Below are positions 1 to 64,000 of a DNA stretch of 64,000 nucleotides, piece after piece (the first letter of the stretch is position 1; every line of letters begins with the position of its first letter). Under the pieces are notes generated by a model that did not search any database, was not told where the DNA came from, and saw nothing but the letters and a program-made list of their open reading frames with translations. Position numbers and translations under genes: made by a program. Origin of the DNA: a virus; the IMG/VR virus record IMGVR_UViG_3300017963_000206; one strand, 5' to 3'.

Positions 1-2
1 GA

Positions 3-419
3 AAAATTCTTGAGGGTGAACGTGAGCGGGTCGAAAAAAAGCTGTCGAAGTATGAAAAGAAAAAGGCGGCGATAGAATCCAAGCTCCACGAACTCAATGA
101 ACTTCTCGGAGTAAAAACCAAAGGCGGCAACGGGTCCGTCCGGAGAGCTTCCGGGAATCGGAGAAGAACCCCGGAGTCTCAAAAACTATGGGACGCAATC
201 GAGAAAGCTTTTATGACCACGAAAAGGGGTCTCACTCCTCAAGCGGTTATAAAAAGATTTCAGAATAAACGGATTGCTAAAAATTTCAAAATCGAGTTCT
301 ACGTTCAGCATGTAGCCTTCACTCTTTATAAACAAGGCAAGCTGGAACGTACTCAGCGGAAACGTATCAAAGGACAAATCGGAACACCTCCGTATGTCTA
401 TAAAGCCGTAACCGCATAA
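3..419 (+). CDS. 5'-truncated protein: coiled coil plus probable winged-helix DNA-binding domain
   Basis: Frame of ORF 213..419 stays open back to the window edge (KILEGERERVEKKLSKYEKKKAAIESKLHELNELLG...). C-terminal half has a wHTH-like pattern (LTPQAVIKRF...TLYKQGKLER). Confidence 0.6.
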   Translation, partial: KILEGERERVEKKLSKYEKKKAAIESKLHELNELLGVKTKGGNGSVRRASGNRRRTPESQKLWDAIEKAFMTTKRGLTPQAVIKRFQNKRIAKNFKIEFYVQHVAFTLYKQGKLERTQRKRIKGQIGTPPYVYKAVTA

Positions 420-441
420 TTTATTCGTAGGAAACAAAATT

Positions 442-912
442 ATGGTAATGAAACCATGTAGAATCTGCGGGACGGAGTACGATGAGAAAGGAGCGGGACA
501 TACTTGCTCCGACCTTTGCCGTTTAAAATTAATGAAAGAGACATCGAAGAAAGCTGCACAACGGGGTTATGAAAAAATCAAAAACGACCCGGAGCTTTGG
601 AAAAAGAAACTTGCGAGAGATGCGGCATACAGGGAACGGTTGAAAAAGGAACACGGTTCAACTAGGCCGCAAGGTCAGAGGGCTACTCCGAAACAGAAAG
701 CGAATAGACGTAAGCCCTGTTCTTTTTGCAAGACGATGGTAAATCCGAAGCGAAAAACTCCGGTAGAAATCAACGGTGATATCTTTTGTAACGCCTGTCT
801 GAAAAAGTTTCACCCGGAGCTTGCTTATCCTCTCACGAGAAAACCCCGGAGCAGAAATCCGGAGACGCAAAAGCCGATGCGTTGGTACGGAGATGAGTAC
901 GAATATGATTGA
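442..912 (+). CDS. Zinc-finger protein, basic
   Basis: CRIC...CSDLC at the N-terminus, CSFC...CNAC further on; Lys/Arg rich. Confidence 0.7.
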   Translation: MVMKPCRICGTEYDEKGAGHTCSDLCRLKLMKETSKKAAQRGYEKIKNDPELWKKKLARDAAYRERLKKEHGSTRPQGQRATPKQKANRRKPCSFCKTMVNPKRKTPVEINGDIFCNACLKKFHPELAYPLTRKPRSRNPETQKPMRWYGDEYEYD

Positions 913-937
913 TTAATTCTTCGGCAAAATATATAAT
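909..937 (+). promoter_or_regulatory. Sigma70-type promoter
   Basis: TTGATT (909-914), 17-bp spacer, TATAAT (932-937). Confidence 0.55.
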
Positions 938-965
938 CGCACTATGATTTTTCTACTCGAATAAG

Positions 966-986
966 AGGAGGTGAATCATGCGGTAG
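966..986 (+). other. Strong RBS followed by a two-codon minigene (ATG CGG TAG)
   Basis: AGGAGGTGA at 966-974, ATG at 978-980, stop at 984-986. Confidence 0.45.
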
Positions 987-1080
987 TCGGTGACTAAACC
1001 CGACAGATTTCCAGAACGGACAATTCAGATTTTGATATGGGTTCTTTGACAATTAGGCAAAGAATCCTGTCTCTCAGGAC

Positions 1081-1108
1081 AGCCGGGATTAATCCTCCCG
1101 GCTTTTTT
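1081..1108 (+). terminator. Intrinsic terminator
   Basis: AGCCGGGA / TCCCGGCT stem followed by a T-run. Confidence 0.8.
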
Positions 1109-1112
1109 ATTT

Positions 1113-1153
1113 AAATAAAAAGAGAGCGGTTGAAACCGAAAACAACCGCTCTC
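1113..1153 (-). terminator. Intrinsic terminator
   Basis: 11-bp stem GAGAGCGGTTG / CAACCGCTCTC with an A-run on its left (U-tract on minus). Confidence 0.75.
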
Positions 1154-1189
1154 AAACTACAGGAGGTAAAACCTGTAAAGGCACGTTAC
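1113..1189 (-). ncRNA. Candidate small RNA of about 75 nt (ends approximate)
   Basis: Lies between a consensus promoter (1196-1223) and a terminator (1113-1153), has no RBS-led ORF, and contains an ACCUCCU anti-SD-like hairpin. Confidence 0.5.
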
Positions 1190-1195
1190 ACTATT

Positions 1196-1223
1196 ATTAT
1201 ACAACGTGAACATCAATTGTCAA
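1196..1223 (-). promoter_or_regulatory. Sigma70 consensus promoter
   Basis: TTGACA (1223-1218), 16-bp spacer, TATAAT (1201-1196). Confidence 0.7.
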
Positions 1224-1227
1224 GAAT

Positions 1228-1262
1228 AAAAAAAGGGACGGTCCTCAAATGAAAACCGTCCC
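1228..1262 (-). terminator. Terminator at the end of the late/lysis operon
   Basis: GGGACGGT / ACCGTCCC stem with a 7-A run on the left. Confidence 0.75.
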
Positions 1263-1293
1263 CTCACGAGACCCCGCCCGAAAGCGAGTGCCT

Positions 1294-1710
1294 TTATTCT
1301 TCGGGTTCCGGAACTTCGATGAAGACGGTATCGCCATCATCGTTTTTCTTCAATCCGATTTCCGGACCTATCGAATCAATGTAGTGGTCGCGGATTAAAT
1401 CTTCCATACCGACTTCTTCATTAAGTCCTTTGAAAAATTCTCCGACCTTTGGAAGTTCCCCTCCGTCAATCAGCGGTTGGAGTTTTTTCTTAAGCTCCTC
1501 CACGTTCCGGAAGGTCTGCCTCAATACTGCATCCTTATCTGAAACACTTCGCATGATGCTAGTCATACCATCCGCGAATTTTTTCAGAGTATCGTTGTTG
1601 TCCTTCTCTCCTTTGCGCCGGATGAAAGTCACGGCAACGAAAAAGGCAACCACGATTACAAGCGCAATGTGAGGCCAATAAGTTTGTAACAGTTCCATAG
1701 CTCCCTCCAT
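1294..1710 (-). CDS. Membrane-anchored protein (possible spanin-like lysis accessory)
   Basis: N-terminal TM helix (IALVIVVAFFVAVTFI) followed by RRKGEK; last gene of the holin cassette. Confidence 0.6.
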   Translation of the reverse strand: MEGAMELLQTYWPHIALVIVVAFFVAVTFIRRKGEKDNNDTLKKFADGMTSIMRSVSDKDAVLRQTFRNVEELKKKLQPLIDGGELPKVGEFFKGLNEEVGMEDLIRDHYIDSIGPEIGLKKNDDGDTVFIEVPEPEE

Positions 1711-1976
1711 TATATCTTGAGTGCCAAGAGTAATGCTTTCTCACCTAATTGCTTAAGTACCTTGACCGCTTCGTTCCGTTTCCGGAGCGCGTCTTCATCC
1801 CGCTTCATTGCGAGATAATCCTTATCAAGAGGGTCTAGGTTCTCGTCAATCTCATCACTGGACTCGGATGTAACGAAGCTCTTGAAGTAATCCGCAAGAG
1901 CCTCCCTCTGTCGTTTTGACAGGTTTTTCCGGAGGGTATTTGCTAGGGTTTTCACCTCATCGAGTTTTTCGCTCAT
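1710..1976 (-). CDS. Hypothetical helical protein
   Basis: 88-aa ORF with RBS (GAGGTGA), abutting the next gene. Confidence 0.65.
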   Translation of the reverse strand: MSEKLDEVKTLANTLRKNLSKRQREALADYFKSFVTSESSDEIDENLDPLDKDYLAMKRDEDALRKRNEAVKVLKQLGEKALLLALKI

Positions 1977-2008
1977 ACATCACCTCATAATGGCCTGTTC
2001 TGGACGAT

Positions 2009-2479
2009 TTAAGGGGTCTCAGAGACGTTTTCTCCGGGTTTTGGTGTTTCCGGTTGCTCTTCTGGTTTCAATGCGTCTGAGAGGCCGTTAAACGCTTTTA
2101 GCGTTTTGGACGCTTGCTTCAAATTTCGGGTAATTTTAGGTATATCCTTCAAGAGCTTATCGAGATATTCCCCGGCCTTCGTACAATTTTTCACAATCTT
2201 CTCGAAGTCCGATTTAGTTGATTCTAGCCCTTTCTTTTTAATAGGGTCTTCCTCTTTGGCAATCTGCTCATCGAGTGTCTTAATTTGTGCCTGACTCTCC
2301 TGCATGGTTGCCGCGAGTAGAGGTCTCACGACCTGTTCGATTTCCTTCAGTTGGGTTTCCCCGGACTCCGCTTTGGTCGCAAGATTATCAATGCCTGTGA
2401 TTACACTTCCGGGAACTTTGCATCCCGTCAGTCCGAATAAGAGTAACGCCGAAATCAATGCGATAAAAAGATTTTTCAT
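2009..2479 (-). CDS. Lipoprotein with coiled coil (possible spanin component)
   Basis: Signal peptide plus lipobox LTGC; heptad-rich body. Confidence 0.65.
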   Translation of the reverse strand: MKNLFIALISALLLFGLTGCKVPGSVITGIDNLATKAESGETQLKEIEQVVRPLLAATMQESQAQIKTLDEQIAKEEDPIKKKGLESTKSDFEKIVKNCTKAGEYLDKLLKDIPKITRNLKQASKTLKAFNGLSDALKPEEQPETPKPGENVSETP

Positions 2480-2552
2480 GTTACGCTCCTTCCGAAAATA
2501 GGGTCTCGTTAGAAATATTTTGTGACTCGTCCTTCAGAACGGTCTCGTGATT

Positions 2553-3035
2553 TTACAACGCGCACTTCACGAGAGTAACAAGCGCACGAACATCCAAAGG
2601 TGATGCGAAGAAAAACAGGCTTTTGTTTTTTACACGAAGAAGATTCTCCGTGTTCTCCGCTTCCTCTTTAGAGAATAACACGCATGAGCGCGTATGTCCG
2701 TTCATCGTTGGCTCGTACTCTTGGAAGCTGCGAAAATCGAGAACCAATGGAGATGATTCACCAATTTTCATAAGCATGTCCTGAACCGCGCCGGGATTTT
2801 CGACCTCCGTAACATCAAATTCATTTTCAACGAAGTAACTGGCTATCTGTTTCCTGAAAGCTTCGTCTTCGATGAAGAGAATCACGGGTCGTTTCGGAAG
2901 ACAAAATCGCTTACCCGTTTTTTCCTTCTTCTCGATTTCATCTGAAATCAAGCTTTGGGTTAAATCGAGTTCGCGCATTGCCTGTTCCGCTTTTTCCTTC
3001 AGTTCCGGATTAGGATGTTTTTCTTTCGGTAGCAT
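2553..3035 (-). CDS. Stand-alone response-regulator receiver (REC/CheY-like) domain, atypical
   Basis: VILFIEDE (acidic pocket), LVLDF (phospho-Asp position), VLFS (Ser/Thr), FASPLD where K-P-x-D is expected. Confidence 0.6.
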   Translation of the reverse strand: MLPKEKHPNPELKEKAEQAMRELDLTQSLISDEIEKKEKTGKRFCLPKRPVILFIEDEAFRKQIASYFVENEFDVTEVENPGAVQDMLMKIGESSPLVLDFRSFQEYEPTMNGHTRSCVLFSKEEAENTENLLRVKNKSLFFFASPLDVRALVTLVKCAL

Positions 3036-3036
3036 T

Positions 3037-3330
3037 TTAATTCTCCCTGTCTCTGAGATAGGGTAATACTTTGCCGAGTGCTTCCTGAGATTTCAGAGCA
3101 ATGTCGATATTTTTCTGGTAGAGTTCGCGGTTCTCTTTTTCCAGTTCCTTTTTCTCATCCACCAGACGGTCTATTGCTGTTTGATATCTCACTTCCTGTT
3201 CCTTCAGAGCTTCGGTGTGTTTATCCTCCCTTTTTTGAAAATATTTCCACAACTGATTAAGTATAATCAGAGTGACAATAAGGAAACCAACGGAAGGCCC
3301 GAAAGTTTTGAAGATTGTAACAAAATCCAT
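3037..3330 (-). CDS. Holin-like protein (single TM plus coiled coil, BhlA/UviB style)
   Basis: One N-terminal TM helix, charged coiled-coil C-terminus, located after the tail genes. Confidence 0.6.
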   Translation of the reverse strand: MDFVTIFKTFGPSVGFLIVTLIILNQLWKYFQKREDKHTEALKEQEVRYQTAIDRLVDEKKELEKENRELYQKNIDIALKSQEALGKVLPYLRDREN

Positions 3331-3368
3331 CTGGCTACTCCCCTAAAGGTGTCTTTAAGAATAGGCAA

Positions 3369-3437
3369 ATAAACCTTAATAACCTCAAAAGTGTTCCGAT
3401 TAACGCATATACGATTTGCCGTATAAACCTTAATTAA
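3369..3437 (-). promoter_or_regulatory. Twin TTAAGGTTTAT boxes upstream of the holin (putative late regulatory element)
   Basis: ATAAACCTTAA at 3369-3379 and 3423-3433; the same pair occurs at 25111-25143. Confidence 0.5.
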
Positions 3438-3670
3438 GAAGTTGTAGGTTCATTTGACTCGATTGCGGTCTTGATAGCCGCGAACTTTGCGACCTCTGCA
3501 TCAACCGCTGTCTGGTCGTCACCGAAAATATCGGTATCAGCCATATTTGTGCGGTGATTTTCCAAACGAACTATTGCCGCCTTCGCTTCGAGAACCTTTT
3601 GTCTCGCGTTACGAAGCTGTGCCGCATGTTTGGTTACTTCGGTTTCAGTTAATTCATCGTATGCACCCAT
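3434..3670 (-). CDS. Small helical protein after the tailspikes (possible chaperone)
   Basis: 78-aa ORF with RBS AAAGGAG. Confidence 0.6.
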   Translation of the reverse strand: MGAYDELTETEVTKHAAQLRNARQKVLEAKAAIVRLENHRTNMADTDIFGDDQTAVDAEVAKFAAIKTAIESNEPTTS

Positions 3671-3706
3671 GATTTTTCTCCTTTCAAAAGATTTTTTGGG
3701 TTACAG

Positions 3707-6700
3707 TTATTGTCTATACCTGAAACGCAGACCTACAAAGTAAACTGCGTCCGTTGCATCAATATTTAGGAACTCGAAACCATACATCTCATCGGCTGCG
3801 ATTCCTGCAAACATCGGGGTAACGTCAAGATAATGTATATTATTTAGTGTCGTACTATAAACAGACCCGCCAAGAGTTACCGCATTAAGATTATAAAGTT
3901 GTCCATCTCCGGCATACTCCAAATTCGCATCATAGTCGAAGTTCAAGTTGGTAGCTTGAGCAATTATAACAGCTTCGATTATGGTTGCGCTACCCAAATC
4001 CCACGGAGCAAAACCTTCAACATATCCTACCCCCGTGGTTGCCGGGAGATTTTTACGAGTATGTTTTCCGGTCTGACCGTCCGGGTCAACTACTGGCTCG
4101 AAATGATGCTTGGTAACTTCCTGATGCGAAACCGTTTCCCAATCTTGGGAAGGTGTTCTCCATCTGAGCGGAGCGGGACCAACGATGGTCCCATTAATCA
4201 TTTCGCTTGCTTGGTCAATATAGATATTATTTGCATTGTTGAAGATTGCTGCGGTGAGGGCATAGAATTTTGAAGATAGGAGCCTGAAGTCTCCCGGTCC
4301 ATTTGCGAAAAGTGCTGTGCAACCCGCACCATTACCTCTGACATAAGAGTATTCTATCCTTGCATCGTAAGTGACTCCCTGAAGGATTTCCAAAACAGAA
4401 GTCCCGGTTGAATCTGATTCCGCATGGCTACGGAGAAGCTCAAAATGAGTGAGTTCGGAACCATTGGCGAGTACGCAGTATTCAAGCGCAAATATTTTGG
4501 AATCCTCTATAAGAATACTTCCTTCTTCCGCATGAATAGCGGTTGCCACAGGAGCATCTAAGTCCGAGAGTTGTGAGTGAGAGATTCTCACCCTTCCTCC
4601 CCCCGGAGAAGCAATATGAATAAGACCCCCCAACCCACTATGCCCCTGCACAAAGCATCTGTCAAAGTGAAGTCTAGCGGTAGAAGCGGTAAGCTCGAAA
4701 GCATAATAATCGGACAAAGCGGATTGTTCATCAAAATAAAACCCGTGCATTTCCAGAATACCGTCAAGGCTGAGTCCGAATACAAAACCTAACGCTCCTC
4801 CCGGAAAGTTCGAGCAAGTTATTTGTATCGGCATGTAGGTTGTCGGTAGAAAAGTTCTAGGCTCTATTGCCCCGGTTGCATTAATAATCCGAACCCGCTT
4901 ACTAGAGAGTATGAATTGTCCCCATGTCAAATAATCAAGAGTATAATCCGCTTCAGGGAAGCAGAGGATATCCCAATCACCGGGGAACGCTATTACGTTT
5001 ATTAAAGCTTGTCCGAGAGATGTATAATCAAAAGCGTTAGGATTTGGACCTACTGTTACAGTCTGAAGCCCCATATTCCTAAACGGGCTGTAACCTTGCG
5101 CTCTCTGTATTGTGGCAAACTCATAGGTTTGTGTTGTTTCCCGGTATCTTTGAATCACTCCGAAATCGGTGATACCACCTCCGAGTACGTTAACTTCTCC
5201 CCAATTAAAAACTCCTCCGGTGATTTGTAGAGCATCTTGAGGCAGAACGGACCATATATCCAAACTTCTTGCTTCAACCGTACCACCAGTTTGAAATATA
5301 CCGCCGCCATCAACATCAACATAACTACCAGCACTCATGTTGACAAGCCCATCATCGAGCAAGAGGAAAATGGAACTGGTATTATCAGACGCAAACAGAG
5401 ATGCAAAAGAGAAAAGTTCAAATTGCGGGTGCTGCGATTCAAACATAGTAATAGGCGAAGTCGGCGTACAGAAAATAAAGCTATCATAGAAAGTACATCT
5501 GACAGCATTGAGCAATGATAATGGAGCGTGTACCAATCTCCCTACGTTAGTAAGAATCATAAATGTATTGTAAACTTGAATTGTCGTAATATCGGTTGTC
5601 CCGGTATTATCCGTCTGGAAATAAGTAGGAGGTGAACCGCCGCCATAAGTGCAGAGTATCTTGCAGTTATCAATCATCAGACCCGCTCCACCTGTTGAAT
5701 AGAAAAGCGGTCCTAGATTATGTGTTACTTGCACTCCTCTCAGATGCAATCCCGCATCTGTGCCGTTTCCGTCAACGGTAAACAAAGGTGTGTCAACCAA
5801 AACGGAAGAGGTAATTGCTATATCGCTGAAGAAGATATTTCGCTGTTCTCTACCGTCAACCGTTTGATGTGCAGATACGATTTCTATTTTCTTGTTGCTC
5901 CAAGAGTGATTCGAGTAAATATTATAATCCGCTCCGGGCCAACAAAGAATGGTCCAATCACCCGGACTACCGGATGCTATAAGCAATGCCGTATCTAGGT
6001 CCGTAAAATCAAATGCCGTGGGAGTCGGTCCTACTTTAATTACTTGTTGAGCTTGACCGCTTTCAGGAATCTTCGCGGCAATCGAACCCATCGTGGCGTA
6101 TTCTTCATCCTGTATTGGGCTTCTGAGTCTGGAAAGATTTGAAATAGAATATCCGGTTCCTAGACAATGCACTTCACCCCAACTGAAATTCACAGTGGGA
6201 CCGTTTGCATTTATATCGACACCTCCGGGAGAATAGCAAATAAGCCCAAACGCGCCGATATTAACCGGATTAGTAAAAGCTTGTGCATCTAGCGCGAATA
6301 AGCTTTCCCCATAGATGTAGTTATCTTTTGTAAACTCGATAGTTAATGGATTGTCGGGGTCTTGTATCGAAATACCGCCGCCGAATGAAAGAATACTCAA
6401 TCCATCAAAACGACACCGACCACCACCCCATAATTCAAACCCTATTGCAAGCGTGGTGAAGTCGGGCATATACATCTGTGTATTAACCACTCCGATATTC
6501 GTATCCGAACTCGGAGCATTTGTACGCATAAATCTTTCGACACCCGCTACGAGTTGCACATCACAGTCAATGAACTCGAAATAGTTTATATCCGTGCTGA
6601 AAGTTGCGACACTTTCTATTACAGCCGCAAGTGGCGCACCTCCGTTGTCAATATAAAATTGGCAATGGTGAAATTTCGCAAGACCACCTCCGGTACACAT

Positions 6701-8395
6701 ACAAGTAGGACCGAAATCATAAGTGAATCTGAAATCATTAAATTCTACTCCACCTCCATTCCGGAACTCGAACATATTTGTTCCCGGAGTACCACCGTAT
6801 GTAATAATCATCGGAGTGCCGGACGGTAGTAATTGATTTCGCGGGTCGTGAGGTTGGCGTTCCGTAACTATGCGTATATTTATAGTATCGAGTAATACCG
6901 TTGTCGGTATTAAAAGGTCTGCGCCACGATAACAAACGATTGTATCGAAATTAGATGCCGCAACTATCGCGGAGTATAAATCCGGGAAGTCCCCGCCTGA
7001 AGGGGCAACGATAATCGTATTGCTTGAAGTCGGACCTCCCCCACCTCCTGCATCGGCTATTCTCGCGCCTTCCCACGAATCCACGGGAATACGGAGTTCG
7101 GTGAGAGTGCCTCCTATAGTATTCGGATTGTTATTACCGATTAGTGAATTGTGAGCGGTTACACCTATACTCCCGGCTATTTGTTCGATGCAAATATCAC
7201 TTGAGTACAGGATACATAAATCCATAGCACCGATACTCCCGCCTGTCTGATATATACACCTTCCACTAGCCCCCCAAAAAACACTTTGGAATCCGAACAT
7301 ACCCCCGTTATCCATTCTCATTGCTGCGCTGGTATCATCCGTACTATCCATGTATAATTCTGAACGTACCACTCTGGTCGCCGGGGTATTGACAACACGC
7401 AGGGCATAAGCACCTAAACCCCGTGCATAAACGGTACTCTCCCGGATATGTACTTCCGCGTAAGATGCGTCATTAACTTCAATACCACTCCCGCCTACAG
7501 ACGTAAAATTCGCGGAAATAAAACTTTCCATAATATCGGCACTTCCCGCACAAGAAATAATGTAATTTCCAACACCGATATCATTTGCATCGAGACGCAC
7601 ATGGTCAAGAATCAAATGTGTATCTATTACTCCATTCGTTACTCCGTTTAGAAAATGCTGACCATCATAATCAATGCTCAGATTTTTAACGTAAAGTTTT
7701 GTACTTCCTTGAAGATTAAATAAAACTCCTGTTACATTCGGAGCGGTGATAGTTGGTCCCGCTATATAAGTTTGCCATTGGCGGGGGTCAATCGGTTTTT
7801 CCCCGACAATGAATAAAGATTTATCCGTAAGAACTATATTTTGTGTTATGATTAAATTCGCACCTTCCCGAACCAAAATTGTGTCGCCATCATTCGCTTC
7901 GAGAATCGCACGTTCAAGATATTCATAATCCGCTCCGGTTTCTCCAACGGTGCGAAGTGTTGAGCCTAAGTCCGAACCTTTTCCAACTGGAACACCGCGA
8001 TTCGTTTCTTCGATGCTCTCGCTGATGAGTGTGCCTGATGCCTTCCGAACTGTTCCGAGAAGTATTCCATAATTCGGAGCGACAAAACTTTGTTCGGAAG
8101 CGTACCCATTGATTCCGGTAATATTAACTCCTGTAAGTTTTCCTGAAGCTAAAATTGCTTGAACTTCAAGATAGATGAACGTAGTTTGAGCATCCGGGAT
8201 TACGATGGTCGCTGGTCCGGTATCGTATTGAACACGAAGACCTCCGACATACGCAATACCATTAGCGACATCTATATCATCTCCGTTTTGAGAGAAATCC
8301 AATCCACTCTCAACGAAATCGGGCATAGCAAGGAAACCGTTTGCACGTTCCTTGATAATTGTGTCGCCTGTAATCCATGCGTGTCCATTACCCAT
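3707..8395 (-). CDS. Tailspike / receptor-binding protein with four tandem pectin-lyase-like beta-helix modules
   Basis: Four repeats of the beta-helix N-cap motif (TV.P.G.DF..L..AI......DTI....GA.Y); beta-rich I/V/G/S composition; N- and C-terminal domains shared with 8421..11063. Confidence 0.75.
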   Translation of the reverse strand: MGNGHAWITGDTIIKERANGFLAMPDFVESGLDFSQNGDDIDVANGIAYVGGLRVQYDTGPATIVIPDAQTTFIYLEVQAILASGKLTGVNITGINGYASEQSFVAPNYGILLGTVRKASGTLISESIEETNRGVPVGKGSDLGSTLRTVGETGADYEYLERAILEANDGDTILVREGANLIITQNIVLTDKSLFIVGEKPIDPRQWQTYIAGPTITAPNVTGVLFNLQGSTKLYVKNLSIDYDGQHFLNGVTNGVIDTHLILDHVRLDANDIGVGNYIISCAGSADIMESFISANFTSVGGSGIEVNDASYAEVHIRESTVYARGLGAYALRVVNTPATRVVRSELYMDSTDDTSAAMRMDNGGMFGFQSVFWGASGRCIYQTGGSIGAMDLCILYSSDICIEQIAGSIGVTAHNSLIGNNNPNTIGGTLTELRIPVDSWEGARIADAGGGGGPTSSNTIIVAPSGGDFPDLYSAIVAASNFDTIVCYRGADLLIPTTVLLDTINIRIVTERQPHDPRNQLLPSGTPMIITYGGTPGTNMFEFRNGGGVEFNDFRFTYDFGPTCMCTGGGLAKFHHCQFYIDNGGAPLAAVIESVATFSTDINYFEFIDCDVQLVAGVERFMRTNAPSSDTNIGVVNTQMYMPDFTTLAIGFELWGGGRCRFDGLSILSFGGGISIQDPDNPLTIEFTKDNYIYGESLFALDAQAFTNPVNIGAFGLICYSPGGVDINANGPTVNFSWGEVHCLGTGYSISNLSRLRSPIQDEEYATMGSIAAKIPESGQAQQVIKVGPTPTAFDFTDLDTALLIASGSPGDWTILCWPGADYNIYSNHSWSNKKIEIVSAHQTVDGREQRNIFFSDIAITSSVLVDTPLFTVDGNGTDAGLHLRGVQVTHNLGPLFYSTGGAGLMIDNCKILCTYGGGSPPTYFQTDNTGTTDITTIQVYNTFMILTNVGRLVHAPLSLLNAVRCTFYDSFIFCTPTSPITMFESQHPQFELFSFASLFASDNTSSIFLLLDDGLVNMSAGSYVDVDGGGIFQTGGTVEARSLDIWSVLPQDALQITGGVFNWGEVNVLGGGITDFGVIQRYRETTQTYEFATIQRAQGYSPFRNMGLQTVTVGPNPNAFDYTSLGQALINVIAFPGDWDILCFPEADYTLDYLTWGQFILSSKRVRIINATGAIEPRTFLPTTYMPIQITCSNFPGGALGFVFGLSLDGILEMHGFYFDEQSALSDYYAFELTASTARLHFDRCFVQGHSGLGGLIHIASPGGGRVRISHSQLSDLDAPVATAIHAEEGSILIEDSKIFALEYCVLANGSELTHFELLRSHAESDSTGTSVLEILQGVTYDARIEYSYVRGNGAGCTALFANGPGDFRLLSSKFYALTAAIFNNANNIYIDQASEMINGTIVGPAPLRWRTPSQDWETVSHQEVTKHHFEPVVDPDGQTGKHTRKNLPATTGVGYVEGFAPWDLGSATIIEAVIIAQATNLNFDYDANLEYAGDGQLYNLNAVTLGGSVYSTTLNNIHYLDVTPMFAGIAADEMYGFEFLNIDATDAVYFVGLRFRYRQ

Positions 8396-8420
8396 TTTAT
8401 TTCTCCCTTAATCTCAGGTT

Positions 8421-11063
8421 TTATTTTTTCTTCCAACGGAATCTTATACCGAGTACATCGAGTAAGTCAATTCCTTCCTGATTGGTAATCTTGACTCCGT
8501 ATGTATCTCCCGCCGCTAAACCAGCAAATAAACTGGTAATATCAATCGCTTGTTTCTGGTTTGCAACCGCATTAAAATTCACAGTCCCGGAAGAATTGGA
8601 GTTTGCATTATAAGCCTGTCCATCTGCGGCAAAATCTATATCAACGGAATAATCAAAGGTTGCATTAGTATTGTTAGGAATAACGATAATCTCAATAGCT
8701 GCAATACTGCCAAAGTCCCACGGTGCAATATCGGACATCGAAGCGGTTTGACCAGATGCGATATTTTTGCGTGGAAAAGCTCCAATATTTCCACTTGCCT
8801 CCGCAACCGTATGGAAAACTTGTCTGGTTACTCCACCGACACGCTCGAACTCAAAATCTTCTAGTTCGGTTCTTAACGGAAGAACTATTCCACCTAACAG
8901 GGAAAGTCCTCCTTGTATCATGTGAGCATCACCCCAATAAATCGTACCCGCCGCGATTTGAACTGCGTCCGGTGTACCTTGAAAAGTTCCGCTATAAAAG
9001 TAAGCCGATGCACCCGCAAAGTTAAGACCGTAAGCTACGAGTGCCGTACCCTCCACATGAGAGTTATGGAAACTATCGTCACCCAAACCAACACGGGTGT
9101 ATCCAATTTCACCCTTGATATGACTGTTATGAATCTCTGCATCCCCATCAGCCATCACGATAGCCGTAGAAGAAGCACCAACGGCCTCCACAACAGATTC
9201 AAGCATATATAGGTCGAGAACGATTCCATTAATACAACCTTCCGGACCATCATCGTACATACGACTTTCATAAAGTTTTAGCTTTCCGAGAGTTCCTAAA
9301 ACTCCACCGTTACCGATTCCTGTTGCTATAAAACTATGGTCTAGCACGAGCATTGCATCCGGGTCATTTAGTTCCGCAAAATAAGATGTTGGGGGTGCGC
9401 CCACACTAAAAAAGAACCCTTTAAAATAAAGCGCACCTCCCGCTCCGATAGTGAAGATATTTCCCGGCGCACCGAGAGAACACGATACGGAGATTTCCAA
9501 CGGAAAAGTTGCAATAGGTGTTTCTATATCTCGCGGGTCATAAGTGTTTCCTGCAACGATATAAAGTTTCTTTGTAATGGTTAAAGGATTAGGAAGATTG
9601 TATGTCGCTCCCGGAAAACATAAAAGTGTATCCCCATCACTCGCTAGAAGAATCGCCGTTTCAAAATCATTAAAGTCGTCATACGGGGACGGTCCAACGG
9701 TTTTATAACTAGATACATCATGTTTCACATGAGATTTTAAATCGAGTAAACGTATAGGTTCAAAATCGTCACTAGGATTACGGAGATATTGTATAATACC
9801 ATTCATTATATTAGCACCATCATTTACAAAAGTGCTAAGATTATCCGTTCCGAAAGTATGTCCCGGATTTTGAATTATCTTCGGATTCCCGGCTGCGGAA
9901 GTATAAGTATTTTTGTACGAGAAAAAACCTCCGCTATTTAGTTGCACGGCATGGTTCACCGAACCATTATTCCACATCACTGAAAAGAATACCGTGCAAG
10001 TTCCCCCGTCCTGTTGGAGAGCAACAGAAGCATTCGTTGGTCCCAACGCAAAAATTTCGGAACGTAATGAACGGAAATCAAGACAGTCAGTAAGCACACC
10101 GATATTACCTATGCCATCAGTGAAAATGGTAGCCTCTCTAAGATGTGCAAAAGTGGTCCCGGAGAAATACATTCCCGAACACGGGTCCGTTCCATCGGGA
10201 AGCAAAACAGATTCCAGAAAATCAAAAGTGGAGTCTTGGCAATCAATCATAAAAACACCAGCACCTACATCCGTGCCGCGAAGGGAGCAATGGTCGAAAA
10301 CAACTTTACAACCTCCGGATATATCAAACATCTGTCCCAAATCGCATTTAATATCAAGAGATTTAAAATAAACTTCGACACCAGAATTTATAGTGAATAA
10401 TGGCATTGAGACCCCGGAGGATACTGTTATATTAACAGCATGAAAATGATTGAACCATTGCCGGGGGTCAACGGGCATCATTCCTATTATATTCAAATTT
10501 TTAGATATAGTCATTTGTTGTGTTAATATATAATTTGCTCCTTCGTAGAGAAGCAAAGTTGAATCCGCAGGAACATCAATAATCGCCCGTTCCAAACTTT
10601 CAAAGTCACCACCTCTCGGAGCCACGGTATAAACATTATCGGAAACGTCCTGACCTTTATTAATGGGTACACCACGATTCGTTTCCTGAATGCTATCGGT
10701 AACTATTGAGCCTCCGGTTTTCTGTACCGTCCCGATGAGTATTCCATACTGAGGTGCTACATAAGTCTGCGGAGAAGAATAGGCCGATATTCCATTAATT
10801 GTAACGGAATTTAATTTCCCCGAAACGAATACTTGTGTGATTTCAAGATAGATATAATTAAGATTATTGTCAATGATAGGGACAGTAACGGGACTTGATA
10901 CTTCGACTCTGTTTGCTCCGACAAAAGCCCAACCCGCCGCAACATCTATATCCGCGACATTAACACTAAGGTCCAACCCGCTTTCAACAAAATCAGGCAT
11001 GGCGAGAAAACCATTGGCTCTCTCTTTTATAATTTTATCACCTGTCTCCCACGGATATCCCAT
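8421..11063 (-). CDS. Tailspike paralogue with two beta-helix modules
   Basis: Same N-terminus (W.TGD.IIKERANGFLAMPDFVESGLD) and C-terminal domain (RKN...APWD.GS) as the 1562-aa protein. Confidence 0.75.
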   Translation of the reverse strand: MGYPWETGDKIIKERANGFLAMPDFVESGLDLSVNVADIDVAAGWAFVGANRVEVSSPVTVPIIDNNLNYIYLEITQVFVSGKLNSVTINGISAYSSPQTYVAPQYGILIGTVQKTGGSIVTDSIQETNRGVPINKGQDVSDNVYTVAPRGGDFESLERAIIDVPADSTLLLYEGANYILTQQMTISKNLNIIGMMPVDPRQWFNHFHAVNITVSSGVSMPLFTINSGVEVYFKSLDIKCDLGQMFDISGGCKVVFDHCSLRGTDVGAGVFMIDCQDSTFDFLESVLLPDGTDPCSGMYFSGTTFAHLREATIFTDGIGNIGVLTDCLDFRSLRSEIFALGPTNASVALQQDGGTCTVFFSVMWNNGSVNHAVQLNSGGFFSYKNTYTSAAGNPKIIQNPGHTFGTDNLSTFVNDGANIMNGIIQYLRNPSDDFEPIRLLDLKSHVKHDVSSYKTVGPSPYDDFNDFETAILLASDGDTLLCFPGATYNLPNPLTITKKLYIVAGNTYDPRDIETPIATFPLEISVSCSLGAPGNIFTIGAGGALYFKGFFFSVGAPPTSYFAELNDPDAMLVLDHSFIATGIGNGGVLGTLGKLKLYESRMYDDGPEGCINGIVLDLYMLESVVEAVGASSTAIVMADGDAEIHNSHIKGEIGYTRVGLGDDSFHNSHVEGTALVAYGLNFAGASAYFYSGTFQGTPDAVQIAAGTIYWGDAHMIQGGLSLLGGIVLPLRTELEDFEFERVGGVTRQVFHTVAEASGNIGAFPRKNIASGQTASMSDIAPWDFGSIAAIEIIVIPNNTNATFDYSVDIDFAADGQAYNANSNSSGTVNFNAVANQKQAIDITSLFAGLAAGDTYGVKITNQEGIDLLDVLGIRFRWKKK

Positions 11064-11073
11064 GTTATGCTCC

Positions 11074-11541
11074 CTACTCTATTTCACCTTCACCGATTCT
11101 TGCCTCACCTATTCTGTTTTCGCCCGTTGGGGGTACAGGAGGCACAACCGGAGTTTCAAGGAATTCACATTGACCAATGTAAGCTTGCCACTTCACCACG
11201 AAAATACTTCCCGCTGGTTTTGGTCTTCCCGGAATCACAAGCATCCGGGCAAACATTTCTCCGGTCCCAAGAGTTCCATCGGCGTTATCCCAAAAGAATG
11301 CGACCTCTTGGATTTCTCCGGAGGGAGGTGTACCCTCACTTCCATCAAACTGACATTCAAAATACAGAATATTATGTTCGTAAGAAACGGAAGCAACCTT
11401 CCGAAAGTATCCTGCATATAAATCTTCATCGGTTCTATCCGGAGGGGTATCATCTGTTCCAAGTTCACAATATGGGTCGCCTGTCGGGAGATTCCCGGCA
11501 AGCATTTTTGCGAACAGTAATCTTCCTTTGTTCGTAAGCAT
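11074..11541 (-). CDS. Tail-fibre attachment / baseplate adaptor protein
   Basis: LTNKGR...LGTDDTPP..TD.DL...IQEVAFF pattern typical of tail-fibre N-terminal anchor domains. Confidence 0.65.
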   Translation of the reverse strand: MLTNKGRLLFAKMLAGNLPTGDPYCELGTDDTPPDRTDEDLYAGYFRKVASVSYEHNILYFECQFDGSEGTPPSGEIQEVAFFWDNADGTLGTGEMFARMLVIPGRPKPAGSIFVVKWQAYIGQCEFLETPVVPPVPPTGENRIGEARIGEGEIE

Positions 11542-11542
11542 T

Positions 11543-13360
11543 TTATGGTCCTATCGTTCCAGTTCCGATTACTGATGTTCCTATACCTTCTCCCGGTTCA
11601 CTATACTCAAATCTATACTGTTCATATAAAGTAATCTCTTCACGATAAACAACAACGTCACGGAGAGGAGGTCGTGTACGATAATATGGTTCTTCCAATC
11701 CCGCTATACGGTCTTCTAAATATTGACCTAAAAAATCTCCAATCTCCATCGGTTTTTTTCCGAGATGCAGTTCTTGGATACCGGGGAAATAGCGGTCTTT
11801 GTTTTTCATATCAAAACGTAATACCGTTTTCCATATCGGCATTACTTGATTGTTTAAATCGAGTTCTGGAACATTCACATTAACCGAATCTCCAAGTTCA
11901 TATCTCGGAGCGAAAACGCAACATTGGAAATGGGTTCTAGGTTGTGAATATTCCCGAAGAATTGCCTCCGCTAATGCTCTCATTTCCTGCGAAGAATGTC
12001 CCGCTGGTGTAACTATACGGAACATTAATTCACCATATTCGGCAATACTTTCAGGGTCGCTCACGGTGTAAAATTCAGTTTGTTCGTAATAATAATCTAC
12101 GAACAAAGAATCAGTAGGTGGTCCTATCCACGGAGGGGGCATTGTAAATCTAACAGGGGGGTCTTCACTCGTAGTTAATCTAAAAATTCTTGAACACGGA
12201 CCACAATTCGACATATCCAACCATGCAACGCATGTATGAGTCCCTACGGAGAAAGTCGGTCCGGAAATTTGCGGTGCAGAATATGGGGCAACATCCGTAT
12301 CGTCTATCCAATGTTCAAAAACCGGAATCTGTTCCAAGTAGGGAATCTCCCCGTCATGGAAATAATAAACATCAAAACCCTCCTCCGGTGCAGGAGGATA
12401 GGAAATGTGAGCCTCATCATCATAATAAAGAGGTGTTTCCTGTCTCGGCGTTTTCTTTTTCGGATTAAAAACCTGCACTACATTTTTTTGTTCACTGGTA
12501 TCATCCGTGCGCTTCGCCGTTCCTCTTTGAATGGTAGGGGTTCCGGGAGGAGGTGGAGGAAAACTTGGTCCGGGTACGGATGGTCCATAACCCGGAGCGA
12601 AAGAATGTAATGTGCTGCCGTGTCCTGCTTGAGTGGTAAGGTCTTCCGTATTAAAATGGTCTTCAGGTCTGAAAAACCAAAATTCATCTCCGAGAATCAT
12701 CCAATCCGCTTGACCTAAAAGTGAGAGACGATTAAGCGCGGTGCTGACAAATGTTTCTTGGAATGTCATATCCTCAACAATAATCGTACTGAAATCTTCG
12801 ATATAATATGTATTTATACCGGGGATGTTTTCTGAAACGATATCATGGACCGCTTCATCCAACGGAGTATCTTCGATTTTCTTTTTAATTTTTTTACGAA
12901 GAGAATCTTTTTTAGGGTCTCTTATTTTTACTTCGCTTTCAGTAACCGGACCCTTTAATTCATTCGTACCACGAGTTACGAATCCCGGACCCGCCGCACG
13001 ATTCCATCCGGGGTCCATTTCTCCACGCACACGTTCTTTCTGGTCCCCCTGCTCTTGAAGCTTTCCGGAGGGAGGCCCACTCTCACCTTCAGGTTGACCA
13101 CCTTCAGAATAATTTATCGGTTCACCTTCAAAAGAGGGATAAACATATAGGTTGAATGGACCAGCACCCGGAGCAAAATATTTGGTCGGACTTGAGTTAT
13201 TCTCTTTCATCTTTGCAAGTTCTTCGGGAGTGAAATCCATATAGATAGACCAATCAGGAAGTTGCTTACAACTTTTCGGGACTTCTCCACCTTTCGGCTG
13301 AGGTGGGTTGCCTCCCGGACTTCCGGATGTTGGACCGTCTAATTGAATATGCCGACCCAT
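11543..13360 (-). CDS. Tail tip / hub-like protein
   Basis: Directly downstream of the tape measure gene; C-terminal D.ESIAEYG...A.AIL..YSQP...YELGDSV.V motif of siphophage hub proteins. Confidence 0.6.
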   Translation of the reverse strand: MGRHIQLDGPTSGSPGGNPPQPKGGEVPKSCKQLPDWSIYMDFTPEELAKMKENNSSPTKYFAPGAGPFNLYVYPSFEGEPINYSEGGQPEGESGPPSGKLQEQGDQKERVRGEMDPGWNRAAGPGFVTRGTNELKGPVTESEVKIRDPKKDSLRKKIKKKIEDTPLDEAVHDIVSENIPGINTYYIEDFSTIIVEDMTFQETFVSTALNRLSLLGQADWMILGDEFWFFRPEDHFNTEDLTTQAGHGSTLHSFAPGYGPSVPGPSFPPPPPGTPTIQRGTAKRTDDTSEQKNVVQVFNPKKKTPRQETPLYYDDEAHISYPPAPEEGFDVYYFHDGEIPYLEQIPVFEHWIDDTDVAPYSAPQISGPTFSVGTHTCVAWLDMSNCGPCSRIFRLTTSEDPPVRFTMPPPWIGPPTDSLFVDYYYEQTEFYTVSDPESIAEYGELMFRIVTPAGHSSQEMRALAEAILREYSQPRTHFQCCVFAPRYELGDSVNVNVPELDLNNQVMPIWKTVLRFDMKNKDRYFPGIQELHLGKKPMEIGDFLGQYLEDRIAGLEEPYYRTRPPLRDVVVYREEITLYEQYRFEYSEPGEGIGTSVIGTGTIGP

Positions 13361-16300
13361 TTAGGTTCTCATCCTTTGCTGAATTTCATCTACGACATAA
13401 CCCGCGACATCTCTTGCGGTTTCCCTTGCTTCGAGAGCATCGTCAATTCTCTCGATAATAATTTTATCAATCTTGAGGTTTATATCACCTTGTTTATCCG
13501 CGAGAAGTTTTTTGATATCCTCAAGTTGTTGTTTTCTCGTTTGCGCTTCCTGCTGAAGTTTGGTTAACTCCGCTTGGAGTTTCTTTTCTTCCCTTTTCGC
13601 GGTTATAATATCTATCACGGACGCTTCGAGCATATCTTCAGGAGTACCTTTTTTTCTCCATATTGCTTTTAGTTCTTCAATTTTTTTGCGTAATTGTGCA
13701 AGTTCTATACCTTTCGCCTGTATTTCATCCGAGAGTTCGAGATTTCTTTGTTCCGCGTCCTTTAATTTTTTGGCTACGTCTTCTTCCGGAGTTTTTCCCT
13801 TCGGACCTTCGCCCAACTTCTTCGCCATTTCCCCCGCTGTTTTCATCCATTCACCGATGCCGCCTTCAGGAAGACCGAGAGCTTTGCCGAGTTCCCCAAG
13901 TTTCTCCTTCATTTTATCAACGAACCCGCTTCCCTTCTCGTACATCTTTGTCATTAACTCTTCCCACATACTAACCATACGCCCTTTAACGTCTGCCATC
14001 TTCTTTGCGATTTCTTCGAGTATGCCTTCCTGTTGTTGCCGGAGCTTTTCATTTTCCTGCCAACGCTTTTCGGTTTCGGAAAGGTCCATCTCGCGCATCT
14101 CATCCGCGAGTTGCTCATCATCTTTCCAACGCTCTTGCTCTTCCTTCGATTGTTTTTTAAGAAGTTCTTCGCGCTCCTTATCCATTTTGTCCATGAATTT
14201 TTTAACAGCCGCTTTTTCCTTTTTAGTTAATTTTGCATTCTTCATTACATCTTCAGCTTGTATTTTTGCGCGTTCAAGATTTCGGTAATGCTCCTCATCG
14301 GACATTCCCTTCATCCGTTTGGAGGTATTAATTGCTTGACGCAATTGTGCTTTCGCTAACTGCGCTTCACCCTTCCGGACATCACCCATAATCCTCTGAT
14401 ATTTCTTTTCGTCACCGATAAGGAGTCTCGCCCGTGCTTTGTATGCTTCGATATCTTCCTTAAGTTTTTTCATCTTCTCGGTCTGGTGTTGCTCAAGAAT
14501 TTTCTTTTTCTGTTCCGCGATAAGTTTATCCAATTCGAGTTCCGCTTTTTTTGCTTTGAAATAATATTTACGGAACTCTTCTTCACTATGTTTAAACTTG
14601 TCCATCATCTTTTTATAGTAAGATACCCGCGTTTTGGCCTTCTCGATTTCATGCGCGTCTATAACTTCAAGCCATGCGAGTTGGTCTTCCATCTGTTTTA
14701 TCTGACCTTCACGGCGAATGATGGCAAGGTCTTTTTCGAGCTTCATAAGCTCGGCATACATCAATTTATATTGTTCGCCGCCATGTTTGAATTCTTTTAT
14801 CCACTTCCGAATGGATGCGATTTTTAACATTGTTAATTTTTCTTCATCATCGGTCAACATCTTGATTCTTCGCATCTCATTATTGAATGCTTTTTTTGCT
14901 TCACGTTCACGGGTCAATGTGAATTTCAATTGAAGTGCCGCGAGTTTCTTCATAACCTCCGTTTGAATTTTTATCGAAGCGGGATACTCCTCCTTAAGCA
15001 ACTTTAGAAATTCTTTATATGTTGCTATGGACTTCGCCATAATCTCGAATTGAGTCATGCCGCTTAATTTTAATTTCGCAATCGCATTTTCAACTTCGAC
15101 TTTTAATTCCTTTGCAGATTGCTTTGCTTCACTGAGACGTTTTTTTGCAAGAGGAATCGGACCATAATCAATCTTTTTATAGACATCCTGTTCCGCTCTG
15201 TCAAGATGCTCAAGATTCCCGGAGATAAAATCCTGCCATCTTTTTTCGGCTTGACTTAATCCCCGATTGAGATTATTTCTTAATGATTGTTGGGCTTGCA
15301 TCATGGCAACGGCGGCATTCCATAATGCTTTCTTGCCTTTTTTCTGACCATATTGATAGAGTCTCTCGATGGCATCTTCCGTACTCCCGAATAACGATGC
15401 GAGAGCATCCATCCATTTACCTTCCGCGAATAATTGTCCGACTACTTTAAATTTAATTGCAAGCGTTCTTACGATGTAGTTTACATAAAATATTATTTTT
15501 TCTAATATATTTAGAATTTTGACACCTAATATGATTATCCCTTCCATGAAACTTCCTATACCTTTAGGGTCTAGTTGTTTGAACATGGTAGTAAGATAAT
15601 TGAACGCCGCTTTTAATGTTGGTAGAGCATCCTTCATACCTTTAATGATAAAGGCTCTGATAGATGCTTTAAATCTCCGAATCGCCATCCACGTTGTAGT
15701 CTCCATGCGCTCAAACATAAATTGGAGGATACTGACATTCCCCGCAATTTCTCCGCGCATTACCTTAAGGTCTTTAGCAAATTCTTTCGCTGCGGTTCGC
15801 ATTGCGTTGATTGCACGTTGACCACGGATACCGAAGATTTCTTTAATTGCTCGGTTGGTTACTTCAGAATTATTGGTTATCATTTCAAGCAGATGTCCGA
15901 AGTCTTTAAATTTCGCACCGTTGGCATCCGCTTCGATACCGAGTTCTTTGAAGAGTTCGGTTTGTCTTTCAGTCGGACCCGCGAGAGCAAGCATGGCTTT
16001 GTTTATCGCGGTGATTGCTTCGGCAGTAGGAAGACCAGCACGAGTAGCCGTTGTAATCGCCGCACCGAGTTCCTCAAAAGAAATCCCGGCCTGTTTCGAG
16101 TTGGTAAGTACCTGACCCAACGATTGCGTTAATTGATTAACAGTGGTAATACCTTTCCACTGAATCCTTGCCAAAACTTCCGCTACCGCCGCCGCTTGGT
16201 CGGCCTCTAACTGATATGCTTTTAATACTTGCACAATAGTTTGTGCTGCCGCCGTTGCATCCGTGAAACCGCCGATTGCCAGTTTGGTTGCGACACGAAG

Positions 16301-16687
16301 GACTTCCAAAGAATCCTTCGCGGCTACCTGTGCAGAAAGAATTTGATAGAGTCCGTTAGTTAAGTTCTCTGTTGTTTCACCGAATTGAATTGAGAGGTCG
16401 AGTACGCCTTGTTCCAGACCGTCAAGGGCATCCATTTGTCCATACAACATCGTGGATACCTTCGCCATCTGGTATTCAAAATCCACTCCTGCCATCACGA
16501 CATTACTGAAAGCGCGACCTAATGCACGAAGACCTCCCATAACATTTCCGAAGGTCATTACAATACGACCTAGACTCTTATTCACTTTATCGCTAAAACC
16601 TTTAAAGACTCCCTGAGTCTTACGGACTTTTTTCTCGATGTCCTGAGTCTTAGCTTTAAGCCTTAGTGTTAGTGTCGTTTCCGGCAT
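13361..16687 (-). CDS. Tail tape measure protein (TP901 family)
   Basis: AGVDFEYQMAKVSTM...GLYQILSAQ...GITTVNQL core and long helical/coiled-coil body; ATG at 16687 preferred over the track start 16714. Confidence 0.9.
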   Translation of the reverse strand: MPETTLTLRLKAKTQDIEKKVRKTQGVFKGFSDKVNKSLGRIVMTFGNVMGGLRALGRAFSNVVMAGVDFEYQMAKVSTMLYGQMDALDGLEQGVLDLSIQFGETTENLTNGLYQILSAQVAAKDSLEVLRVATKLAIGGFTDATAAAQTIVQVLKAYQLEADQAAAVAEVLARIQWKGITTVNQLTQSLGQVLTNSKQAGISFEELGAAITTATRAGLPTAEAITAINKAMLALAGPTERQTELFKELGIEADANGAKFKDFGHLLEMITNNSEVTNRAIKEIFGIRGQRAINAMRTAAKEFAKDLKVMRGEIAGNVSILQFMFERMETTTWMAIRRFKASIRAFIIKGMKDALPTLKAAFNYLTTMFKQLDPKGIGSFMEGIIILGVKILNILEKIIFYVNYIVRTLAIKFKVVGQLFAEGKWMDALASLFGSTEDAIERLYQYGQKKGKKALWNAAVAMMQAQQSLRNNLNRGLSQAEKRWQDFISGNLEHLDRAEQDVYKKIDYGPIPLAKKRLSEAKQSAKELKVEVENAIAKLKLSGMTQFEIMAKSIATYKEFLKLLKEEYPASIKIQTEVMKKLAALQLKFTLTREREAKKAFNNEMRRIKMLTDDEEKLTMLKIASIRKWIKEFKHGGEQYKLMYAELMKLEKDLAIIRREGQIKQMEDQLAWLEVIDAHEIEKAKTRVSYYKKMMDKFKHSEEEFRKYYFKAKKAELELDKLIAEQKKKILEQHQTEKMKKLKEDIEAYKARARLLIGDEKKYQRIMGDVRKGEAQLAKAQLRQAINTSKRMKGMSDEEHYRNLERAKIQAEDVMKNAKLTKKEKAAVKKFMDKMDKEREELLKKQSKEEQERWKDDEQLADEMREMDLSETEKRWQENEKLRQQQEGILEEIAKKMADVKGRMVSMWEELMTKMYEKGSGFVDKMKEKLGELGKALGLPEGGIGEWMKTAGEMAKKLGEGPKGKTPEEDVAKKLKDAEQRNLELSDEIQAKGIELAQLRKKIEELKAIWRKKGTPEDMLEASVIDIITAKREEKKLQAELTKLQQEAQTRKQQLEDIKKLLADKQGDINLKIDKIIIERIDDALEARETARDVAGYVVDEIQQRMRT

Positions 16688-17183
16688 TCTTTTTACCCTT
16701 CTTCCACGGGGCAACTTTTTTTACAATCTTATGATTCACATACCCGTCTTTAAAACTTCCGTCAGGTCTTTTCGCTTTCATCTTTTCTGCCGCTTCGCGC
16801 ATTACTTCGGGCGACAATTGGATACTTTCGATATCCTGAAAAGTTCCTTTTGGTACTGGTATGTTCGGAGAGTTCTTATCGGAAGAGCCAAAAAAGCTAG
16901 ACACGATTTTTTCGGCGGTATCCCAATATCGACCTATACGCTTCACTCGATGGTCCATATAAATCAGACATTGAGCTAGAGTCAAACGTCCGACTTGTTC
17001 CGGACTCCAACCGTATGCGCTTGCGAAGGTCTCGTAAATTTCACCCCAAGTTATAGAACGTGCGGATTCTTCTCCAACGAATTCAAGGTCTTTTTTTCCC
17101 GAAGGAGTTCCATCCCCACCTTCTTTTAATTCTATACCTTCGACATCAGTTCGTTCAACCTTGAGGCTACTGCCGAAAAATTT
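16656..17183 (-). CDS. Tail assembly chaperone T-frame (C-terminal part of the GT -1 frameshift product)
   Basis: Frame open from about 17210 to 16656 with no ATG; encodes WGEIYETFASAYGWSPEQVGRLTLAQ; entered by -1 slip at A AAT TTT (17183-17177). Confidence 0.75.
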   Translation of the reverse strand, partial: KFFGSSLKVERTDVEGIELKEGGDGTPSGKKDLEFVGEESARSITWGEIYETFASAYGWSPEQVGRLTLAQCLIYMDHRVKRIGRYWDTAEKIVSSFFGSSDKNSPNIPVPKGTFQDIESIQLSPEVMREAAEKMKAKRPDGSFKDGYVNHKIVKKVAPWKKGKKNAGNDTNTKA

Positions 17184-17644
17184 TCGATGATGAACTCCAA
17201 CTGATTCATCTCAACGAATGCGCGGATGAGAATACTCACATCCACCAATGATAAACCTGAGATGAAATCAGAATCGGTATCAGTGAGTATTCCGAGAATT
17301 TCACTCACGGCTTTTCTCGCTGAACCGAGAAGCAATAGAGCGGAAGGGTCTATTCCCTTTTTAATATCGAGAATTTTCCCGTCACTTTCTCTGTTTGCTA
17401 TACTCGAAAAGAGTTCAACAAACGAATCGAGAACATCGTCCAAATCTTCGAGACGGATAGGACGCAAAGTAATTTCGCGTCCTTCCATCTCGAAGGTGAA
17501 CGGTTTTTTACTCAATACTTTAAGCTCTTCACGCGAAGATAACTCTCCGCTTTTTTCCGGAGTCGTAATTTCAGGTAATTCCTCCGGTGTTACATCGGCA
17601 CTTGCCTCTGGCGTTTTTTCATCTGTTGTTTTTACTTCGTCCAT
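17132..17644 (-). CDS. Tail assembly chaperone G
   Basis: Between tail tube and tape measure genes; slippery heptamer near its 3' end. Confidence 0.8.
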   Translation of the reverse strand: MDEVKTTDEKTPEASADVTPEELPEITTPEKSGELSSREELKVLSKKPFTFEMEGREITLRPIRLEDLDDVLDSFVELFSSIANRESDGKILDIKKGIDPSALLLLGSARKAVSEILGILTDTDSDFISGLSLVDVSILIRAFVEMNQLEFIIENFSAVASRLNELMSKV

Positions 17645-17683
17645 AACAGACTCCTCTCTGACAGGTCTCGTGTTTTACTTCGG

Positions 17684-18193
17684 TTACGGAGCGGTATAGT
17701 CGATGATTTCCCCGTAGATTTCTTCGAGTGCAAATGCCTCATCGGGCAAGCACCGGAAGGAAACCGGAAACATCGTCATTTCACCTTTCCCGACCATCCA
17801 TGCGGATGCCGCTGACTGAATGGCACGTCTGAAGTGTGCCGCTCTGTCGTAACCTTCCGGACTCACACCACGAAATTCCAGAGTATGTTCCGGAAGTTGT
17901 TGTGTGTATCCGACAGGCAAGCGTCTCGTGTTCGCGGTTGGGAAGCTGATAGCTCCGGGTTCATTCCATGCGATTTTTAAATTCGCAAGAGTCGCTTCGG
18001 CAAGGTTGGTCGTTACGGTGACAGTCCATTTGGTAGGAACCAGACCGCAAGCATCAAGCAACTGGTCCACTTCCTTCTCAAAGATATCAACCGTCTTTTC
18101 GACATTGACCCCGCCACTGGTCGCTCCCAAGTCGTTACCATCGAGAATGAATTCCCCGATGCCGACTAGGACGTTTTGGCAATTCACGGTCAT
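17684..18193 (-). CDS. Major tail (tube) protein
   Basis: NVLVG.G...DG.DLGATSGGV.V...EVDQ...V.TNLAEATL.NL pattern of siphophage tube proteins. Confidence 0.85.
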   Translation of the reverse strand: MTVNCQNVLVGIGEFILDGNDLGATSGGVNVEKTVDIFEKEVDQLLDACGLVPTKWTVTVTTNLAEATLANLKIAWNEPGAISFPTANTRRLPVGYTQQLPEHTLEFRGVSPEGYDRAAHFRRAIQSAASAWMVGKGEMTMFPVSFRCLPDEAFALEEIYGEIIDYTAP

Positions 18194-18249
18194 TTTGTTT
18201 CTCCTTTCAGGACGTTATCGAAAAGTTTTCGTTCAAAACTTTTTCTAGG

Positions 18250-19029
18250 TTACAGCGAACCAGAGATATCGCGGTCTGCCGTTGTCTTTACGGTAATAGT
18301 GTCGTTAGCCGCGCCATTGTTCATACGGATATCCGTTACCTCAACATACTGGTCCGTTCCCGGCGTACCTATTGGCAACGTGGCTCCGATAGCGAGTGAG
18401 TCGGCAACTACGTTTTTGGTCTCGGTAGTACCGTCTGCTTTAACAAGGTCGATATCGAAATCAACCGTACCTGAAAGTGCGCCGACACCCGTGTTCTCAA
18501 TAACGAGATTACCGCCGCCGTACTTGGTCGAGTCGATTACGTTACCCGCATTAAAAGTTCCCGCACCCGGACCGGAACCTACGAATTTAGCCATCCCGTA
18601 AGGTGCGTCATTCGTGGGAGAAAGTGGAGGCCATACATTCGCGGGAGTCAGGTAAGTCCCAACAGATGCGAGATGAATGTCCGTGAACTCCGGGGCTGCA
18701 CGGAAACCCGCCGAACCGAGATATCCGTTGATACCTTCGAGATTGTATTTCCGGATGTGAACATTCAAAGCATTAATGAGTGTTTTACTCCGGTCATACA
18801 GAAGCGGGTAAGCCTTCGAGTAGTTGAATGCGTTGATAGCAGACTGAATTAAATCCGCTTCCTGTTCCGCATCCCCAAGAGCCACACAACGGTCTTGGTT
18901 GTTTTTCGCTCCTAGCGTCATGGAATTAGCGAGACTCCCATCATTGTCGAACTTCGCTAACGCTTCAATTACTTGTTGCGCCATCGAGTCGATTAGATTT
19001 TGGAGGTCGCCTTGAGCAATCAATGACAT
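18250..19029 (-). CDS. Unknown virion structural protein
   Basis: Strong RBS AAGGAGG 7 nt before ATG 19029; helical N-half and beta-rich C-half; lies inside the tail module. Confidence 0.6.
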   Translation of the reverse strand: MSLIAQGDLQNLIDSMAQQVIEALAKFDNDGSLANSMTLGAKNNQDRCVALGDAEQEADLIQSAINAFNYSKAYPLLYDRSKTLINALNVHIRKYNLEGINGYLGSAGFRAAPEFTDIHLASVGTYLTPANVWPPLSPTNDAPYGMAKFVGSGPGAGTFNAGNVIDSTKYGGGNLVIENTGVGALSGTVDFDIDLVKADGTTETKNVVADSLAIGATLPIGTPGTDQYVEVTDIRMNNGAANDTITVKTTADRDISGSL

Positions 19030-19055
19030 TTTCAATCCTCCTTATGATTTATGGA

Positions 19056-19352
19056 TTAACCGATTCGGTCTTCTCCAATTGACTTGTCTTTCTTTTTCTT
19101 TTTGCCTTTTTTCTTTTTCGGTTTCTCCTCCTTCGGAGCCTCTTCACTCATCTCTTCGGTCTCCGGTTCTGGTGCAGGAATCGGTTTTCCCTTGCCACTG
19201 ACCTTGACGTAAGGATGCTCTCCGATTTCCGGTTCTTTCTCGAATTCCCGTGACTCCCCCGCTGCAAGGCTAACCTTTTCTGAGGGGTTATCCGGGTTCG
19301 GAAAACTGAACTTCTGTCCTTCCTTCCCGTTGAACTGAACTTTGTAAGGCAT
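19056..19352 (-). CDS. Small K/E/P-rich morphogenesis protein
   Basis: RBS GGAGGAGG; EEAPKEEKPKKKK tail. Confidence 0.65.
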   Translation of the reverse strand: MPYKVQFNGKEGQKFSFPNPDNPSEKVSLAAGESREFEKEPEIGEHPYVKVSGKGKPIPAPEPETEEMSEEAPKEEKPKKKKGKKKKKDKSIGEDRIG

Positions 19353-19367
19353 AGCCTCCTCCTTTTT

Positions 19368-19874
19368 TTATCTACATACCGCAGTACGAATTCGTAATGA
19401 AAGTGAACATTCCATAAAATACGAGTTTCCCACATAATCTAAAGTGGACAAACCCGAATCGGTTTTCTCGATATCCTTCACGGTCTCTACATCAAATTGG
19501 AAAGGGAATTGCTGCGTCAATTCTGTATCAACCGCGAGTATCAAAGCTTCTTCGGCCTTGATTATTTTTTTGTTCAAAAGAACTTGCTTACCTTCGTGCA
19601 TAACGCCGACCAAAGCAAAAGCCCAATCCTCTAAACGGAATCTACGCTCATCTTGCGCCGTTGTCGTATTATCGTAAAGAACGCAGAGAACCCATTGCCC
19701 CCTCTTCAGTTTCTTCTCAAGCACTCGGTCCCCGAAATGATAAAATTGCGGAGATGGTAAAACCGGACCGCCTATCTGTGCATTAATTGTAGCGATAGCG
19801 GCATCCAATTTCCCATTATCACGAAGCTCCGTGATAATCTTACTTATGATTGAAAATTTGGTTTCAACTGCCAT
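19368..19874 (-). CDS. Tail terminator-like protein
   Basis: Position in the neck module, size and alpha/beta pattern. Confidence 0.6.
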   Translation of the reverse strand: MAVETKFSIISKIITELRDNGKLDAAIATINAQIGGPVLPSPQFYHFGDRVLEKKLKRGQWVLCVLYDNTTTAQDERRFRLEDWAFALVGVMHEGKQVLLNKKIIKAEEALILAVDTELTQQFPFQFDVETVKDIEKTDSGLSTLDYVGNSYFMECSLSLRIRTAVCR

Positions 19875-19894
19875 CCTGTTTTCCTATAGGTTGC

Positions 19895-20662
19895 TTACAT
19901 CATCCCGGCTAATTGGATTCCTCCTCCACCAATATTCGTTAGCTGCATGTCAAAGTTTAATCCTGTAGCTTGCCAATGAGAAATCCAGAAAAGATTAAAA
20001 ACGGCATGGACATAAGTTATGTCGCTTTTAATCCAGATAAAATACGGTCTGCGCGGTATCCCTTTTCTCCTGCTCTTGGCTCCCCGTTTATAACCCTTTT
20101 TTCCTCCCCTGTTCTTTATTCTGCGTGGAGATTTTTTATTATCATCCCGCAATCCGGACTTTCTTTCTTTCCCGCGAATCTTACCACGACCCCATCTTGA
20201 GGGACCGCCTTCCGAACCTTTCTGGTGAATCCAAGAGTAAGGTGTATTGGATTCGAGCATCACCATCCCGGCATTCGGAGCGGTCTTCTTAATCGATTTA
20301 ATCAGTCTTCGGTTATAAACGTAAACCTGTCCACTCTTACTCCGGTATGTTCCGTCCAACTGCAAAATAGGTGAAGGTTGTTTCATAATACGGACGCGAA
20401 AATCTCTGTATTTCTCGGTCCACTTCCCCCACCATTTTGTTTTCCCGGATGGAGAGATACCTTCCTGTTTAAACTTCTGTTTGGTAGAAATATACATATA
20501 CTTCTGAATCCGTTGGTACGGATTATTTTTAGAAGGTATCCACCGCACATTTTCAAGGAGCTTTTTATGGAATTCGAGTAGTTGCTTTAATTCGTTTTTG
20601 TCGAGTTCGACTTGAACGAATCCACCGCTAGATATAACCTCCCATGAACGGCCTTTTGCCAC
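19895..20662 (-). CDS. Phage virion morphogenesis (tail completion, Mu gpG-like) protein
   Basis: F..EG..P.G...W, SNTPYSWIHQ.G and IPRRPYF motifs, with a basic insertion. Confidence 0.75.
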   Translation of the reverse strand: MAKGRSWEVISSGGFVQVELDKNELKQLLEFHKKLLENVRWIPSKNNPYQRIQKYMYISTKQKFKQEGISPSGKTKWWGKWTEKYRDFRVRIMKQPSPILQLDGTYRSKSGQVYVYNRRLIKSIKKTAPNAGMVMLESNTPYSWIHQKGSEGGPSRWGRGKIRGKERKSGLRDDNKKSPRRIKNRGGKKGYKRGAKSRRKGIPRRPYFIWIKSDITYVHAVFNLFWISHWQATGLNFDMQLTNIGGGGIQLAGMM

Positions 20663-21054
20663 TACTCGTAGTCCTCAATTGCCGAATCCCAATGTTCCGT
20701 ACTCAAAGTAAAATGGTGACGAGCGGATTCCGTATGATTCACTTGCGTCACCCTGTACTCACCGCGAAGGTCCGGATACTTCACATCCCAAACATCGAGT
20801 CTATCTTCCGGTAAAATTTCTAACGGAACACCATTGAAAAGAAACGGGAAAACAAAATCCTCAATATCCTGCGCTCCGGAAACTTGGTCCCGGTTTAAAA
20901 GTAAACCGCCGCCTTCCTTACCACGTCTGCAAGGAACTTCGGGGTATATAATCTGGAACTGTTCTGATTCTTGGTCCACCATCCTTGTTACGTTTGCCCT
21001 TAATGGCAAATACGCAAGAGGTATGGGAACCTCATACGTTCCTTCTCCGCTCAT
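20662..21054 (-). CDS. Head-closure / stopper protein
   Basis: ILPEDRL.V....YRV..V pattern and position. Confidence 0.65.
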   Translation of the reverse strand: MSGEGTYEVPIPLAYLPLRANVTRMVDQESEQFQIIYPEVPCRRGKEGGGLLLNRDQVSGAQDIEDFVFPFLFNGVPLEILPEDRLDVWDVKYPDLRGEYRVTQVNHTESARHHFTLSTEHWDSAIEDYE

Positions 21055-21067
21055 ATTTTTCTCACCT

Positions 21068-21754
21068 CTACGGTGTTCCCATGAACACCCGTTTAAAATC
21101 TAAAACGACTTCTGCTATAGTATCTTCCCAACTCTTAATCGTCTGTTCATAGATTCCTTTTTTACCGAACTCTTCCATGTAATCCATAATTTTAATTCTC
21201 GTCAAGTCTCTTTTTTGTGCCTCTGAGGGCGATTGGACAATGGCTTGGAGAGCCGCCATTTTCCGGATTGCGTCAAGCAATGTGATGGGAAAGTTGTTGG
21301 CGGGGCTTGGCCCCGGATGATAACCGAAGTTATAATTGACGCGAATGTTGCGGTTGCCGATAGGCCAAGTATTATATCCTACCATCCCCGATGTCGGATA
21401 CCATGTGTATGAAAACATCGACTGACGGTTGAAGAATAATATACCCCGCGTATCGTCAACCACAACATCCCCTGTCGTTATACTTTGACTAGGGATGTTG
21501 GGGGAAGTTAAAATCGTTATAGCGTTGAGAGCGGCGATTGGAAATCCGGGTAACACGAGAGCGGGAGTTCCACTCCCATCAATTTCGATTTGTTCGTTTT
21601 CACGATACTCAAATTCCCTTTGGCATTTATGCTCGAAGGTTGCTTGAGCAAGCTCTATTAAATACTCTACATCCGCATCGGTCCATGTCGTAATATCGAG
21701 ACCGATGCGGGTCATTAGAGCTTTGACCGAATCTACTGTTACCCAAAGTGCCAC
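21068..21754 (-). CDS. Head-tail adaptor protein
   Basis: W.TV..VK...A...E..C.R.F...IDG.G...L.L...PI...V.YNFGY...P..L.DAI pattern. Confidence 0.75.
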   Translation of the reverse strand: MALWVTVDSVKALMTRIGLDITTWTDADVEYLIELAQATFEHKCQREFEYRENEQIEIDGSGTPALVLPGFPIAALNAITILTSPNIPSQSITTGDVVVDDTRGILFFNRQSMFSYTWYPTSGMVGYNTWPIGNRNIRVNYNFGYHPGPSPANNFPITLLDAIRKMAALQAIVQSPSEAQKRDLTRIKIMDYMEEFGKKGIYEQTIKSWEDTIAEVVLDFKRVFMGTP

Positions 21755-21769
21755 GCATCTACCCCTCTC

Positions 21770-22012
21770 TTACTTGATTTTCTTGAACCGTGGGTCTTTG
21801 TTCCGGATGATTTCCGAAGCAACCGCCGGGGGTACTTCAAGGATACCCTTTTTGATTTTATGGTCTCCGTATGTACCGTCACCTTCGGGATTCGGGAGGA
21901 ACTTGAACTTTACGGTTCTTTTCTCTTTCTTGGGGGCTTCCTTCGGAGCTTCTTCCTTCGGAGCTTCCTTTGGAGCTTCCTCTTCCTTTTTCTTGCCCTT
22001 GTCCTTTGCCAC
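21770..22012 (-). CDS. Small EAPK-repeat protein downstream of MCP
   Basis: GTG at 22012 with RBS AAGGAG; four EAPK repeats. Confidence 0.65.
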   Translation of the reverse strand: MAKDKGKKKEEEAPKEAPKEEAPKEAPKKEKRTVKFKFLPNPEGDGTYGDHKIKKGILEVPPAVASEIIRNKDPRFKKIK

Positions 22013-22059
22013 GAGTGACTCCTTTTTTATTTTATTCAAAAGGTTTTTGGGGTTATGAA

Positions 22060-22104
22060 GGTAGGGGTGACGACTTATATTGTGAGAGTGCGTCAACCCC
22101 TACC
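22060..22104. other. Long stem-loop 3' of the major capsid gene
   Basis: GGTAGGGGTGACG ... CGTCAACCCCTACC (13 bp with a one-nt bulge); no U-tract on the minus strand. Confidence 0.6.
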
Positions 22105-22129
22105 ACTATTCCATTCAAGTCAGGACCGC

Positions 22130-23473
22130 TTAGTAGGTCCGTGCGCGTCTCAGGACAGCGGAGAACTTCTCACCCTTCCATGCCGGGGCATGGTAAGAAG
22201 TCAGGAGAAACTCCATTGCGTCACGAGTCACGGCAAGCGGGATATGCTGGACAAGGTTGTTAACCTTTTCACCCTGCGGGTTGATAAGACCAGCGATAAC
22301 CAGCGATTGCTGCGGGGAAATGTTGATGAGGAAAATCGTCTCGTCAACACCACGGGTTCCCGCGACTTCCGGGTTCATCGGATAATCCGTGCCAAGAGAA
22401 CTGTCGTCCAGAAGGTCGATAATCTGAGTTATCGCACCCGTGACGGTTCCATCGGCATCGTAGGTCTTTGCCGCCCATGTCGAAAGAAGAACTTCCGTGT
22501 CCACACCACCAGCATCCGGGGAACGATAGACTTTATAAAGCTGCGCGTTTGCGACAGCCGTGAAGTCGATTTCCACGGAGTTGTGGGTTGCAAGAATCGT
22601 GACGGGAGATGCACTCGCGGAAGCGCATTGTTCCCCGAAGTAAGTCACAGCCGACACGCGATAGCGGTACACTTCACCGGGGGTCATAAGACCACCAGTG
22701 TTCGCGGCAGAAGTGAGAGCAAGCGTTCCCATCTGCGAAGTCGGACGACAGAAGCTTGACGGAAGCATCGGGACATCACGGTAAGTGGTCATGCGGAACC
22801 CGCCCGGAAACTCGATGGTATCGAGCGGAACGCTCTTACGAATTTCCGTTTGGAGGGTTGACATGCGGCTTACCATGTTCGGGGACATTACGAAAACGTA
22901 GGGGTCCATCTGTGCGCCTTCGTTGTATGCCCCGTCCAGAGCCATGTCAAGGTCGGCAAGGTCGGCAACCGCGTTGATGTCGTAGCGGTAACTTTGGATT
23001 GCGGTGTCAGCACCATCGTACTGATAACCGTCAGCCGTTGCGTTACCCCACAGCATTGCGAACTCGATTGTACGACCCATCGACTTCGTTGAGTTGATGA
23101 GTTCTTGCTTCCATGCGTTGATGTACTTCGCGGAAGCGGCCTGAAGGAGACCCGTTACCCGACCTTTGGTACGGATAACCTTGAGCGTTACACCGTCCCG
23201 GTTGTAACCGGAGTTGGTGATAACGGTTTCGGCATTCTCGCCCTCAAACTGTGAGGTCGGAATCCCGGTGATTTGGTTGAACTGGTGAATGAGGCCATTC
23301 GCACGAATGACTTCAACCGTTCTGGTGAACGGCGCATTCCACTTCACAAGGTCAACCAGAATCTTCTCAAGGTCTTCTGGAATTAGCGGGTCGCCCGTGT
23401 TCGTATCCAGAGCAAGTAGAAGCTCTTCTCTTGTCTTCCCCATGCCCGGAAGCAGTTTTGACCAATCAAACAT
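22130..23473 (-). CDS. Major capsid protein (HK97 fold, SU10-like) with beta-sandwich insertion
   Basis: LIPEDLEK.LV.L....PF...V...ANGL.HQFNQ; position after the scaffold; YRYRVSAV..FGE...YKVYR insertion. Confidence 0.9.
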   Translation of the reverse strand: MFDWSKLLPGMGKTREELLLALDTNTGDPLIPEDLEKILVDLVKWNAPFTRTVEVIRANGLIHQFNQITGIPTSQFEGENAETVITNSGYNRDGVTLKVIRTKGRVTGLLQAASAKYINAWKQELINSTKSMGRTIEFAMLWGNATADGYQYDGADTAIQSYRYDINAVADLADLDMALDGAYNEGAQMDPYVFVMSPNMVSRMSTLQTEIRKSVPLDTIEFPGGFRMTTYRDVPMLPSSFCRPTSQMGTLALTSAANTGGLMTPGEVYRYRVSAVTYFGEQCASASASPVTILATHNSVEIDFTAVANAQLYKVYRSPDAGGVDTEVLLSTWAAKTYDADGTVTGAITQIIDLLDDSSLGTDYPMNPEVAGTRGVDETIFLINISPQQSLVIAGLINPQGEKVNNLVQHIPLAVTRDAMEFLLTSYHAPAWKGEKFSAVLRRARTY

Positions 23474-23535
23474 TTTTTTGCTCCTTTCGGTTCCTATGAA
23501 ATGTTGGCCTTTACTTATTTTCCCGGTTTACCGTA

Positions 23536-24474
23536 CTACTCGCCTTCCTGTCCTGTAAGTCCTGCGAGATTGGACAGGCAAGCTCCGAGACGGTCGTGAG
23601 GAGAGACAAATTCTTCTTTGTCAGTCTTCTCTTCCGTTGAAATAACCGGAACTGTTCCACCCTTGCGGCCTTTCGGCTTCGACAAGGTTAACTTTTCGCG
23701 TTCAAGACGCTTTTTGACTTCCTCTTCGATTTCCTTCTCTTTCTCTTTCGAGAGTTTCGCTTCCTGCTTTTCGAGACCTTTGATGTACTCCGGGTCCGGA
23801 CCCGCGCACGGAATCGTGAGCAGTTGACCTTCGATGCCGTTTACAACGGTAGCAAGGTCTTCCGGTTTGAGTGTCTCTGCTTCGAGAAGCGGTTTGAGAA
23901 CTTCGAGAAGGTCTTCAGTGAAGCGTTGGAGACCCTTCTGGTCGAGCTTGTCGAACTCGAAGGAACGGGGAGCGATTGGCACAACCGCGAGAGCTTTGCC
24001 GCGAGAAAATGCGGGGTAGAAAGTTTCGTCTTTTCCTTTCTTACCTTTCGCCATATCCTCTTCGTCTTCCTTTTCCTTTTTCTTTTCCGGGTCTTCCTCT
24101 TCCTCTTCATCCTGAAGTTTGTCGTCCCCGTCTTTGCACTTCGCATCTTCCTGCTCTTTCAAACAGGCGGGGCATGAGGAGTCAAGCTCTTTGTGGTCCC
24201 CGTTGAGGTGCGCGGTCATAAGCGCGTGTTCCTCTTCGAGTTTCTTCTGCTTTTCTTCCTCTTCGAGTTTGGCCTTCTCTTCTTCGGCCTCTTTCTGTTC
24301 GAGCATCATCTTTTTAAGAGATGCAATTTCGTTGCGGATTACACCCGCGTCTTCGGAGGACATTTCTTCGTCTTCTTTCCCTTTCCCTTTGGCGGCCTCC
24401 TTCGCCTCAAGGATTTTGTCGAGCTTTTCGTTAAGCTCTTTGTACTTCTCGCCAAGCTGTTCGAGCGTGAACAT
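23536..24474 (-). CDS. Nested in-frame scaffold protein (Mu gpZ-like internal start)
   Basis: Internal RBS AAAGGAG (24489-24483) 8 nt before in-frame ATG 24474 (MFTLEQL...). Confidence 0.55.
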   Translation of the reverse strand: MFTLEQLGEKYKELNEKLDKILEAKEAAKGKGKEDEEMSSEDAGVIRNEIASLKKMMLEQKEAEEEKAKLEEEEKQKKLEEEHALMTAHLNGDHKELDSSCPACLKEQEDAKCKDGDDKLQDEEEEEDPEKKKEKEDEEDMAKGKKGKDETFYPAFSRGKALAVVPIAPRSFEFDKLDQKGLQRFTEDLLEVLKPLLEAETLKPEDLATVVNGIEGQLLTIPCAGPDPEYIKGLEKQEAKLSKEKEKEIEEEVKKRLEREKLTLSKPKGRKGGTVPVISTEEKTDKEEFVSPHDRLGACLSNLAGLTGQEGE

Positions 24475-25092
24475 AGTAGTAACTCCTTTCCGATTAAGTT
24501 CTACGATTTCGAGTTCACCTTTCGTATCTGTTTTAAAGAATAAATCCCTGACCAGTTCAGCCCCGTCTCTCTCATCATAAACCTCATGGTCTTCTTCGCC
24601 GTAAGATAGAAACAATTCTTCCCCACCAGCAGGGTTGATTACGATGCCTGATGTGCGATAGAGGATATCGCGGCATACATCCCCATCACGTCTGACTTCC
24701 AGACGTGGAGACATTCCGTATGAAGAGTATCCGTCTCTTTGTTTTTGGTAGGCAATGTCTTCACTGGTTTTCTGGTCAACTATTTCCATCCAACGAGCTT
24801 TGAGAGCTTCTTCACGCTCGTCCCAATAAGGCTCACGAATCCTTCCGACCCAAGTTCCGGAACTGTCTTCGTGGTCTTTTGACGCTCCAACAAAAACCGA
24901 AAGAGCGTTGTACTCTTCCGGTGTTTTTGGTCCATGCTTGAAAATGCGGATGAGATAGGCTGCGACAGGTTTTACTTCTTCCCGGACATAGCGATTTCCG
25001 TTCCAACGTCCAACCTTTAACAAGGTGACATCCGGAATTCTGACTCTAGGTTCTACGCGCATTCGCTTGTCAAGGATTTGAATGTCTCTCAT
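23536..25092 (-). CDS. Head maturation protease-scaffold fusion (Mu gpI-like)
   Basis: DHE, YGMSPRL and IVINPA motifs in the N-terminal domain; acidic coiled-coil C-terminal half. Confidence 0.75.
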   Translation of the reverse strand: MRDIQILDKRMRVEPRVRIPDVTLLKVGRWNGNRYVREEVKPVAAYLIRIFKHGPKTPEEYNALSVFVGASKDHEDSSGTWVGRIREPYWDEREEALKARWMEIVDQKTSEDIAYQKQRDGYSSYGMSPRLEVRRDGDVCRDILYRTSGIVINPAGGEELFLSYGEEDHEVYDERDGAELVRDLFFKTDTKGELEIVELNRKGVTTMFTLEQLGEKYKELNEKLDKILEAKEAAKGKGKEDEEMSSEDAGVIRNEIASLKKMMLEQKEAEEEKAKLEEEEKQKKLEEEHALMTAHLNGDHKELDSSCPACLKEQEDAKCKDGDDKLQDEEEEEDPEKKKEKEDEEDMAKGKKGKDETFYPAFSRGKALAVVPIAPRSFEFDKLDQKGLQRFTEDLLEVLKPLLEAETLKPEDLATVVNGIEGQLLTIPCAGPDPEYIKGLEKQEAKLSKEKEKEIEEEVKKRLEREKLTLSKPKGRKGGTVPVISTEEKTDKEEFVSPHDRLGACLSNLAGLTGQEGE

Positions 25093-25110
25093 GCGTTTAA
25101 GCCCCTCTAC

Positions 25111-25170
25111 ATAAACCTTAAAAGTCGCATATATAAACCTTAATTAAGCGACTGTAAAAGTCGCTTTTTT
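25111..25170 (-). promoter_or_regulatory. Twin TTAAGGTTTAT boxes plus hairpin upstream of the capsid operon
   Basis: Boxes at 25111-25121 and 25133-25143; AAGCGACT/AGTCGCTT stem at 25146-25166. Confidence 0.5.
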
Positions 25171-25221
25171 CGAGATTTTGCAGAAGTATGTAAAAGACGG
25201 ATATTTACATTACTCAATAGA

Positions 25222-25249
25222 ATTATACAGGTACGAAAAAACCTGTCAA
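25222..25249 (-). promoter_or_regulatory. Sigma70 consensus promoter of the capsid operon with internal palindrome
   Basis: TTGACA-16-TATAAT; ACAGGT-N8-ACCTGT inverted repeat spans the spacer. Confidence 0.7.
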
Positions 25250-25279
25250 CCTATTAAATAATTTTTTTCAAATTATTTT

Positions 25280-28200
25280 TTAGAAACTACTTACTGTCGA
25301 TTCTGCTTTTTTTGGCAATTTTCCCTTCTGGAACCTCCAATTGGGGGTATTAGCGTCTTCCCGCACAAAAATGAAGTCCCCTTTTAATTTCTTGCCATTG
25401 AAGCGATAATGGAGGGATTCTGACGTTTCCGAGATTATATCCACATCCCCTGCATCGAGAACCTCCACGTTGAGAGGAAGTTCCTTGTTTGGATTAAGCG
25501 GGTGACTCGGTGGAAGTTCACCTTCCCAATCCATCCAATCCACGGGTGAATGTTTGTCGGGAGGAGAATTTTTCGTCACTTCATTTTGTACGTTGTAAGC
25601 CTGACCTCTCTTAATCCAGAAAGGTGAATCCTTACCCAAATTCCATGTAGTGACTTCATTCCCCTCACGGACTCTTATAATGAAATCTTCCTGTCGAAGT
25701 TTACGGACCACATCTGGACCCTTCGACCAGAGATAGTGAACAGTGAATTCTGCATCTTTAGCGAGACCTACGACATTATCTTTGTTCTCCGCTTCTTTCA
25801 AAACACCTTTGTCCCGGAGAAGAAGACGAGCTTGCTCCATCCGCTTAAAGATTTCATCTTTATTATCCGGCGCATCCGGACCCCACCACTTCAATTCAGT
25901 TGGAATCAAAGCTTCAAAATCCGGAGATAATCCGGAGACATCTTTAGGTGGAATGTAATCTTTTTTCTTTCTCGCTCCCGAAGTCATAAGGTACGGTGTC
26001 TGGTCCTTCGCCATCCATGCTTCCCAATGCGGAGAATCGCCGGAGATATACCTGAGAACCAAACGTCCCTTGAATTTTTTTCCGTACAAAAAGAATTCTT
26101 GGAACCACGGCTTATGCAAATTGAATCTGCCTTTGTCCGTGACTCCCGGATACAGGATGCCCCAATCAACTCCCCAAAATACACCGGGGAATTCCTTCGT
26201 TGCGCCCGGACCTCCCGGCGGTATAACTTTCCGGACCATCTTTAACCATTCAGGAGGTTGTTTCTCTTTCATCTCAACACGCACATGCTTATTGGGGTCC
26301 ATGTCGGGATGGAATTTCCAAAGTTTGCGATTATCAAGGTCCGAGAATTTCGCGGCCTCTTTCAATGTCAGCACGGGTTTCTTTATCGTGTCCGGAACTT
26401 CGGAGAGAACCGTGAACCCATTAAGGTATTCTTTCCCCGGCTGCATGATTCTCAGGTCGAGATGTGAAGATTTTCCACGGAAATGATTCTCAATCACAAA
26501 GAAGTATTCAGGGAAACTCGATGGACTTCTCTTGGCAACTTCTTTCCGTGTAATATTTCTCCACTTATTAATTTCGTTCCTCACTGTCTGAGGAATTACG
26601 AGTTTGGATTCCTGAAGTTCCACGGCTGTCCGTTCTTCGGGAAGAAAATTCTCGATTTTAGAACCAACTTGGTCTTCTATGAAGACACCCTTGATGAAAC
26701 CTTCATTATCCTTCGGAAGATGAATCAGATTCTTCGTTTCTATTTTAACGAATTCTCTGATTGGATAAATATAAAGGTCGTTGCTTCCGGGCCACCATTT
26801 TTCTTTCTCATCGTCCGTAATATTATGGATATCCCGGAGTGCCTCAAACTCTTCCTTCGTTATTTTCGCAAATGTCTCACCTTCCTTGACCTTCCCCTGC
26901 AATTGCTTCGGGGTATTAAGCCGAGTAAAGCCAAAGCGGAGCCAACCATAAACTTTTCCGTCTGAACCAGTAAGTAGTATGAAAGTGGGTACATCAAATG
27001 GCCTTGACTTTACTACGGCCTTCTTTTCACCTTTCATAATCCTCTCTGCTTGCGAGTCTGGTAACACCATACCCCTGTCGATTTCCTCTGAGAGAATTCT
27101 TTGCAGGAATTCGAGTGAATTCCGGGAGAGATTTTCCGGACGAAATGTTACTTTCTCCCTCCGGACTAACTCACGGAATATTTTTTTACCTACACTTAGG
27201 ACGGTAGAGGCATCATATTTAAATTGTTTGCCCTGCCGAACCGTAGAAAACCACGCATTCACGATTTTCCAATCATCGGATAGTACATCATCCGCTACTT
27301 CAGACGGGTCGTACTTCTCAATGCTTTTAACTAGGTCTTGCTGCGTAAAAGTCTCAAGGTTATTCTCTCCCGCCTTCAATTTTTGCTTTGAAAGCGTATC
27401 GAAGGACTCCGCTTTCTTCAGAGCGGAAGCGAATGTGTCAATCACATCGGACTTATTCTCGAATTGAAGTTTACGGAGCGTGATTTTTGAAAAATCATTC
27501 GGGAATCTCACGAAATCGAGAGTCCTGTAGCTTAATTCGATAATATCACCTTTATTTAATTTTATAACTGAAGCGAATCTTCCTACATTAGCGTAGTTTC
27601 TTCCCTCAACGGTAACAAGTGCGGAAGGTGTCGGTTTAAATTCACCGAATTCCAAAGCGCAATCGTATAAATAAACACCATCGGTCTTAGTTTCCTGAGA
27701 ATTAACGACAATGGCACTAACTTTCCCATTAGAGACATCTTCAGTCTCGTCTTTTTCCGCTTTTTGGATATCCTTTTTCTCTGCATCACTCATCGTTATG
27801 ATTTCCCCGGCATCTTCGGGAACCCAACCGCGAGTGAAAAGTGGCTTGGCTCCCTCCGGAGCTTCGGTTACTTCCTCAAAACGATGCTTAACCTCATTAA
27901 GTTGCCACGATAAACGGAATTTAAGTGCTTTAATATCCGTGTTTTCATCGGAGAGCAGATGCAGGACGTAAGTATCCTTATCTACTGAGTAAAAAACGCA
28001 AGGCTTACTCTCGTAAAACTCCGGAAGTTTTTCCACGACATCCGAGAGATAGCAAAATCTGTCTTCATCTTCGTACCAATATTGTGAAAGCTCCTCCGGA
28101 ACCGCTTTCTTATTTACTTCACGGAAGTAACCCATCGACACGAGAGGCTTGTATGACGTGAATGGTCCTATCGGGTCCGGGAAAATGTGTACCGGGACTC

Positions 28201-30868
28201 CCATGTGCTTTAAATATGTCTGCACGTTATCGCTGAAGGTTTCGTTATACCGTGTATCACGAGTTAAAATATCCACATCTCTCCCGAAACCGTTCACAAC
28301 GATAGAACCCACGATGTAAGCATAAGGACGCATCGTTAAAAAGTCCTGCATTTCCTTTTCTATATCAAAGTCCGATGCGTTCTTCTGATTTTTAGATAGA
28401 CGGTCAATGTCCGTAGAGATACGGTGTTCGAGTCCACGTCCCCGGATTTCATTCGCAACAAATTGGTGTGCGTTCACGAGAGGCTCAATCGTCTTGCCTT
28501 CTTTTTTCCATTGGTAATAAAGTGCATGGAGTCTTGCGTGAATCATCATCAGTTCGGTTACATCAAGACTGTGCAACCAATCCGGGTCTATTTTTTCTAT
28601 CGGGATGTTGCTCACACCGAAGAGCCATGTATCATCCGTGGACAATTCAGCCAACCCGGAACGAAGCTCTACTTTGGGGATGTTAAGGAAAATATCTTCC
28701 CGGTATTTATGATTATTATACATGAGCGCATTAAGGTCTGCTCTCCACCGAACATCTTTCAAAGCCGTTCCGACTTTCCATCTCCGTGTGTCTTTGAAAG
28801 GGAGTTCCATGCTCGATACAATTATTTCCGGGTACGAATCTTTCCCCTTCCGTGTCAAAGTATAAAGGTGACGACCATTCGCAAGGAATTTTCTCGTGAG
28901 AAGTTTTTTATAACGGTCAGTCGGATTAGTGGTCCAGAAGAAATCACCTTCGACATGCGCGAGTAAGTTGAAGAACTTCTCAAGATTTTCCGCATTCTGA
29001 AATTCTTCCGTCTTGAATGCCTTTGAAAAATTAAGTTTTGTCGGCGGGTCAAGATAAAAGAATGTTCTCGGACTGTCGTACTCTTTCATTACATCCAAAC
29101 CATCCTCTTGAGTGATGGTCGGATTAATTGCTTTCATTGCTTCACGGAACCTGTTTATTTTTTTGTCCGAAAGAAGATTATGGATACGTTCTTCCCTGTC
29201 GGCAGAGAAAGAGTCTCTCAATCCCTGCCACGAATATATCGTTGTGTATATAAGTTTGTAAACTTTTTCGAGCATCGTTGTCGCTGCGGTGTTCTTCAGC
29301 CTCTTGAAAGTTTCCTTCTTCGGTCTCCAATCGAAACCGCGAAGCTTTTCAAGTTGCTCATCCGTTCCATCACGGAGGAAACGTAACCACGCTACAACGA
29401 GAGGGTCAGTGTCATTCAACACTACCGTCTTACCTTTAAGTTTTTCGATGTTGTGGAAGAATAATGTAGCCCCGCCAGCGAAAGGCTCAACATATTTATC
29501 ATATTTACTGAAGTCTTCAAACTGACTGAGAACATCGAGCATGAATCCCCGGCCTCCTCCGATTGGAAGCGGTCTCTTCATAAGAACTTCTTCGGAGACT
29601 TCCATTTTTGCCAATTGGATATGTTCCATACTGGAAGGCCACTTCAATTCTTCCGAAGTGGATAGCACGATGTAATCACTTAATCTTTCTGCATTGAAGT
29701 TGCGGAGAAAAGAACTCGCCTTCACAACTTTACATCTCTTCAGAAAAGCCAGTATAAGAGGAAAATCTTCCGTGGCGAAATCGAATTCCTTTGCGAGACG
29801 ATTCACTTCTTCGGTGTTGGTGAGGCAATCCGGGTAAGACAATACCATCGGCTTAATCTGTTTGAACATTCCATCACTTAAGGCCGCGATATTTTTTCCG
29901 GCCTTCGTGTAGATATATGGAAGATACCGTAGTTTCGGTTCGTAAAGAACCATGTTATCACGACCTGAAGAAAGCAATTGCGTTGACACCGCTCTCGCTT
30001 CTTCGAGTAAATTTTTTGAAAGTCTTTGTGGATGCGGGATAAAAAATTCTCCGGGCTTCTCCGGGTCAACGGGTTTCGGCATTTTCTGTTTCACGACTTC
30101 GCCGTTCATCCGTTCCCAAAGAACATTATTCCCTTCAACCTGAACTGTCTTCCCGTCCCATGTTGGAATCGCAAGGGTTCTCGGAGCAATCCTCTTGGAA
30201 GATTCATTAAGCCAATCAAGTAAATCTTCCGGACTCATTTTGATAGCGTCTTTGCCGAAATGATGAATAAGCATCACAGGAATTTTAAATGAGTTACACC
30301 AGCGGAGTTGTTTCTGAAGTGAACCGTGTCCGTGCATCTCACCGGAATCTTCGTCTCTCCTGCGAGTATCCTGTTCGAGTTGGTCGCCATCCGCGATAAA
30401 AACGTCCGTATCAAAAAGAATATCAAGCTCCGGTATTTCGAGAACATCGAAAGGTACAACAACTTTTTTGTTGTCGATGTAGAGCGCAAGTCCTGTCACT
30501 GGTGCGTAAGTCGCATGTTTGACAGGGAAGCATTCCACCTCCCAATCCAAGAGTTCGATTTTTCCGTCACGGGGAACGATGCGGATATCCGATGCCTTCA
30601 AACTTTTTGGTAAAAGTTCTTTCGTTGCTTCGGAACAGTAAATCGGAATATCAACCGTGCGGTCCTGCAAGCCTCCGATGTCGTCTATATGACCGTGTGA
30701 GAGATAGATTGCATCCACTTCAGGAAGAGGGGCATCTTTCCAAGTCAGCCCGAAATTAAAAAGGACCGCTTGTTTCTTCCACTCGATTATCATAGCGGAG
30801 AACTGTTTGTGAAGTTCCGAGCTTTGAGGAACGAGTCCACGAGTTCCTAAAAATTGTATCGTAAACAT
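25280..30868 (-). CDS. 1862-aa polyvalent protein: MBL hydrolase - Dam-like MTase - helical - nucleotidyltransferase - OB - helical - ASCH/PUA-like - LigD phosphoesterase-like
   Basis: LSHGHIDD; YVEPFAGGA / LNDTD / YLDPPT; IVGSIV...RDVDIL; RGMVLPDSQAERIMKGEKKAVVKSR; HFRGKSSHLDLRI; LNGKKLKGDF-type C-terminus. Confidence 0.7.
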   Translation of the reverse strand: MFTIQFLGTRGLVPQSSELHKQFSAMIIEWKKQAVLFNFGLTWKDAPLPEVDAIYLSHGHIDDIGGLQDRTVDIPIYCSEATKELLPKSLKASDIRIVPRDGKIELLDWEVECFPVKHATYAPVTGLALYIDNKKVVVPFDVLEIPELDILFDTDVFIADGDQLEQDTRRRDEDSGEMHGHGSLQKQLRWCNSFKIPVMLIHHFGKDAIKMSPEDLLDWLNESSKRIAPRTLAIPTWDGKTVQVEGNNVLWERMNGEVVKQKMPKPVDPEKPGEFFIPHPQRLSKNLLEEARAVSTQLLSSGRDNMVLYEPKLRYLPYIYTKAGKNIAALSDGMFKQIKPMVLSYPDCLTNTEEVNRLAKEFDFATEDFPLILAFLKRCKVVKASSFLRNFNAERLSDYIVLSTSEELKWPSSMEHIQLAKMEVSEEVLMKRPLPIGGGRGFMLDVLSQFEDFSKYDKYVEPFAGGATLFFHNIEKLKGKTVVLNDTDPLVVAWLRFLRDGTDEQLEKLRGFDWRPKKETFKRLKNTAATTMLEKVYKLIYTTIYSWQGLRDSFSADREERIHNLLSDKKINRFREAMKAINPTITQEDGLDVMKEYDSPRTFFYLDPPTKLNFSKAFKTEEFQNAENLEKFFNLLAHVEGDFFWTTNPTDRYKKLLTRKFLANGRHLYTLTRKGKDSYPEIIVSSMELPFKDTRRWKVGTALKDVRWRADLNALMYNNHKYREDIFLNIPKVELRSGLAELSTDDTWLFGVSNIPIEKIDPDWLHSLDVTELMMIHARLHALYYQWKKEGKTIEPLVNAHQFVANEIRGRGLEHRISTDIDRLSKNQKNASDFDIEKEMQDFLTMRPYAYIVGSIVVNGFGRDVDILTRDTRYNETFSDNVQTYLKHMGVPVHIFPDPIGPFTSYKPLVSMGYFREVNKKAVPEELSQYWYEDEDRFCYLSDVVEKLPEFYESKPCVFYSVDKDTYVLHLLSDENTDIKALKFRLSWQLNEVKHRFEEVTEAPEGAKPLFTRGWVPEDAGEIITMSDAEKKDIQKAEKDETEDVSNGKVSAIVVNSQETKTDGVYLYDCALEFGEFKPTPSALVTVEGRNYANVGRFASVIKLNKGDIIELSYRTLDFVRFPNDFSKITLRKLQFENKSDVIDTFASALKKAESFDTLSKQKLKAGENNLETFTQQDLVKSIEKYDPSEVADDVLSDDWKIVNAWFSTVRQGKQFKYDASTVLSVGKKIFRELVRREKVTFRPENLSRNSLEFLQRILSEEIDRGMVLPDSQAERIMKGEKKAVVKSRPFDVPTFILLTGSDGKVYGWLRFGFTRLNTPKQLQGKVKEGETFAKITKEEFEALRDIHNITDDEKEKWWPGSNDLYIYPIREFVKIETKNLIHLPKDNEGFIKGVFIEDQVGSKIENFLPEERTAVELQESKLVIPQTVRNEINKWRNITRKEVAKRSPSSFPEYFFVIENHFRGKSSHLDLRIMQPGKEYLNGFTVLSEVPDTIKKPVLTLKEAAKFSDLDNRKLWKFHPDMDPNKHVRVEMKEKQPPEWLKMVRKVIPPGGPGATKEFPGVFWGVDWGILYPGVTDKGRFNLHKPWFQEFFLYGKKFKGRLVLRYISGDSPHWEAWMAKDQTPYLMTSGARKKKDYIPPKDVSGLSPDFEALIPTELKWWGPDAPDNKDEIFKRMEQARLLLRDKGVLKEAENKDNVVGLAKDAEFTVHYLWSKGPDVVRKLRQEDFIIRVREGNEVTTWNLGKDSPFWIKRGQAYNVQNEVTKNSPPDKHSPVDWMDWEGELPPSHPLNPNKELPLNVEVLDAGDVDIISETSESLHYRFNGKKLKGDFIFVREDANTPNWRFQKGKLPKKAESTVSSF

Positions 30869-30877
30869 GGTTTTCCC

Positions 30878-32467
30878 CTAGACGCAAATGGTCGTAGGAC
30901 CAGAGGTGAAACCTCTGTCCGTGAGTTTCATCAGTTTTCCTATATCGAAGTTAGCGAACATATAATAAAGCGCACGTTCCGCTTTTTCTTTTTTCTTTTT
31001 CTTTCCGAAGAACGGAGGTCTCTTGACTCCGAGAAACTTAACAAGGTGGTTATCTTTGAAAAGTTTCATTATAGTCGCATGTGCGTTATGTAAAAAGACC
31101 CACTTCCCTTTAACCGATTGCAACAGTTTTGCAAACTTCGGGAAGTCAATATTCTTCGCATCCGTTTTGTAACCAAACCCGAAAGTCACATCAAGATATG
31201 GAGGGTCGCAGAAAAATAAAGCATCCGGGTCGTCTTTAAACTCCTCCACTATTTTCATGCAATCCTGATTCGAGAAAGTTATCCTCTGCAATTTCGCATT
31301 GGATACTATCGCTTGCTCAATAAGTCTCTCAGCACGGACCTTTTTACCAAAGCCGTGTTCGGCATCGTCTTTCGGGACTCCGGTATTGAATTTTGAAAAA
31401 TATCGTTTATCCACTGAGGCAGGGGATTTACCGAGAATGTCTCCGCAACGGGCGAGATAGAAATAGCGGTAAAGTTTTTCGATTGGCTCAGTGGGTTTGG
31501 ATGCTCGGAGTTTTTTCCAGACATCTTTGTTTCTCCTCCACTCCTTTTTCCGCAGAGTCAAAATCTCTTTTATAGAAATATCCTTGAGAAGCTTAAACAG
31601 CATGAGAACTTCACTGTCTATATCATTCATAATGTTTTCATCGACAGGCTTTTTCTCAAGGCTAAAATCTCCCGGTCCGGAGAATACCTCAACGAAACGA
31701 TTGTGAGGAACCATGTCCAACATTCGCGCCAATTGAGGTAAGATGAAATAGAAAGACCCGTAAACAACTACTGGCGAGTTCTTCAATCGGACATCAAAGC
31801 CCATGCGTTCACGCTCTAAAAAATTCGCCGTTGCTACGGACTCACCATAATCATAAGGATTGTCTAGCTGCAATACCTCCCGGACCGGATACATATATAC
31901 ATACTGCACTCCACCGTCTTTAAGTTTCTCTACCTCTTCATCCGAAAGACCGTGGAACTTGGAGTATTTTTCTAATTCTCCGATTTCAACACGCATATAA
32001 ACATCATCGAATTTGTAATCCTTAAGTTCTTTATCAGGGAGTACATTATCTTCGGTGAAACCGAAGCGAATAAAACCCATTTCCGAATCAGTCGTGACCG
32101 CCTTAAAAAATCCAGTGAACGGAGTGGGACTGACCAGCACGAGATATTTTATCTCTTTATTAAGAAGCTGCCGCATTCTCAAATCTGTGAGAAGGAGGGA
32201 CTCATCAGCAATCCCTCCGAGTTGCCACGGGAGAAGCGCGTCATTTTTGTAGGTCATGGTCTCGAAGGTTTGTTTTTTTCTACGCACTATTTCCGAAAGC
32301 ACGACTCTACCCTGCTCGGAAACTTCCGTCCATTCTTCACCTTCACTGACACCCGCTTTCATAAGCTTATCCCAACGCTCTGAAAGCTCACTCCACATTC
32401 CGGAGAGTTCGGCATCAGTGTAATCAACTACAGTTTTTTCAAATTGCGTTTGCAGATTAATCAGCAT
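30878..32467 (-). CDS. ASCH-like plus Dam-family (D12 class) DNA adenine methyltransferase
   Basis: FVEVFSGPG, MNDID and FFCDPPY motifs; N-half resembles the helical+ASCH segment of the neighbouring giant protein. Confidence 0.8.
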   Translation of the reverse strand: MLINLQTQFEKTVVDYTDAELSGMWSELSERWDKLMKAGVSEGEEWTEVSEQGRVVLSEIVRRKKQTFETMTYKNDALLPWQLGGIADESLLLTDLRMRQLLNKEIKYLVLVSPTPFTGFFKAVTTDSEMGFIRFGFTEDNVLPDKELKDYKFDDVYMRVEIGELEKYSKFHGLSDEEVEKLKDGGVQYVYMYPVREVLQLDNPYDYGESVATANFLERERMGFDVRLKNSPVVVYGSFYFILPQLARMLDMVPHNRFVEVFSGPGDFSLEKKPVDENIMNDIDSEVLMLFKLLKDISIKEILTLRKKEWRRNKDVWKKLRASKPTEPIEKLYRYFYLARCGDILGKSPASVDKRYFSKFNTGVPKDDAEHGFGKKVRAERLIEQAIVSNAKLQRITFSNQDCMKIVEEFKDDPDALFFCDPPYLDVTFGFGYKTDAKNIDFPKFAKLLQSVKGKWVFLHNAHATIMKLFKDNHLVKFLGVKRPPFFGKKKKKEKAERALYYMFANFDIGKLMKLTDRGFTSGPTTICV

Positions 32468-32471
32468 GGCT

Positions 32472-35300
32472 TTACTCCATCATCGGACTTGCAAGCCGGG
32501 AAACCAAATCGTATATATCAGGCGACTCTTGAGAAAGAAGAGTCGGTGACTCGAAGAAAAGCCTGAAGCTTTTCGCAAATTCACTCGCGGTCATTCTTCC
32601 TATCATGTTGTACTTCGCTCTAAGATGTTCGAGTATCTCATCATCGTATGTTGAAGATAAAATTTCGTCAATACGAACTTCACGGTCCGTGAAATTCAAT
32701 ACATCGTGCATCAACCTCCCAACGAGTTCCGTCCAGACAGCACCCCAATCTTTCGACCTGTAACGCGAAAGTTGGAAGTATCTCGCATCCGGTAAATATT
32801 TCCCTGCCATTTTTCCGGGAAGCGAGTTATGAAATTCGACAAAATTTATAAGCTCGAATACACCTCTCGATACGAGACAATCCGGAAGCTTTTCCAATGC
32901 TTTAGCGAGTTCCGGAATATCGCTTTTTTCCATAAAATCGAAACGTGTGAGATAGTGAAGATTTTTTTCAATATCCCCGATACGTTTCCAGACTTCAGTA
33001 TGTTCTTCCGCGAGTGCCACGCTACCCCAACCTTCATCATCAACGGCATACCCTAGATTCGCGGTCCACATATTTGCCATAGGTTTGAAACCTTCCGGAA
33101 CTTTCTTTAAAGGTGGTGTATCCTTCCCTGCTTTTTTCACGACCACCATCATACAATCAATATTCGGGTGATGTCCTGCGAAGAAATCTAAAATTACTTC
33201 GAGCTTATTCACGCCCAAATTTGCCGCCGCCGCAGAACAGAATGAACAGGGTTTCGCTCCCAACTGAATATAAGCGAAACCGTATTTCATTTTCTTTGCC
33301 GCTCTTGCCATACCCATATAGTAAGAGCGCATGATTTCAGTCCGGGCTATTTGTAGAGCTTTCCAACTCTTACTCTCTTCAAAATATCTTTCGAGCGTAG
33401 TCCGAAGTTTGTCCATTGACCAACCTTCTTTTTCCGCTCTTAACAACGCACGTTTTACTCCGAGTCTTCCTGATTTCGGTTCCCCTGCGAATAGGTCTCG
33501 TTGCAATCTCCGAGCAATTCTGTTCGCACGGGACTTCATCATCTTGAACTCGGACTTCGGAACGAGAGACCACTTTACTTTCTGTCCCAATTTCCGAGCT
33601 AGTTCCCTTTGGCCTTCCATATACCCACGTCTTAACGCGCCGACTGTAGAGACACGGAAGCTGCCACTTGGGAACATATCTATTTGAATTTCAGGGAACT
33701 CGAAATCTATGCCATCATCTAACTTTACATCTTTTGAGAGATTTTCAAACTTCTTCATTACTCCTGATTGTATTTTACTTATTTCCTCCGCTAATTCTTT
33801 AGCGTAGTCAGTCCCAATCTGTTGAACGTCCTTGCTCGTAAAAAAATCAGGAGCTACCTCCCGAAGCTCATCCTCTGTAAACATATCACCTAAGAGTTGC
33901 ATGATGTCTTCGAGAGAACCGCCATCGTCAAGCAAGTCCCGCAAAGCATCTTGAGCTTCGGTATCACCCTCCCCCGGAGGTTGTTGTTGCGCTGGTACAT
34001 CCGGCCTTATTGGTTCGGGAGGGTCTAATGGGTCTATAAAAGTCCCGGTCTTCTGACTATATACACGGATAACATCTCCATCCGGAAGTCTTGCAAGACC
34101 GAGATATTCTCTTGCCTCATTAATCGTGGCATATCCGCGTTTCCCGATAACTTCGAGAAGTCGGGCGAGCCTTCTTTCATCTTTCGTTTCAACGTAGTTG
34201 AGTTTCAGTTCCCAATCCGTGATACCATATTTTGTTGCGAAGAAATGATTTAACCCGTCCTGTAAAGTTACAACTACTGGACGAATGGTATCTTTCGAGA
34301 ACTGAGTATCCGCTTCCGTGGCATCGACATTTTTCTGTTCGAGACCTACTTTTGTCGGAGGAACTCCGAAGGTAGAGAGAACTTCCTGTCGCACCTGTTC
34401 GCGGCCTTTTATAAATTCGATATCTTGCAGTTTTTCTTGCAAGTCTTTAATGTCCACTTCACCTTCGATTATCAGGCAAGGCGAATGCGCTTTGACCGCA
34501 CCTTGATAATGCTGCCGGATTTCATGTCTGTTACGTTCCGCTTCGGTATGGCTTAATCCTTTTTGGAGTTGGAATATCAGAGTTCGTTTCCCGGCGTTTA
34601 CGAAAATATTCTTATTAAACTGTTGCGCGAAAATATCGGTTATTAAGGAAAGCTCTAAAGCTTCCATATCAGAGTGACCACGAATACCGCCTATAGGATT
34701 CGGGTCAATTATGTGAATGACTTCTTCATCTTCAAAAGGAGTCCCGTACATTGCGCCAGTACGATTAAGGTATTGTATGTACTTCGGGTCTTTAAACTCT
34801 CCGGTGAATGGGTCCACGTTAACCAGTACACGGCCTTGCAATGTATAGACGTTTCTCGGATTATTCATTCCATCAGGTTCGACTTCGTAAAAAACTTCGC
34901 CGCAAATTTTAAGACGGGCTAGACCCCAAAAGATTAAGAAGGATTGTGTCTCGTCCGGATTCGGATGATAAATCAAATCCATCAAAACTTTTTTCTGGTC
35001 GGGGTCGGGGTTTGCTTGCGTCTCTTTTACATATCGAGAAGGGACTATCTGGAAGTGTGTACCGAGTACCGCTCGTGCGATTTGGTTAACCGCAGTTTTT
35101 ACCCACGGATGTTTTCGGTAAAGCGCAAGGTACATATCCTGAATGGCGACTTCGACTCTTTGCTGATAATAACCTCCGCGTCCGGAAGTTATTTTTCCGC
35201 GCCGTTCACCTTCAGCAATATTTTTTGCGAGTTCCGCTTTTTGAAGGGTTATGTTTTCGACCATCTCTCTAAGAGTTGGTACGAAGGGGCTACTTATCAT
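32472..35300 (-). CDS. Portal protein - MuF (gp7-like minor head) - degenerate zincin fusion
   Basis: Portal motifs (GEVFYEV, IIHIIDPNP...RGHS, FGVPPTKVG, TINEAREYLGL); MuF (ALQIARTEI...HHPNIDC); C-terminal EFAKSF..FF..P..L....P..YD. ATG at 35300 preferred over the track start 35528. Confidence 0.85.
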   Translation of the reverse strand: MISSPFVPTLREMVENITLQKAELAKNIAEGERRGKITSGRGGYYQQRVEVAIQDMYLALYRKHPWVKTAVNQIARAVLGTHFQIVPSRYVKETQANPDPDQKKVLMDLIYHPNPDETQSFLIFWGLARLKICGEVFYEVEPDGMNNPRNVYTLQGRVLVNVDPFTGEFKDPKYIQYLNRTGAMYGTPFEDEEVIHIIDPNPIGGIRGHSDMEALELSLITDIFAQQFNKNIFVNAGKRTLIFQLQKGLSHTEAERNRHEIRQHYQGAVKAHSPCLIIEGEVDIKDLQEKLQDIEFIKGREQVRQEVLSTFGVPPTKVGLEQKNVDATEADTQFSKDTIRPVVVTLQDGLNHFFATKYGITDWELKLNYVETKDERRLARLLEVIGKRGYATINEAREYLGLARLPDGDVIRVYSQKTGTFIDPLDPPEPIRPDVPAQQQPPGEGDTEAQDALRDLLDDGGSLEDIMQLLGDMFTEDELREVAPDFFTSKDVQQIGTDYAKELAEEISKIQSGVMKKFENLSKDVKLDDGIDFEFPEIQIDMFPSGSFRVSTVGALRRGYMEGQRELARKLGQKVKWSLVPKSEFKMMKSRANRIARRLQRDLFAGEPKSGRLGVKRALLRAEKEGWSMDKLRTTLERYFEESKSWKALQIARTEIMRSYYMGMARAAKKMKYGFAYIQLGAKPCSFCSAAAANLGVNKLEVILDFFAGHHPNIDCMMVVVKKAGKDTPPLKKVPEGFKPMANMWTANLGYAVDDEGWGSVALAEEHTEVWKRIGDIEKNLHYLTRFDFMEKSDIPELAKALEKLPDCLVSRGVFELINFVEFHNSLPGKMAGKYLPDARYFQLSRYRSKDWGAVWTELVGRLMHDVLNFTDREVRIDEILSSTYDDEILEHLRAKYNMIGRMTASEFAKSFRLFFESPTLLSQESPDIYDLVSRLASPMME

Positions 35301-37692
35301 TGGTGATTGCGGTGATTGCAACCCCTGTGGTGGTATCCCTTGCGACACCGGGAGTATTTCCACGTTTGGACTTTTTCTTCGCTTTCTTTTTCGCGGCCTT
35401 TTTGGAGGAGCTTTTTTTGAAGCTTTCGTTGTGTTTTTCGTCTTCAAAGACTTCGTGGGGGTTCGGGTCGTAGTCCGGGATTTCTTCTTCCCCGTCCGAG
35501 TCCCTGTTTGCGTCTTCTTCTTCCGCATGGTTTTGAGACTCCATCAACTCTGATAGAAATTTTGCGTTATGAGGTGAGGGTTTTGATACCTCCAATATTT
35601 TTTTGACTCCGAAGGATTTTTCGAGATTTATGAAAACTTCCTTCGCTGATGGAGATAATACCATGTCGGCAACGAACATTCCACGATTTTTTTGAATAAA
35701 ATACGAAAAAATCTGCTCAACATCATCGACCTTGATTAGCTCCATTACGATATCTTCGGACTCTTTTTGGTCCACATCCGGACCTATGGTGGAGATTCTT
35801 ACTTGGGGTTCGTAAAATTCCTTTGCACGAATCTTGGCAATAAAATCAAACATCCACGCATCATTGAAGTGGTCCTCTCCCACGTTCACCCAACGTGCAT
35901 CTTTTTCTTCCTCTTCATCCCCGGCACGTCTCCGCATATTTTTAATATGCTTTTTAAGTTCCCGTGTACGCGGATGGTCCGGACAAATCCATTCGAGACG
36001 TTTAACTTCCTCAGAGAGCTTATCCATCATCTGCGTTTTATTTGTAACGACTTTATGTTCTTTTTCGTCCCATTGGACATCATCAAACATTTTATCATTA
36101 TGAAAGTGTACGAAGACACGACCTTTATGTTTCTTAGCAAATTTTTTCGCGGAGTTTAAATTCGGAGAACCGTCAATAACGGCTATCACAATATTAAACT
36201 GCCGCATAAGTAAATCGAGAGTTGAATCAAATGATTCTTCCGTATCAACTTTCTCTACCCATACGGTTTGCCTACGAGCTTTAGCATCCCACGAAGAAAT
36301 ATGGATGTGATGCCATTTGGAAGATTGGTCAACGCCCATCGTGCAAGGTCTATCATCACGCAGATGTAATTTATATGCGGCATTCGTACATGCTTCCAAA
36401 GCGAGAGGTGCTATACGATTGCCTGTTGACTCAAATGTTAATCCGAGAACGAAATTGTACCAATCGGCCTCACGCTTATAATCATCTTTTTTCGCCATTA
36501 TAGAGGAGGGTGTCTCATTAAGACGCATCGGATTCGTAATATGAAAGCTTTCTTTTTCTCCAATGAGTTCGGGCCTCTCTGCAATCCATCTTCCTGCCGC
36601 TCTATCAAGTTCCCCTCCGCATTTTTCACAAGCCCAAATATCATTCTCGTGGTCCATGTGTTCGAGAGGTTCACAACAAAGCTTTACCCAATTATCACAA
36701 TCCGTGCAGGGGACGTGGAAATGAAATTGGCATCCGTCTTGGAATTTTTCGTCAATACCTTCGCCCGGAAAAGTAGGAGTGGAAATCCAATTGACCCATT
36801 GAAATTCTGAAGCTCCTAGACGCGAAGCAAATTTACTCATCGTGACAGCATCGGAGAAATTAACTTCATCATGGATATTCATATCAGAAGGAGTCGAAGT
36901 ATGCCGTGCTTTACCTTTAGTACCGCGTATGAATATTAAGGAATTTGCAACTTCTTTCATAGAGACATTATCGGTCCACTTCTTCCTTTTTTCTTTTTCG
37001 TGTCCGAATAATTTACGGTTCTCCCAAAGAATAGAATCAATGCGGTCCTTAGAAAAGTCTTTTGCATCCGTGGCGGTTGGAAGAGTGAGCATGACCCTAC
37101 GCCGTGCGGTCATTCCATATTTACGGATGAACCATATTATTTTCATTAACTCATATTCAGATATACCAACTTGCGCGGATTTAATTGCTGCGAAGTATGG
37201 GGAAACCGACTCATAAATCCGCTTCATATAGTGCTTCTCAAACCAGCGAAGCTCAAACGGTTTACCGTCCTTCATTACATCATCTACGGACTTCAGAGGG
37301 GAGCCTAAATACTCTCCCTTTTTAAGGACAGGGCTTTTCTGTTTCATGTTTGCGGGGGAGTGGAAAGTACAGTAATCTTTCCCTTTTAATGCAATCGCTT
37401 TGCAGGGAGAGCCATCTGGTTTTTTATATATACATATTCTACTTTTATCAACTTGCTCTTGCGGATTTTTAGGGTTGCGTCTCTTCGCATCCGGTTTCTT
37501 CTTTTTTCTCTTTTTAATTTTCTCTTTTTTGGTTTTATTCAATCTCTGCATCGGATGGTGTCCCCGGCAGAATGAAGGTTGCTTCATTCCAGATTTTGCC
37601 TTTGGGACAAGTTTACCACATCCGCACAGACATTTTTTTCTAACTTGTTTCTTTTGTGAAGACTTCGCCATCGTTTCTTGCTTGCGCTCCAT
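35290..37692 (-). CDS. terL: Terminase large subunit (lambda gpA-like) with N-terminal Zn-finger extension
   Basis: KSAQVG Walker A, IHDEV Walker B, STPT coupling motif, Zn ribbon, RNase H-like GVDQ...DHF; N-terminal CLCGCG and C-x8-C-x10-C-x2-H. Confidence 0.9.
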   Translation of the reverse strand: MERKQETMAKSSQKKQVRKKCLCGCGKLVPKAKSGMKQPSFCRGHHPMQRLNKTKKEKIKKRKKKKPDAKRRNPKNPQEQVDKSRICIYKKPDGSPCKAIALKGKDYCTFHSPANMKQKSPVLKKGEYLGSPLKSVDDVMKDGKPFELRWFEKHYMKRIYESVSPYFAAIKSAQVGISEYELMKIIWFIRKYGMTARRRVMLTLPTATDAKDFSKDRIDSILWENRKLFGHEKEKRKKWTDNVSMKEVANSLIFIRGTKGKARHTSTPSDMNIHDEVNFSDAVTMSKFASRLGASEFQWVNWISTPTFPGEGIDEKFQDGCQFHFHVPCTDCDNWVKLCCEPLEHMDHENDIWACEKCGGELDRAAGRWIAERPELIGEKESFHITNPMRLNETPSSIMAKKDDYKREADWYNFVLGLTFESTGNRIAPLALEACTNAAYKLHLRDDRPCTMGVDQSSKWHHIHISSWDAKARRQTVWVEKVDTEESFDSTLDLLMRQFNIVIAVIDGSPNLNSAKKFAKKHKGRVFVHFHNDKMFDDVQWDEKEHKVVTNKTQMMDKLSEEVKRLEWICPDHPRTRELKKHIKNMRRRAGDEEEEKDARWVNVGEDHFNDAWMFDFIAKIRAKEFYEPQVRISTIGPDVDQKESEDIVMELIKVDDVEQIFSYFIQKNRGMFVADMVLSPSAKEVFINLEKSFGVKKILEVSKPSPHNAKFLSELMESQNHAEEEDANRDSDGEEEIPDYDPNPHEVFEDEKHNESFKKSSSKKAAKKKAKKKSKRGNTPGVARDTTTGVAITAITNDK

Positions 37693-38221
37693 CCAACATA
37701 TTCTTCACATAATTTTCGATAAGCGGGATACCTTCGATAAGCTGTTTCTGGAATTCAGCATAACAACTTTTTTGAAGACCACAAATCCCGCATATTGGTA
37801 CTTCATCTGAGAACCAGTATCCGGTCCCGAAACCATACTTACCTTTACACGGAGATATTTTATAAAACTCCTGCATATCTCTCATCCCGGCAACGGGAGG
37901 AAGTTCCTCTACATCTGCCCGAATGTCACTCATAACTCTCGCGGTTGTGCCTTCGATTTCATTAAGACCGAGTACCACGAGCATTTCCTTCGGGTCGGAA
38001 GGATTCGCGGCCTGTTCCGTCTTTTTATAACATTTCGCATTTTTAGGACATTTGGCACAAGGGGAAGGAAGCATATCTTTCTTCTCCCTCTCATCCTCAT
38101 CCCGGAAATATCCGTTCCCAAAACCGTACTTTTTATAACATCCAAGATTTTCAAGTTCCGCGAACCTGTTTTTATCCTGTTTGTTATATGCGTGACCTCT
38201 CACTGGCCTACCTCTAGCCAT
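37640..38221 (-). CDS. Duplicated four-cysteine metal-binding protein in the small-terminase position
   Basis: Two repeats C..KYGFG.GY...C-x2-C-x5-CY; RBS AGGAGGTG before ATG 38221. Confidence 0.65.
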   Translation of the reverse strand: MARGRPVRGHAYNKQDKNRFAELENLGCYKKYGFGNGYFRDEDEREKKDMLPSPCAKCPKNAKCYKKTEQAANPSDPKEMLVVLGLNEIEGTTARVMSDIRADVEELPPVAGMRDMQEFYKISPCKGKYGFGTGYWFSDEVPICGICGLQKSCYAEFQKQLIEGIPLIENYVKNMLDGAQARNDGEVFTKETS

Positions 38222-38531
38222 CGGTCCCACCTCCTTTCGCTTGTTCTTCACCTTCGTATTCTTCCTCTTCTGCTTCATACTCTTCGCTTCCCTCTTCATC
38301 CTCATCTTCGATTTCGTCCGGTGCTTCCTCAAAACCTCCTTCGCTATAGCAGAGGATACCGCAGTATTTCGACTCCGCTACGTTACCGACCTGAAAAAAA
38401 TTCGGAAGGGTATTGAAAGACAGGAACCCGTGCGCGGGGTTCTCTTTAAAGAATTTATTCAATGCCTGTTCCAATACATCAGGGTTGTCGGCACTAAAAA
38501 CTTTCGTTTTCATAAAAGCGAAAGGAATCAT
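38214..38531 (-). CDS. Small protein with acidic tail (Cse60/DUF2758-like N-terminus possible)
   Basis: KVFS.....LE..LNKF pattern; poly-E/D C-terminus. Confidence 0.55.
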   Translation of the reverse strand: MIPFAFMKTKVFSADNPDVLEQALNKFFKENPAHGFLSFNTLPNFFQVGNVAESKYCGILCYSEGGFEEAPDEIEDEDEEGSEEYEAEEEEYEGEEQAKGGGTDG

Positions 38532-38601
38532 ATTTTTATCCTCCGATTTGAGTTTATCATGTGACGTTCAGTATATCAAGACATATTTTGAACGAAATAA
38601 T

Positions 38602-40956
38602 TTACAAGCAACTCTTAAAATCACAATGGCTACATTCAGGGCAACCGTCACCTCTATCAATCAAGGTAAGGTGTTTACACATCGGGCATTCCATACCCCC
38701 GTCTTCGAGAGTGATTTCCACTTTATCAACAAATTGCCTTCTTAAAAATTGCGCTATCAAATCCTGCATAGACGATACCGCAACTGGTTTTTTATCCGTG
38801 TTATCAAGCATCACCCTTCCGTTCTCCGCGCTACGGATACCTAGATGCGATTTAATTACATTCTCAACCGGGACTCCCATCTGAAGACCACCGGATATCA
38901 TTCTTCCGGTTGCTTGATTCGCCGCATTTTCTGTGCTACCGGAATTACCGACCTGAATAAAAGCTTCGACAGGCCGACCATAGGAGTCACTATTAATAGT
39001 GATGTAAGCATTACGGTGTCCCGCTTCCCCGTAAAGTTTTGCTTTCAATGTCATGCCATGAAGAATAGGTGGGCGTTTGTATTTAGGAAGTTCCTGTCTC
39101 CTCCCGGCTGCATCGAGAATTCCGCGCACCATACAATTGTCACGAAAGATTGTGATTCCCTTACAACCTTTTTCGTGAGCGTATTGATAAATCTGCATCA
39201 CGTCTTCTTCCGTGGTTTCCTCCGGACAATTCACAGTTCCAGAAATACCGGAGGTGCAGAAAAGTTGGAAGGCCGCTTGCATGTTCACACGGTCCTTCCA
39301 ATGAATCTCATGTGAGGTAGCGAAAATTTCTTTTAAATCTTCCGGTATCGGAAGTCCTCCGGCACGTCCCTTCGCTTCCACGATTGTCTCTATAGGTAAA
39401 TTTATTCCGCGTTCTTTTAATGCCGCGAGAAATTCAGGGTCGGTCAGAACTATTTTCTTCGTTTGGTTTAATTCTCTCTCACGAATACTGCGCTCGTAAT
39501 GGAGAGCGTAAATCGGTTCCGCTCCCCCGGTCCACGCATCGAAAGCGACTCCTGTATTTCCATTCGGTGCAATAGTAGAGACACTTGCATTCCGGGGGTA
39601 GTGTCCTTTCTCCGCTTCCTTGATAATCGCTTCCCATCTTTCAACGTGACCAATCTGACCAGCGGTACGTTTGTTTTGTTCCTTCGCATGTTCGAGATAA
39701 CGATTCATAATTTTTTGAAAGGCATCCTGACCTTGAATATCTTCAAAGCACGGAGCGGGTCCGGACTTCTTCGATTCCTCAAGACTCCATTCATAAGCCG
39801 CGAGTGTAATTTCTTCCATGACCGCCATTGCGATATCACGACCCTTTTCCGAAGCGTAAGGAATTCCGAGATGAGCCAACCCCTCCGCGAAACCGAGAAG
39901 GCCGACACCAGTGTTACGCATATAACGAGAATTTTCCGTGAACTCCGGTGTCGGATAATGTGAGAGGTCAACATTCGCATTAGCGAGAGGCATTAATACT
40001 TTCACGCTTTCGTTGACTCGTTTCCTTATCGCTTCTTTCCGATGTGCTTCTTTTCGGATTTCATATTTCTTAAACATTGCGTAGAGATTATTTGCGACCA
40101 GATTGCAGGACGTGTTTGGATTCTGCGGTTGCTCCCCGCATGGATTGGTCGTGTCCATCGGTCCAAGTTGCGGGGCAAAGTTATCCATATTAATACGGTC
40201 ATAAAAAAGTATTCCGGGGTCTCCGGTTTGCCACGCATGATGCGCCATTTTTTTAAGTAGGAGGTCTGCACGAGTCGTACTCCAAATCTTATCTTCCCAT
40301 GCAAGATTCCACTCCGCTTTCTCTCTAACTTTTCGCATGAACTCATCCGTACATAAAACGGAAAGATTCATATTAGTGTATTTGTCCCTGTTCGGACCCG
40401 GAGCTTTAATGGAAATGAACTTTTCCACGTCCGGATGCCAACACATCATCGAGCAAAGAATGGCTGCACGTCTTTTTCCCGCCGCCATTACGATATCCCC
40501 GGCGTTATGATAAGCGGTCATAAAACTATTCGGTCCGGAAGAACCGGACGGTCCTGCTATTTCCAAACCTCCGTCACCGAGACTCGCGCCTTCGGGACGC
40601 AAGTGCCATATAGGAATACCAACTCCCGCACCCGCTTTAAAAATCAAAAGACAGGTCGCCCATGTCTTTCCGATATCTACCATGCTATCTTTTAAATCCG
40701 AAACGAAGCAAGCCGCGAGAATCGGATTTTCTGTGATACCGAGATTATAATAGATGGGTGAAGAGAGAACGGCTATCTGGTCGGCAGAAAGTTCCTTGAA
40801 TGATTTAATTATTTTTTTCGGTACGCCGTGTTTGAGATAAGCATTACCTATTCGGTTAAAAACATCGGACGGAGATTTTTCTACTAACTGCGATTTATTA
40901 TCTCTCGCCTGATAATGTAGCTCATGGATGAACAAAGCTTGAGGTGAATATACCAT
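38602..40956 (-). CDS. nrdJ: Class II (adenosylcobalamin-dependent) ribonucleotide reductase with TSCPD domain
   Basis: AACF, TNPCGEQP, SCNL, TIAPNG, GITIFRD motifs; C-terminal CPEC.HC..KSC. Confidence 0.9.
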   Translation of the reverse strand: MVYSPQALFIHELHYQARDNKSQLVEKSPSDVFNRIGNAYLKHGVPKKIIKSFKELSADQIAVLSSPIYYNLGITENPILAACFVSDLKDSMVDIGKTWATCLLIFKAGAGVGIPIWHLRPEGASLGDGGLEIAGPSGSSGPNSFMTAYHNAGDIVMAAGKRRAAILCSMMCWHPDVEKFISIKAPGPNRDKYTNMNLSVLCTDEFMRKVREKAEWNLAWEDKIWSTTRADLLLKKMAHHAWQTGDPGILFYDRINMDNFAPQLGPMDTTNPCGEQPQNPNTSCNLVANNLYAMFKKYEIRKEAHRKEAIRKRVNESVKVLMPLANANVDLSHYPTPEFTENSRYMRNTGVGLLGFAEGLAHLGIPYASEKGRDIAMAVMEEITLAAYEWSLEESKKSGPAPCFEDIQGQDAFQKIMNRYLEHAKEQNKRTAGQIGHVERWEAIIKEAEKGHYPRNASVSTIAPNGNTGVAFDAWTGGAEPIYALHYERSIRERELNQTKKIVLTDPEFLAALKERGINLPIETIVEAKGRAGGLPIPEDLKEIFATSHEIHWKDRVNMQAAFQLFCTSGISGTVNCPEETTEEDVMQIYQYAHEKGCKGITIFRDNCMVRGILDAAGRRQELPKYKRPPILHGMTLKAKLYGEAGHRNAYITINSDSYGRPVEAFIQVGNSGSTENAANQATGRMISGGLQMGVPVENVIKSHLGIRSAENGRVMLDNTDKKPVAVSSMQDLIAQFLRRQFVDKVEITLEDGGMECPMCKHLTLIDRGDGCPECSHCDFKSCL

Positions 40957-41001
40957 GTAACCCTCCCGTACAATTTTCGTTTAAAGATTTCTTGTCTTAT
41001 A

Positions 41002-41012
41002 ATTATAACCGG
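41002..41012 (-). promoter_or_regulatory. -10 element CCGGTTATAAT upstream of nrdJ
   Basis: TATAAT with a poor -35; identical 11-mer at 52852-52862. Confidence 0.4.
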
Positions 41013-41042
41013 GAAAAATCAAGATAAAGTTGAGAAAAGAAA

Positions 41043-41594
41043 TTAAATTACAGGAGTGATTGGTTTGAAGTCCGTGGAGTATTTCATTAATCTATACAAA
41101 TCATTGGGTGAGAAAGAATTCCTGTCGAGTTTATTGTATGCGGGATTTAGGGCGAGAGCTTGGATGTATTTTAATACTAATTCGCTGCAAATAACTCCAG
41201 ACCCGAAAGGATTGTTCACATTTTGCAAAGTGATTTTTTTAATGAGCCACATCGGGATAAATCCTACGCATTGGAGATACCCATATTTCTTACCTATTAA
41301 TATTTTTGTGTATTCGAGCGCGGAGAGTCGGGTAGCTTTATCAGTCTGCGGCATCCAAAGTTGGAAATCATACTCACTGGAAAAATACTTTGAAAGAACT
41401 GATATTCCTGTTCCGCGTTCACTCGCTTCGATTATTGTAGCTCCGAAAAAAGAATTCACATTGGCTACAACAAAAGCGTGATTCCACGGACCCCCTGTAA
41501 AAAATCTAACGGCCTTCCCGAAATATCCCCACAACCCATTTGATTTCGTCATGGAGAGACCGATAGCTCCGGTAATGTCTCGTTGGAGTGCCAT
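41043..41594 (-). CDS. Permuted papain-like amidase (YiiX/YaeF-type NlpC/P60)
   Basis: His first (WNHAFVV), GKKYG, then Cys (VICSELV) and SPNDL. Confidence 0.8.
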   Translation of the reverse strand: MALQRDITGAIGLSMTKSNGLWGYFGKAVRFFTGGPWNHAFVVANVNSFFGATIIEASERGTGISVLSKYFSSEYDFQLWMPQTDKATRLSALEYTKILIGKKYGYLQCVGFIPMWLIKKITLQNVNNPFGSGVICSELVLKYIQALALNPAYNKLDRNSFSPNDLYRLMKYSTDFKPITPVI

Positions 41595-42439
41595 TAGTAT
41601 TTATAAACAAGTCTGAATCGAATAGTCTTTTGTTGAGAGTCATTGTTTACATACACGACACGCAAAGTAGTATTTGGAGGAATACTCGCGGAACCGAAAA
41701 TCTGTCCTCCAATTGAAAGGACTTCATTTGCTTCGAGAAGAATGTTCCGGGCGTAAACAACTGTGCGAAGTGCCGCATCCCCGGCTGACTTTGCCGTTGC
41801 GAGATTAGAACGGAGGGTCACTTCCCCGGTAACGTAATTCACTTCCGCAACTTCATGCAGGGTATCCGTGGGAGTGCCTATTCTTAAATCGAATCCCGGT
41901 TTAATGTACGGAAGGGATTCAACTGGAAGCATGATTTTATTTTGTCCCGCATCCGCGTTTGCGGTCAGAACTCCTATAGGTGAATCCGGGGCAACATAAA
42001 AATCCATTACATCCCCGGCCTTTGCCGCTGGTACGAATCCTTCCCCGCTTTCTAAATCAACGGGATACGGGAAGGATATATCTAAGTGTCCCGTTTCCCC
42101 TGCGGGAATCGTTATCTCGAAACCCTCAAGTCGTGTATTCGTTGTAGAGGGGTCAAGGGAATCCTCATGCACGAGACGTACAAGTTGAATTGAGGCATCT
42201 GAATCAGGTTCCCCGTCATGCGCTAAACATACTGCATGAAAAGCCGCTTCCTCTTCAGCGGGAAGAGCATCTTTAAAGTACGCATCCAAGACCGTCCCCA
42301 CGGTTGTTATATGAGAGAGTTGAATATTAATGCCACTATTCCCCGAATGTATTTCATTGCGAAGCTTGGAAGTATTAACTCTCCCATTTTTAAAATGTTC
42401 TGTGTTTTCAATATCTTTCGTGTATTTAGTAATAGGCAT
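41594..42439 (-). CDS. Probable virion structural protein
   Basis: TAATG coupling to the upstream gene; beta-rich; co-operonic with the DUF2793-repeat gene. Confidence 0.55.
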   Translation of the reverse strand: MPITKYTKDIENTEHFKNGRVNTSKLRNEIHSGNSGINIQLSHITTVGTVLDAYFKDALPAEEEAAFHAVCLAHDGEPDSDASIQLVRLVHEDSLDPSTTNTRLEGFEITIPAGETGHLDISFPYPVDLESGEGFVPAAKAGDVMDFYVAPDSPIGVLTANADAGQNKIMLPVESLPYIKPGFDLRIGTPTDTLHEVAEVNYVTGEVTLRSNLATAKSAGDAALRTVVYARNILLEANEVLSIGGQIFGSASIPPNTTLRVVYVNNDSQQKTIRFRLVYKY

Positions 42440-45066
42440 TAGCCAACCCTCCATAGTTCGAGTCTTGCACGTCTAATACTCGCGGTTTCCCCGGCATCAT
42501 TGACTCCATAATCAAGGTCAAATGTGTGCGCGGCATTTGTTAAGGTAACATACGCAAATCCGGAAGCAGGATAGAAACCCACATTTGCACGTCTCGGTAA
42601 TAAAATAACTTCGGCAAGGTCAACGGGCGTACCCCCTGCATCTTGTCGTACTCTCGCCTTCATCTCTTTCCCCGCCGCTTCATCTGAATGTGTCCACTCA
42701 AAATAGTAATTGACACGGTAAGTCCCTGCCGGGATTACGGGTGTCGTAATGCTTACTTTAGTTTGGTAATTAGTATCACCTGTATGCGTACTTAAAGCAT
42801 CACTCGATGCCTGTTGTAAATTTAATCCGAAGGGGTAATCATCGAGAACATCGAGAGCTTTTTGAACATCATCTTCGGTTGCAGTTAAGCGATTATTGAA
42901 GTTAGTTACATCCGGGGCTACTGCGGCTGCGGGGTGCGCTCCTGTGTCGGCGCGTCCTGAAAGTGAGTTGTGTACCGTTGGCGAAGTACCTCCCGTAGTA
43001 CCTCCCGTCTGTATTTCTCTGTAATCAATTACCTCTACTAATCTTGCTTTTGGCGAATTACTGAAACCATTAGCCGTTTCAAAAATCAGCTTGTAAAGGA
43101 TTTTAATTTCTTGAAACGGAATTTGCCCCCACGCTATTTCACTTATATCAGCTAATTCTGCCCCAAGTAATGTATTGTAATCAGCCTGACCGCAAATAAT
43201 AACCAAAGGCTCAAAAATATCATTAGTACCAATGAGCCAAAGATTCATATAATCGCCATTAGGAAGTTCCGTGAAATCCCATATACCTATACCACCACCA
43301 TCCGGGTCATTCCAATGAATACGGGTTCCTGTCCCTACATAAGCCGCTTCTATAAGCGGGAAATTATTTGCTGGTTTCTTCCTCCAATTACCCGCCGCGC
43401 CATCACGATAATATACTGGAAGTTGGGCAATCGGTCTTATATCCTGCACGAAGCTCCCGGAACCGGAATCACGGATATTAATTTCTAAATCTTCATCGAG
43501 AATATACCCATCTTCAAGTTCAACTTCAGCGTCAGCATCGAGATTACCGCTGCCCGGAATAGGTGTAGTTTTCGGTGTGAGTGTTAGACCGCTTCTCCAC
43601 TGAGTCCCAAAACCAAAATGCAGATATTTATGCGTTTCATAATCCATAACCAAACCATGCCGCTCATCTGCAAAAAATATGGCTATAGAATTAGTCGAGT
43701 CCCATTGGATGTAGGAAACAGGGGCATGTTGAGTTAAGTCCCACGGGGTCTGAGAGCCAATCAAAGTTCCGGTATCGTCATAATAAAAGAACCATACCCC
43801 CTCTGCTATTACCCCGGAAATATCAACTACTTCAGGAGCATTTTTAGTAAATTTTTTACTTTTTACCCAAATATCAAAATCAGCACCTACAGGAGCAATA
43901 GTAAATTCTTGAGTACCATCATTCCATGAAATAGTCGTATAATTATCAGATGAATCGGGGAATCCCATAGGCTCTTCATCAACCAGCATGGTTTCGATTT
44001 CATCCGTTCCATCTTTTTCATGTGTCGGAGCGTGAGGAAGTGGAATCTGCGGGTCTGCGAGTTGCCCGGAAAGACCCGCGACATCTATCTCATCAGTCCC
44101 ACCATTTTCGTGAGTGACAGCGTGAGGTGCGATAGGCCATTGGAGCCACATACCATCGTAAATATAAAAAAGGTCTTCATCATCTACATAAGTAACCATC
44201 CCGTTTCTCGGAGCGGTGTACTCCCAATTATCTCCGTCCCATTCCGCGATTTCATCGTCATGTCCCGTCCACGCGCCAGCACCAACCCCGTCAATCAAAT
44301 AACGGTCCCCCGCCGATGGCGTAAGTGGAGTCGGGTCAAGAATACTTTTTGTAATTACAGGAGGAACCCAAGTAACTATTGTATCGAAAAGATTCCCCCA
44401 TGCCGCGCCATCGTAGAAATAGAAAAGCGCATCTTCTTTAACGTAAGTGACCATACCTTCAATCGGGGGAGTATAGAGCCAAACAGTACCGTCCCACTCA
44501 GCGATATTGTTATCCTTGCCAACCCATGCACCAGCACCGACTCCATTGATAAGATAACGGTCCCCGGCAGAAGGTGTAAGTGGAGTTGGGTCGAGAACAT
44601 CGTCCGTAATTACTGGCTGTTGCCAAACATTCCCGTTTGCTCCTGTTGTTTGGAGCGAGAAATATGTTGCCCCGTTGTAACCGTAGAAAAGACTTTCATC
44701 ATTAACCCACATAAGACTACTACGTTGAACAGGCCAAAATCTCCACTCAGAGCGAGTTTGGTCTTTTCCTGAGACCCGCCATTCTGCTATGACGTTGACT
44801 TGACCTTCCCAAGCTGTATCCGCATCTCCGGGACTTGAAAGAAGGTAGCGGTCTTCATTTTGAGGTTCGATAGGGGGAGTAGTTAAGGCTTGGCTTATAA
44901 CGGGGTCTGTCCAGAAAAGCGCGACATTATCCAACTCATCCTGCGCCACAAAAAGCATATTACCGAGCTTCGCTCGATTAAGAGTCGGACAGGCACGGTT
45001 CAATTCCTGCACGAAATTCCGTACAGTATCCAAAATTACTTGGGTCCGGTCTCCTAGCTGACTCAT
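42439..45066 (-). CDS. DUF2793-like repeat fibre/structural protein
   Basis: Three repeats of GDRYL...AW.G....IAEW.G..W.Y..P..G...YV.DE; H..THE.GG.DEI motifs; C-terminal beta domain. Confidence 0.7.
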   Translation of the reverse strand: MSQLGDRTQVILDTVRNFVQELNRACPTLNRAKLGNMLFVAQDELDNVALFWTDPVISQALTTPPIEPQNEDRYLLSSPGDADTAWEGQVNVIAEWRVSGKDQTRSEWRFWPVQRSSLMWVNDESLFYGYNGATYFSLQTTGANGNVWQQPVITDDVLDPTPLTPSAGDRYLINGVGAGAWVGKDNNIAEWDGTVWLYTPPIEGMVTYVKEDALFYFYDGAAWGNLFDTIVTWVPPVITKSILDPTPLTPSAGDRYLIDGVGAGAWTGHDDEIAEWDGDNWEYTAPRNGMVTYVDDEDLFYIYDGMWLQWPIAPHAVTHENGGTDEIDVAGLSGQLADPQIPLPHAPTHEKDGTDEIETMLVDEEPMGFPDSSDNYTTISWNDGTQEFTIAPVGADFDIWVKSKKFTKNAPEVVDISGVIAEGVWFFYYDDTGTLIGSQTPWDLTQHAPVSYIQWDSTNSIAIFFADERHGLVMDYETHKYLHFGFGTQWRSGLTLTPKTTPIPGSGNLDADAEVELEDGYILDEDLEINIRDSGSGSFVQDIRPIAQLPVYYRDGAAGNWRKKPANNFPLIEAAYVGTGTRIHWNDPDGGGIGIWDFTELPNGDYMNLWLIGTNDIFEPLVIICGQADYNTLLGAELADISEIAWGQIPFQEIKILYKLIFETANGFSNSPKARLVEVIDYREIQTGGTTGGTSPTVHNSLSGRADTGAHPAAAVAPDVTNFNNRLTATEDDVQKALDVLDDYPFGLNLQQASSDALSTHTGDTNYQTKVSITTPVIPAGTYRVNYYFEWTHSDEAAGKEMKARVRQDAGGTPVDLAEVILLPRRANVGFYPASGFAYVTLTNAAHTFDLDYGVNDAGETASIRRARLELWRVG

Positions 45067-45099
45067 AAGCCCTCTCCTGTATTAGAGTTCCTTTACAGT

Positions 45100-45127
45100 A
45101 TTATACAGGAGCGGCTATCTCTAACAA
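45100..45127 (-). promoter_or_regulatory. Sigma70-like promoter of the displaced structural operon
   Basis: TTGTTA-16-TATAAT; 9-bp inverted repeat CTCCTGTAT/ATACAGGAG links the -10 region and the RBS. Confidence 0.5.
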
Positions 45128-45154
45128 GCCTCAATTTCAAATTTTTTGTATTTT

Positions 45155-45340
45155 TTACTTGAAAACATCTTCCCACTTTGCTCCGTTTTCCTCCACGAAT
45201 TTCTTAGCATGGTCTATATTTGTGGTCTCTCCATGTAGCTTACCATCTACCCAAATGAAATAACGGATGAACAGTTTGGACCTCCCGCATGTCCGTCTAT
45301 AATTGGTCTTCGTATGGGTGACTCTAATATTCTTACCCAT
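45155..45340 (-). CDS. Small hypothetical protein
   Basis: 61 aa, RBS GAAAGGA. Confidence 0.55.
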   Translation of the reverse strand: MGKNIRVTHTKTNYRRTCGRSKLFIRYFIWVDGKLHGETTNIDHAKKFVEENGAKWEDVFK

Positions 45341-45355
45341 ATTTTCCTTTCGTAC

Positions 45356-45394
45356 AAAATAAAACCGTGAACCCGAAATAATCCGGATTCACGG
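45356..45394 (-). terminator. Intrinsic terminator
   Basis: CCGTGAACCCG / CGGATTCACGG stem with an A-rich left flank. Confidence 0.65.
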
Positions 45395-45446
45395 CTCCCG
45401 ACTAGGAGGGCTACCCTAGCGTTGGGTTAATTTTACTTTAACACCT

Positions 45447-45779
45447 CTAATCCGGATTTTCAAGCTGAATCTTCGGCACTTTCATAATAAGTGGTATTTC
45501 TCTGCATTGTCGAAAGTCTGGTTTGGTCCGACCATGCCACGGGATAAAACACTTCTGCTCCGCTACACATCTATCCCTTCGCCATTTATCGCAAAGAAAT
45601 TCGAGAGAATCATTCTTCTCCCGTTGGAGTTCTTTAAATGTGAGGCAAGTCCAGACCGTGAATTCGACTTTATCCGATGAGGATTCCGGGGATTTCTTTT
45701 GCTTTTTCGATACCTTCTTCCCGGAGTTCTTCTCTGGTTCTTTTCCATCTGGCTTCGGCGTATTCAAGGTATTGTTCAT
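45447..45779 (-). CDS. Hypothetical Cys-containing protein (start uncertain)
   Basis: Fills the gap after thyA; overlaps thyA by 110 nt. Confidence 0.4.
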   Translation of the reverse strand: MNNTLNTPKPDGKEPEKNSGKKVSKKQKKSPESSSDKVEFTVWTCLTFKELQREKNDSLEFLCDKWRRDRCVAEQKCFIPWHGRTKPDFRQCREIPLIMKVPKIQLENPD

Positions 45780-46449
45780 AAATGTGAAGTCCTTTACTCA
45801 CAGCTATGATTTCCCCGTTCTCCAAATTCGGTAGCAAGCTGCCGGGGTAATCTCGAATCATTCCGACCATCATTTGTTTTAGAAGTTCAAGACCACCTAA
45901 GTTCGCCGGGAATCCAGCATACAAATCCCATGAGCGGAAGTAAACGATAAAATGTAATTTTCCATAACGAACCCGACAATCAATTAAACGTAAACATGGA
46001 GGGTCAACCTTTACGATATCTTCAGGCTTGCCAATTTCAATCGTACCCTGATTATTACCCTCTCCATAAAGAGCGAATTTTTTAACGACTTCTTCGACCT
46101 GATTGAATTCAAGAATCCTCTGCCCGTATCGGTAATCTTCCTTCTCGGTTTTGTAGTCCATATAAAGAAATTCCGGGAAGTAAGTATCACGGACGTATTC
46201 AATAGAGGTCGGGGGTTCAAGTCCGGAGCCTTCGGGCATAATTGGAACTAGGTTCGAGTACGCCGGAGGAGGACCGCATGGTTTTTTAATTCTCGCGGTA
46301 AACATATCGAACTCATAGCGGTCTTGACCTTCGTAAGAACCTTTATCAACTTTATAACGATAGCCGAACATTAAAGCCAAACGAACTGTCTGATGCCAAG
46401 CATCATCGAGATTTTCTGCGGTCAAATGAACAGGAAATAATCCTTCCAC
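45670..46449 (-). CDS. thyA: Thymidylate synthase (short, archaeal-like ThyA)
   Basis: YGQR, DPPCL, FRSWDLYAGFPAN (Asn at the dUMP-specificity position) and GLHIYE. Confidence 0.8.
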   Translation of the reverse strand: MEGLFPVHLTAENLDDAWHQTVRLALMFGYRYKVDKGSYEGQDRYEFDMFTARIKKPCGPPPAYSNLVPIMPEGSGLEPPTSIEYVRDTYFPEFLYMDYKTEKEDYRYGQRILEFNQVEEVVKKFALYGEGNNQGTIEIGKPEDIVKVDPPCLRLIDCRVRYGKLHFIVYFRSWDLYAGFPANLGGLELLKQMMVGMIRDYPGSLLPNLENGEIIAVSKGLHIYEQYLEYAEARWKRTREELREEGIEKAKEIPGILIG

Positions 46450-46460
46450 AAGTAGCCCTC

Positions 46461-47123
46461 CTACTTAACTGATTTCCACGAGTAACCACGGACAATAGAA
46501 TAGACCGTGTTAGATTTGAGTCCGTATTCTTCTGCCAAAGCTTCACATTCCGCTCTATCATTTCCGGAATCTTTGTAACGCTTCCGCATATACCGAACAT
46601 CTTTAGCGGTGAGGTCAGTCTTCCAATGCTTCGCGCCTTTCTGTCTCGATTTTTCTGAGAAGTCCGAATGCGTTCCGAGCTTAAGATGTTTCGGATTACA
46701 GCAGAGAGTATTACGGCATGTGTGTATGAGAATTTTATTCTTAGGAACTTTTTTCCCTGTCGCAAGTTGATATGCAAAACGATGGGCGAGAATTCTTTGC
46801 TTGCCAATTTTAAAAATACCGTAACGATGGGTGACATCTTTGGAACCGTTTGTACCTCCGGTCCAAAGAAGACACTTACCCTTTTTCTTAAGTTTTTCTT
46901 TAAATCGAGTTTTGAGGTCTTTTAAAACTCTCGCATTCCCGCGATTGGAGCAAGTCGTACTGCAAAACTTTCTCGCTCCTGCACGACCAGCATAGCGGGA
47001 CGGGACTTCAAAAGTATTACGGCATTTCGGGTTCGCGCACTTCTTCTTAATCGCCTTACCCTTTTTTCTTCCGTACTTTTTTCCTTTTTTTCTTTTGTAC
47101 TTTCCTCTTCCGTTTTTTCCCAC
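46461..47123 (-). CDS. HNH endonuclease with Zn-finger and HTH
   Basis: CLLWTG...YG.F....LAHRFAY...IHTCRNTLCCNPKHL; C-terminal AEEYGL. Confidence 0.85.
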   Translation of the reverse strand: MGKNGRGKYKRKKGKKYGRKKGKAIKKKCANPKCRNTFEVPSRYAGRAGARKFCSTTCSNRGNARVLKDLKTRFKEKLKKKGKCLLWTGGTNGSKDVTHRYGIFKIGKQRILAHRFAYQLATGKKVPKNKILIHTCRNTLCCNPKHLKLGTHSDFSEKSRQKGAKHWKTDLTAKDVRYMRKRYKDSGNDRAECEALAEEYGLKSNTVYSIVRGYSWKSVK

Positions 47124-47697
47124 CGGAAGCTCCTTTGTTCTTCAGAATATACTTAAGCTTTTTCTTGGCCTCATAATAATCGAGACCGCGAACATTCAGG
47201 ACAGGCACGTTGTAAAGTATTGCGATATCCACGGCGTACATCGTGCCGCCTGTATCCTCATGGTAGCAGATAACGACTTCAGATGGATGGAATTCCGGTC
47301 CATGACCCAACACCTGACAGACGTTTCTATATAATAATTTCTGTATCCCTTGAGACATATCATCGTAACTGGAACCGCGTTCCTCACAGACCCATTTAAT
47401 CACGTTCAAATAGTCTTTCGGGAGCCTGAGAAGTGGAGGCACGACCCACAATCCAACGACTCTCGCGCCGGGGTCTTCCTTGTATGGTTTCTGACCGAAC
47501 CCCTTCCACGGCAGATAAATCACCGCCGAACCGTCTGCACCCTCCTCACATGCCCTGTCAGCCCCATACGCATGTCCAGAACGCAATTTAAATCCTTTTT
47601 TGACCAAATACGCGCTTAAACGGTGAAGGACTCTGAGAGCCTCCTGTGGCGTTTCTCGGCTACCTATCCCGGTGAAGAATTTTTCAGCTTTTTCCAC
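47056..47697 (-). CDS. SLOG-superfamily (DprA/YspA-like) nucleotide-binding protein
   Basis: FTGIGSRETP, LRSGHAYGAD, RNVCQVLG and GGT motifs. Confidence 0.75.
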   Translation of the reverse strand: MEKAEKFFTGIGSRETPQEALRVLHRLSAYLVKKGFKLRSGHAYGADRACEEGADGSAVIYLPWKGFGQKPYKEDPGARVVGLWVVPPLLRLPKDYLNVIKWVCEERGSSYDDMSQGIQKLLYRNVCQVLGHGPEFHPSEVVICYHEDTGGTMYAVDIAILYNVPVLNVRGLDYYEAKKKLKYILKNKGASGGKKRKRKVQKKKRKKVRKKKG

Positions 47698-47947
47698 GTT
47701 TATCCCGCCACTTTTTAAGCCATCTCTCTGTCAGCTTTTCTTTGTAATACCGTGTACGCATATCCCAAAGAAAATCCCGCCGACTACAATTAGGACACCG
47801 CACATAACTCCGGTCTGCCCGATGCTCGAATCGCGCTCCACAGGAGCATCGGATTTCGACCATATTTACTCTGCTAGTCCAACGAGCTTTACCCGTTATC
47901 CTCATCTTCAGCGAAGAAAGGCTCATCCGTGACTCCACCATCCACAT
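47684..47947 (-). CDS. Small Zn-ribbon protein
   Basis: RCSCG...RCPNC. Confidence 0.55.
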   Translation of the reverse strand: MWMVESRMSLSSLKMRITGKARWTSRVNMVEIRCSCGARFEHRADRSYVRCPNCSRRDFLWDMRTRYYKEKLTERWLKKWRDKRGKS

Positions 47948-48311
47948 TTGCCATAAGGCCGTTTATAATTTTCACAATAATATCATGGTGAAGATATTTT
48001 CCCCAATCATGGAGAATCGTAAAATCAAAAATAGTCCGGTCCCCGATACCGAATACATCCGGTGCATCTTTTCCGTAAATGGGAAGACCAACTATCGTAA
48101 CTATATAATCAGGGAGCCAACACCCTTCATCCGGGTCGTAGCTTTGAAAAACTACTATATCGCCGGGAACAATTTTAAGTTCTCGCGGTCTATGGTCGAA
48201 TCTTTTTTTCCCGCTCTCCATCAAGGCCAAAAAATCAGGCCACGTCTTCAGGAATATAACTTGAGAAGGGATACACTTTTCCGCACTATCTGGAATCTTA
48301 AGTTCCGACAT
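47889..48311 (-). CDS. ASCH/DUF3850-like protein
   Basis: LKTWPDF...ESGKKRFD.R.....PGDIVVFQSYDP. Confidence 0.7.
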   Translation of the reverse strand: MSELKIPDSAEKCIPSQVIFLKTWPDFLALMESGKKRFDHRPRELKIVPGDIVVFQSYDPDEGCWLPDYIVTIVGLPIYGKDAPDVFGIGDRTIFDFTILHDWGKYLHHDIIVKIINGLMANVDGGVTDEPFFAEDEDNG

Positions 48312-49170
48312 TTTTCATTCTCCGCTTTATAATTTTAAACGCTTCCTTACTTTCATCCACCAGCATCACGCGCCTTTTATTTTCGAGACAAGCTTCCCCG
48401 GTAGTCCCACTCCCTGCAAAGAAGTCTAGGCAAACATCTCCGGGATTTGAATGCACGAGTATAAGCCTCCGAAGAATTCCGAGAGGTTTCTGCGTTGCAT
48501 AGCCCGTCTTTTCTTTTCCGTTTGTAGGTACGATAGTATGCCACCAAACATCCGTGGGTGTCTTCCCTTGCTTCGCTTTTTTAGGTCCAACGAGATTCGG
48601 AGCCATGTAAGGTATTCTATCTATCGCATCGAAGTTGAATGTGTATTTGGTATGCGTCTTTGCGTACCAGAGAATCGTGTCATGTTTTCTAGGCCACTTA
48701 TTTTTAGGACGACCACCGAAATCATACGCCCAAATTATTTCGTTGATAAAATTTTTCCTGCCGAAGATTCCATCCAACCAGACCTTTGCGTAATGAACTT
48801 CGTTCCAATCGAGATGCAGGAAAAGCGAACCCGTCTTTTTAAGGATTCGATAAGCTTGTGCGAGATGTTCGATTAAGAAATCATGGTAATTATCGAAAGA
48901 ATCTTTAAATCCGAAACTCTCAAGAAATTCGGTTTTATATCTTTTCCCGCCGAATCCCGTGCGGTCTCCATCTTCGTCTGCATCCGTTTTTATACGAAGA
49001 CGTTCCTGAAATTTTCCGGTATTGAAAGGCGGGTCAATATAGATGAGGTCAACGGATTCATCCGGAATAAGCTTGAGAACTTTTAAAGCGGGTGAGAGGA
49101 AGAGAGCTTTCTTTCTCTTTCCTCTCAACACCGCTCTGATTTTTTTCTTACGTTTAAGTGTTTTGCTCAT
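48298..49170 (-). CDS. DNA N4-cytosine/N6-adenine methyltransferase (beta class)
   Basis: IYIDPPF precedes DFFAGSGTT; TQKP. Confidence 0.9.
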   Translation of the reverse strand: MSKTLKRKKKIRAVLRGKRKKALFLSPALKVLKLIPDESVDLIYIDPPFNTGKFQERLRIKTDADEDGDRTGFGGKRYKTEFLESFGFKDSFDNYHDFLIEHLAQAYRILKKTGSLFLHLDWNEVHYAKVWLDGIFGRKNFINEIIWAYDFGGRPKNKWPRKHDTILWYAKTHTKYTFNFDAIDRIPYMAPNLVGPKKAKQGKTPTDVWWHTIVPTNGKEKTGYATQKPLGILRRLILVHSNPGDVCLDFFAGSGTTGEACLENKRRVMLVDESKEAFKIIKRRMKNVGT

Positions 49171-49598
49171 TAGTACATTTTCACTTCGGCATGACCTTCT
49201 TCGACCAGAAAGCTTCCCAAGTCAACCCAACGGTCTTCCATCCGGAAAACAACTGCGGCAAGCCAACGTCCGTACTTCCCGCGAGAACCCCCGCGCCTTG
49301 AAAAAATCCGGACCTCTTTACCGCCGATGAGTTCTTCAACACGGTCTTTGGCTTTGAATCCGAGAACCTTTTCCTCCCCGCGAATTTCCGGCGTATCAAT
49401 ACCGACATTAAGTTTGTCTTCGCGGTTGAATGTATCGCCGTGAAGCAAACGTATCCGCGCATGAATGTGAACATCGAAACCCAAATCAACCATCAGGTCG
49501 AAGGTATCCCCGTCAACAATATGCACAACGGAGGCTTGCCGCCACGGAGTTTCAAAAGGTTTGGTTAATTCTTCAGGAAAAGTTATCACGCTATTCAT
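49170..49598 (-). CDS. Thermonuclease (SNase-like)
   Basis: VDGDTF, RL...IDTPE, GKYGRWLA and LVEEGHA; ATG 49598 overlaps the upstream stop. Confidence 0.85.
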   Translation of the reverse strand: MNSVITFPEELTKPFETPWRQASVVHIVDGDTFDLMVDLGFDVHIHARIRLLHGDTFNREDKLNVGIDTPEIRGEEKVLGFKAKDRVEELIGGKEVRIFSRRGGSRGKYGRWLAAVVFRMEDRWVDLGSFLVEEGHAEVKMY

Positions 49599-50163
49599 CC
49601 CCTCCCCCTTCGAGAATTTCTCGCTCTTTATCAAGGTCTCGATTGAGCGCGTGTTCGGTTGTAAATTTGTCCGGGTATCTCGCCGCGAGTTTATCATGAT
49701 TACGAGTAAGACACTCTGTAAAATCAATATCAGAAATATCCCGGAGAACGTCAGCAAAAATCGCATGATACCACATCCCGTCTCCCTGCTCCTCAGAAAG
49801 ATTCACAGGGTCGATTTTTTCGCCGTTGAAAATTACCGCTTTGAGATGCTCCGCAATTTCTCCCGCTTCGGTGAACATGCCGAACATCCCGTGAAGCAAT
49901 CTCAACATATAAGGTTGGGTCGCACGGTCCAAAGTATCCAAATCAAAATTTCGGACACCGTGAATTACCGCGCTTGCATCCTTCCCGTAGAACGCATGTT
50001 TCTTCAGAGCATCAACCCTGTTTGCGAACACGACTATTTGGGAAAGAAGCTCTGCGAAAAGTGTGAAAGTTTTAGGGTCAGCGAGTCTCGCGCCGATAGC
50101 TTGGAAGTCCCTGCTCTCAGTGTTGACCGCTCCCTCTACATATTTCTCAAGGAACTGACTCAT
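49591..50163 (-). CDS. MazG-like nucleotide pyrophosphohydrolase
   Basis: TEAGEIAEHLK...EEQGD.MWY...NHDKLAARYP. Confidence 0.8.
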   Translation of the reverse strand: MSQFLEKYVEGAVNTESRDFQAIGARLADPKTFTLFAELLSQIVVFANRVDALKKHAFYGKDASAVIHGVRNFDLDTLDRATQPYMLRLLHGMFGMFTEAGEIAEHLKAVIFNGEKIDPVNLSEEQGDGMWYHAIFADVLRDISDIDFTECLTRNHDKLAARYPDKFTTEHALNRDLDKEREILEGGGDE

Positions 50164-50166
50164 GGT

Positions 50167-50418
50167 TTACTCCTCTGGTTCCACGATTACAAATTCATCG
50201 TTGGCCTTTGCGTACTGTAAATTTAGTTTCTTCGCAATAAAACCATCGACACGCAAATTAGTCTCGGAGTTATCCTCTTGAATCAGCACCAGCGTTTGAG
50301 AATGGTCCTCATGGATTTCAGCTATCCGGACTCGATGCACGGGCTTTAAATCCCGGAGTGTCTTTCGGAAAATTCCTTGCTCTAACTTTTTGAAGGCTTG
50401 CTTGTCAATTACTGTCAT
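50167..50418 (-). CDS. Hypothetical protein
   Basis: 83-aa ORF in a tightly packed operon. Confidence 0.6.
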   Translation of the reverse strand: MTVIDKQAFKKLEQGIFRKTLRDLKPVHRVRIAEIHEDHSQTLVLIQEDNSETNLRVDGFIAKKLNLQYAKANDEFVIVEPEE

Positions 50419-50662
50419 ACCAACCTTCTTCCTCTGAGATTTGGTCGATGATTTTTGATGCTTCCCGTTTAGTGAGCTTTTGGATTTCCAATGCGCTCAT
50501 ATTAGATTTACGTTTAAGTAAATCCTCCTGCTTATCGGTAAGAGGCACATCGGTTGACCTCTTGCCGCATTCAGGACAGATAGGGTCAACATGCTCCGCT
50601 TCCGGGAACCCTTTCCCGCAATCGAATGTGTGACCGCAGTATTCGCACGTTCTCTCGACCAC
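50405..50662 (-). CDS. Zn-ribbon protein
   Basis: CEYC...CPEC, then T.KQ..LL...LTK.EAS.IID. Confidence 0.65.
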   Translation of the reverse strand: MVERTCEYCGHTFDCGKGFPEAEHVDPICPECGKRSTDVPLTDKQEDLLKRKSNMSALEIQKLTKREASKIIDQISEEEGWYDSN

Positions 50663-50663
50663 G

Positions 50664-51104
50664 CTACACTCCGAGTTTTTCTTTTAGATTTTCCAGATAG
50701 AGGGTGAAAAGTTCAGGCTCGAATCTTCCCACTGAGTCGATGAGATATTGTATCCACTGGTCATAGGTCTTCGCGGTCTTTGTGAAGAGTTCTTCCTTTG
50801 CGGTCTGAAGACTTACCAGAACTTTTTTCACGTCTTCGGGAATTCCCGGCTGTTCCGGGTCTTCGCCTTGCAACATGAAACCTTCGAGCTTGGGGTAATG
50901 CGAGACTACTGCATGAAGAAGGTCGTAGGGTTCGTCACCGATAAGACCTTTGATTTGTCCCTCCATGACTTCATAAAAGCCGGAAAGAATTTTCTTCGTG
51001 GTCTCGCGCATGTACTCGCTGCCCTGTCCGATTTTCGCTACGAGTGTGAATTCCATTGTTATTTTCCTCCAAATTGTTCCAGTGTAATAAACACCCATCC
51101 GCAT
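50664..51104 (-). CDS. Hypothetical protein
   Basis: ORF in operon; likely start MEFTL after RBS GGAGG. Confidence 0.6.
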   Translation of the reverse strand: MRMGVYYTGTIWRKITMEFTLVAKIGQGSEYMRETTKKILSGFYEVMEGQIKGLIGDEPYDLLHAVVSHYPKLEGFMLQGEDPEQPGIPEDVKKVLVSLQTAKEELFTKTAKTYDQWIQYLIDSVGRFEPELFTLYLENLKEKLGV

Positions 51105-51277
51105 AGATAAAAGAAGATGGCGATACCGACAAATATTTTCGCGTATCGCGTACCTTTGAAAAAATCATCCCGGTCATGGGAACCGTCACCTTTTATGTAA
51201 CAGAATAATCCGAGTAGCGTGAAAAGAAAACCCACCACTTTAATGCTCTCTATAATCCAAAACATTTTATCTGTCAC
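51059..51277 (-). CDS. Small two-TM membrane protein
   Basis: Two hydrophobic segments. Confidence 0.6.
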   Translation of the reverse strand: MTDKMFWIIESIKVVGFLFTLLGLFCYIKGDGSHDRDDFFKGTRYAKIFVGIAIFFYLCGWVFITLEQFGGK

Positions 51278-51557
51278 TGACTCGTACCCCTATATCTTTC
51301 TCCTCTTCATCGAGAGGGGGGTCAAGGGTCTTATCGTCCTGATGCCAACGATAAAGACCCTTGAGGGCTTGTAAAAAGAAAACAAAAAATAGTGCGCTCT
51401 GCGCGTATATACCCATATAAAAATCTACGGCGCACCACGAAGCATTAGTAAAAGTCCAAATAACAAAACAAAACTTATTCTTCTTTATATTCAACTCAAC
51501 GCCAATAAAAGCGAAAAATGCAACAATCCATGAAAATATATGAAACCAGAGCGGCAC
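51267..51557 (-). CDS. Half-size PnuC-like (3-TM) membrane protein
   Basis: IGVELNIKKNKFCFVIW..TN..W.......GIYAQSALF......GLYRW pattern; GTG at 51557. Confidence 0.6.
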   Translation of the reverse strand: MPLWFHIFSWIVAFFAFIGVELNIKKNKFCFVIWTFTNASWCAVDFYMGIYAQSALFFVFFLQALKGLYRWHQDDKTLDPPLDEEEKDIGVRVSDR

Positions 51558-51558
51558 G

Positions 51559-51972
51559 TTATCTCCCTTCGGGCATCGGCGGCAATTCTCTCCGTACAAT
51601 AAACGGTGAGGCTTTGTCGTCCTCTTCCTCCCAAAAACCGAGTACCACACTCATTCTCTCAGATTCATTCGCGGTCTTCAAAATCTTCAACACTTCTATC
51701 ACCCATATCGTAGCCGCTTGCGTAGATGTCCCTGCCTGTTCACACGAATCCGCGAGAAAATCGTTAAGCAGATACATCTGATATGGAGAAAGCGGATATC
51801 CGGAATAAGCACCCCGCTTCCAGTGGTCAAAAACTTTCGGGTCGCTTCTGACTTGCTGTTCGATTACCGCTCGGTCAAATTTCAAATCCGCAATGAAACT
51901 GAAAATCTCATTCAGTGTCGTTGGGTACTCCGGGCAATCGACCCCTTGTTCCTGTTTTTCCTGACCCATCAC
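51559..51972 (-). CDS. Hypothetical protein
   Basis: 137-aa ORF in operon. Confidence 0.55.
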   Translation of the reverse strand: MMGQEKQEQGVDCPEYPTTLNEIFSFIADLKFDRAVIEQQVRSDPKVFDHWKRGAYSGYPLSPYQMYLLNDFLADSCEQAGTSTQAATIWVIEVLKILKTANESERMSVVLGFWEEEDDKASPFIVRRELPPMPEGR

Positions 51973-52438
51973 TAATCTCCTTTATGCACTCCGGGCAGAG
52001 GATTCCTAATCCTTCAGGCATACATTCGTAGCATCCGATTCTCTCACATCGGGGGCAAGAAAATCTGAATCCCTGTGTGCTTTGGCAATGCTCACATGGT
52101 TTCGATTGACACATGAAGCATTGCTCTAGGTCCGTCAATGTAGAAAAGATTTGAACTCCTGCAATCGCAAGGTCGAAGGAGATTGCATCCGCATGAGTCT
52201 TATCGTATTGCCTCATCGGAGGTATCCGTTTTTTAATTCGTTCAAAACATTTTTCGCATAACGAAATCTGTTCCGGATACCGCTCCTGAAAACCCTGCAA
52301 TTCTTTCCGGAGTTCAGCGACCTCATTGACGGTCATTGGTTTTTCTGGTTCAAAGAACTTCTCTAGTTTACGGGCGAGTTCATTAAGTTCGCCGTTACCT
52401 AGTTGCTCCATCCCAACTCCCCCTCTTTCTTTTCCCAC
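51908..52438 (-). CDS. Cys-rich Zn-binding protein
   Basis: Multiple CxxC pairs in the C-terminal half. Confidence 0.6.
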   Translation of the reverse strand: MGKERGGVGMEQLGNGELNELARKLEKFFEPEKPMTVNEVAELRKELQGFQERYPEQISLCEKCFERIKKRIPPMRQYDKTHADAISFDLAIAGVQIFSTLTDLEQCFMCQSKPCEHCQSTQGFRFSCPRCERIGCYECMPEGLGILCPECIKEISDGSGKTGTRGRLPGVPNDTE

Positions 52439-52815
52439 GGGGAGAAGGCGAGAACCTCATCAATGGTCTTCGCCCAATCCCCATTAAACCGAATACCTCT
52501 GTCGTCAATATAGACATCAGCAATCAGCTTGTCGGAAGTACCGGGGGGTTGGTCCGGATTTTCGTTAATGTAATCGAAGGGGATATTATGTTTTTTTAGA
52601 TAAGCAGATGTGCGCTTGTTATCGCCGCGAGTCGTGAAGATTATAATACGCCATCCGTTATCCTTCAGGCGTTGAAGAGCTTCCTGTACTCCCGGTATCG
52701 GTTCCCCGTAGTGTTCTTCACTCTGCCATCCATCTTTGTAACTCGCAATGGTCCCGTCAAGGTCCACGCAAGCGGTTGGTGTATGTTCGTTGTCAAGGTA
52801 TCCGTTCTTTCCCAT
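52399..52815 (-). CDS. HAD-family phosphatase (PNK/phosphatase-like)
   Basis: VDLDGT, IFTTR and YIDDR motifs. Confidence 0.85.
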   Translation of the reverse strand: MGKNGYLDNEHTPTACVDLDGTIASYKDGWQSEEHYGEPIPGVQEALQRLKDNGWRIIIFTTRGDNKRTSAYLKKHNIPFDYINENPDQPPGTSDKLIADVYIDDRGIRFNGDWAKTIDEVLAFSPWEKKEGELGWSN

Positions 52816-52832
52816 AATCCCCTCCGATTATT

Positions 52833-52862
52833 ATAAAGTACACGTTACTTTATTATAACCGG
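52833..52862 (-). promoter_or_regulatory. -10 element CCGGTTATAAT with adjacent palindromic operator-like site
   Basis: ATAAAGTA-CACGT-TACTTTAT inverted repeat overlapping the probable start site. Confidence 0.45.
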
Positions 52863-52917
52863 AATGAAACGGAATTTGACTAAAATAATTGTCCCAAACT
52901 ATCAATTTTTTTCCGGG

Positions 52918-53580
52918 TCACTTTTTTAGCGAATCTCTTTCTTCCCGGAGTTCTTTATTAAGCCTACGAAGTCCACGGTTCTCTGCCTGTAAGAGTTCGA
53001 TGTCTTCGTCCTTGTCCTTTATGATGCCTTCCAGTTTTTCGATTTTCGTGAGAAGAGATGAGAGATAACCTTCGTCTTCCTCATCATCATCGTCCTCTTC
53101 ATCCTCACATTCATTTGAGGATAAAACCATCTCCCCTTCCCTGTCACGGAGAATGAAAATTTCATCTTCTCCCTCTACCGCGATTGTGAAAAAGTGGCCT
53201 AGCTTTCCTTTCTCTGAAAGCATCGGGCAATCGCGGGGGTCGTTAAAATCTTCGTAATCTTCTTCGGTGAAATCATCGAGTTCGGCATGGTCGTCAATAG
53301 AGAGAACATCAAACTCTTCTTCCCCGGCAACCACTTCTTCCGTCCGGTAGAGAATCGTAAGTTTGGTATCCTCTCCGAATTTTTGTAGTGCGCGTTTCAA
53401 AATACTGTCGGGGTTAGAATCCTTTTCCAGCACTATTTCTTTCGCAAGGTCTTCCATGTAAACCCCGCTACGCACAACCATCACTTTCATCAGGACTTCG
53501 TTTTCGTCTGCATCCATAATGGAAATCATTCCAGAGAATGTTGACATCAATCCTCCTCTCCGAGTACATCTTTCACCCAC
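52918..53580 (-). CDS. Acidic protein with C-terminal coiled coil
   Basis: Very D/E-rich; heptads at the C-terminus. Confidence 0.65.
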   Translation of the reverse strand: MGERCTRRGGLMSTFSGMISIMDADENEVLMKVMVVRSGVYMEDLAKEIVLEKDSNPDSILKRALQKFGEDTKLTILYRTEEVVAGEEEFDVLSIDDHAELDDFTEEDYEDFNDPRDCPMLSEKGKLGHFFTIAVEGEDEIFILRDREGEMVLSSNECEDEEDDDDEEDEGYLSSLLTKIEKLEGIIKDKDEDIELLQAENRGLRRLNKELREERDSLKK

Positions 53581-53981
53581 TTAAGAACTCTGCGTAGAGC
53601 CTTCTTCCGGTTATCACCAGCGTAGATGATTTTAAAAGTTATAAGGCATAAATCCGGAATCTTCTCCCCGGTTTCGACATTCACAAGTGCGCTGACCATT
53701 TTATGTATCGCGCTAATAGCTTTGTGTTGCGTACCTTTCTTTATTTTTTGTTCAAAAAGTTTTGCGTTACTTTTGGAAAGGTATATCTCAACGATATGAT
53801 TTGCCTTTGCCAAAACACGGTTCACATAACTATCTTCAATAAGCTGGTCATGGACGAGTGCCGCCATCCCGTCTCTGAAATTGAAGTCTTTAAGAACCTT
53901 CCTCAATTCTTTCGGGGAGTGTTTCTTCGCCCATGTTTCCAGTTGGCCTTTACGCCTGTCCGTCAGATACCGAACTTTCAT
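53547..53981 (-). CDS. Hypothetical protein
   Basis: 144-aa ORF overlapping both neighbours. Confidence 0.6.
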   Translation of the reverse strand: MKVRYLTDRRKGQLETWAKKHSPKELRKVLKDFNFRDGMAALVHDQLIEDSYVNRVLAKANHIVEIYLSKSNAKLFEQKIKKGTQHKAISAIHKMVSALVNVETGEKIPDLCLITFKIIYAGDNRKKALRRVLKWVKDVLGEED

Positions 53982-55086
53982 CAGGATAACGCTCCTTCTT
54001 AGCGGTTATAAAGGGTGCGTATGCCTCCTTTAATTTCTGCACTTGGTCGATTCCGATTAGAACGATTTGTCGTTTCTTTTCATCCACGCGCATTTTATTC
54101 GATTCGATAAAATGTTGGATGGCTCCGAGAAGGCGATAGAAAATTCCTTTGGTCGGGGCTTCGAGTAGAAAAGCGTTATCAGCTTCCATCACCTGTACTC
54201 TTGAACTCACGACTTCATCCAGCACGAGACTTTTTTTCCACTTCAGGTTCTCTTTGTACTTTTGATAACCTTCGACCACGAAGTAAACGTCCGAGATAGT
54301 TCCATCGGTAAAATAGTTCATAGAGTTTACGGATGTTTTGATAGTTCTCCAAAAAACCACATCTTTACCATAAATATCGAAAACCTCCGCATCCTCCCAA
54401 AGCCTTTCACGGATATCGAATACTTCCCGGACCCGCGAATAAACTTCTTCGTATGCAATCATATCAGCCATCAGAAGTTTCGTTCTCGTGTCAGTTGACA
54501 CTCTCCGGACTTGGATGTATCGGACATTCTGGAACTTCGCAATATACTTCAACAAATCGAAGAACTCGTGCCGATTACAACGGTTCAAAACGATAGAGAC
54601 TCTAGGCCGTTTAAGCTGCGGGATAATGAACTCCCAATCGGGTATATCCGAGCGACCCATAATCATTTTATTCGTCACGGGGTTTAGCGTGTGAATCGAA
54701 AGTCCGGAGCTTAAGTTACATTGATTCATAGCTCCGACCATCTCAGCCGCTTTATACCCATTGGTCCTACAACCGACTTTGAATCCCTCCGTCTGTAGAT
54801 ACGCCACGAGTTCCCTGAAGTAACCGTACACAAGCGCATCGGTGTTTTGTCCCGTGATATATATTTTTTCGATGCCGTACATTCTGCAAGTAGCAAGGAA
54901 CATCTCGAAGCGTTCCCATTCCGAGTAATGCGCGTTGGTATGATTCAGACCTTTAAATTCCGCTTCAAGGTCTTTACCGAGACAGAAAAAACAATTCACG
55001 TTGCATTTACCGAGCAGGTTAATGTTTGCGAAAGAATACTTTTCCCTGTTACGATTCTTCCGCGTGTTGACCACGATTCGTGACAT
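53950..55086 (-). CDS. Radical SAM protein
   Basis: CNVNCFFC (CxxxCxxC), ITG and RTNG; start by TAATG overlap at 55086. Confidence 0.85.
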   Translation of the reverse strand: MSRIVVNTRKNRNREKYSFANINLLGKCNVNCFFCLGKDLEAEFKGLNHTNAHYSEWERFEMFLATCRMYGIEKIYITGQNTDALVYGYFRELVAYLQTEGFKVGCRTNGYKAAEMVGAMNQCNLSSGLSIHTLNPVTNKMIMGRSDIPDWEFIIPQLKRPRVSIVLNRCNRHEFFDLLKYIAKFQNVRYIQVRRVSTDTRTKLLMADMIAYEEVYSRVREVFDIRERLWEDAEVFDIYGKDVVFWRTIKTSVNSMNYFTDGTISDVYFVVEGYQKYKENLKWKKSLVLDEVVSSRVQVMEADNAFLLEAPTKGIFYRLLGAIQHFIESNKMRVDEKKRQIVLIGIDQVQKLKEAYAPFITAKKERYPDESSVSDGQA

Positions 55087-56000
55087 TAGAGTTCTCCTGT
55101 ATCTTCGAGATGCTCCACTACGGAGTCCCAATTATCAGAAACGGCCTGAAGCTGTTTCTTCTCGTCAGCTTCTTTTTGCACCATATCCTTCCACTTCTTT
55201 TTGTCCCGGACGGAATTGATGCACTTTTTAATTAATGCTTCGAGCGTGGCGGGGTCAAGTGCATCGAGTTCCCAACACGTCTTCCCGTACTTAATCTCGT
55301 ATCCCGTCCCACGAGAGTCCGTTTGTTTTACGGGGTTCGGTGGGGGATTATGTTTCTGCACCTGATTCATATTCAGAGCGATACGTTTGAAATCGAAACC
55401 TCCTCCCGTGAACAATTGAAGGCGGTCCCGATTATCGCGGGTCATATCAATACCCGATGGGTCGTGGTCTCCGAAATGAAATACAACGGGTGTCTGTCCA
55501 TCCATGATGAATGTTTCCATACGCATCCCGGCCTTCCATACTGCGGTCTGCGAAGCGTAACCACGGCAAACCAGATATGGAACATCGAGAGGTTCGCAAG
55601 CCCTCCGGACGATGCTCGAAAGCGCATCTTTCTCAATCCAGACTTCCGGACGGTATTTCTGATTCTGCCACATATCAATGCTGTACTGATTGGCAACCGC
55701 TTCTATGATTTCCCCCGGACTACCCCAATGGGAGTTCGATTCCAGTTCCCGGAGATTATCGTTGATGGCGTTCCAATCAATCAGACCGCAAAGCCTCCCG
55801 GTACTTACCGCTTTACCGAGACGATTATACTCTCTCTGTTTGTTCGGTATCCAATTCTTCGATACGAACTGATAGTAAAGCTGCCTGAGTGTAAGTGAGT
55901 AACCTTGAGCTTGATATGTACGAATTATTTGGTTGGCCTTATCAATAAGGTCCAGTGTACTCGCTCGAAGATTTTTCTGTATGTATTCTATGCGTGGCAT
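55086..56000 (-). CDS. TopoVI-A/Spo11/JetD-like 5Y-CAP plus TOPRIM protein
   Basis: TLRQLYY (CAP Tyr), EVWIEKDAL, CRGY and FGDHDPSGIDM (DxD). Confidence 0.8.
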   Translation of the reverse strand: MPRIEYIQKNLRASTLDLIDKANQIIRTYQAQGYSLTLRQLYYQFVSKNWIPNKQREYNRLGKAVSTGRLCGLIDWNAINDNLRELESNSHWGSPGEIIEAVANQYSIDMWQNQKYRPEVWIEKDALSSIVRRACEPLDVPYLVCRGYASQTAVWKAGMRMETFIMDGQTPVVFHFGDHDPSGIDMTRDNRDRLQLFTGGGFDFKRIALNMNQVQKHNPPPNPVKQTDSRGTGYEIKYGKTCWELDALDPATLEALIKKCINSVRDKKKWKDMVQKEADEKKQLQAVSDNWDSVVEHLEDTGEL

Positions 56001-56025
56001 TGGTAGCCCTCCTTTCTAATAGTAT

Positions 56026-56056
56026 ATACGGAGTGTGATACTAAATGTCAAGGCTC
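56026..56056 (-). promoter_or_regulatory. Sigma70-type promoter of the toprim-rSAM operon
   Basis: TTGACA, 17 bp, TATATA/TATACT. Confidence 0.55.
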
Positions 56057-56063
56057 AAAACAA

Positions 56064-56468
56064 TTAATTCCTATTGTCGAAAGGGTCGGGTTTGTTTTTA
56101 CTTAAAGCAAAAGCGGTGAGCAAGACCTTCAAATCAAAGAGTGGACACGTTTCGTACTTCTCGATGTATCCAAACAATAAATCCAACGCCGCTTCGTAAC
56201 ATTTATACCCAACTTCCCCACGTTCAAATTGAGCCTTATCCAAGAAATTCATTATGGTCATAGCCACAATTATTTGCCCGGAATAATCTTTATAATTCTC
56301 GGCAACGTAGGAGACCAATTCCTTCCCGGTCTCTTCATTCATACAAATCACACGTTGCGCGACTGTAAGCCGAAGATGGCAATGTCTGAGTTTCTCGGCG
56401 GTCTGCGCCGTGTTCGTCCTGTTTCCATCTTCGCATAAAGAATTGAAGTCACATTCGGGTTTAGTCAT
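56064..56468 (-). CDS. Hypothetical protein
   Basis: 134-aa ORF. Confidence 0.55.
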   Translation of the reverse strand: MTKPECDFNSLCEDGNRTNTAQTAEKLRHCHLRLTVAQRVICMNEETGKELVSYVAENYKDYSGQIIVAMTIMNFLDKAQFERGEVGYKCYEAALDLLFGYIEKYETCPLFDLKVLLTAFALSKNKPDPFDNRN

Positions 56469-56586
56469 ATTTTTTCCTTTTTGCTTTTTCTTTACAATCA
56501 GGACAAATACGCCTTTTATTAATTCTTTTGGAACTCAGTTTCAGTATAATAACTTGCCGTGTTTTCTTACACCGGGGGCAAGTCAT
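56461..56586 (-). CDS. 41-aa Zn-ribbon protein (not in the ORF track)
   Basis: MTCPRCKKTRQVIILKLSSKRINKRRICPDCKEKAKRKKYD fills the gap and overlaps the next start. Confidence 0.6.
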   Translation of the reverse strand: MTCPRCKKTRQVIILKLSSKRINKRRICPDCKEKAKRKKYD

Positions 56587-56587
56587 T

Positions 56588-56890
56588 TCAATTGGTTTTC
56601 TCACGTTTCTTCCCTCTCTTTTTCTTTTTGGATTTCATGCCGACTTGCGCTTCCAAAATTTTAAGTAATCTTTCGGTCCACTTCTTCGCTTCTTTTCTAA
56701 CAGCTTTCACGTCCCAAAAAGTGTGATATGTGCAAAGTGTCCGATGCTCATTCATATCTACACATTCATTAGCCTCAACAGTCGAAACGTACACAGGATA
56801 TTTTGGCGGTCCATTCCCGGTGTACCAACCGTTGAATTTATTCGCGTAGCGTTTCCACGCTTTCTTATTGCGGATGAGTGCCAGCTTCAT
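56588..56890 (-). CDS. Hypothetical protein
   Basis: RBS AGGAGGT. Confidence 0.6.
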   Translation of the reverse strand: MKLALIRNKKAWKRYANKFNGWYTGNGPPKYPVYVSTVEANECVDMNEHRTLCTYHTFWDVKAVRKEAKKWTERLLKILEAQVGMKSKKKKRGKKREKTN

Positions 56891-56899
56891 TGAGACCTC

Positions 56900-57148
56900 C
56901 TAGTGTCCCGGAATAGTTGGCAGAGTAAAAATCATCTGCCCCGGTTTATTATGTTCCGTGTCTCTCGCCGGAATAAATTTAATACCGTTATCGAGTACAA
57001 TGAGATATGGCGGGAAGTGTATAGGTTTCCATCCAAGCTCCTCCATCTCTTCCCGGCGCATTCTCCGTACCTCCGCGATTCTTGCGTTCAAAATATTTAA
57101 GCTTGCCGTTTCATCCTTAAGGATACCGTCAATATCTAATAGTTCCAT
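56900..57148 (-). CDS. Hypothetical protein
   Basis: TAATG coupling. Confidence 0.6.
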   Translation of the reverse strand: MELLDIDGILKDETASLNILNARIAEVRRMRREEMEELGWKPIHFPPYLIVLDNGIKFIPARDTEHNKPGQMIFTLPTIPGH

Positions 57149-57747
57149 TATTGACTCCTCACTGGAAGACCGAAGTTATCAACCTTGCGGTCTATCCGGA
57201 AACAGTAGAGTAATGCGTCACCGAAAACATCCGCTTCAATTTGAGTATTCCGTCCGGGAACCTGTTTGGTTCTGCGGAGGAAGTGAAATATCTCGTGACC
57301 GAAAAGCCATACCGCCGCTTCATCGAAAGTATTGATATTGGTCTGACCGATGATGCTCCACCATTCCCTGACCTTGCCGTTATTATTCGCGGAGTTCCAT
57401 GCTCCTTTCTTGCATCCCTCCGGAACCGGAGGCCAAGTGCCATCCGGATTTTTATAAAGCGGTTTACGGCGCGTGTCAATCTGGAACGGAATAATTTTTT
57501 GAGCCACGGTACAGGATATCCTGTAATACGCTTTAATTCCAACACGGTCCCTTTTCTTCCGTGCGGGGTAATAGCACATACCATACACTCCACCGTGACC
57601 ACCTTTGGTACTCTGCGCCTTCACAGGCAGACGCATATTAATGTAAGCAAGCTCGGACGTATCGAACCGAGCCAACCAATCTTCGAGCCATGCAATCGTG
57701 GCGTATCGAAGCTTATCTTTGAAGTCCTGTTTAATCTTCCATTCCAT
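57148..57747 (-). CDS. Zincin-like (HExxH, SprT-like) metallopeptidase-fold protein
   Basis: LFGHEIFHFLR; YGMCY; RBS GGAGGGG before ATG 57747. Confidence 0.6.
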   Translation of the reverse strand: MEWKIKQDFKDKLRYATIAWLEDWLARFDTSELAYINMRLPVKAQSTKGGHGGVYGMCYYPARKKRDRVGIKAYYRISCTVAQKIIPFQIDTRRKPLYKNPDGTWPPVPEGCKKGAWNSANNNGKVREWWSIIGQTNINTFDEAAVWLFGHEIFHFLRRTKQVPGRNTQIEADVFGDALLYCFRIDRKVDNFGLPVRSQ

Positions 57748-57955
57748 CCGTTTCCCCTCCCTCAACTTTCCAATCTGCCGTACAGAATGTAGCCGCTCCA
57801 TCGTGCTTGCCCCCTTGATAATACTCAGTATATTCGACACACACGGAGGGCAACCCAACTTTGGTCGTGAGTCTGCATCCTTTACGGCACACTTTTCGTT
57901 TTCCGTATTTCCAATAACCATCACACACAAAAGTTTTTTCGTCTTTCTTAGCCAC
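57731..57955 (-). CDS. Small Cys-rich protein
   Basis: GTG at 57955 after GGAGGT; five Cys. Confidence 0.5.
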   Translation of the reverse strand: MAKKDEKTFVCDGYWKYGKRKVCRKGCRLTTKVGLPSVCVEYTEYYQGGKHDGAATFCTADWKVEGGETDGMED

Positions 57956-58586
57956 TGACCACCTCCATGTCAGGAAGTTCGATTCCGTGTTCCGCTGCGA
58001 ACTTCTTTTGAAAATCATACGGTATCAGAGATTTCCCCGCGCTCTTACAAATGAGCGGGTACACGCGAACCTCCCGACCATCGTGCATGTCATAAGGAAG
58101 ATTCGCAATCCAAGCAATTTGCCAAAGCGACCAACGTGCGATTTTCTTTCTTCCGGCAAGCATTTGATAGTGGACCAAATCATCCGGGTCCATTTTAAAT
58201 TCTTTGTGTCGTGTTCTATCGTATTTCGGAAACGGTTTTGTTTGCAGAATAAACTTTCTTAAGACCGAACCTCCCTCATCATACTCGATGTTATTTCGCT
58301 CGATGTAAATGTAAGGCTTTTCATTTTCAAAAACCCAACGGGTCGCATCAAGAATTCTTCCGTCTTCCAAAATTATCCAACCGTGTCTTTGCCAACCACG
58401 ATTGAAATTTTTTCCGAAGATGGGAGCGTCCGGATTTACCTTACCGAGAAAATGTCCGTAGGCCGCACGACCTTCAACCAATCCTGCATCGAGAATCTTG
58501 CACGAGATTCCGTAACAGTTTCCAATCCAATCTTCCGGGGGAAGCTCGATTGCCTTTGCAACTTTTCCGACAGCGAGCTTCTTCAT
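57948..58586 (-). CDS. Transglutaminase-like cysteine-peptidase fold protein
   Basis: GNCY (Cys), RHGW (His) and ILDAT (Asp) in TGase order. Confidence 0.6.
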   Translation of the reverse strand: MKKLAVGKVAKAIELPPEDWIGNCYGISCKILDAGLVEGRAAYGHFLGKVNPDAPIFGKNFNRGWQRHGWIILEDGRILDATRWVFENEKPYIYIERNNIEYDEGGSVLRKFILQTKPFPKYDRTRHKEFKMDPDDLVHYQMLAGRKKIARWSLWQIAWIANLPYDMHDGREVRVYPLICKSAGKSLIPYDFQKKFAAEHGIELPDMEVVSG

Positions 58587-58828
58587 TTAATCCCCCGCGA
58601 TTTTTTCTGTGCGGGGCTGAGTTTGTCTGCGGGTATTGAGAAGAAATCTTTAAGAAGTTCAAAATCCATTTCGGAACGCACTTTACTTTTTTTGTAGAAA
58701 ATATTTTTTTGTTTCTCGGATACGACTAGAAATTTTCCAGCGGCGTTCTCGATGAGGAACCAGTTCCCCCTCCCTTTCTTACGCATCTCCTTTTCTGCGT
58801 CTTCGATTTTGTCGTGAAGTTTCGGCAT
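58583..58828 (-). CDS. Hypothetical protein
   Basis: RBS AGGAGGTGA. Confidence 0.65.
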   Translation of the reverse strand: MPKLHDKIEDAEKEMRKKGRGNWFLIENAAGKFLVVSEKQKNIFYKKSKVRSEMDFELLKDFFSIPADKLSPAQKKSRGIK

Positions 58829-58884
58829 CGGTTCACCTCCTGTTTTGGTATAAAGTTCGGTTTTATCTAACCTTTACATTATAT

Positions 58885-58913
58885 ATTATACCAAAAGGGA
58901 GAGTGAATGTCAA
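58885..58913 (-). promoter_or_regulatory. Perfect sigma70 promoter with extended -10
   Basis: TTGACA-17-TATAAT with TGn. Confidence 0.8.
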
Positions 58914-58932
58914 GGGTAAAAATAATTTATTA

Positions 58933-59271
58933 TCAGGGCTTAACCAGTACGCCTTGACCTTTACACTTTTCACAGGTTGAATCGTCTTCTAGCATACCTG
59001 TACCGTCACATTCAGGGCAATCAGGTAATTCATCTTCAGAGACTACAGGCTCGGTTAATTCCGGTTCCGGTATTTCTGATTCGGGGATGGGTTCTGTTTT
59101 TTCAAAAGTAGGTCGTGATAAAAGCTGAGTCCAATTATTCGTTAACCATGTGTGTATTTGAATTAAATCTTCATGTGTTAGTGTGTCATGCGGCAAAGTT
59201 ATAAATGCCGCTCTACGATTTTTTAAAGGTATGCCGAAACGCGTTAACTTATTTTTTCCCGATTCCTTCAT
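58933..59271 (-). CDS. Protein with DnaJ-type Zn-finger C-terminus
   Basis: CPECDGTG...CEKCKGQG. Confidence 0.65.
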   Translation of the reverse strand: MKESGKNKLTRFGIPLKNRRAAFITLPHDTLTHEDLIQIHTWLTNNWTQLLSRPTFEKTEPIPESEIPEPELTEPVVSEDELPDCPECDGTGMLEDDSTCEKCKGQGVLVKP

Positions 59272-59515
59272 TCACCTTCCTCCGTTTTTGCTGTTCCTTA
59301 AATTTTGCTCCGAGTATCACAGAAAATTTTCCTGCCGCGAGTTTGTGTTTGCCTTTACCTTGTAACATTGAGCGGATTAATTTTTTTATTCTGATGCGTT
59401 CCTTCTTCGTTGCCTTTCCAAAATCTTTACAACCACCATTCTTTAACCCGTGGTGCATCATGTAACATCCGAGAACCAAATCGCACTTCGTACATTTGAC
59501 GAACTTAAGCTTCAC
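59249..59515 (-). CDS. Small basic Cys-containing protein
   Basis: CTKC...C...C. Confidence 0.5.
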   Translation of the reverse strand: MKLKFVKCTKCDLVLGCYMMHHGLKNGGCKDFGKATKKERIRIKKLIRSMLQGKGKHKLAAGKFSVILGAKFKEQQKRRKVNEGIGKK

Positions 59516-59744
59516 GTTTTTTCTTTCCCTTGAAAATATATTTTGCGAACCTAGTTACGTTTCCAAGTTTACTCCGATGTTTTATCATCTTCGTTTTGAT
59601 TTTATATTTCTCACGAAGAATATGAATTACAGCCGCCAACCTGAAACACCCGTATTCTTCGAGAGCTTCGAGCGGAGTTATCGACCCGTATCTTTTCAGA
59701 TGTTTGCGAATCGACTTCAGTTGAGTTTTAGAACGGGTCGTCAT
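59505..59744 (-). CDS. Winged HTH protein
   Basis: GSITPLEALEEYGCFRLAAVIHILR, a common phage HTH pattern. Confidence 0.75.
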   Translation of the reverse strand: MTTRSKTQLKSIRKHLKRYGSITPLEALEEYGCFRLAAVIHILREKYKIKTKMIKHRSKLGNVTRFAKYIFKGKKKREA

Positions 59745-60453
59745 GGTACTTACCTCTTGCTGTGATTTTTGCGAGTCGGAAAGGTTTCACAGTGTAACCG
59801 AACACTTTAAGTTCCTCAGTCATTTGGTCTTCGATATCCAGATTTTCGAGTCTAAAATATTCTTTACATTCATCAACCTTACCATTGTTTTCAAATATTT
59901 GCTTTATAATCCGGGCATGAATTATTTGAAGGTCTCCCCACTCCCCGCCGTACTGCCGTACCTTGATATTGTAAAGAAGCTCCTCCATGATTTCCTGCGT
60001 GGTCCAGACCGCTCCGAGAATATGTTTGGCTAGACCCTTGTAAACATCCGACTCGTATGTAACCTGTCGGGTCATATCGAGAAACTCGTGGACCGCCAAG
60101 CACCAGATAACATTCTGCGCTTCCTCATCGTCAATCATCTTCCGGTAGTATTCGACCTGATGCGGATGAATTTTGAATTGGCTTTTTCGATTGCTACCTT
60201 TTATCTCTCCGAAAATCGGGAGTCCGGATTGTTGGAGTTGAATGTCAGGGAGACCGTCAAGCTCCGTACTCCGGACTCTCCGATATCCGAAATGTAAGGC
60301 GAAGAGTTCTTCAAAAAATTTACCTACAACGATTCTGACCTGATGTGCGCTATAGAGAGGTTTGTCCGTCCACGCATGGTCCCCGGTAGAAAGAACCGCT
60401 TGCCGTTCCTTCGGCTTGAGTTTCGTCTTTTTTGGTTCTTTCTTTTTTCCCAT
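59728..60453 (-). CDS. PD-(D/E)xK nuclease-fold protein
   Basis: FEE...LPDI...GEIKGS. Confidence 0.6.
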   Translation of the reverse strand: MGKKKEPKKTKLKPKERQAVLSTGDHAWTDKPLYSAHQVRIVVGKFFEELFALHFGYRRVRSTELDGLPDIQLQQSGLPIFGEIKGSNRKSQFKIHPHQVEYYRKMIDDEEAQNVIWCLAVHEFLDMTRQVTYESDVYKGLAKHILGAVWTTQEIMEELLYNIKVRQYGGEWGDLQIIHARIIKQIFENNGKVDECKEYFRLENLDIEDQMTEELKVFGYTVKPFRLAKITARGKYHDDPF

Positions 60454-60897
60454 TTACTTCCACGACTCTGCATCGAGAATTGTGTTCAAAAGATTTTTCA
60501 TGGTTGCCAAGTCACCCTGCATCTTTTCCGGAACTTTTACAACATCCAGAATTTCTTTTAACCTTGCGATATATTTAAATTGTACTTCGCAGAAATCGTC
60601 ACCTTCTTTCGCCGGGATTGCAAGCATGAGGGGAAAGAGATTCGGGACCGGACCATAATCTTCGACTATCGGGATATCCGGATGCTCGATATATAAAGCG
60701 AAACACCGATGGTGGAAATCCCATCCTGCAAATTCGGACTTCACGATTTTCTTTATATCAAGCTCAAAAGTTTTTCCATCGTGAGTGCATTGTAAACCTA
60801 TCATTCTCTCTCGCACATCACTGATGGGGAATAACAGGTGCAGTAACTTATCGGGGGTAAGTTGCATTAGTCCGATAGGCTTGATTGGTTCTTCCAT
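60454..60897 (-). CDS. Hypothetical protein
   Basis: RBS GGAGG. Confidence 0.6.
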   Translation of the reverse strand: MEEPIKPIGLMQLTPDKLLHLLFPISDVRERMIGLQCTHDGKTFELDIKKIVKSEFAGWDFHHRCFALYIEHPDIPIVEDYGPVPNLFPLMLAIPAKEGDDFCEVQFKYIARLKEILDVVKVPEKMQGDLATMKNLLNTILDAESWK

Positions 60898-60929
60898 TAT
60901 TTTCCTCCGTACAAAAAAATATAAGGGTC

Positions 60930-61049
60930 ACGGAGGATGCAAGCATTCACTTTCACCCCGACTCGATTCCTCCCCTATAGACTACACATCTATAAAGAAC
61001 ATCGGAATAAAAGAACGATTCTGCCTCAATCTAACCTTGCATCCTCCGC
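60930..61049 (-). ncRNA. Candidate structured intergenic RNA of about 120 nt
   Basis: 13-bp perfect terminal inverted repeat plus an internal 11-bp stem with G-U pairs on the minus strand. Confidence 0.45.
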
Positions 61050-61051
61050 AA

Positions 61052-61345
61052 TTATTCGTCCCATACAAGTTCGAGCTTATCGAGTTCCTCTCGATGAAAA
61101 CTACAAGCGGATGTTACGATGATGTCGCTACCGATGGCAACTATCTCACCTTCAAAATTTTTCCGCTTCCAATCGAGATTGGTCTTACCTTTCACTTTAA
61201 GTCTCAAGAGACTTTGACGTTTTTCTCTGTTGAGTTCTTTCCCCTTCATCCATTTCTTCAAACGGATTTCCCGGTTACGCTTTTGTTTCTTTGTCATAGT
61301 CGAACACCGCGAGTAATTTAAGTTTGACGGGATACACGATATCAT
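61052..61345 (-). CDS. Small basic protein
   Basis: Probable start MTKKQK. Confidence 0.55.
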   Translation of the reverse strand: MISCIPSNLNYSRCSTMTKKQKRNREIRLKKWMKGKELNREKRQSLLRLKVKGKTNLDWKRKNFEGEIVAIGSDIIVTSACSFHREELDKLELVWDE

Positions 61346-61556
61346 CCCGGACCCATTTTATTTTTCCAGTTTTCAGTTCGATGATTTGCACGGTTTCTTC
61401 ATCCCCGATTTCATCATCACGCTCTTCCCATGTGACCATGTAAACCGTGCGCTTCTGCCCGGACTTCGCACCGGGAGAATAAACAAAGGTCTCTCCGGGA
61501 TTAAGTTTGAAAAGATATTTAGATTGAGGAACGTGATGCCCTAGCTCTACTTCCAT
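61275..61556 (-). CDS. Small SH3-like beta protein
   Basis: L.PGETFVY...YMVT...QIIELKTG. Confidence 0.55.
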   Translation of the reverse strand: MEVELGHHVPQSKYLFKLNPGETFVYSPGAKSGQKRTVYMVTWEERDDEIGDEETVQIIELKTGKIKWVRDDIVYPVKLKLLAVFDYDKETKA

Positions 61557-61921
61557 CTTGCGTTCTCCTTCCTTATTTTTCTATCGTACTTCGCTTGAAC
61601 TCGGTCATAGTTACCGTCAAGTTCCTCCGCACAATTATCGCAAACTCGCCGTAACTCTCTTACAAATTTTACTTTTTTTCCTTTTCCTTTAAGAACCCGG
61701 ATTTTCCGAAGCTGACTACATTCTTTACAAACAGGCTCGTCACACCAACCGCAAACATAATCAGCTTTGGAAATCCCGGATAAATCAGCTATACCGCCCC
61801 CGACTTTTATTCCAGCGGGAGCGGTACAGAACTGATTTGCAATACAACAGGGTTCGTTTGGCATCTTACCCCATTTCGGAACCGCCGATTGTAGCGGGTT
61901 CGTCTGCTTCCATTTCCTCAT
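61547..61921 (-). CDS. Multi-Cys Zn-finger protein
   Basis: CC...C, CGWC, CKEC and CDNC. Confidence 0.55.
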   Translation of the reverse strand: MRKWKQTNPLQSAVPKWGKMPNEPCCIANQFCTAPAGIKVGGGIADLSGISKADYVCGWCDEPVCKECSQLRKIRVLKGKGKKVKFVRELRRVCDNCAEELDGNYDRVQAKYDRKIRKENARWK

Positions 61922-62468
61922 CTTTGGAAGCGGTCACTTCAACGCGCTCCGCTTCAGGCGGGGTCTCGTCTTCGTTTTTTTCTTTTGTTTTTTCAGCTTT
62001 CTCACTCGCATACTTTGATGCGGTGACAAGGAAAATCCCCGGCAATTCCCCTGCTAATTCTTCAAGCATACGCGGGAGAATAAGTGCCGCCATCGGGGGG
62101 TTGTCCAATTCGAGATTCTTTATAATCGTGGAGATGGCGAGACTCTTAACGGTTGTGCTGAAAACTCTCATCAAGTCTTCAGTGTCAAGCGGATGGTGTA
62201 AAGCTCGGATGGCTTCCGGAAGATATTTGTCGATTAGATATTCCCCGATTTCCGTTGCTTTACCGCCGCCTTCGAGAAGCTTCATGTCTTCCATGTTTTT
62301 GTGCAGGAGCTTTGTCGAAATGTAATCGGGGTTCGCTCCTTTCGATGCGATTTTTGCAATGACATCAAGAATAGCTTCGATACCACGCAACCCTTTCTTT
62401 TTTCCGGGCTGTTCTTCAGACTGAGAAGCTTCCTGCTCCTGCTCGTCCTTCTTCATTTCCTCTGGCAT
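61866..62468 (-). CDS. Hypothetical protein with winged-helix-like segment
   Basis: LLEGGGKATEIGEYL wing-like motif; RBS GGAGG. Confidence 0.6.
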   Translation of the reverse strand: MPEEMKKDEQEQEASQSEEQPGKKKGLRGIEAILDVIAKIASKGANPDYISTKLLHKNMEDMKLLEGGGKATEIGEYLIDKYLPEAIRALHHPLDTEDLMRVFSTTVKSLAISTIIKNLELDNPPMAALILPRMLEELAGELPGIFLVTASKYASEKAEKTKEKNEDETPPEAERVEVTASKDEEMEADEPATIGGSEMG

Positions 62469-62949
62469 TTTTTCTTTCCTCCAAACGTGCTTTGAAAAGT
62501 TTACGCGCTTTCCCTAATGGACCGTCAAGTGTTTTCACGGTTGGAACTCTAGGTCTATGATGGGAAGCGTGACTATCGAAAACGAGTTGTGCCGCTTCGG
62601 TTAATTCCACGGCTATATCGAGAATCTCCTGCATCTCTTCTTTGATTCTCGCGGTGATTTCCTCTTTGTAAAGATTTATACAATCCGGGTACTCACCCCA
62701 ATAATTATCGCGTCCGAGAAGGGAGCATTGGAATTCATTTTCAGTAGTGTCCATGTTCATAGGATGATTATAAGATTCCGGATTTGAGGGAGTACCGAAG
62801 GGGCAATCATCACAACTGAAATAATTGTAATCCGAGATTACTAAAGCGGGATTCCCATAATGCCCTAATTCAAAAAACCATTGCAGGAGTCTCGCTTTCT
62901 TAATCTTCTCCGCTTCCTCTTTCTTATAATCCTTATCAAGATTTGACAT
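62416..62949 (-). CDS. Hypothetical Cys-containing protein
   Basis: CDDCPFG...C...C; probable start MSNLDK. Confidence 0.55.
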   Translation of the reverse strand: MSNLDKDYKKEEAEKIKKARLLQWFFELGHYGNPALVISDYNYFSCDDCPFGTPSNPESYNHPMNMDTTENEFQCSLLGRDNYWGEYPDCINLYKEEITARIKEEMQEILDIAVELTEAAQLVFDSHASHHRPRVPTVKTLDGPLGKARKLFKARLEERKNARGNEEGRAGAGSFSV

Positions 62950-63193
62950 GCTTCCCCCTGACCAACATTTCTCCGAATGACCGTAGCAAGTTAGTCGGCG
63001 CAAGAGTCTTAAAAACGGATATCCGTAATTTCTGTTCGTACCGAATAATTTGCCCGTGATGCTCCTGCGGAATCTGCTCGAAGAGTTTCTCAAGCATGTA
63101 ATCGTACACTTCTTTGTTGGGGCATTCCATCACTAAGAATGGTCCCGCTCTCCAACATTTAACTTCCGTGTTCTGTATTTCCTCTGTCTCCAT
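62936..63193 (-). CDS. Hypothetical protein
   Basis: 85-aa ORF with RBS GAGAGGGA. Confidence 0.55.
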   Translation of the reverse strand: METEEIQNTEVKCWRAGPFLVMECPNKEVYDYMLEKLFEQIPQEHHGQIIRYEQKLRISVFKTLAPTNLLRSFGEMLVRGKHVKS

Positions 63194-63986
63194 TGTTCCC
63201 TCTCGCTTTCTTTTCCAACATCATTATCGCTTTGGTTGCATCCTGCATTTTATACGATAAGAGTTCGGTGTAAGAGTTTACCTGAGTACGCAGTTTTTTA
63301 ACTTCCTCCTCCGCTTTTTCCCCGGAGAGATTTCCGGCATCAAGCTCCTTATTAAAATCCATGAGGGCTTGTTCGAGTTCCTCCACGAAACTTTTTTTCA
63401 CTTCGACTTTAAGGAATCCGTGTTGCACATCCATACGGAACGGACGTGGTTTTAATTCAAAATTTTTGTCTGGTTGTTTTTTCCTGCGTTGCAAAGCGTA
63501 GAACGGAAACTTAAGTGCTTCATATTTATGGTCAAGTATAATATCAATGCCGTAAAATTTGTAGATGGTCTTGCCTTCAGACCGTTCCGAGAATTCCGGG
63601 TGCATGTAAAGCTGCTTCCCTTGCATAAGCTCTATAATCATTTTAAATCCGGAACCGTTGCAAGCGATTATAAAATTCTCTTTATCGTAGAGAGCGTGGA
63701 CCGCTCCCATGAGTTCTTCATACAGTTCATCATGTGTAGGAAGTTGGCCTAACTGTTCATCCACATTCCGGAGTTCCATCATCATTATTTGTTGGATTTG
63801 CTCCATGACTTTTTGCTTATCCGGTCCCATAAAAACCTGAGAGGATATACTGAACTTCATATAAAGGTCGTGGTCGCGTCTATGAAAAATAAAATCGACA
63901 CTGTGCGTAACAGTGTCGTGAGGTTGCTGTAAGCGTATCTCGCACTTCAGGAGGGAGGGAAAATGTTCCCGAATTAAATCCATCAA
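63159..63986 (-). CDS. Hypothetical protein with coiled coils
   Basis: 275-aa ORF. Confidence 0.6.
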   Translation of the reverse strand: MMDLIREHFPSLLKCEIRLQQPHDTVTHSVDFIFHRRDHDLYMKFSISSQVFMGPDKQKVMEQIQQIMMMELRNVDEQLGQLPTHDELYEELMGAVHALYDKENFIIACNGSGFKMIIELMQGKQLYMHPEFSERSEGKTIYKFYGIDIILDHKYEALKFPFYALQRRKKQPDKNFELKPRPFRMDVQHGFLKVEVKKSFVEELEQALMDFNKELDAGNLSGEKAEEEVKKLRTQVNSYTELLSYKMQDATKAIMMLEKKARGNNGDRGNTEHGS

Positions 63987-64000
63987 CCAATTCGGTTTAC

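Follow-up and report, generated by a model that had tools for sequence, protein, structure and literature searches.

The 64,000-nt stretch analysed here (the window) comes from an uncultured large phage, and the cassette that it carries consists of two minus-strand genes downstream of the portal gene (Table 1). Independent contigs from JGI and Logan (80-124 kb) carry gene 1 and gene 2 with the same calls, and the 7.2-kb open frame is identical on seven contigs from different samples. The gene 1 start codon falls 4 nt past the portal stop, only 9 nt separate gene 1 from gene 2, and both are translationally coupled to the portal gene.

Table 1 Features of the cassette and its flanks, in the order of transcription, with the evidence for each
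Feature	Residues	Coordinates	Strand	Basis
Portal gene with MuF-like stretch and further C-terminal domain		32472..35300	-	Pfam Phage_portal 1.7e-40; PHROG portal 5e-50; NCBIfam portal_HK97 4e-34
Gene 1, 529 aa		30878..32467	-	ORF
Gene 1, helical N-part and ASCH-like domain	1-240	31748..32467	-	paralogous to gene 2 residues 1176-1440
Gene 1, D12-class (Dam-like) adenine methylase, canonical motif IV DPPY	241-529	30881..31747	-	Pfam MethyltransfD12 6.8e-15; PHROG DNA methyltransferase 7e-23; motif alignment
Gene 2, 1862 aa		25280..30868	-	ORF
Gene 2, MBL-fold hydrolase	1-260	30089..30868	-	Pfam Lactamase_B_2 5.2e-12; alignment with 13 relatives
Gene 2, linker	261-430	29579..30088	-	self-match only among 151 family proteins
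Gene 2, second D12-class methylase	431-700	28769..29578	-	Pfam MethyltransfD12 4.9e-12; motif alignment, 14 relatives
Gene 2, conserved helical domain ahead of NTase, motif RGxEHR	701-840	28349..28768	-	phmmer in 35 family proteins; alignment A5
Gene 2, minimal (MNT-type, pol-beta superfamily) nucleotidyltransferase (NTase)	841-925	28094..28348	-	GS..G..DVD and downstream acidic residue before GPFT
Gene 2, probable degenerate NTase duplicate, without GS and DxD	926-1045	27734..28093	-	hhalign against NTase profile E 1.1e-3, probability 21%
Gene 2, ATP-dependent DNA ligase-type OB domain, without adenylation domain	1046-1175	27344..27733	-	family ligase profile 2.3e-15
Gene 2, helical part and second ASCH-like domain	1176-1440	26549..27343	-	family profile against 2dp9/1wk2; Atlas
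Gene 2, PE1, LigD 3'-phosphoesterase-like with insertions	1441-1660	25889..26548	-	family profile A2; column counts, 55 sequences
Gene 2, PE2, second PE fold without metal ligands	1661-1862	25283..25888	-	VIA; hhalign; consensus
Consensus sigma-70 promoter, TTGACA-16-TATAAT		25222..25249	-	12/12 hexamer matches; in 187-nt gap after gene 2
518-aa protein, N-terminal ~215 residues prohead-protease-like, then acidic coiled-coil (scaffold-like)		23536..25092	-	Atlas lead only

An initial annotation, made from the DNA letters, had placed the two genes between a portal-MuF gene and a head protease. Its open reading frames were exact and profiles identify the portal, in which residues 556-746 form the MuF-like stretch (PHROG 'head morphogenesis' 2.5e-5); the ORF list starts this gene at 35528, and gene callers place its start at about 35300 on sister contigs (942 aa). 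The 518-aa downstream protein matches nothing in Pfam, PHROG or NCBIfam. Because Atlas alone points to S77/S78/S80 prohead proteases (feature score 0.91-0.95, structure TM 0.52-0.60, no HMM match), we regard head protease-scaffold as a plausible label for this gene. Within the head-module run, a consensus promoter comes only after gene 2. It closes a terL-portal-cassette unit and would drive the protease/scaffold and capsid genes.

We combined profile searches with two AlphaFold models and recognised nine domains in gene 2. The domain reading of the initial annotation was borne out almost throughout, including a Dam-like methylase in gene 1, an MBL hydrolase and second methylase in gene 2, and an ASCH-like domain in each gene. 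The gene 1 methylase carries SAM motif I and a catalytic motif IV of the DPPY/W type. Motif I is also intact in the gene 2 methylase; its motif IV reads DPPT, and DPPY or DPPW is found in 12 of 14 relatives' domains. Similarly, motif 2 of the MBL domain is HxHxDD versus HxHxDH in relatives, with the remaining metal-site motifs present (alignment, 13 relatives). Given these two substitutions, some gene 2 domains may be weakened. The linker that separates the MBL domain from the methylase has no relatives among 151 family proteins and no Pfam or PDB match, and the domain ahead of the NTase forms high-pLDDT helices (model mf3dde603ab9b).

The ASCH-like domains are paralogues, with the gene 1 region matching residues 1190-1377 of gene 2 (P0001) by BLASTP at 1.4e-12. 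Neither protein has a direct Pfam ASCH match. A family profile that includes both copies (A4) does match the ASCH-like structure TTHA0113 (2dp9/1wk2) at 9e-5 over 111 residues, and 76 of 100 named Atlas matches to the gene 2 copy carry ASCH (best score 0.95, 198 shared features).

The NTase has the GS and DxD motifs and a third acidic residue, and its motif residues G, G, D, D and T are invariant across 27 aligned family sequences (A5). Atlas leads to NTP_transf_2/Polbeta, and fold matches to the MNT antitoxins 8xeo, 1no5, 8xeh, 7bxo and 6m6w are modest (VIA Z 4.7-5.3), in agreement with the pol-beta-type assignment made initially. The type of NTase bears on a further suggestion, that the MBL domain breaks down, or the NTase produces, immune signals of cyclic-nucleotide or oligonucleotide type in an anti-CBASS or anti-type III CRISPR role. 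MBL-fold and NTase-fold enzymes with such activities exist, and one family member is joined to Tad3, a Thoeris inhibitor. However, the NTase resembles MNT antitoxins rather than CD-NTases, and the only enzymes that the MBL domain matches, all weakly, process nucleic acids (SNM1A, RNase J/Z and CPSF). We therefore find this suggestion unsupported and highly improbable.

Residues 926-1045 occupy the spot that the ligase adenylation domain fills in relatives. They are modelled at pLDDT <50 and do not match the family ligase profile; the probable assignment to a degenerate second NTase copy, already proposed in the initial annotation, finds weak support in the hhalign comparison. The following domain is a ligase-type OB fold, as had been claimed. 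The family ligase profile match is confined to this part (model positions 259-365), and the fold resembles OB domains of Lig3, Lig1, archaeal and T4 ligases (VIA Z 7.3-8.7). The missing adenylation domain (KxDG) was not found by the family ligase profile in six frames of the 64-kb window or as a Pfam DNA_ligase_A_M match. We also found no ligase or Ku gene within the window, which covers about half of the genome, and a Pfam search of the two proteins and 49 other window ORFs matched neither a primase-type (AEP) polymerase nor Ku.

The C-terminus of gene 2 is a tandem of LigD-type phosphoesterase (PE) folds, the first called LigD 3'-phosphoesterase-like and the second degenerate in the initial annotation; both descriptions hold. 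The family PE profile matches the archaeal PE structures 3p43 (7e-11) and 3p4h (7e-8), as well as 5dmp and 3n9b, with residue-level alignments. The PE model has a pLDDT of 90.8, and its best seven Foldseek matches are all LigD PE (E 1.4e-6 to 6.5e-5). In PE1, H1462, H1469, D1471 and R1473 correspond to LigD His42, His48, Asp50 and Arg52 (P. aeruginosa numbering), leaving the metal site intact. These residues are kept in 51-53 of 55 family sequences, a level of conservation that points to selection for catalysis. Two other LigD residues are replaced: His84 by Q1537 (family column Q 35, E 14, H 2 of 55) and Tyr88 by W1541 (W in 53/55). Because both are exchanged, the chemistry of PE1 may differ from that of LigD. 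K1534, invariant in the family, lies where 5dmp has Thr. PE2 retains the fold (VIA Z 16.7, rmsd 2.2 Å, 122/124 residues of 3p43 on model positions 270-416) and is related to PE1 (hhalign 2.1e-4). Its consensus is without the His/His/Asp motif, and PE2 is a catalytically dead copy.

The missing adenylation domain, degenerate NTase copy, DPPT methylase, HxHxDD MBL motif and dead PE2 could together describe a decaying passenger, with little or no enzymatic role after ligase loss and a PE tandem that is purely structural or capsid-binding. Against such decay, the open frame is unchanged on all seven contigs, and the NTase GS/DxD, PE1 metal site, DPPY methylase and most MBL ligands are intact. We consider this explanation improbable.

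Searching metagenomes with the C-terminal PE tandem defined a large family of about 1000 clusters at 50% identity, with 988 representatives at E<=1e-3 and 118 at <=1e-30 (phmmer). The gene 2 tandem matches relatives at E values down to 7e-185, with 29-42% identity over ~400 residues in 54 of them, and carries the family motifs HxRGKSxHxDxR and KAxQPxxW. Three elements make up the family core: a minimal nucleotidyltransferase, an ATP-dependent DNA ligase plus its OB domain, and the C-terminal tandem of PE folds. DNA methylases, MBL hydrolases and ASCH domains are common add-ons. Pfam scans of 86 relatives found DNA_ligase_A_M in 59, a D12 methylase in 11 and an MBL domain in 11. Between NTase and OB, 93 of 144 PE-bearing representatives have an adenylation domain. 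Gene 2 is the only full-length protein among the 144 with an internal OB minus this domain; P0007, P0041 and P0044 join the NTase straight to PE. Gene 1 and gene 2 belong to a large family of head-module polyproteins from phages and archaeal viruses, as a rearranged member that lacks the ligase; this NTase-ligase-OB-PE-PE family is apparently unpublished. The initial annotation had also proposed that the exact combination of domains may be undescribed, which is true in a narrow sense. MBL-methylase-ASCH-NTase-ligase-OB-PE-PE proteins recur in metagenomes (P0013, P0016, P0026, P0023, P0024), and the window stands out by having lost ligase catalysis, by its additional copies and by the division of the cassette between two genes.

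Other fusions indicate where and on what the module may act. Eight of the 86 relatives carry a prohead protease (6 Peptidase_S78_2, the XkdF type, 1 S78 and 1 Mu-like_Pro) and two carry Phage_Mu_F (2/46 in one scan). Gene 2 itself has neither a protease nor a MuF domain, an observation that speaks against its loading into heads. The family gene immediately follows the portal gene in ANMV-1 and on the P0008 and P0009 contigs, and lies a few genes past portal/MuF on the P0007 contig. UDG, Pyr_excise (a pyrimidine-dimer glycosylase) and Tad3 each occur in single relatives, and 2H phosphoesterase and RNA_ligase in two each.

The last two domains raise the possibility of an RNA-acting cassette in which ASCH binds RNA, PE removes 2',3'-cyclic or 3'-phosphates and the NTase extends RNA 3' ends, for instance in repairing tRNAs cleaved by host anticodon nucleases. 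The ASCH superfamily is linked to RNA metabolism, LigD PE resects 3'-ribonucleotides, and RNase Z and RNase J are among the weak MBL matches. On the other hand, the family ligase belongs to the DNA ligases and has their kind of OB domain, the cassette encodes two DNA adenine methylases, and UDG and the pyrimidine-dimer glycosylase of relatives are DNA enzymes. Classical RNA healing moreover needs a 5'-kinase, and Pfam/profile scans of the two proteins and window ORFs found none. An RNA substrate is accordingly an unlikely one in our view, if a little less so than outright decay.

The family core invites comparison with bacterial LigD, a POL-PE-LIG protein that works with Ku and whose PE superfamily shows Mn2+-dependent 3'-phosphatase and 3'-ribonucleoside resection activity. 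Like LigD and the stand-alone archaeal PE proteins (3n9b, 3p43, 3p4h, 5dmp; VIA Z 13-16.7), the family has the PE beta-barrel, with the His-His-Asp metal triad and Arg in PE1, and most members pair PE with an ATP-dependent ligase and a nucleotide-adding domain. Unlike in LigD, the PE is doubled into one active-looking and one dead copy, PE1 has Gln/Glu for His84, Trp for Tyr88 and an extra invariant Lys, the nucleotidyltransferase is MNT-type rather than an archaeo-eukaryotic primase, and Ku is absent. Further differences are that gene 2 has no ligase catalytic domain and that the genes belong to a viral head module. Of 50,697 phage records in GenBank, that of the uncultured archaeal virus ANMV-1 alone contains the PE-tandem module. 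Its 'ATP-dependent DNA ligase' (AJP62006; KP703175) shares 27% identity over residues 1448-1841 and the order NTase-(ligase)-OB-PE-PE, directly after the portal gene, but its adenylation domain is intact (Pfam 5.9e-17), MBL, methylase and ASCH domains are absent, and the host is archaeal.

Two further precedents concern delivery. DarB of phage P1 is a head-packaged methyltransferase-helicase that shields injected DNA from type I restriction. Like DarB, gene 2 is very large, contains a DNA methylase domain and would work in cis on the DNA that enters the cell. DarB packaging was shown by experiment, whereas we infer head association for gene 1 and gene 2. DarB also has a helicase, has no PE, NTase or OB, and shows no sequence relationship. 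Polyvalent proteins of phages and conjugative elements, proposed to be delivered with DNA against host defences (Iyer, Burroughs, Anand, de Souza and Aravind 2017, PMC5512222), resemble the cassette in joining many unrelated enzymatic domains, including DNA methylases, in one phage polypeptide, in their portal/MuF linkage and in the role proposed. That text does not mention LigD, ASCH or MBL, and its three uses of 'ligase' are RNA ligases or in the reference list. The repair-type core is a separate, recurrent architecture.

We surmise, with somewhat better than even confidence, that the cassette proteins are loaded into heads, enter with the DNA and protect or repair it. Made in low copy with terminase and portal, they would be taken into the procapsid and reach the cell together with the DNA. 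Once inside, adenine methylation by the intact Dam-like enzyme would counter restriction, and OB, ASCH and the PE tandem would keep hold of DNA ends or nicks. Blocked 3' ends would be cleaned by PE1, with Mn2+ or a similar metal as cofactor, and the NTase would attach or transfer a nucleotide. A ligase encoded elsewhere, or that of the host, would do the sealing. Of the function first proposed for the cassette, virion delivery gains contextual support from coupling to the portal, portal synteny and the protease/MuF fusions of relatives, and packaging and injection are its conjectural part. Healing of nicked ends is plausible for PE1 by its metal site, but PE1 has exchanged two catalytic residues of LigD and the cassette brings no ligase for the sealing step.

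The same enzymes might instead act late and unpackaged: at the packaging site they would methylate replicated concatemers and clean nicks or blocked 3' ends that would otherwise stall terminase, and they would remain in the cell. The cassette appears to be co-transcribed with terminase and portal, gene 2 has no capsid-targeting domain of its own, and the UDG and Pyr_excise of relatives suit quality control before packaging equally well. Yet fusion with a prohead protease or MuF puts the module inside the procapsid in about one in nine relatives, and the anti-defence Tad3 in one relative fits early action in a new host. We rate late action as the strongest of the rivals but still unlikely.

Extending packaged delivery from this cassette to the family as a whole is more tentative. 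The PE-tandem family could form a DNA end-processing kit carried in the capsid, in effect a viral LigD that works without Ku, is loaded via portal, protease or MuF and enters with the genome, and that was retained here after loss of ligase catalysis. If so, its retention despite that loss would mean that the core job of the kit is to bind, clean, tag or shield ends through the PE tandem, OB and NTase, together with methylation, rather than to seal them.

Pfam alone detects an MBL domain (residues 37-204) and a D12 methylase (449-651) in the 1862-aa protein, and a further D12 methylase (242-475) in the 529-aa protein. Direct Pfam and PDB sequence searches with residues 690-1862, or with single segments, returned no match; the cassette domains beyond MBL and D12 are detectable only with profiles built from relatives. 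Family members were sought with HMMER across all 1.84 billion representatives, with residues 690-1862 as the query. Pfam, relative-built profiles, AlphaFold models, Foldseek and VIA-align together back the set of domains read in the initial annotation, the second NTase copy being less secure.

Residues 1441-1862 of the 1862-aa protein form two LigD-phosphoesterase-fold halves, PE1 and PE2. A 55-sequence profile of this tandem matches the archaeal LigD-PE structures 3p43 (7e-11) and 3p4h (7e-8) and, more weakly, 5dmp, 3n9b and 2lj6. All seven best Foldseek matches of its AlphaFold model (mean pLDDT 90.8) are LigD PE structures, and VIA-align superimposes 3p43 on PE2 with Z 16.7 and an rmsd of 2.2 A over 122/124 residues. 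In residue-level alignments both the N-terminal and the middle PE motifs are present in PE1, which is related to PE2 by profile comparison (2e-4). PE1 keeps H1462, H1469, D1471 and R1473, each conserved in 51-53 of the 55 sequences, and K1534 is invariant in that alignment. The proposed LigD 3'-phosphoesterase-like domain is thus upheld by profile, Foldseek and VIA-align, with the metal site retained in PE1, and the C-terminus described as degenerate proves to be PE2, a PE fold in which the alignment shows all metal ligands to be absent. By fold and metal site the tandem belongs to the LigD PE superfamily, but it departs from it at two catalytic residues, with Q1537 and W1541 of PE1 standing in place of LigD His84 and Tyr88.

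Unlike LigD, the 1862-aa protein has no ligase domain, AEP polymerase or Ku. A ligase profile built from relatives and run against six frames of the window matched the OB domain only (2e-15, profile positions 259-365), in agreement with the earlier reading of a ligase-type OB fold without an adenylation domain; lacking that domain, the protein cannot seal. There are no ligase or Ku genes within the 64-kb window, about half of the genome. At Z 7.3-8.7, the OB domain superimposes on those of Lig3, Lig1 and the archaeal and T4 ligases. An adenylation domain is present in 93/144 PE-bearing representatives. Other 'OB-only' representatives begin at the OB domain and are probably truncated; P0010, the closest relative, abuts the edge of a contig of 2.7 kb. 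This leaves the 1862-aa protein as the sole full-length representative in which an orphan OB lies internally. In three metagenomic relatives (P0007, P0041 and P0044) the NTase is joined straight to PE, which implies more than one origin of ligase-free forms.

Two further sites differ from those of relatives. In the internal methylase of the 1862-aa protein, DPPT takes the place of the DPPY or DPPW of relatives, and the MBL of this protein reads HxHxDD instead of their HxHxDH. The remaining MBL ligands are present, the methylase of the 529-aa protein is DPPY, and we regard a decaying passenger as quite improbable. Beyond the fold, the MBL has only weak matches, to SNM1A, RNase J, RNase Z and CPSF. 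A Pfam census of the 49 other ORFs recorded, within 38000-64000 on the minus strand, a third DNA methylase, as well as ribonucleotide reductase, thymidylate synthase, MazG, a DprA-like protein, a staphylococcal-type nuclease, a radical SAM enzyme and a DUF3850 domain.

Across 27 relatives the motif residues of the NTase do not vary. Structure alignment places the domain near MNT antitoxins (Z ~5) and a PDB sequence search with the family profile found no relative; the fold match by itself supports a putative NTase of MNT type. That the cassette supplies nucleotide-signal enzymes seems most improbable. The NTase previously proposed therefore stands, by motif and fold, and its second copy is weaker: residues 926-1045 match the NTase profile at E 1e-3 with a probability of 21%, and are likely, but not securely, a degenerate copy. 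In a second AlphaFold model (pLDDT 75) the helical domain, NTase and OB are predicted with confidence, unlike residues 929-1024. Throughout the family this helical domain sits ahead of the NTase, with a conserved RGxEHR motif. It has no fold or profile match, and its position beside a minimal NTase recalls HEPN-MNT pairs. An ASCH module, comprising a helical part and ASCH proper, occurs in both cassette proteins; its profile matches TTHA0113, which we take to be an ASCH-superfamily structure, at 9e-5 over 111 residues, and 76/100 of its named Atlas neighbours contain ASCH. Residues 680-775, considered as a vestigial ASCH C-terminus, were unsupported (hhalign E 0.44). For the linker between MBL and methylase, neither Pfam nor PDB gave a match, and none of 151 family proteins contains a related stretch.

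Coordinates of features in the window and in the ANMV-1 record
Feature	Position	Strand	Detail
Third DNA methylase	38000-64000	-	N6_N4_Mtase 1.3e-49; lies within this region
terL/portal overlap	35290-35528		239 nt shared by the terL 3' end and the long portal ORF (1018 aa)
529-aa gene	30878-32467	-	
1862-aa gene	25280-30868	-	
MBL-methylase linker	29579-30088	-	residues 261-430 (170 residues)
Helical domain	28349-28768	-	residues 701-840
Sigma-70 consensus promoter	25222-25249	-	TTGACA-16-TATAAT, 12/12 match; in the gap after the 1862-aa gene
ANMV-1 'MutT-like phage hydrolase'	1913-3193 (KP703175)		Phage_portal_3 (3.2e-22)

The PE-tandem family comprises about 1000 clusters, with 988 matches at E<=1e-3 and 118 at <=1e-30 among the 1.84 billion representatives, and neither Pfam nor PHROGs includes a model for it. 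Nearly all matches fall on the last ~400 residues of the 1862-aa protein, and the tandem is usually C-terminal, in proteins of 400-2100 aa. Across 86 relatives, Pfam identifies an ATP-dependent ligase in 59, a D12 methylase in 11, MBL in 11, an XkdF-type prohead protease (S78_2) in six, MuF in two, and Peptidase_S78 and a Mu-like protease in one each. Individual members add UDG, pyrimidine-dimer glycosylase, GNAT, 2H phosphoesterase, RNA ligase or inteins. Inteins or LAGLIDADG domains interrupt several relatives (5/40 in the first set), and one member bears the Thoeris inhibitor domain Tad3. Two architectures recur: MBL-methylase-ASCH-helical-NTase-(ligase)-PE-PE in P0013, P0016 and P0026, and ASCH-helical-methylase-MBL-NTase-(ligase)-PE-PE in P0023 and P0024. 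The window's two genes look as if one of these P0013- or P0023-like architectures had been split and partly duplicated. The combination had been suggested to be possibly undescribed; similar ones recur in metagenomes, and what the window adds to the family is the ligase-less, duplicated and split variant.

Among 50,697 GenBank phage records, three different queries found the PE tandem in one, the uncultured archaeal virus ANMV-1; the family is missing from cultured phages. A narrow-alignment scan recovered six MAG loci with the module, from archaeal and bacterial bins. The PE-tandem gene directly follows the portal gene in ANMV-1 and on the P0008 and P0009 contigs, and lies a few genes past portal and MuF on the P0007 contig. 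Given its Pfam match, the ANMV-1 portal gene appears misnamed in the record.

The window is a strand-biased stretch of a large tailed-phage genome, and the 1862-aa protein is letter-for-letter identical on seven metagenomic contigs of 50-200 kb (longest 123.7 kb). The minus strand reads terL, portal, 529-aa gene, 1862-aa gene, a 187-nt gap, a 518-aa gene and the major capsid protein. TerL is gpA-type (PHROG 2e-86) and distantly resembles that of SPO1-group phages (25-26% identity). Lysine and arginine are abundant in both reading frames of the terL/portal overlap. On sister contigs, gene callers place the portal start close to 35300 (942 aa) or a little further upstream (958 aa); translation therefore probably skips the initial 60-76 codons of the long ORF. 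Only 4 nt separate the portal stop from the start of the 529-aa gene, and 9 nt its stop from the start of the 1862-aa gene. The gap before the 518-aa gene, a putative protease/scaffold gene, contains a promoter and no terminator-like site; the cassette therefore closes a terL-portal unit, while a separate promoter serves the abundant head proteins. The perfect consensus argues both for separate, stronger expression of those proteins and for a bacterial host.

The main rival reading is that the proteins act at packaging without being packaged, which we consider unlikely. A role for the cassette at RNA ends is, in our judgement, improbable. The module is probably inside the procapsid, because relatives fuse the same module to prohead proteases or MuF, and we lean towards proteins that are packaged, delivered with the DNA and active on incoming DNA. 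They would enter the procapsid by contacting the portal-MuF protein or the putative protease-scaffold protein and then exit the capsid together with the DNA. Inside the cell, the DPPY methylase could methylate incoming DNA, the OB, ASCH and PE tandem could hold on to DNA ends or nicks, PE1 might remove blocking 3' groups and the NTase may add a nucleotide.

Phages are known to deliver a small number of proteins along with their genomes, among them the P1 Dar proteins, T4 IPI and the N4 RNA polymerase. The cassette fits the definition of polyvalent proteins and, by analogy, most likely works most like the LigD PE domain within that frame. LigD-PE, ASCH and MBL domains are absent from the 2017 polyvalent-protein survey (Iyer et al., PMC5512222), where the word 'ligase' occurs a few times, for RNA ligases or in references. 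Full-text literature searches found no described phage LigD-like protein, packaged ligase or PE protein, and no packaged DNA end-repair set is described in the searchable literature. If delivered with the genome, the cassette would add a new counter-defence layer directed at restriction, CRISPR cuts or end-degrading nucleases, and would in addition supply compact end-healing enzymes. Its ligase-less form is a natural dissection, posing the question of what the PE tandem, OB and NTase do alone.
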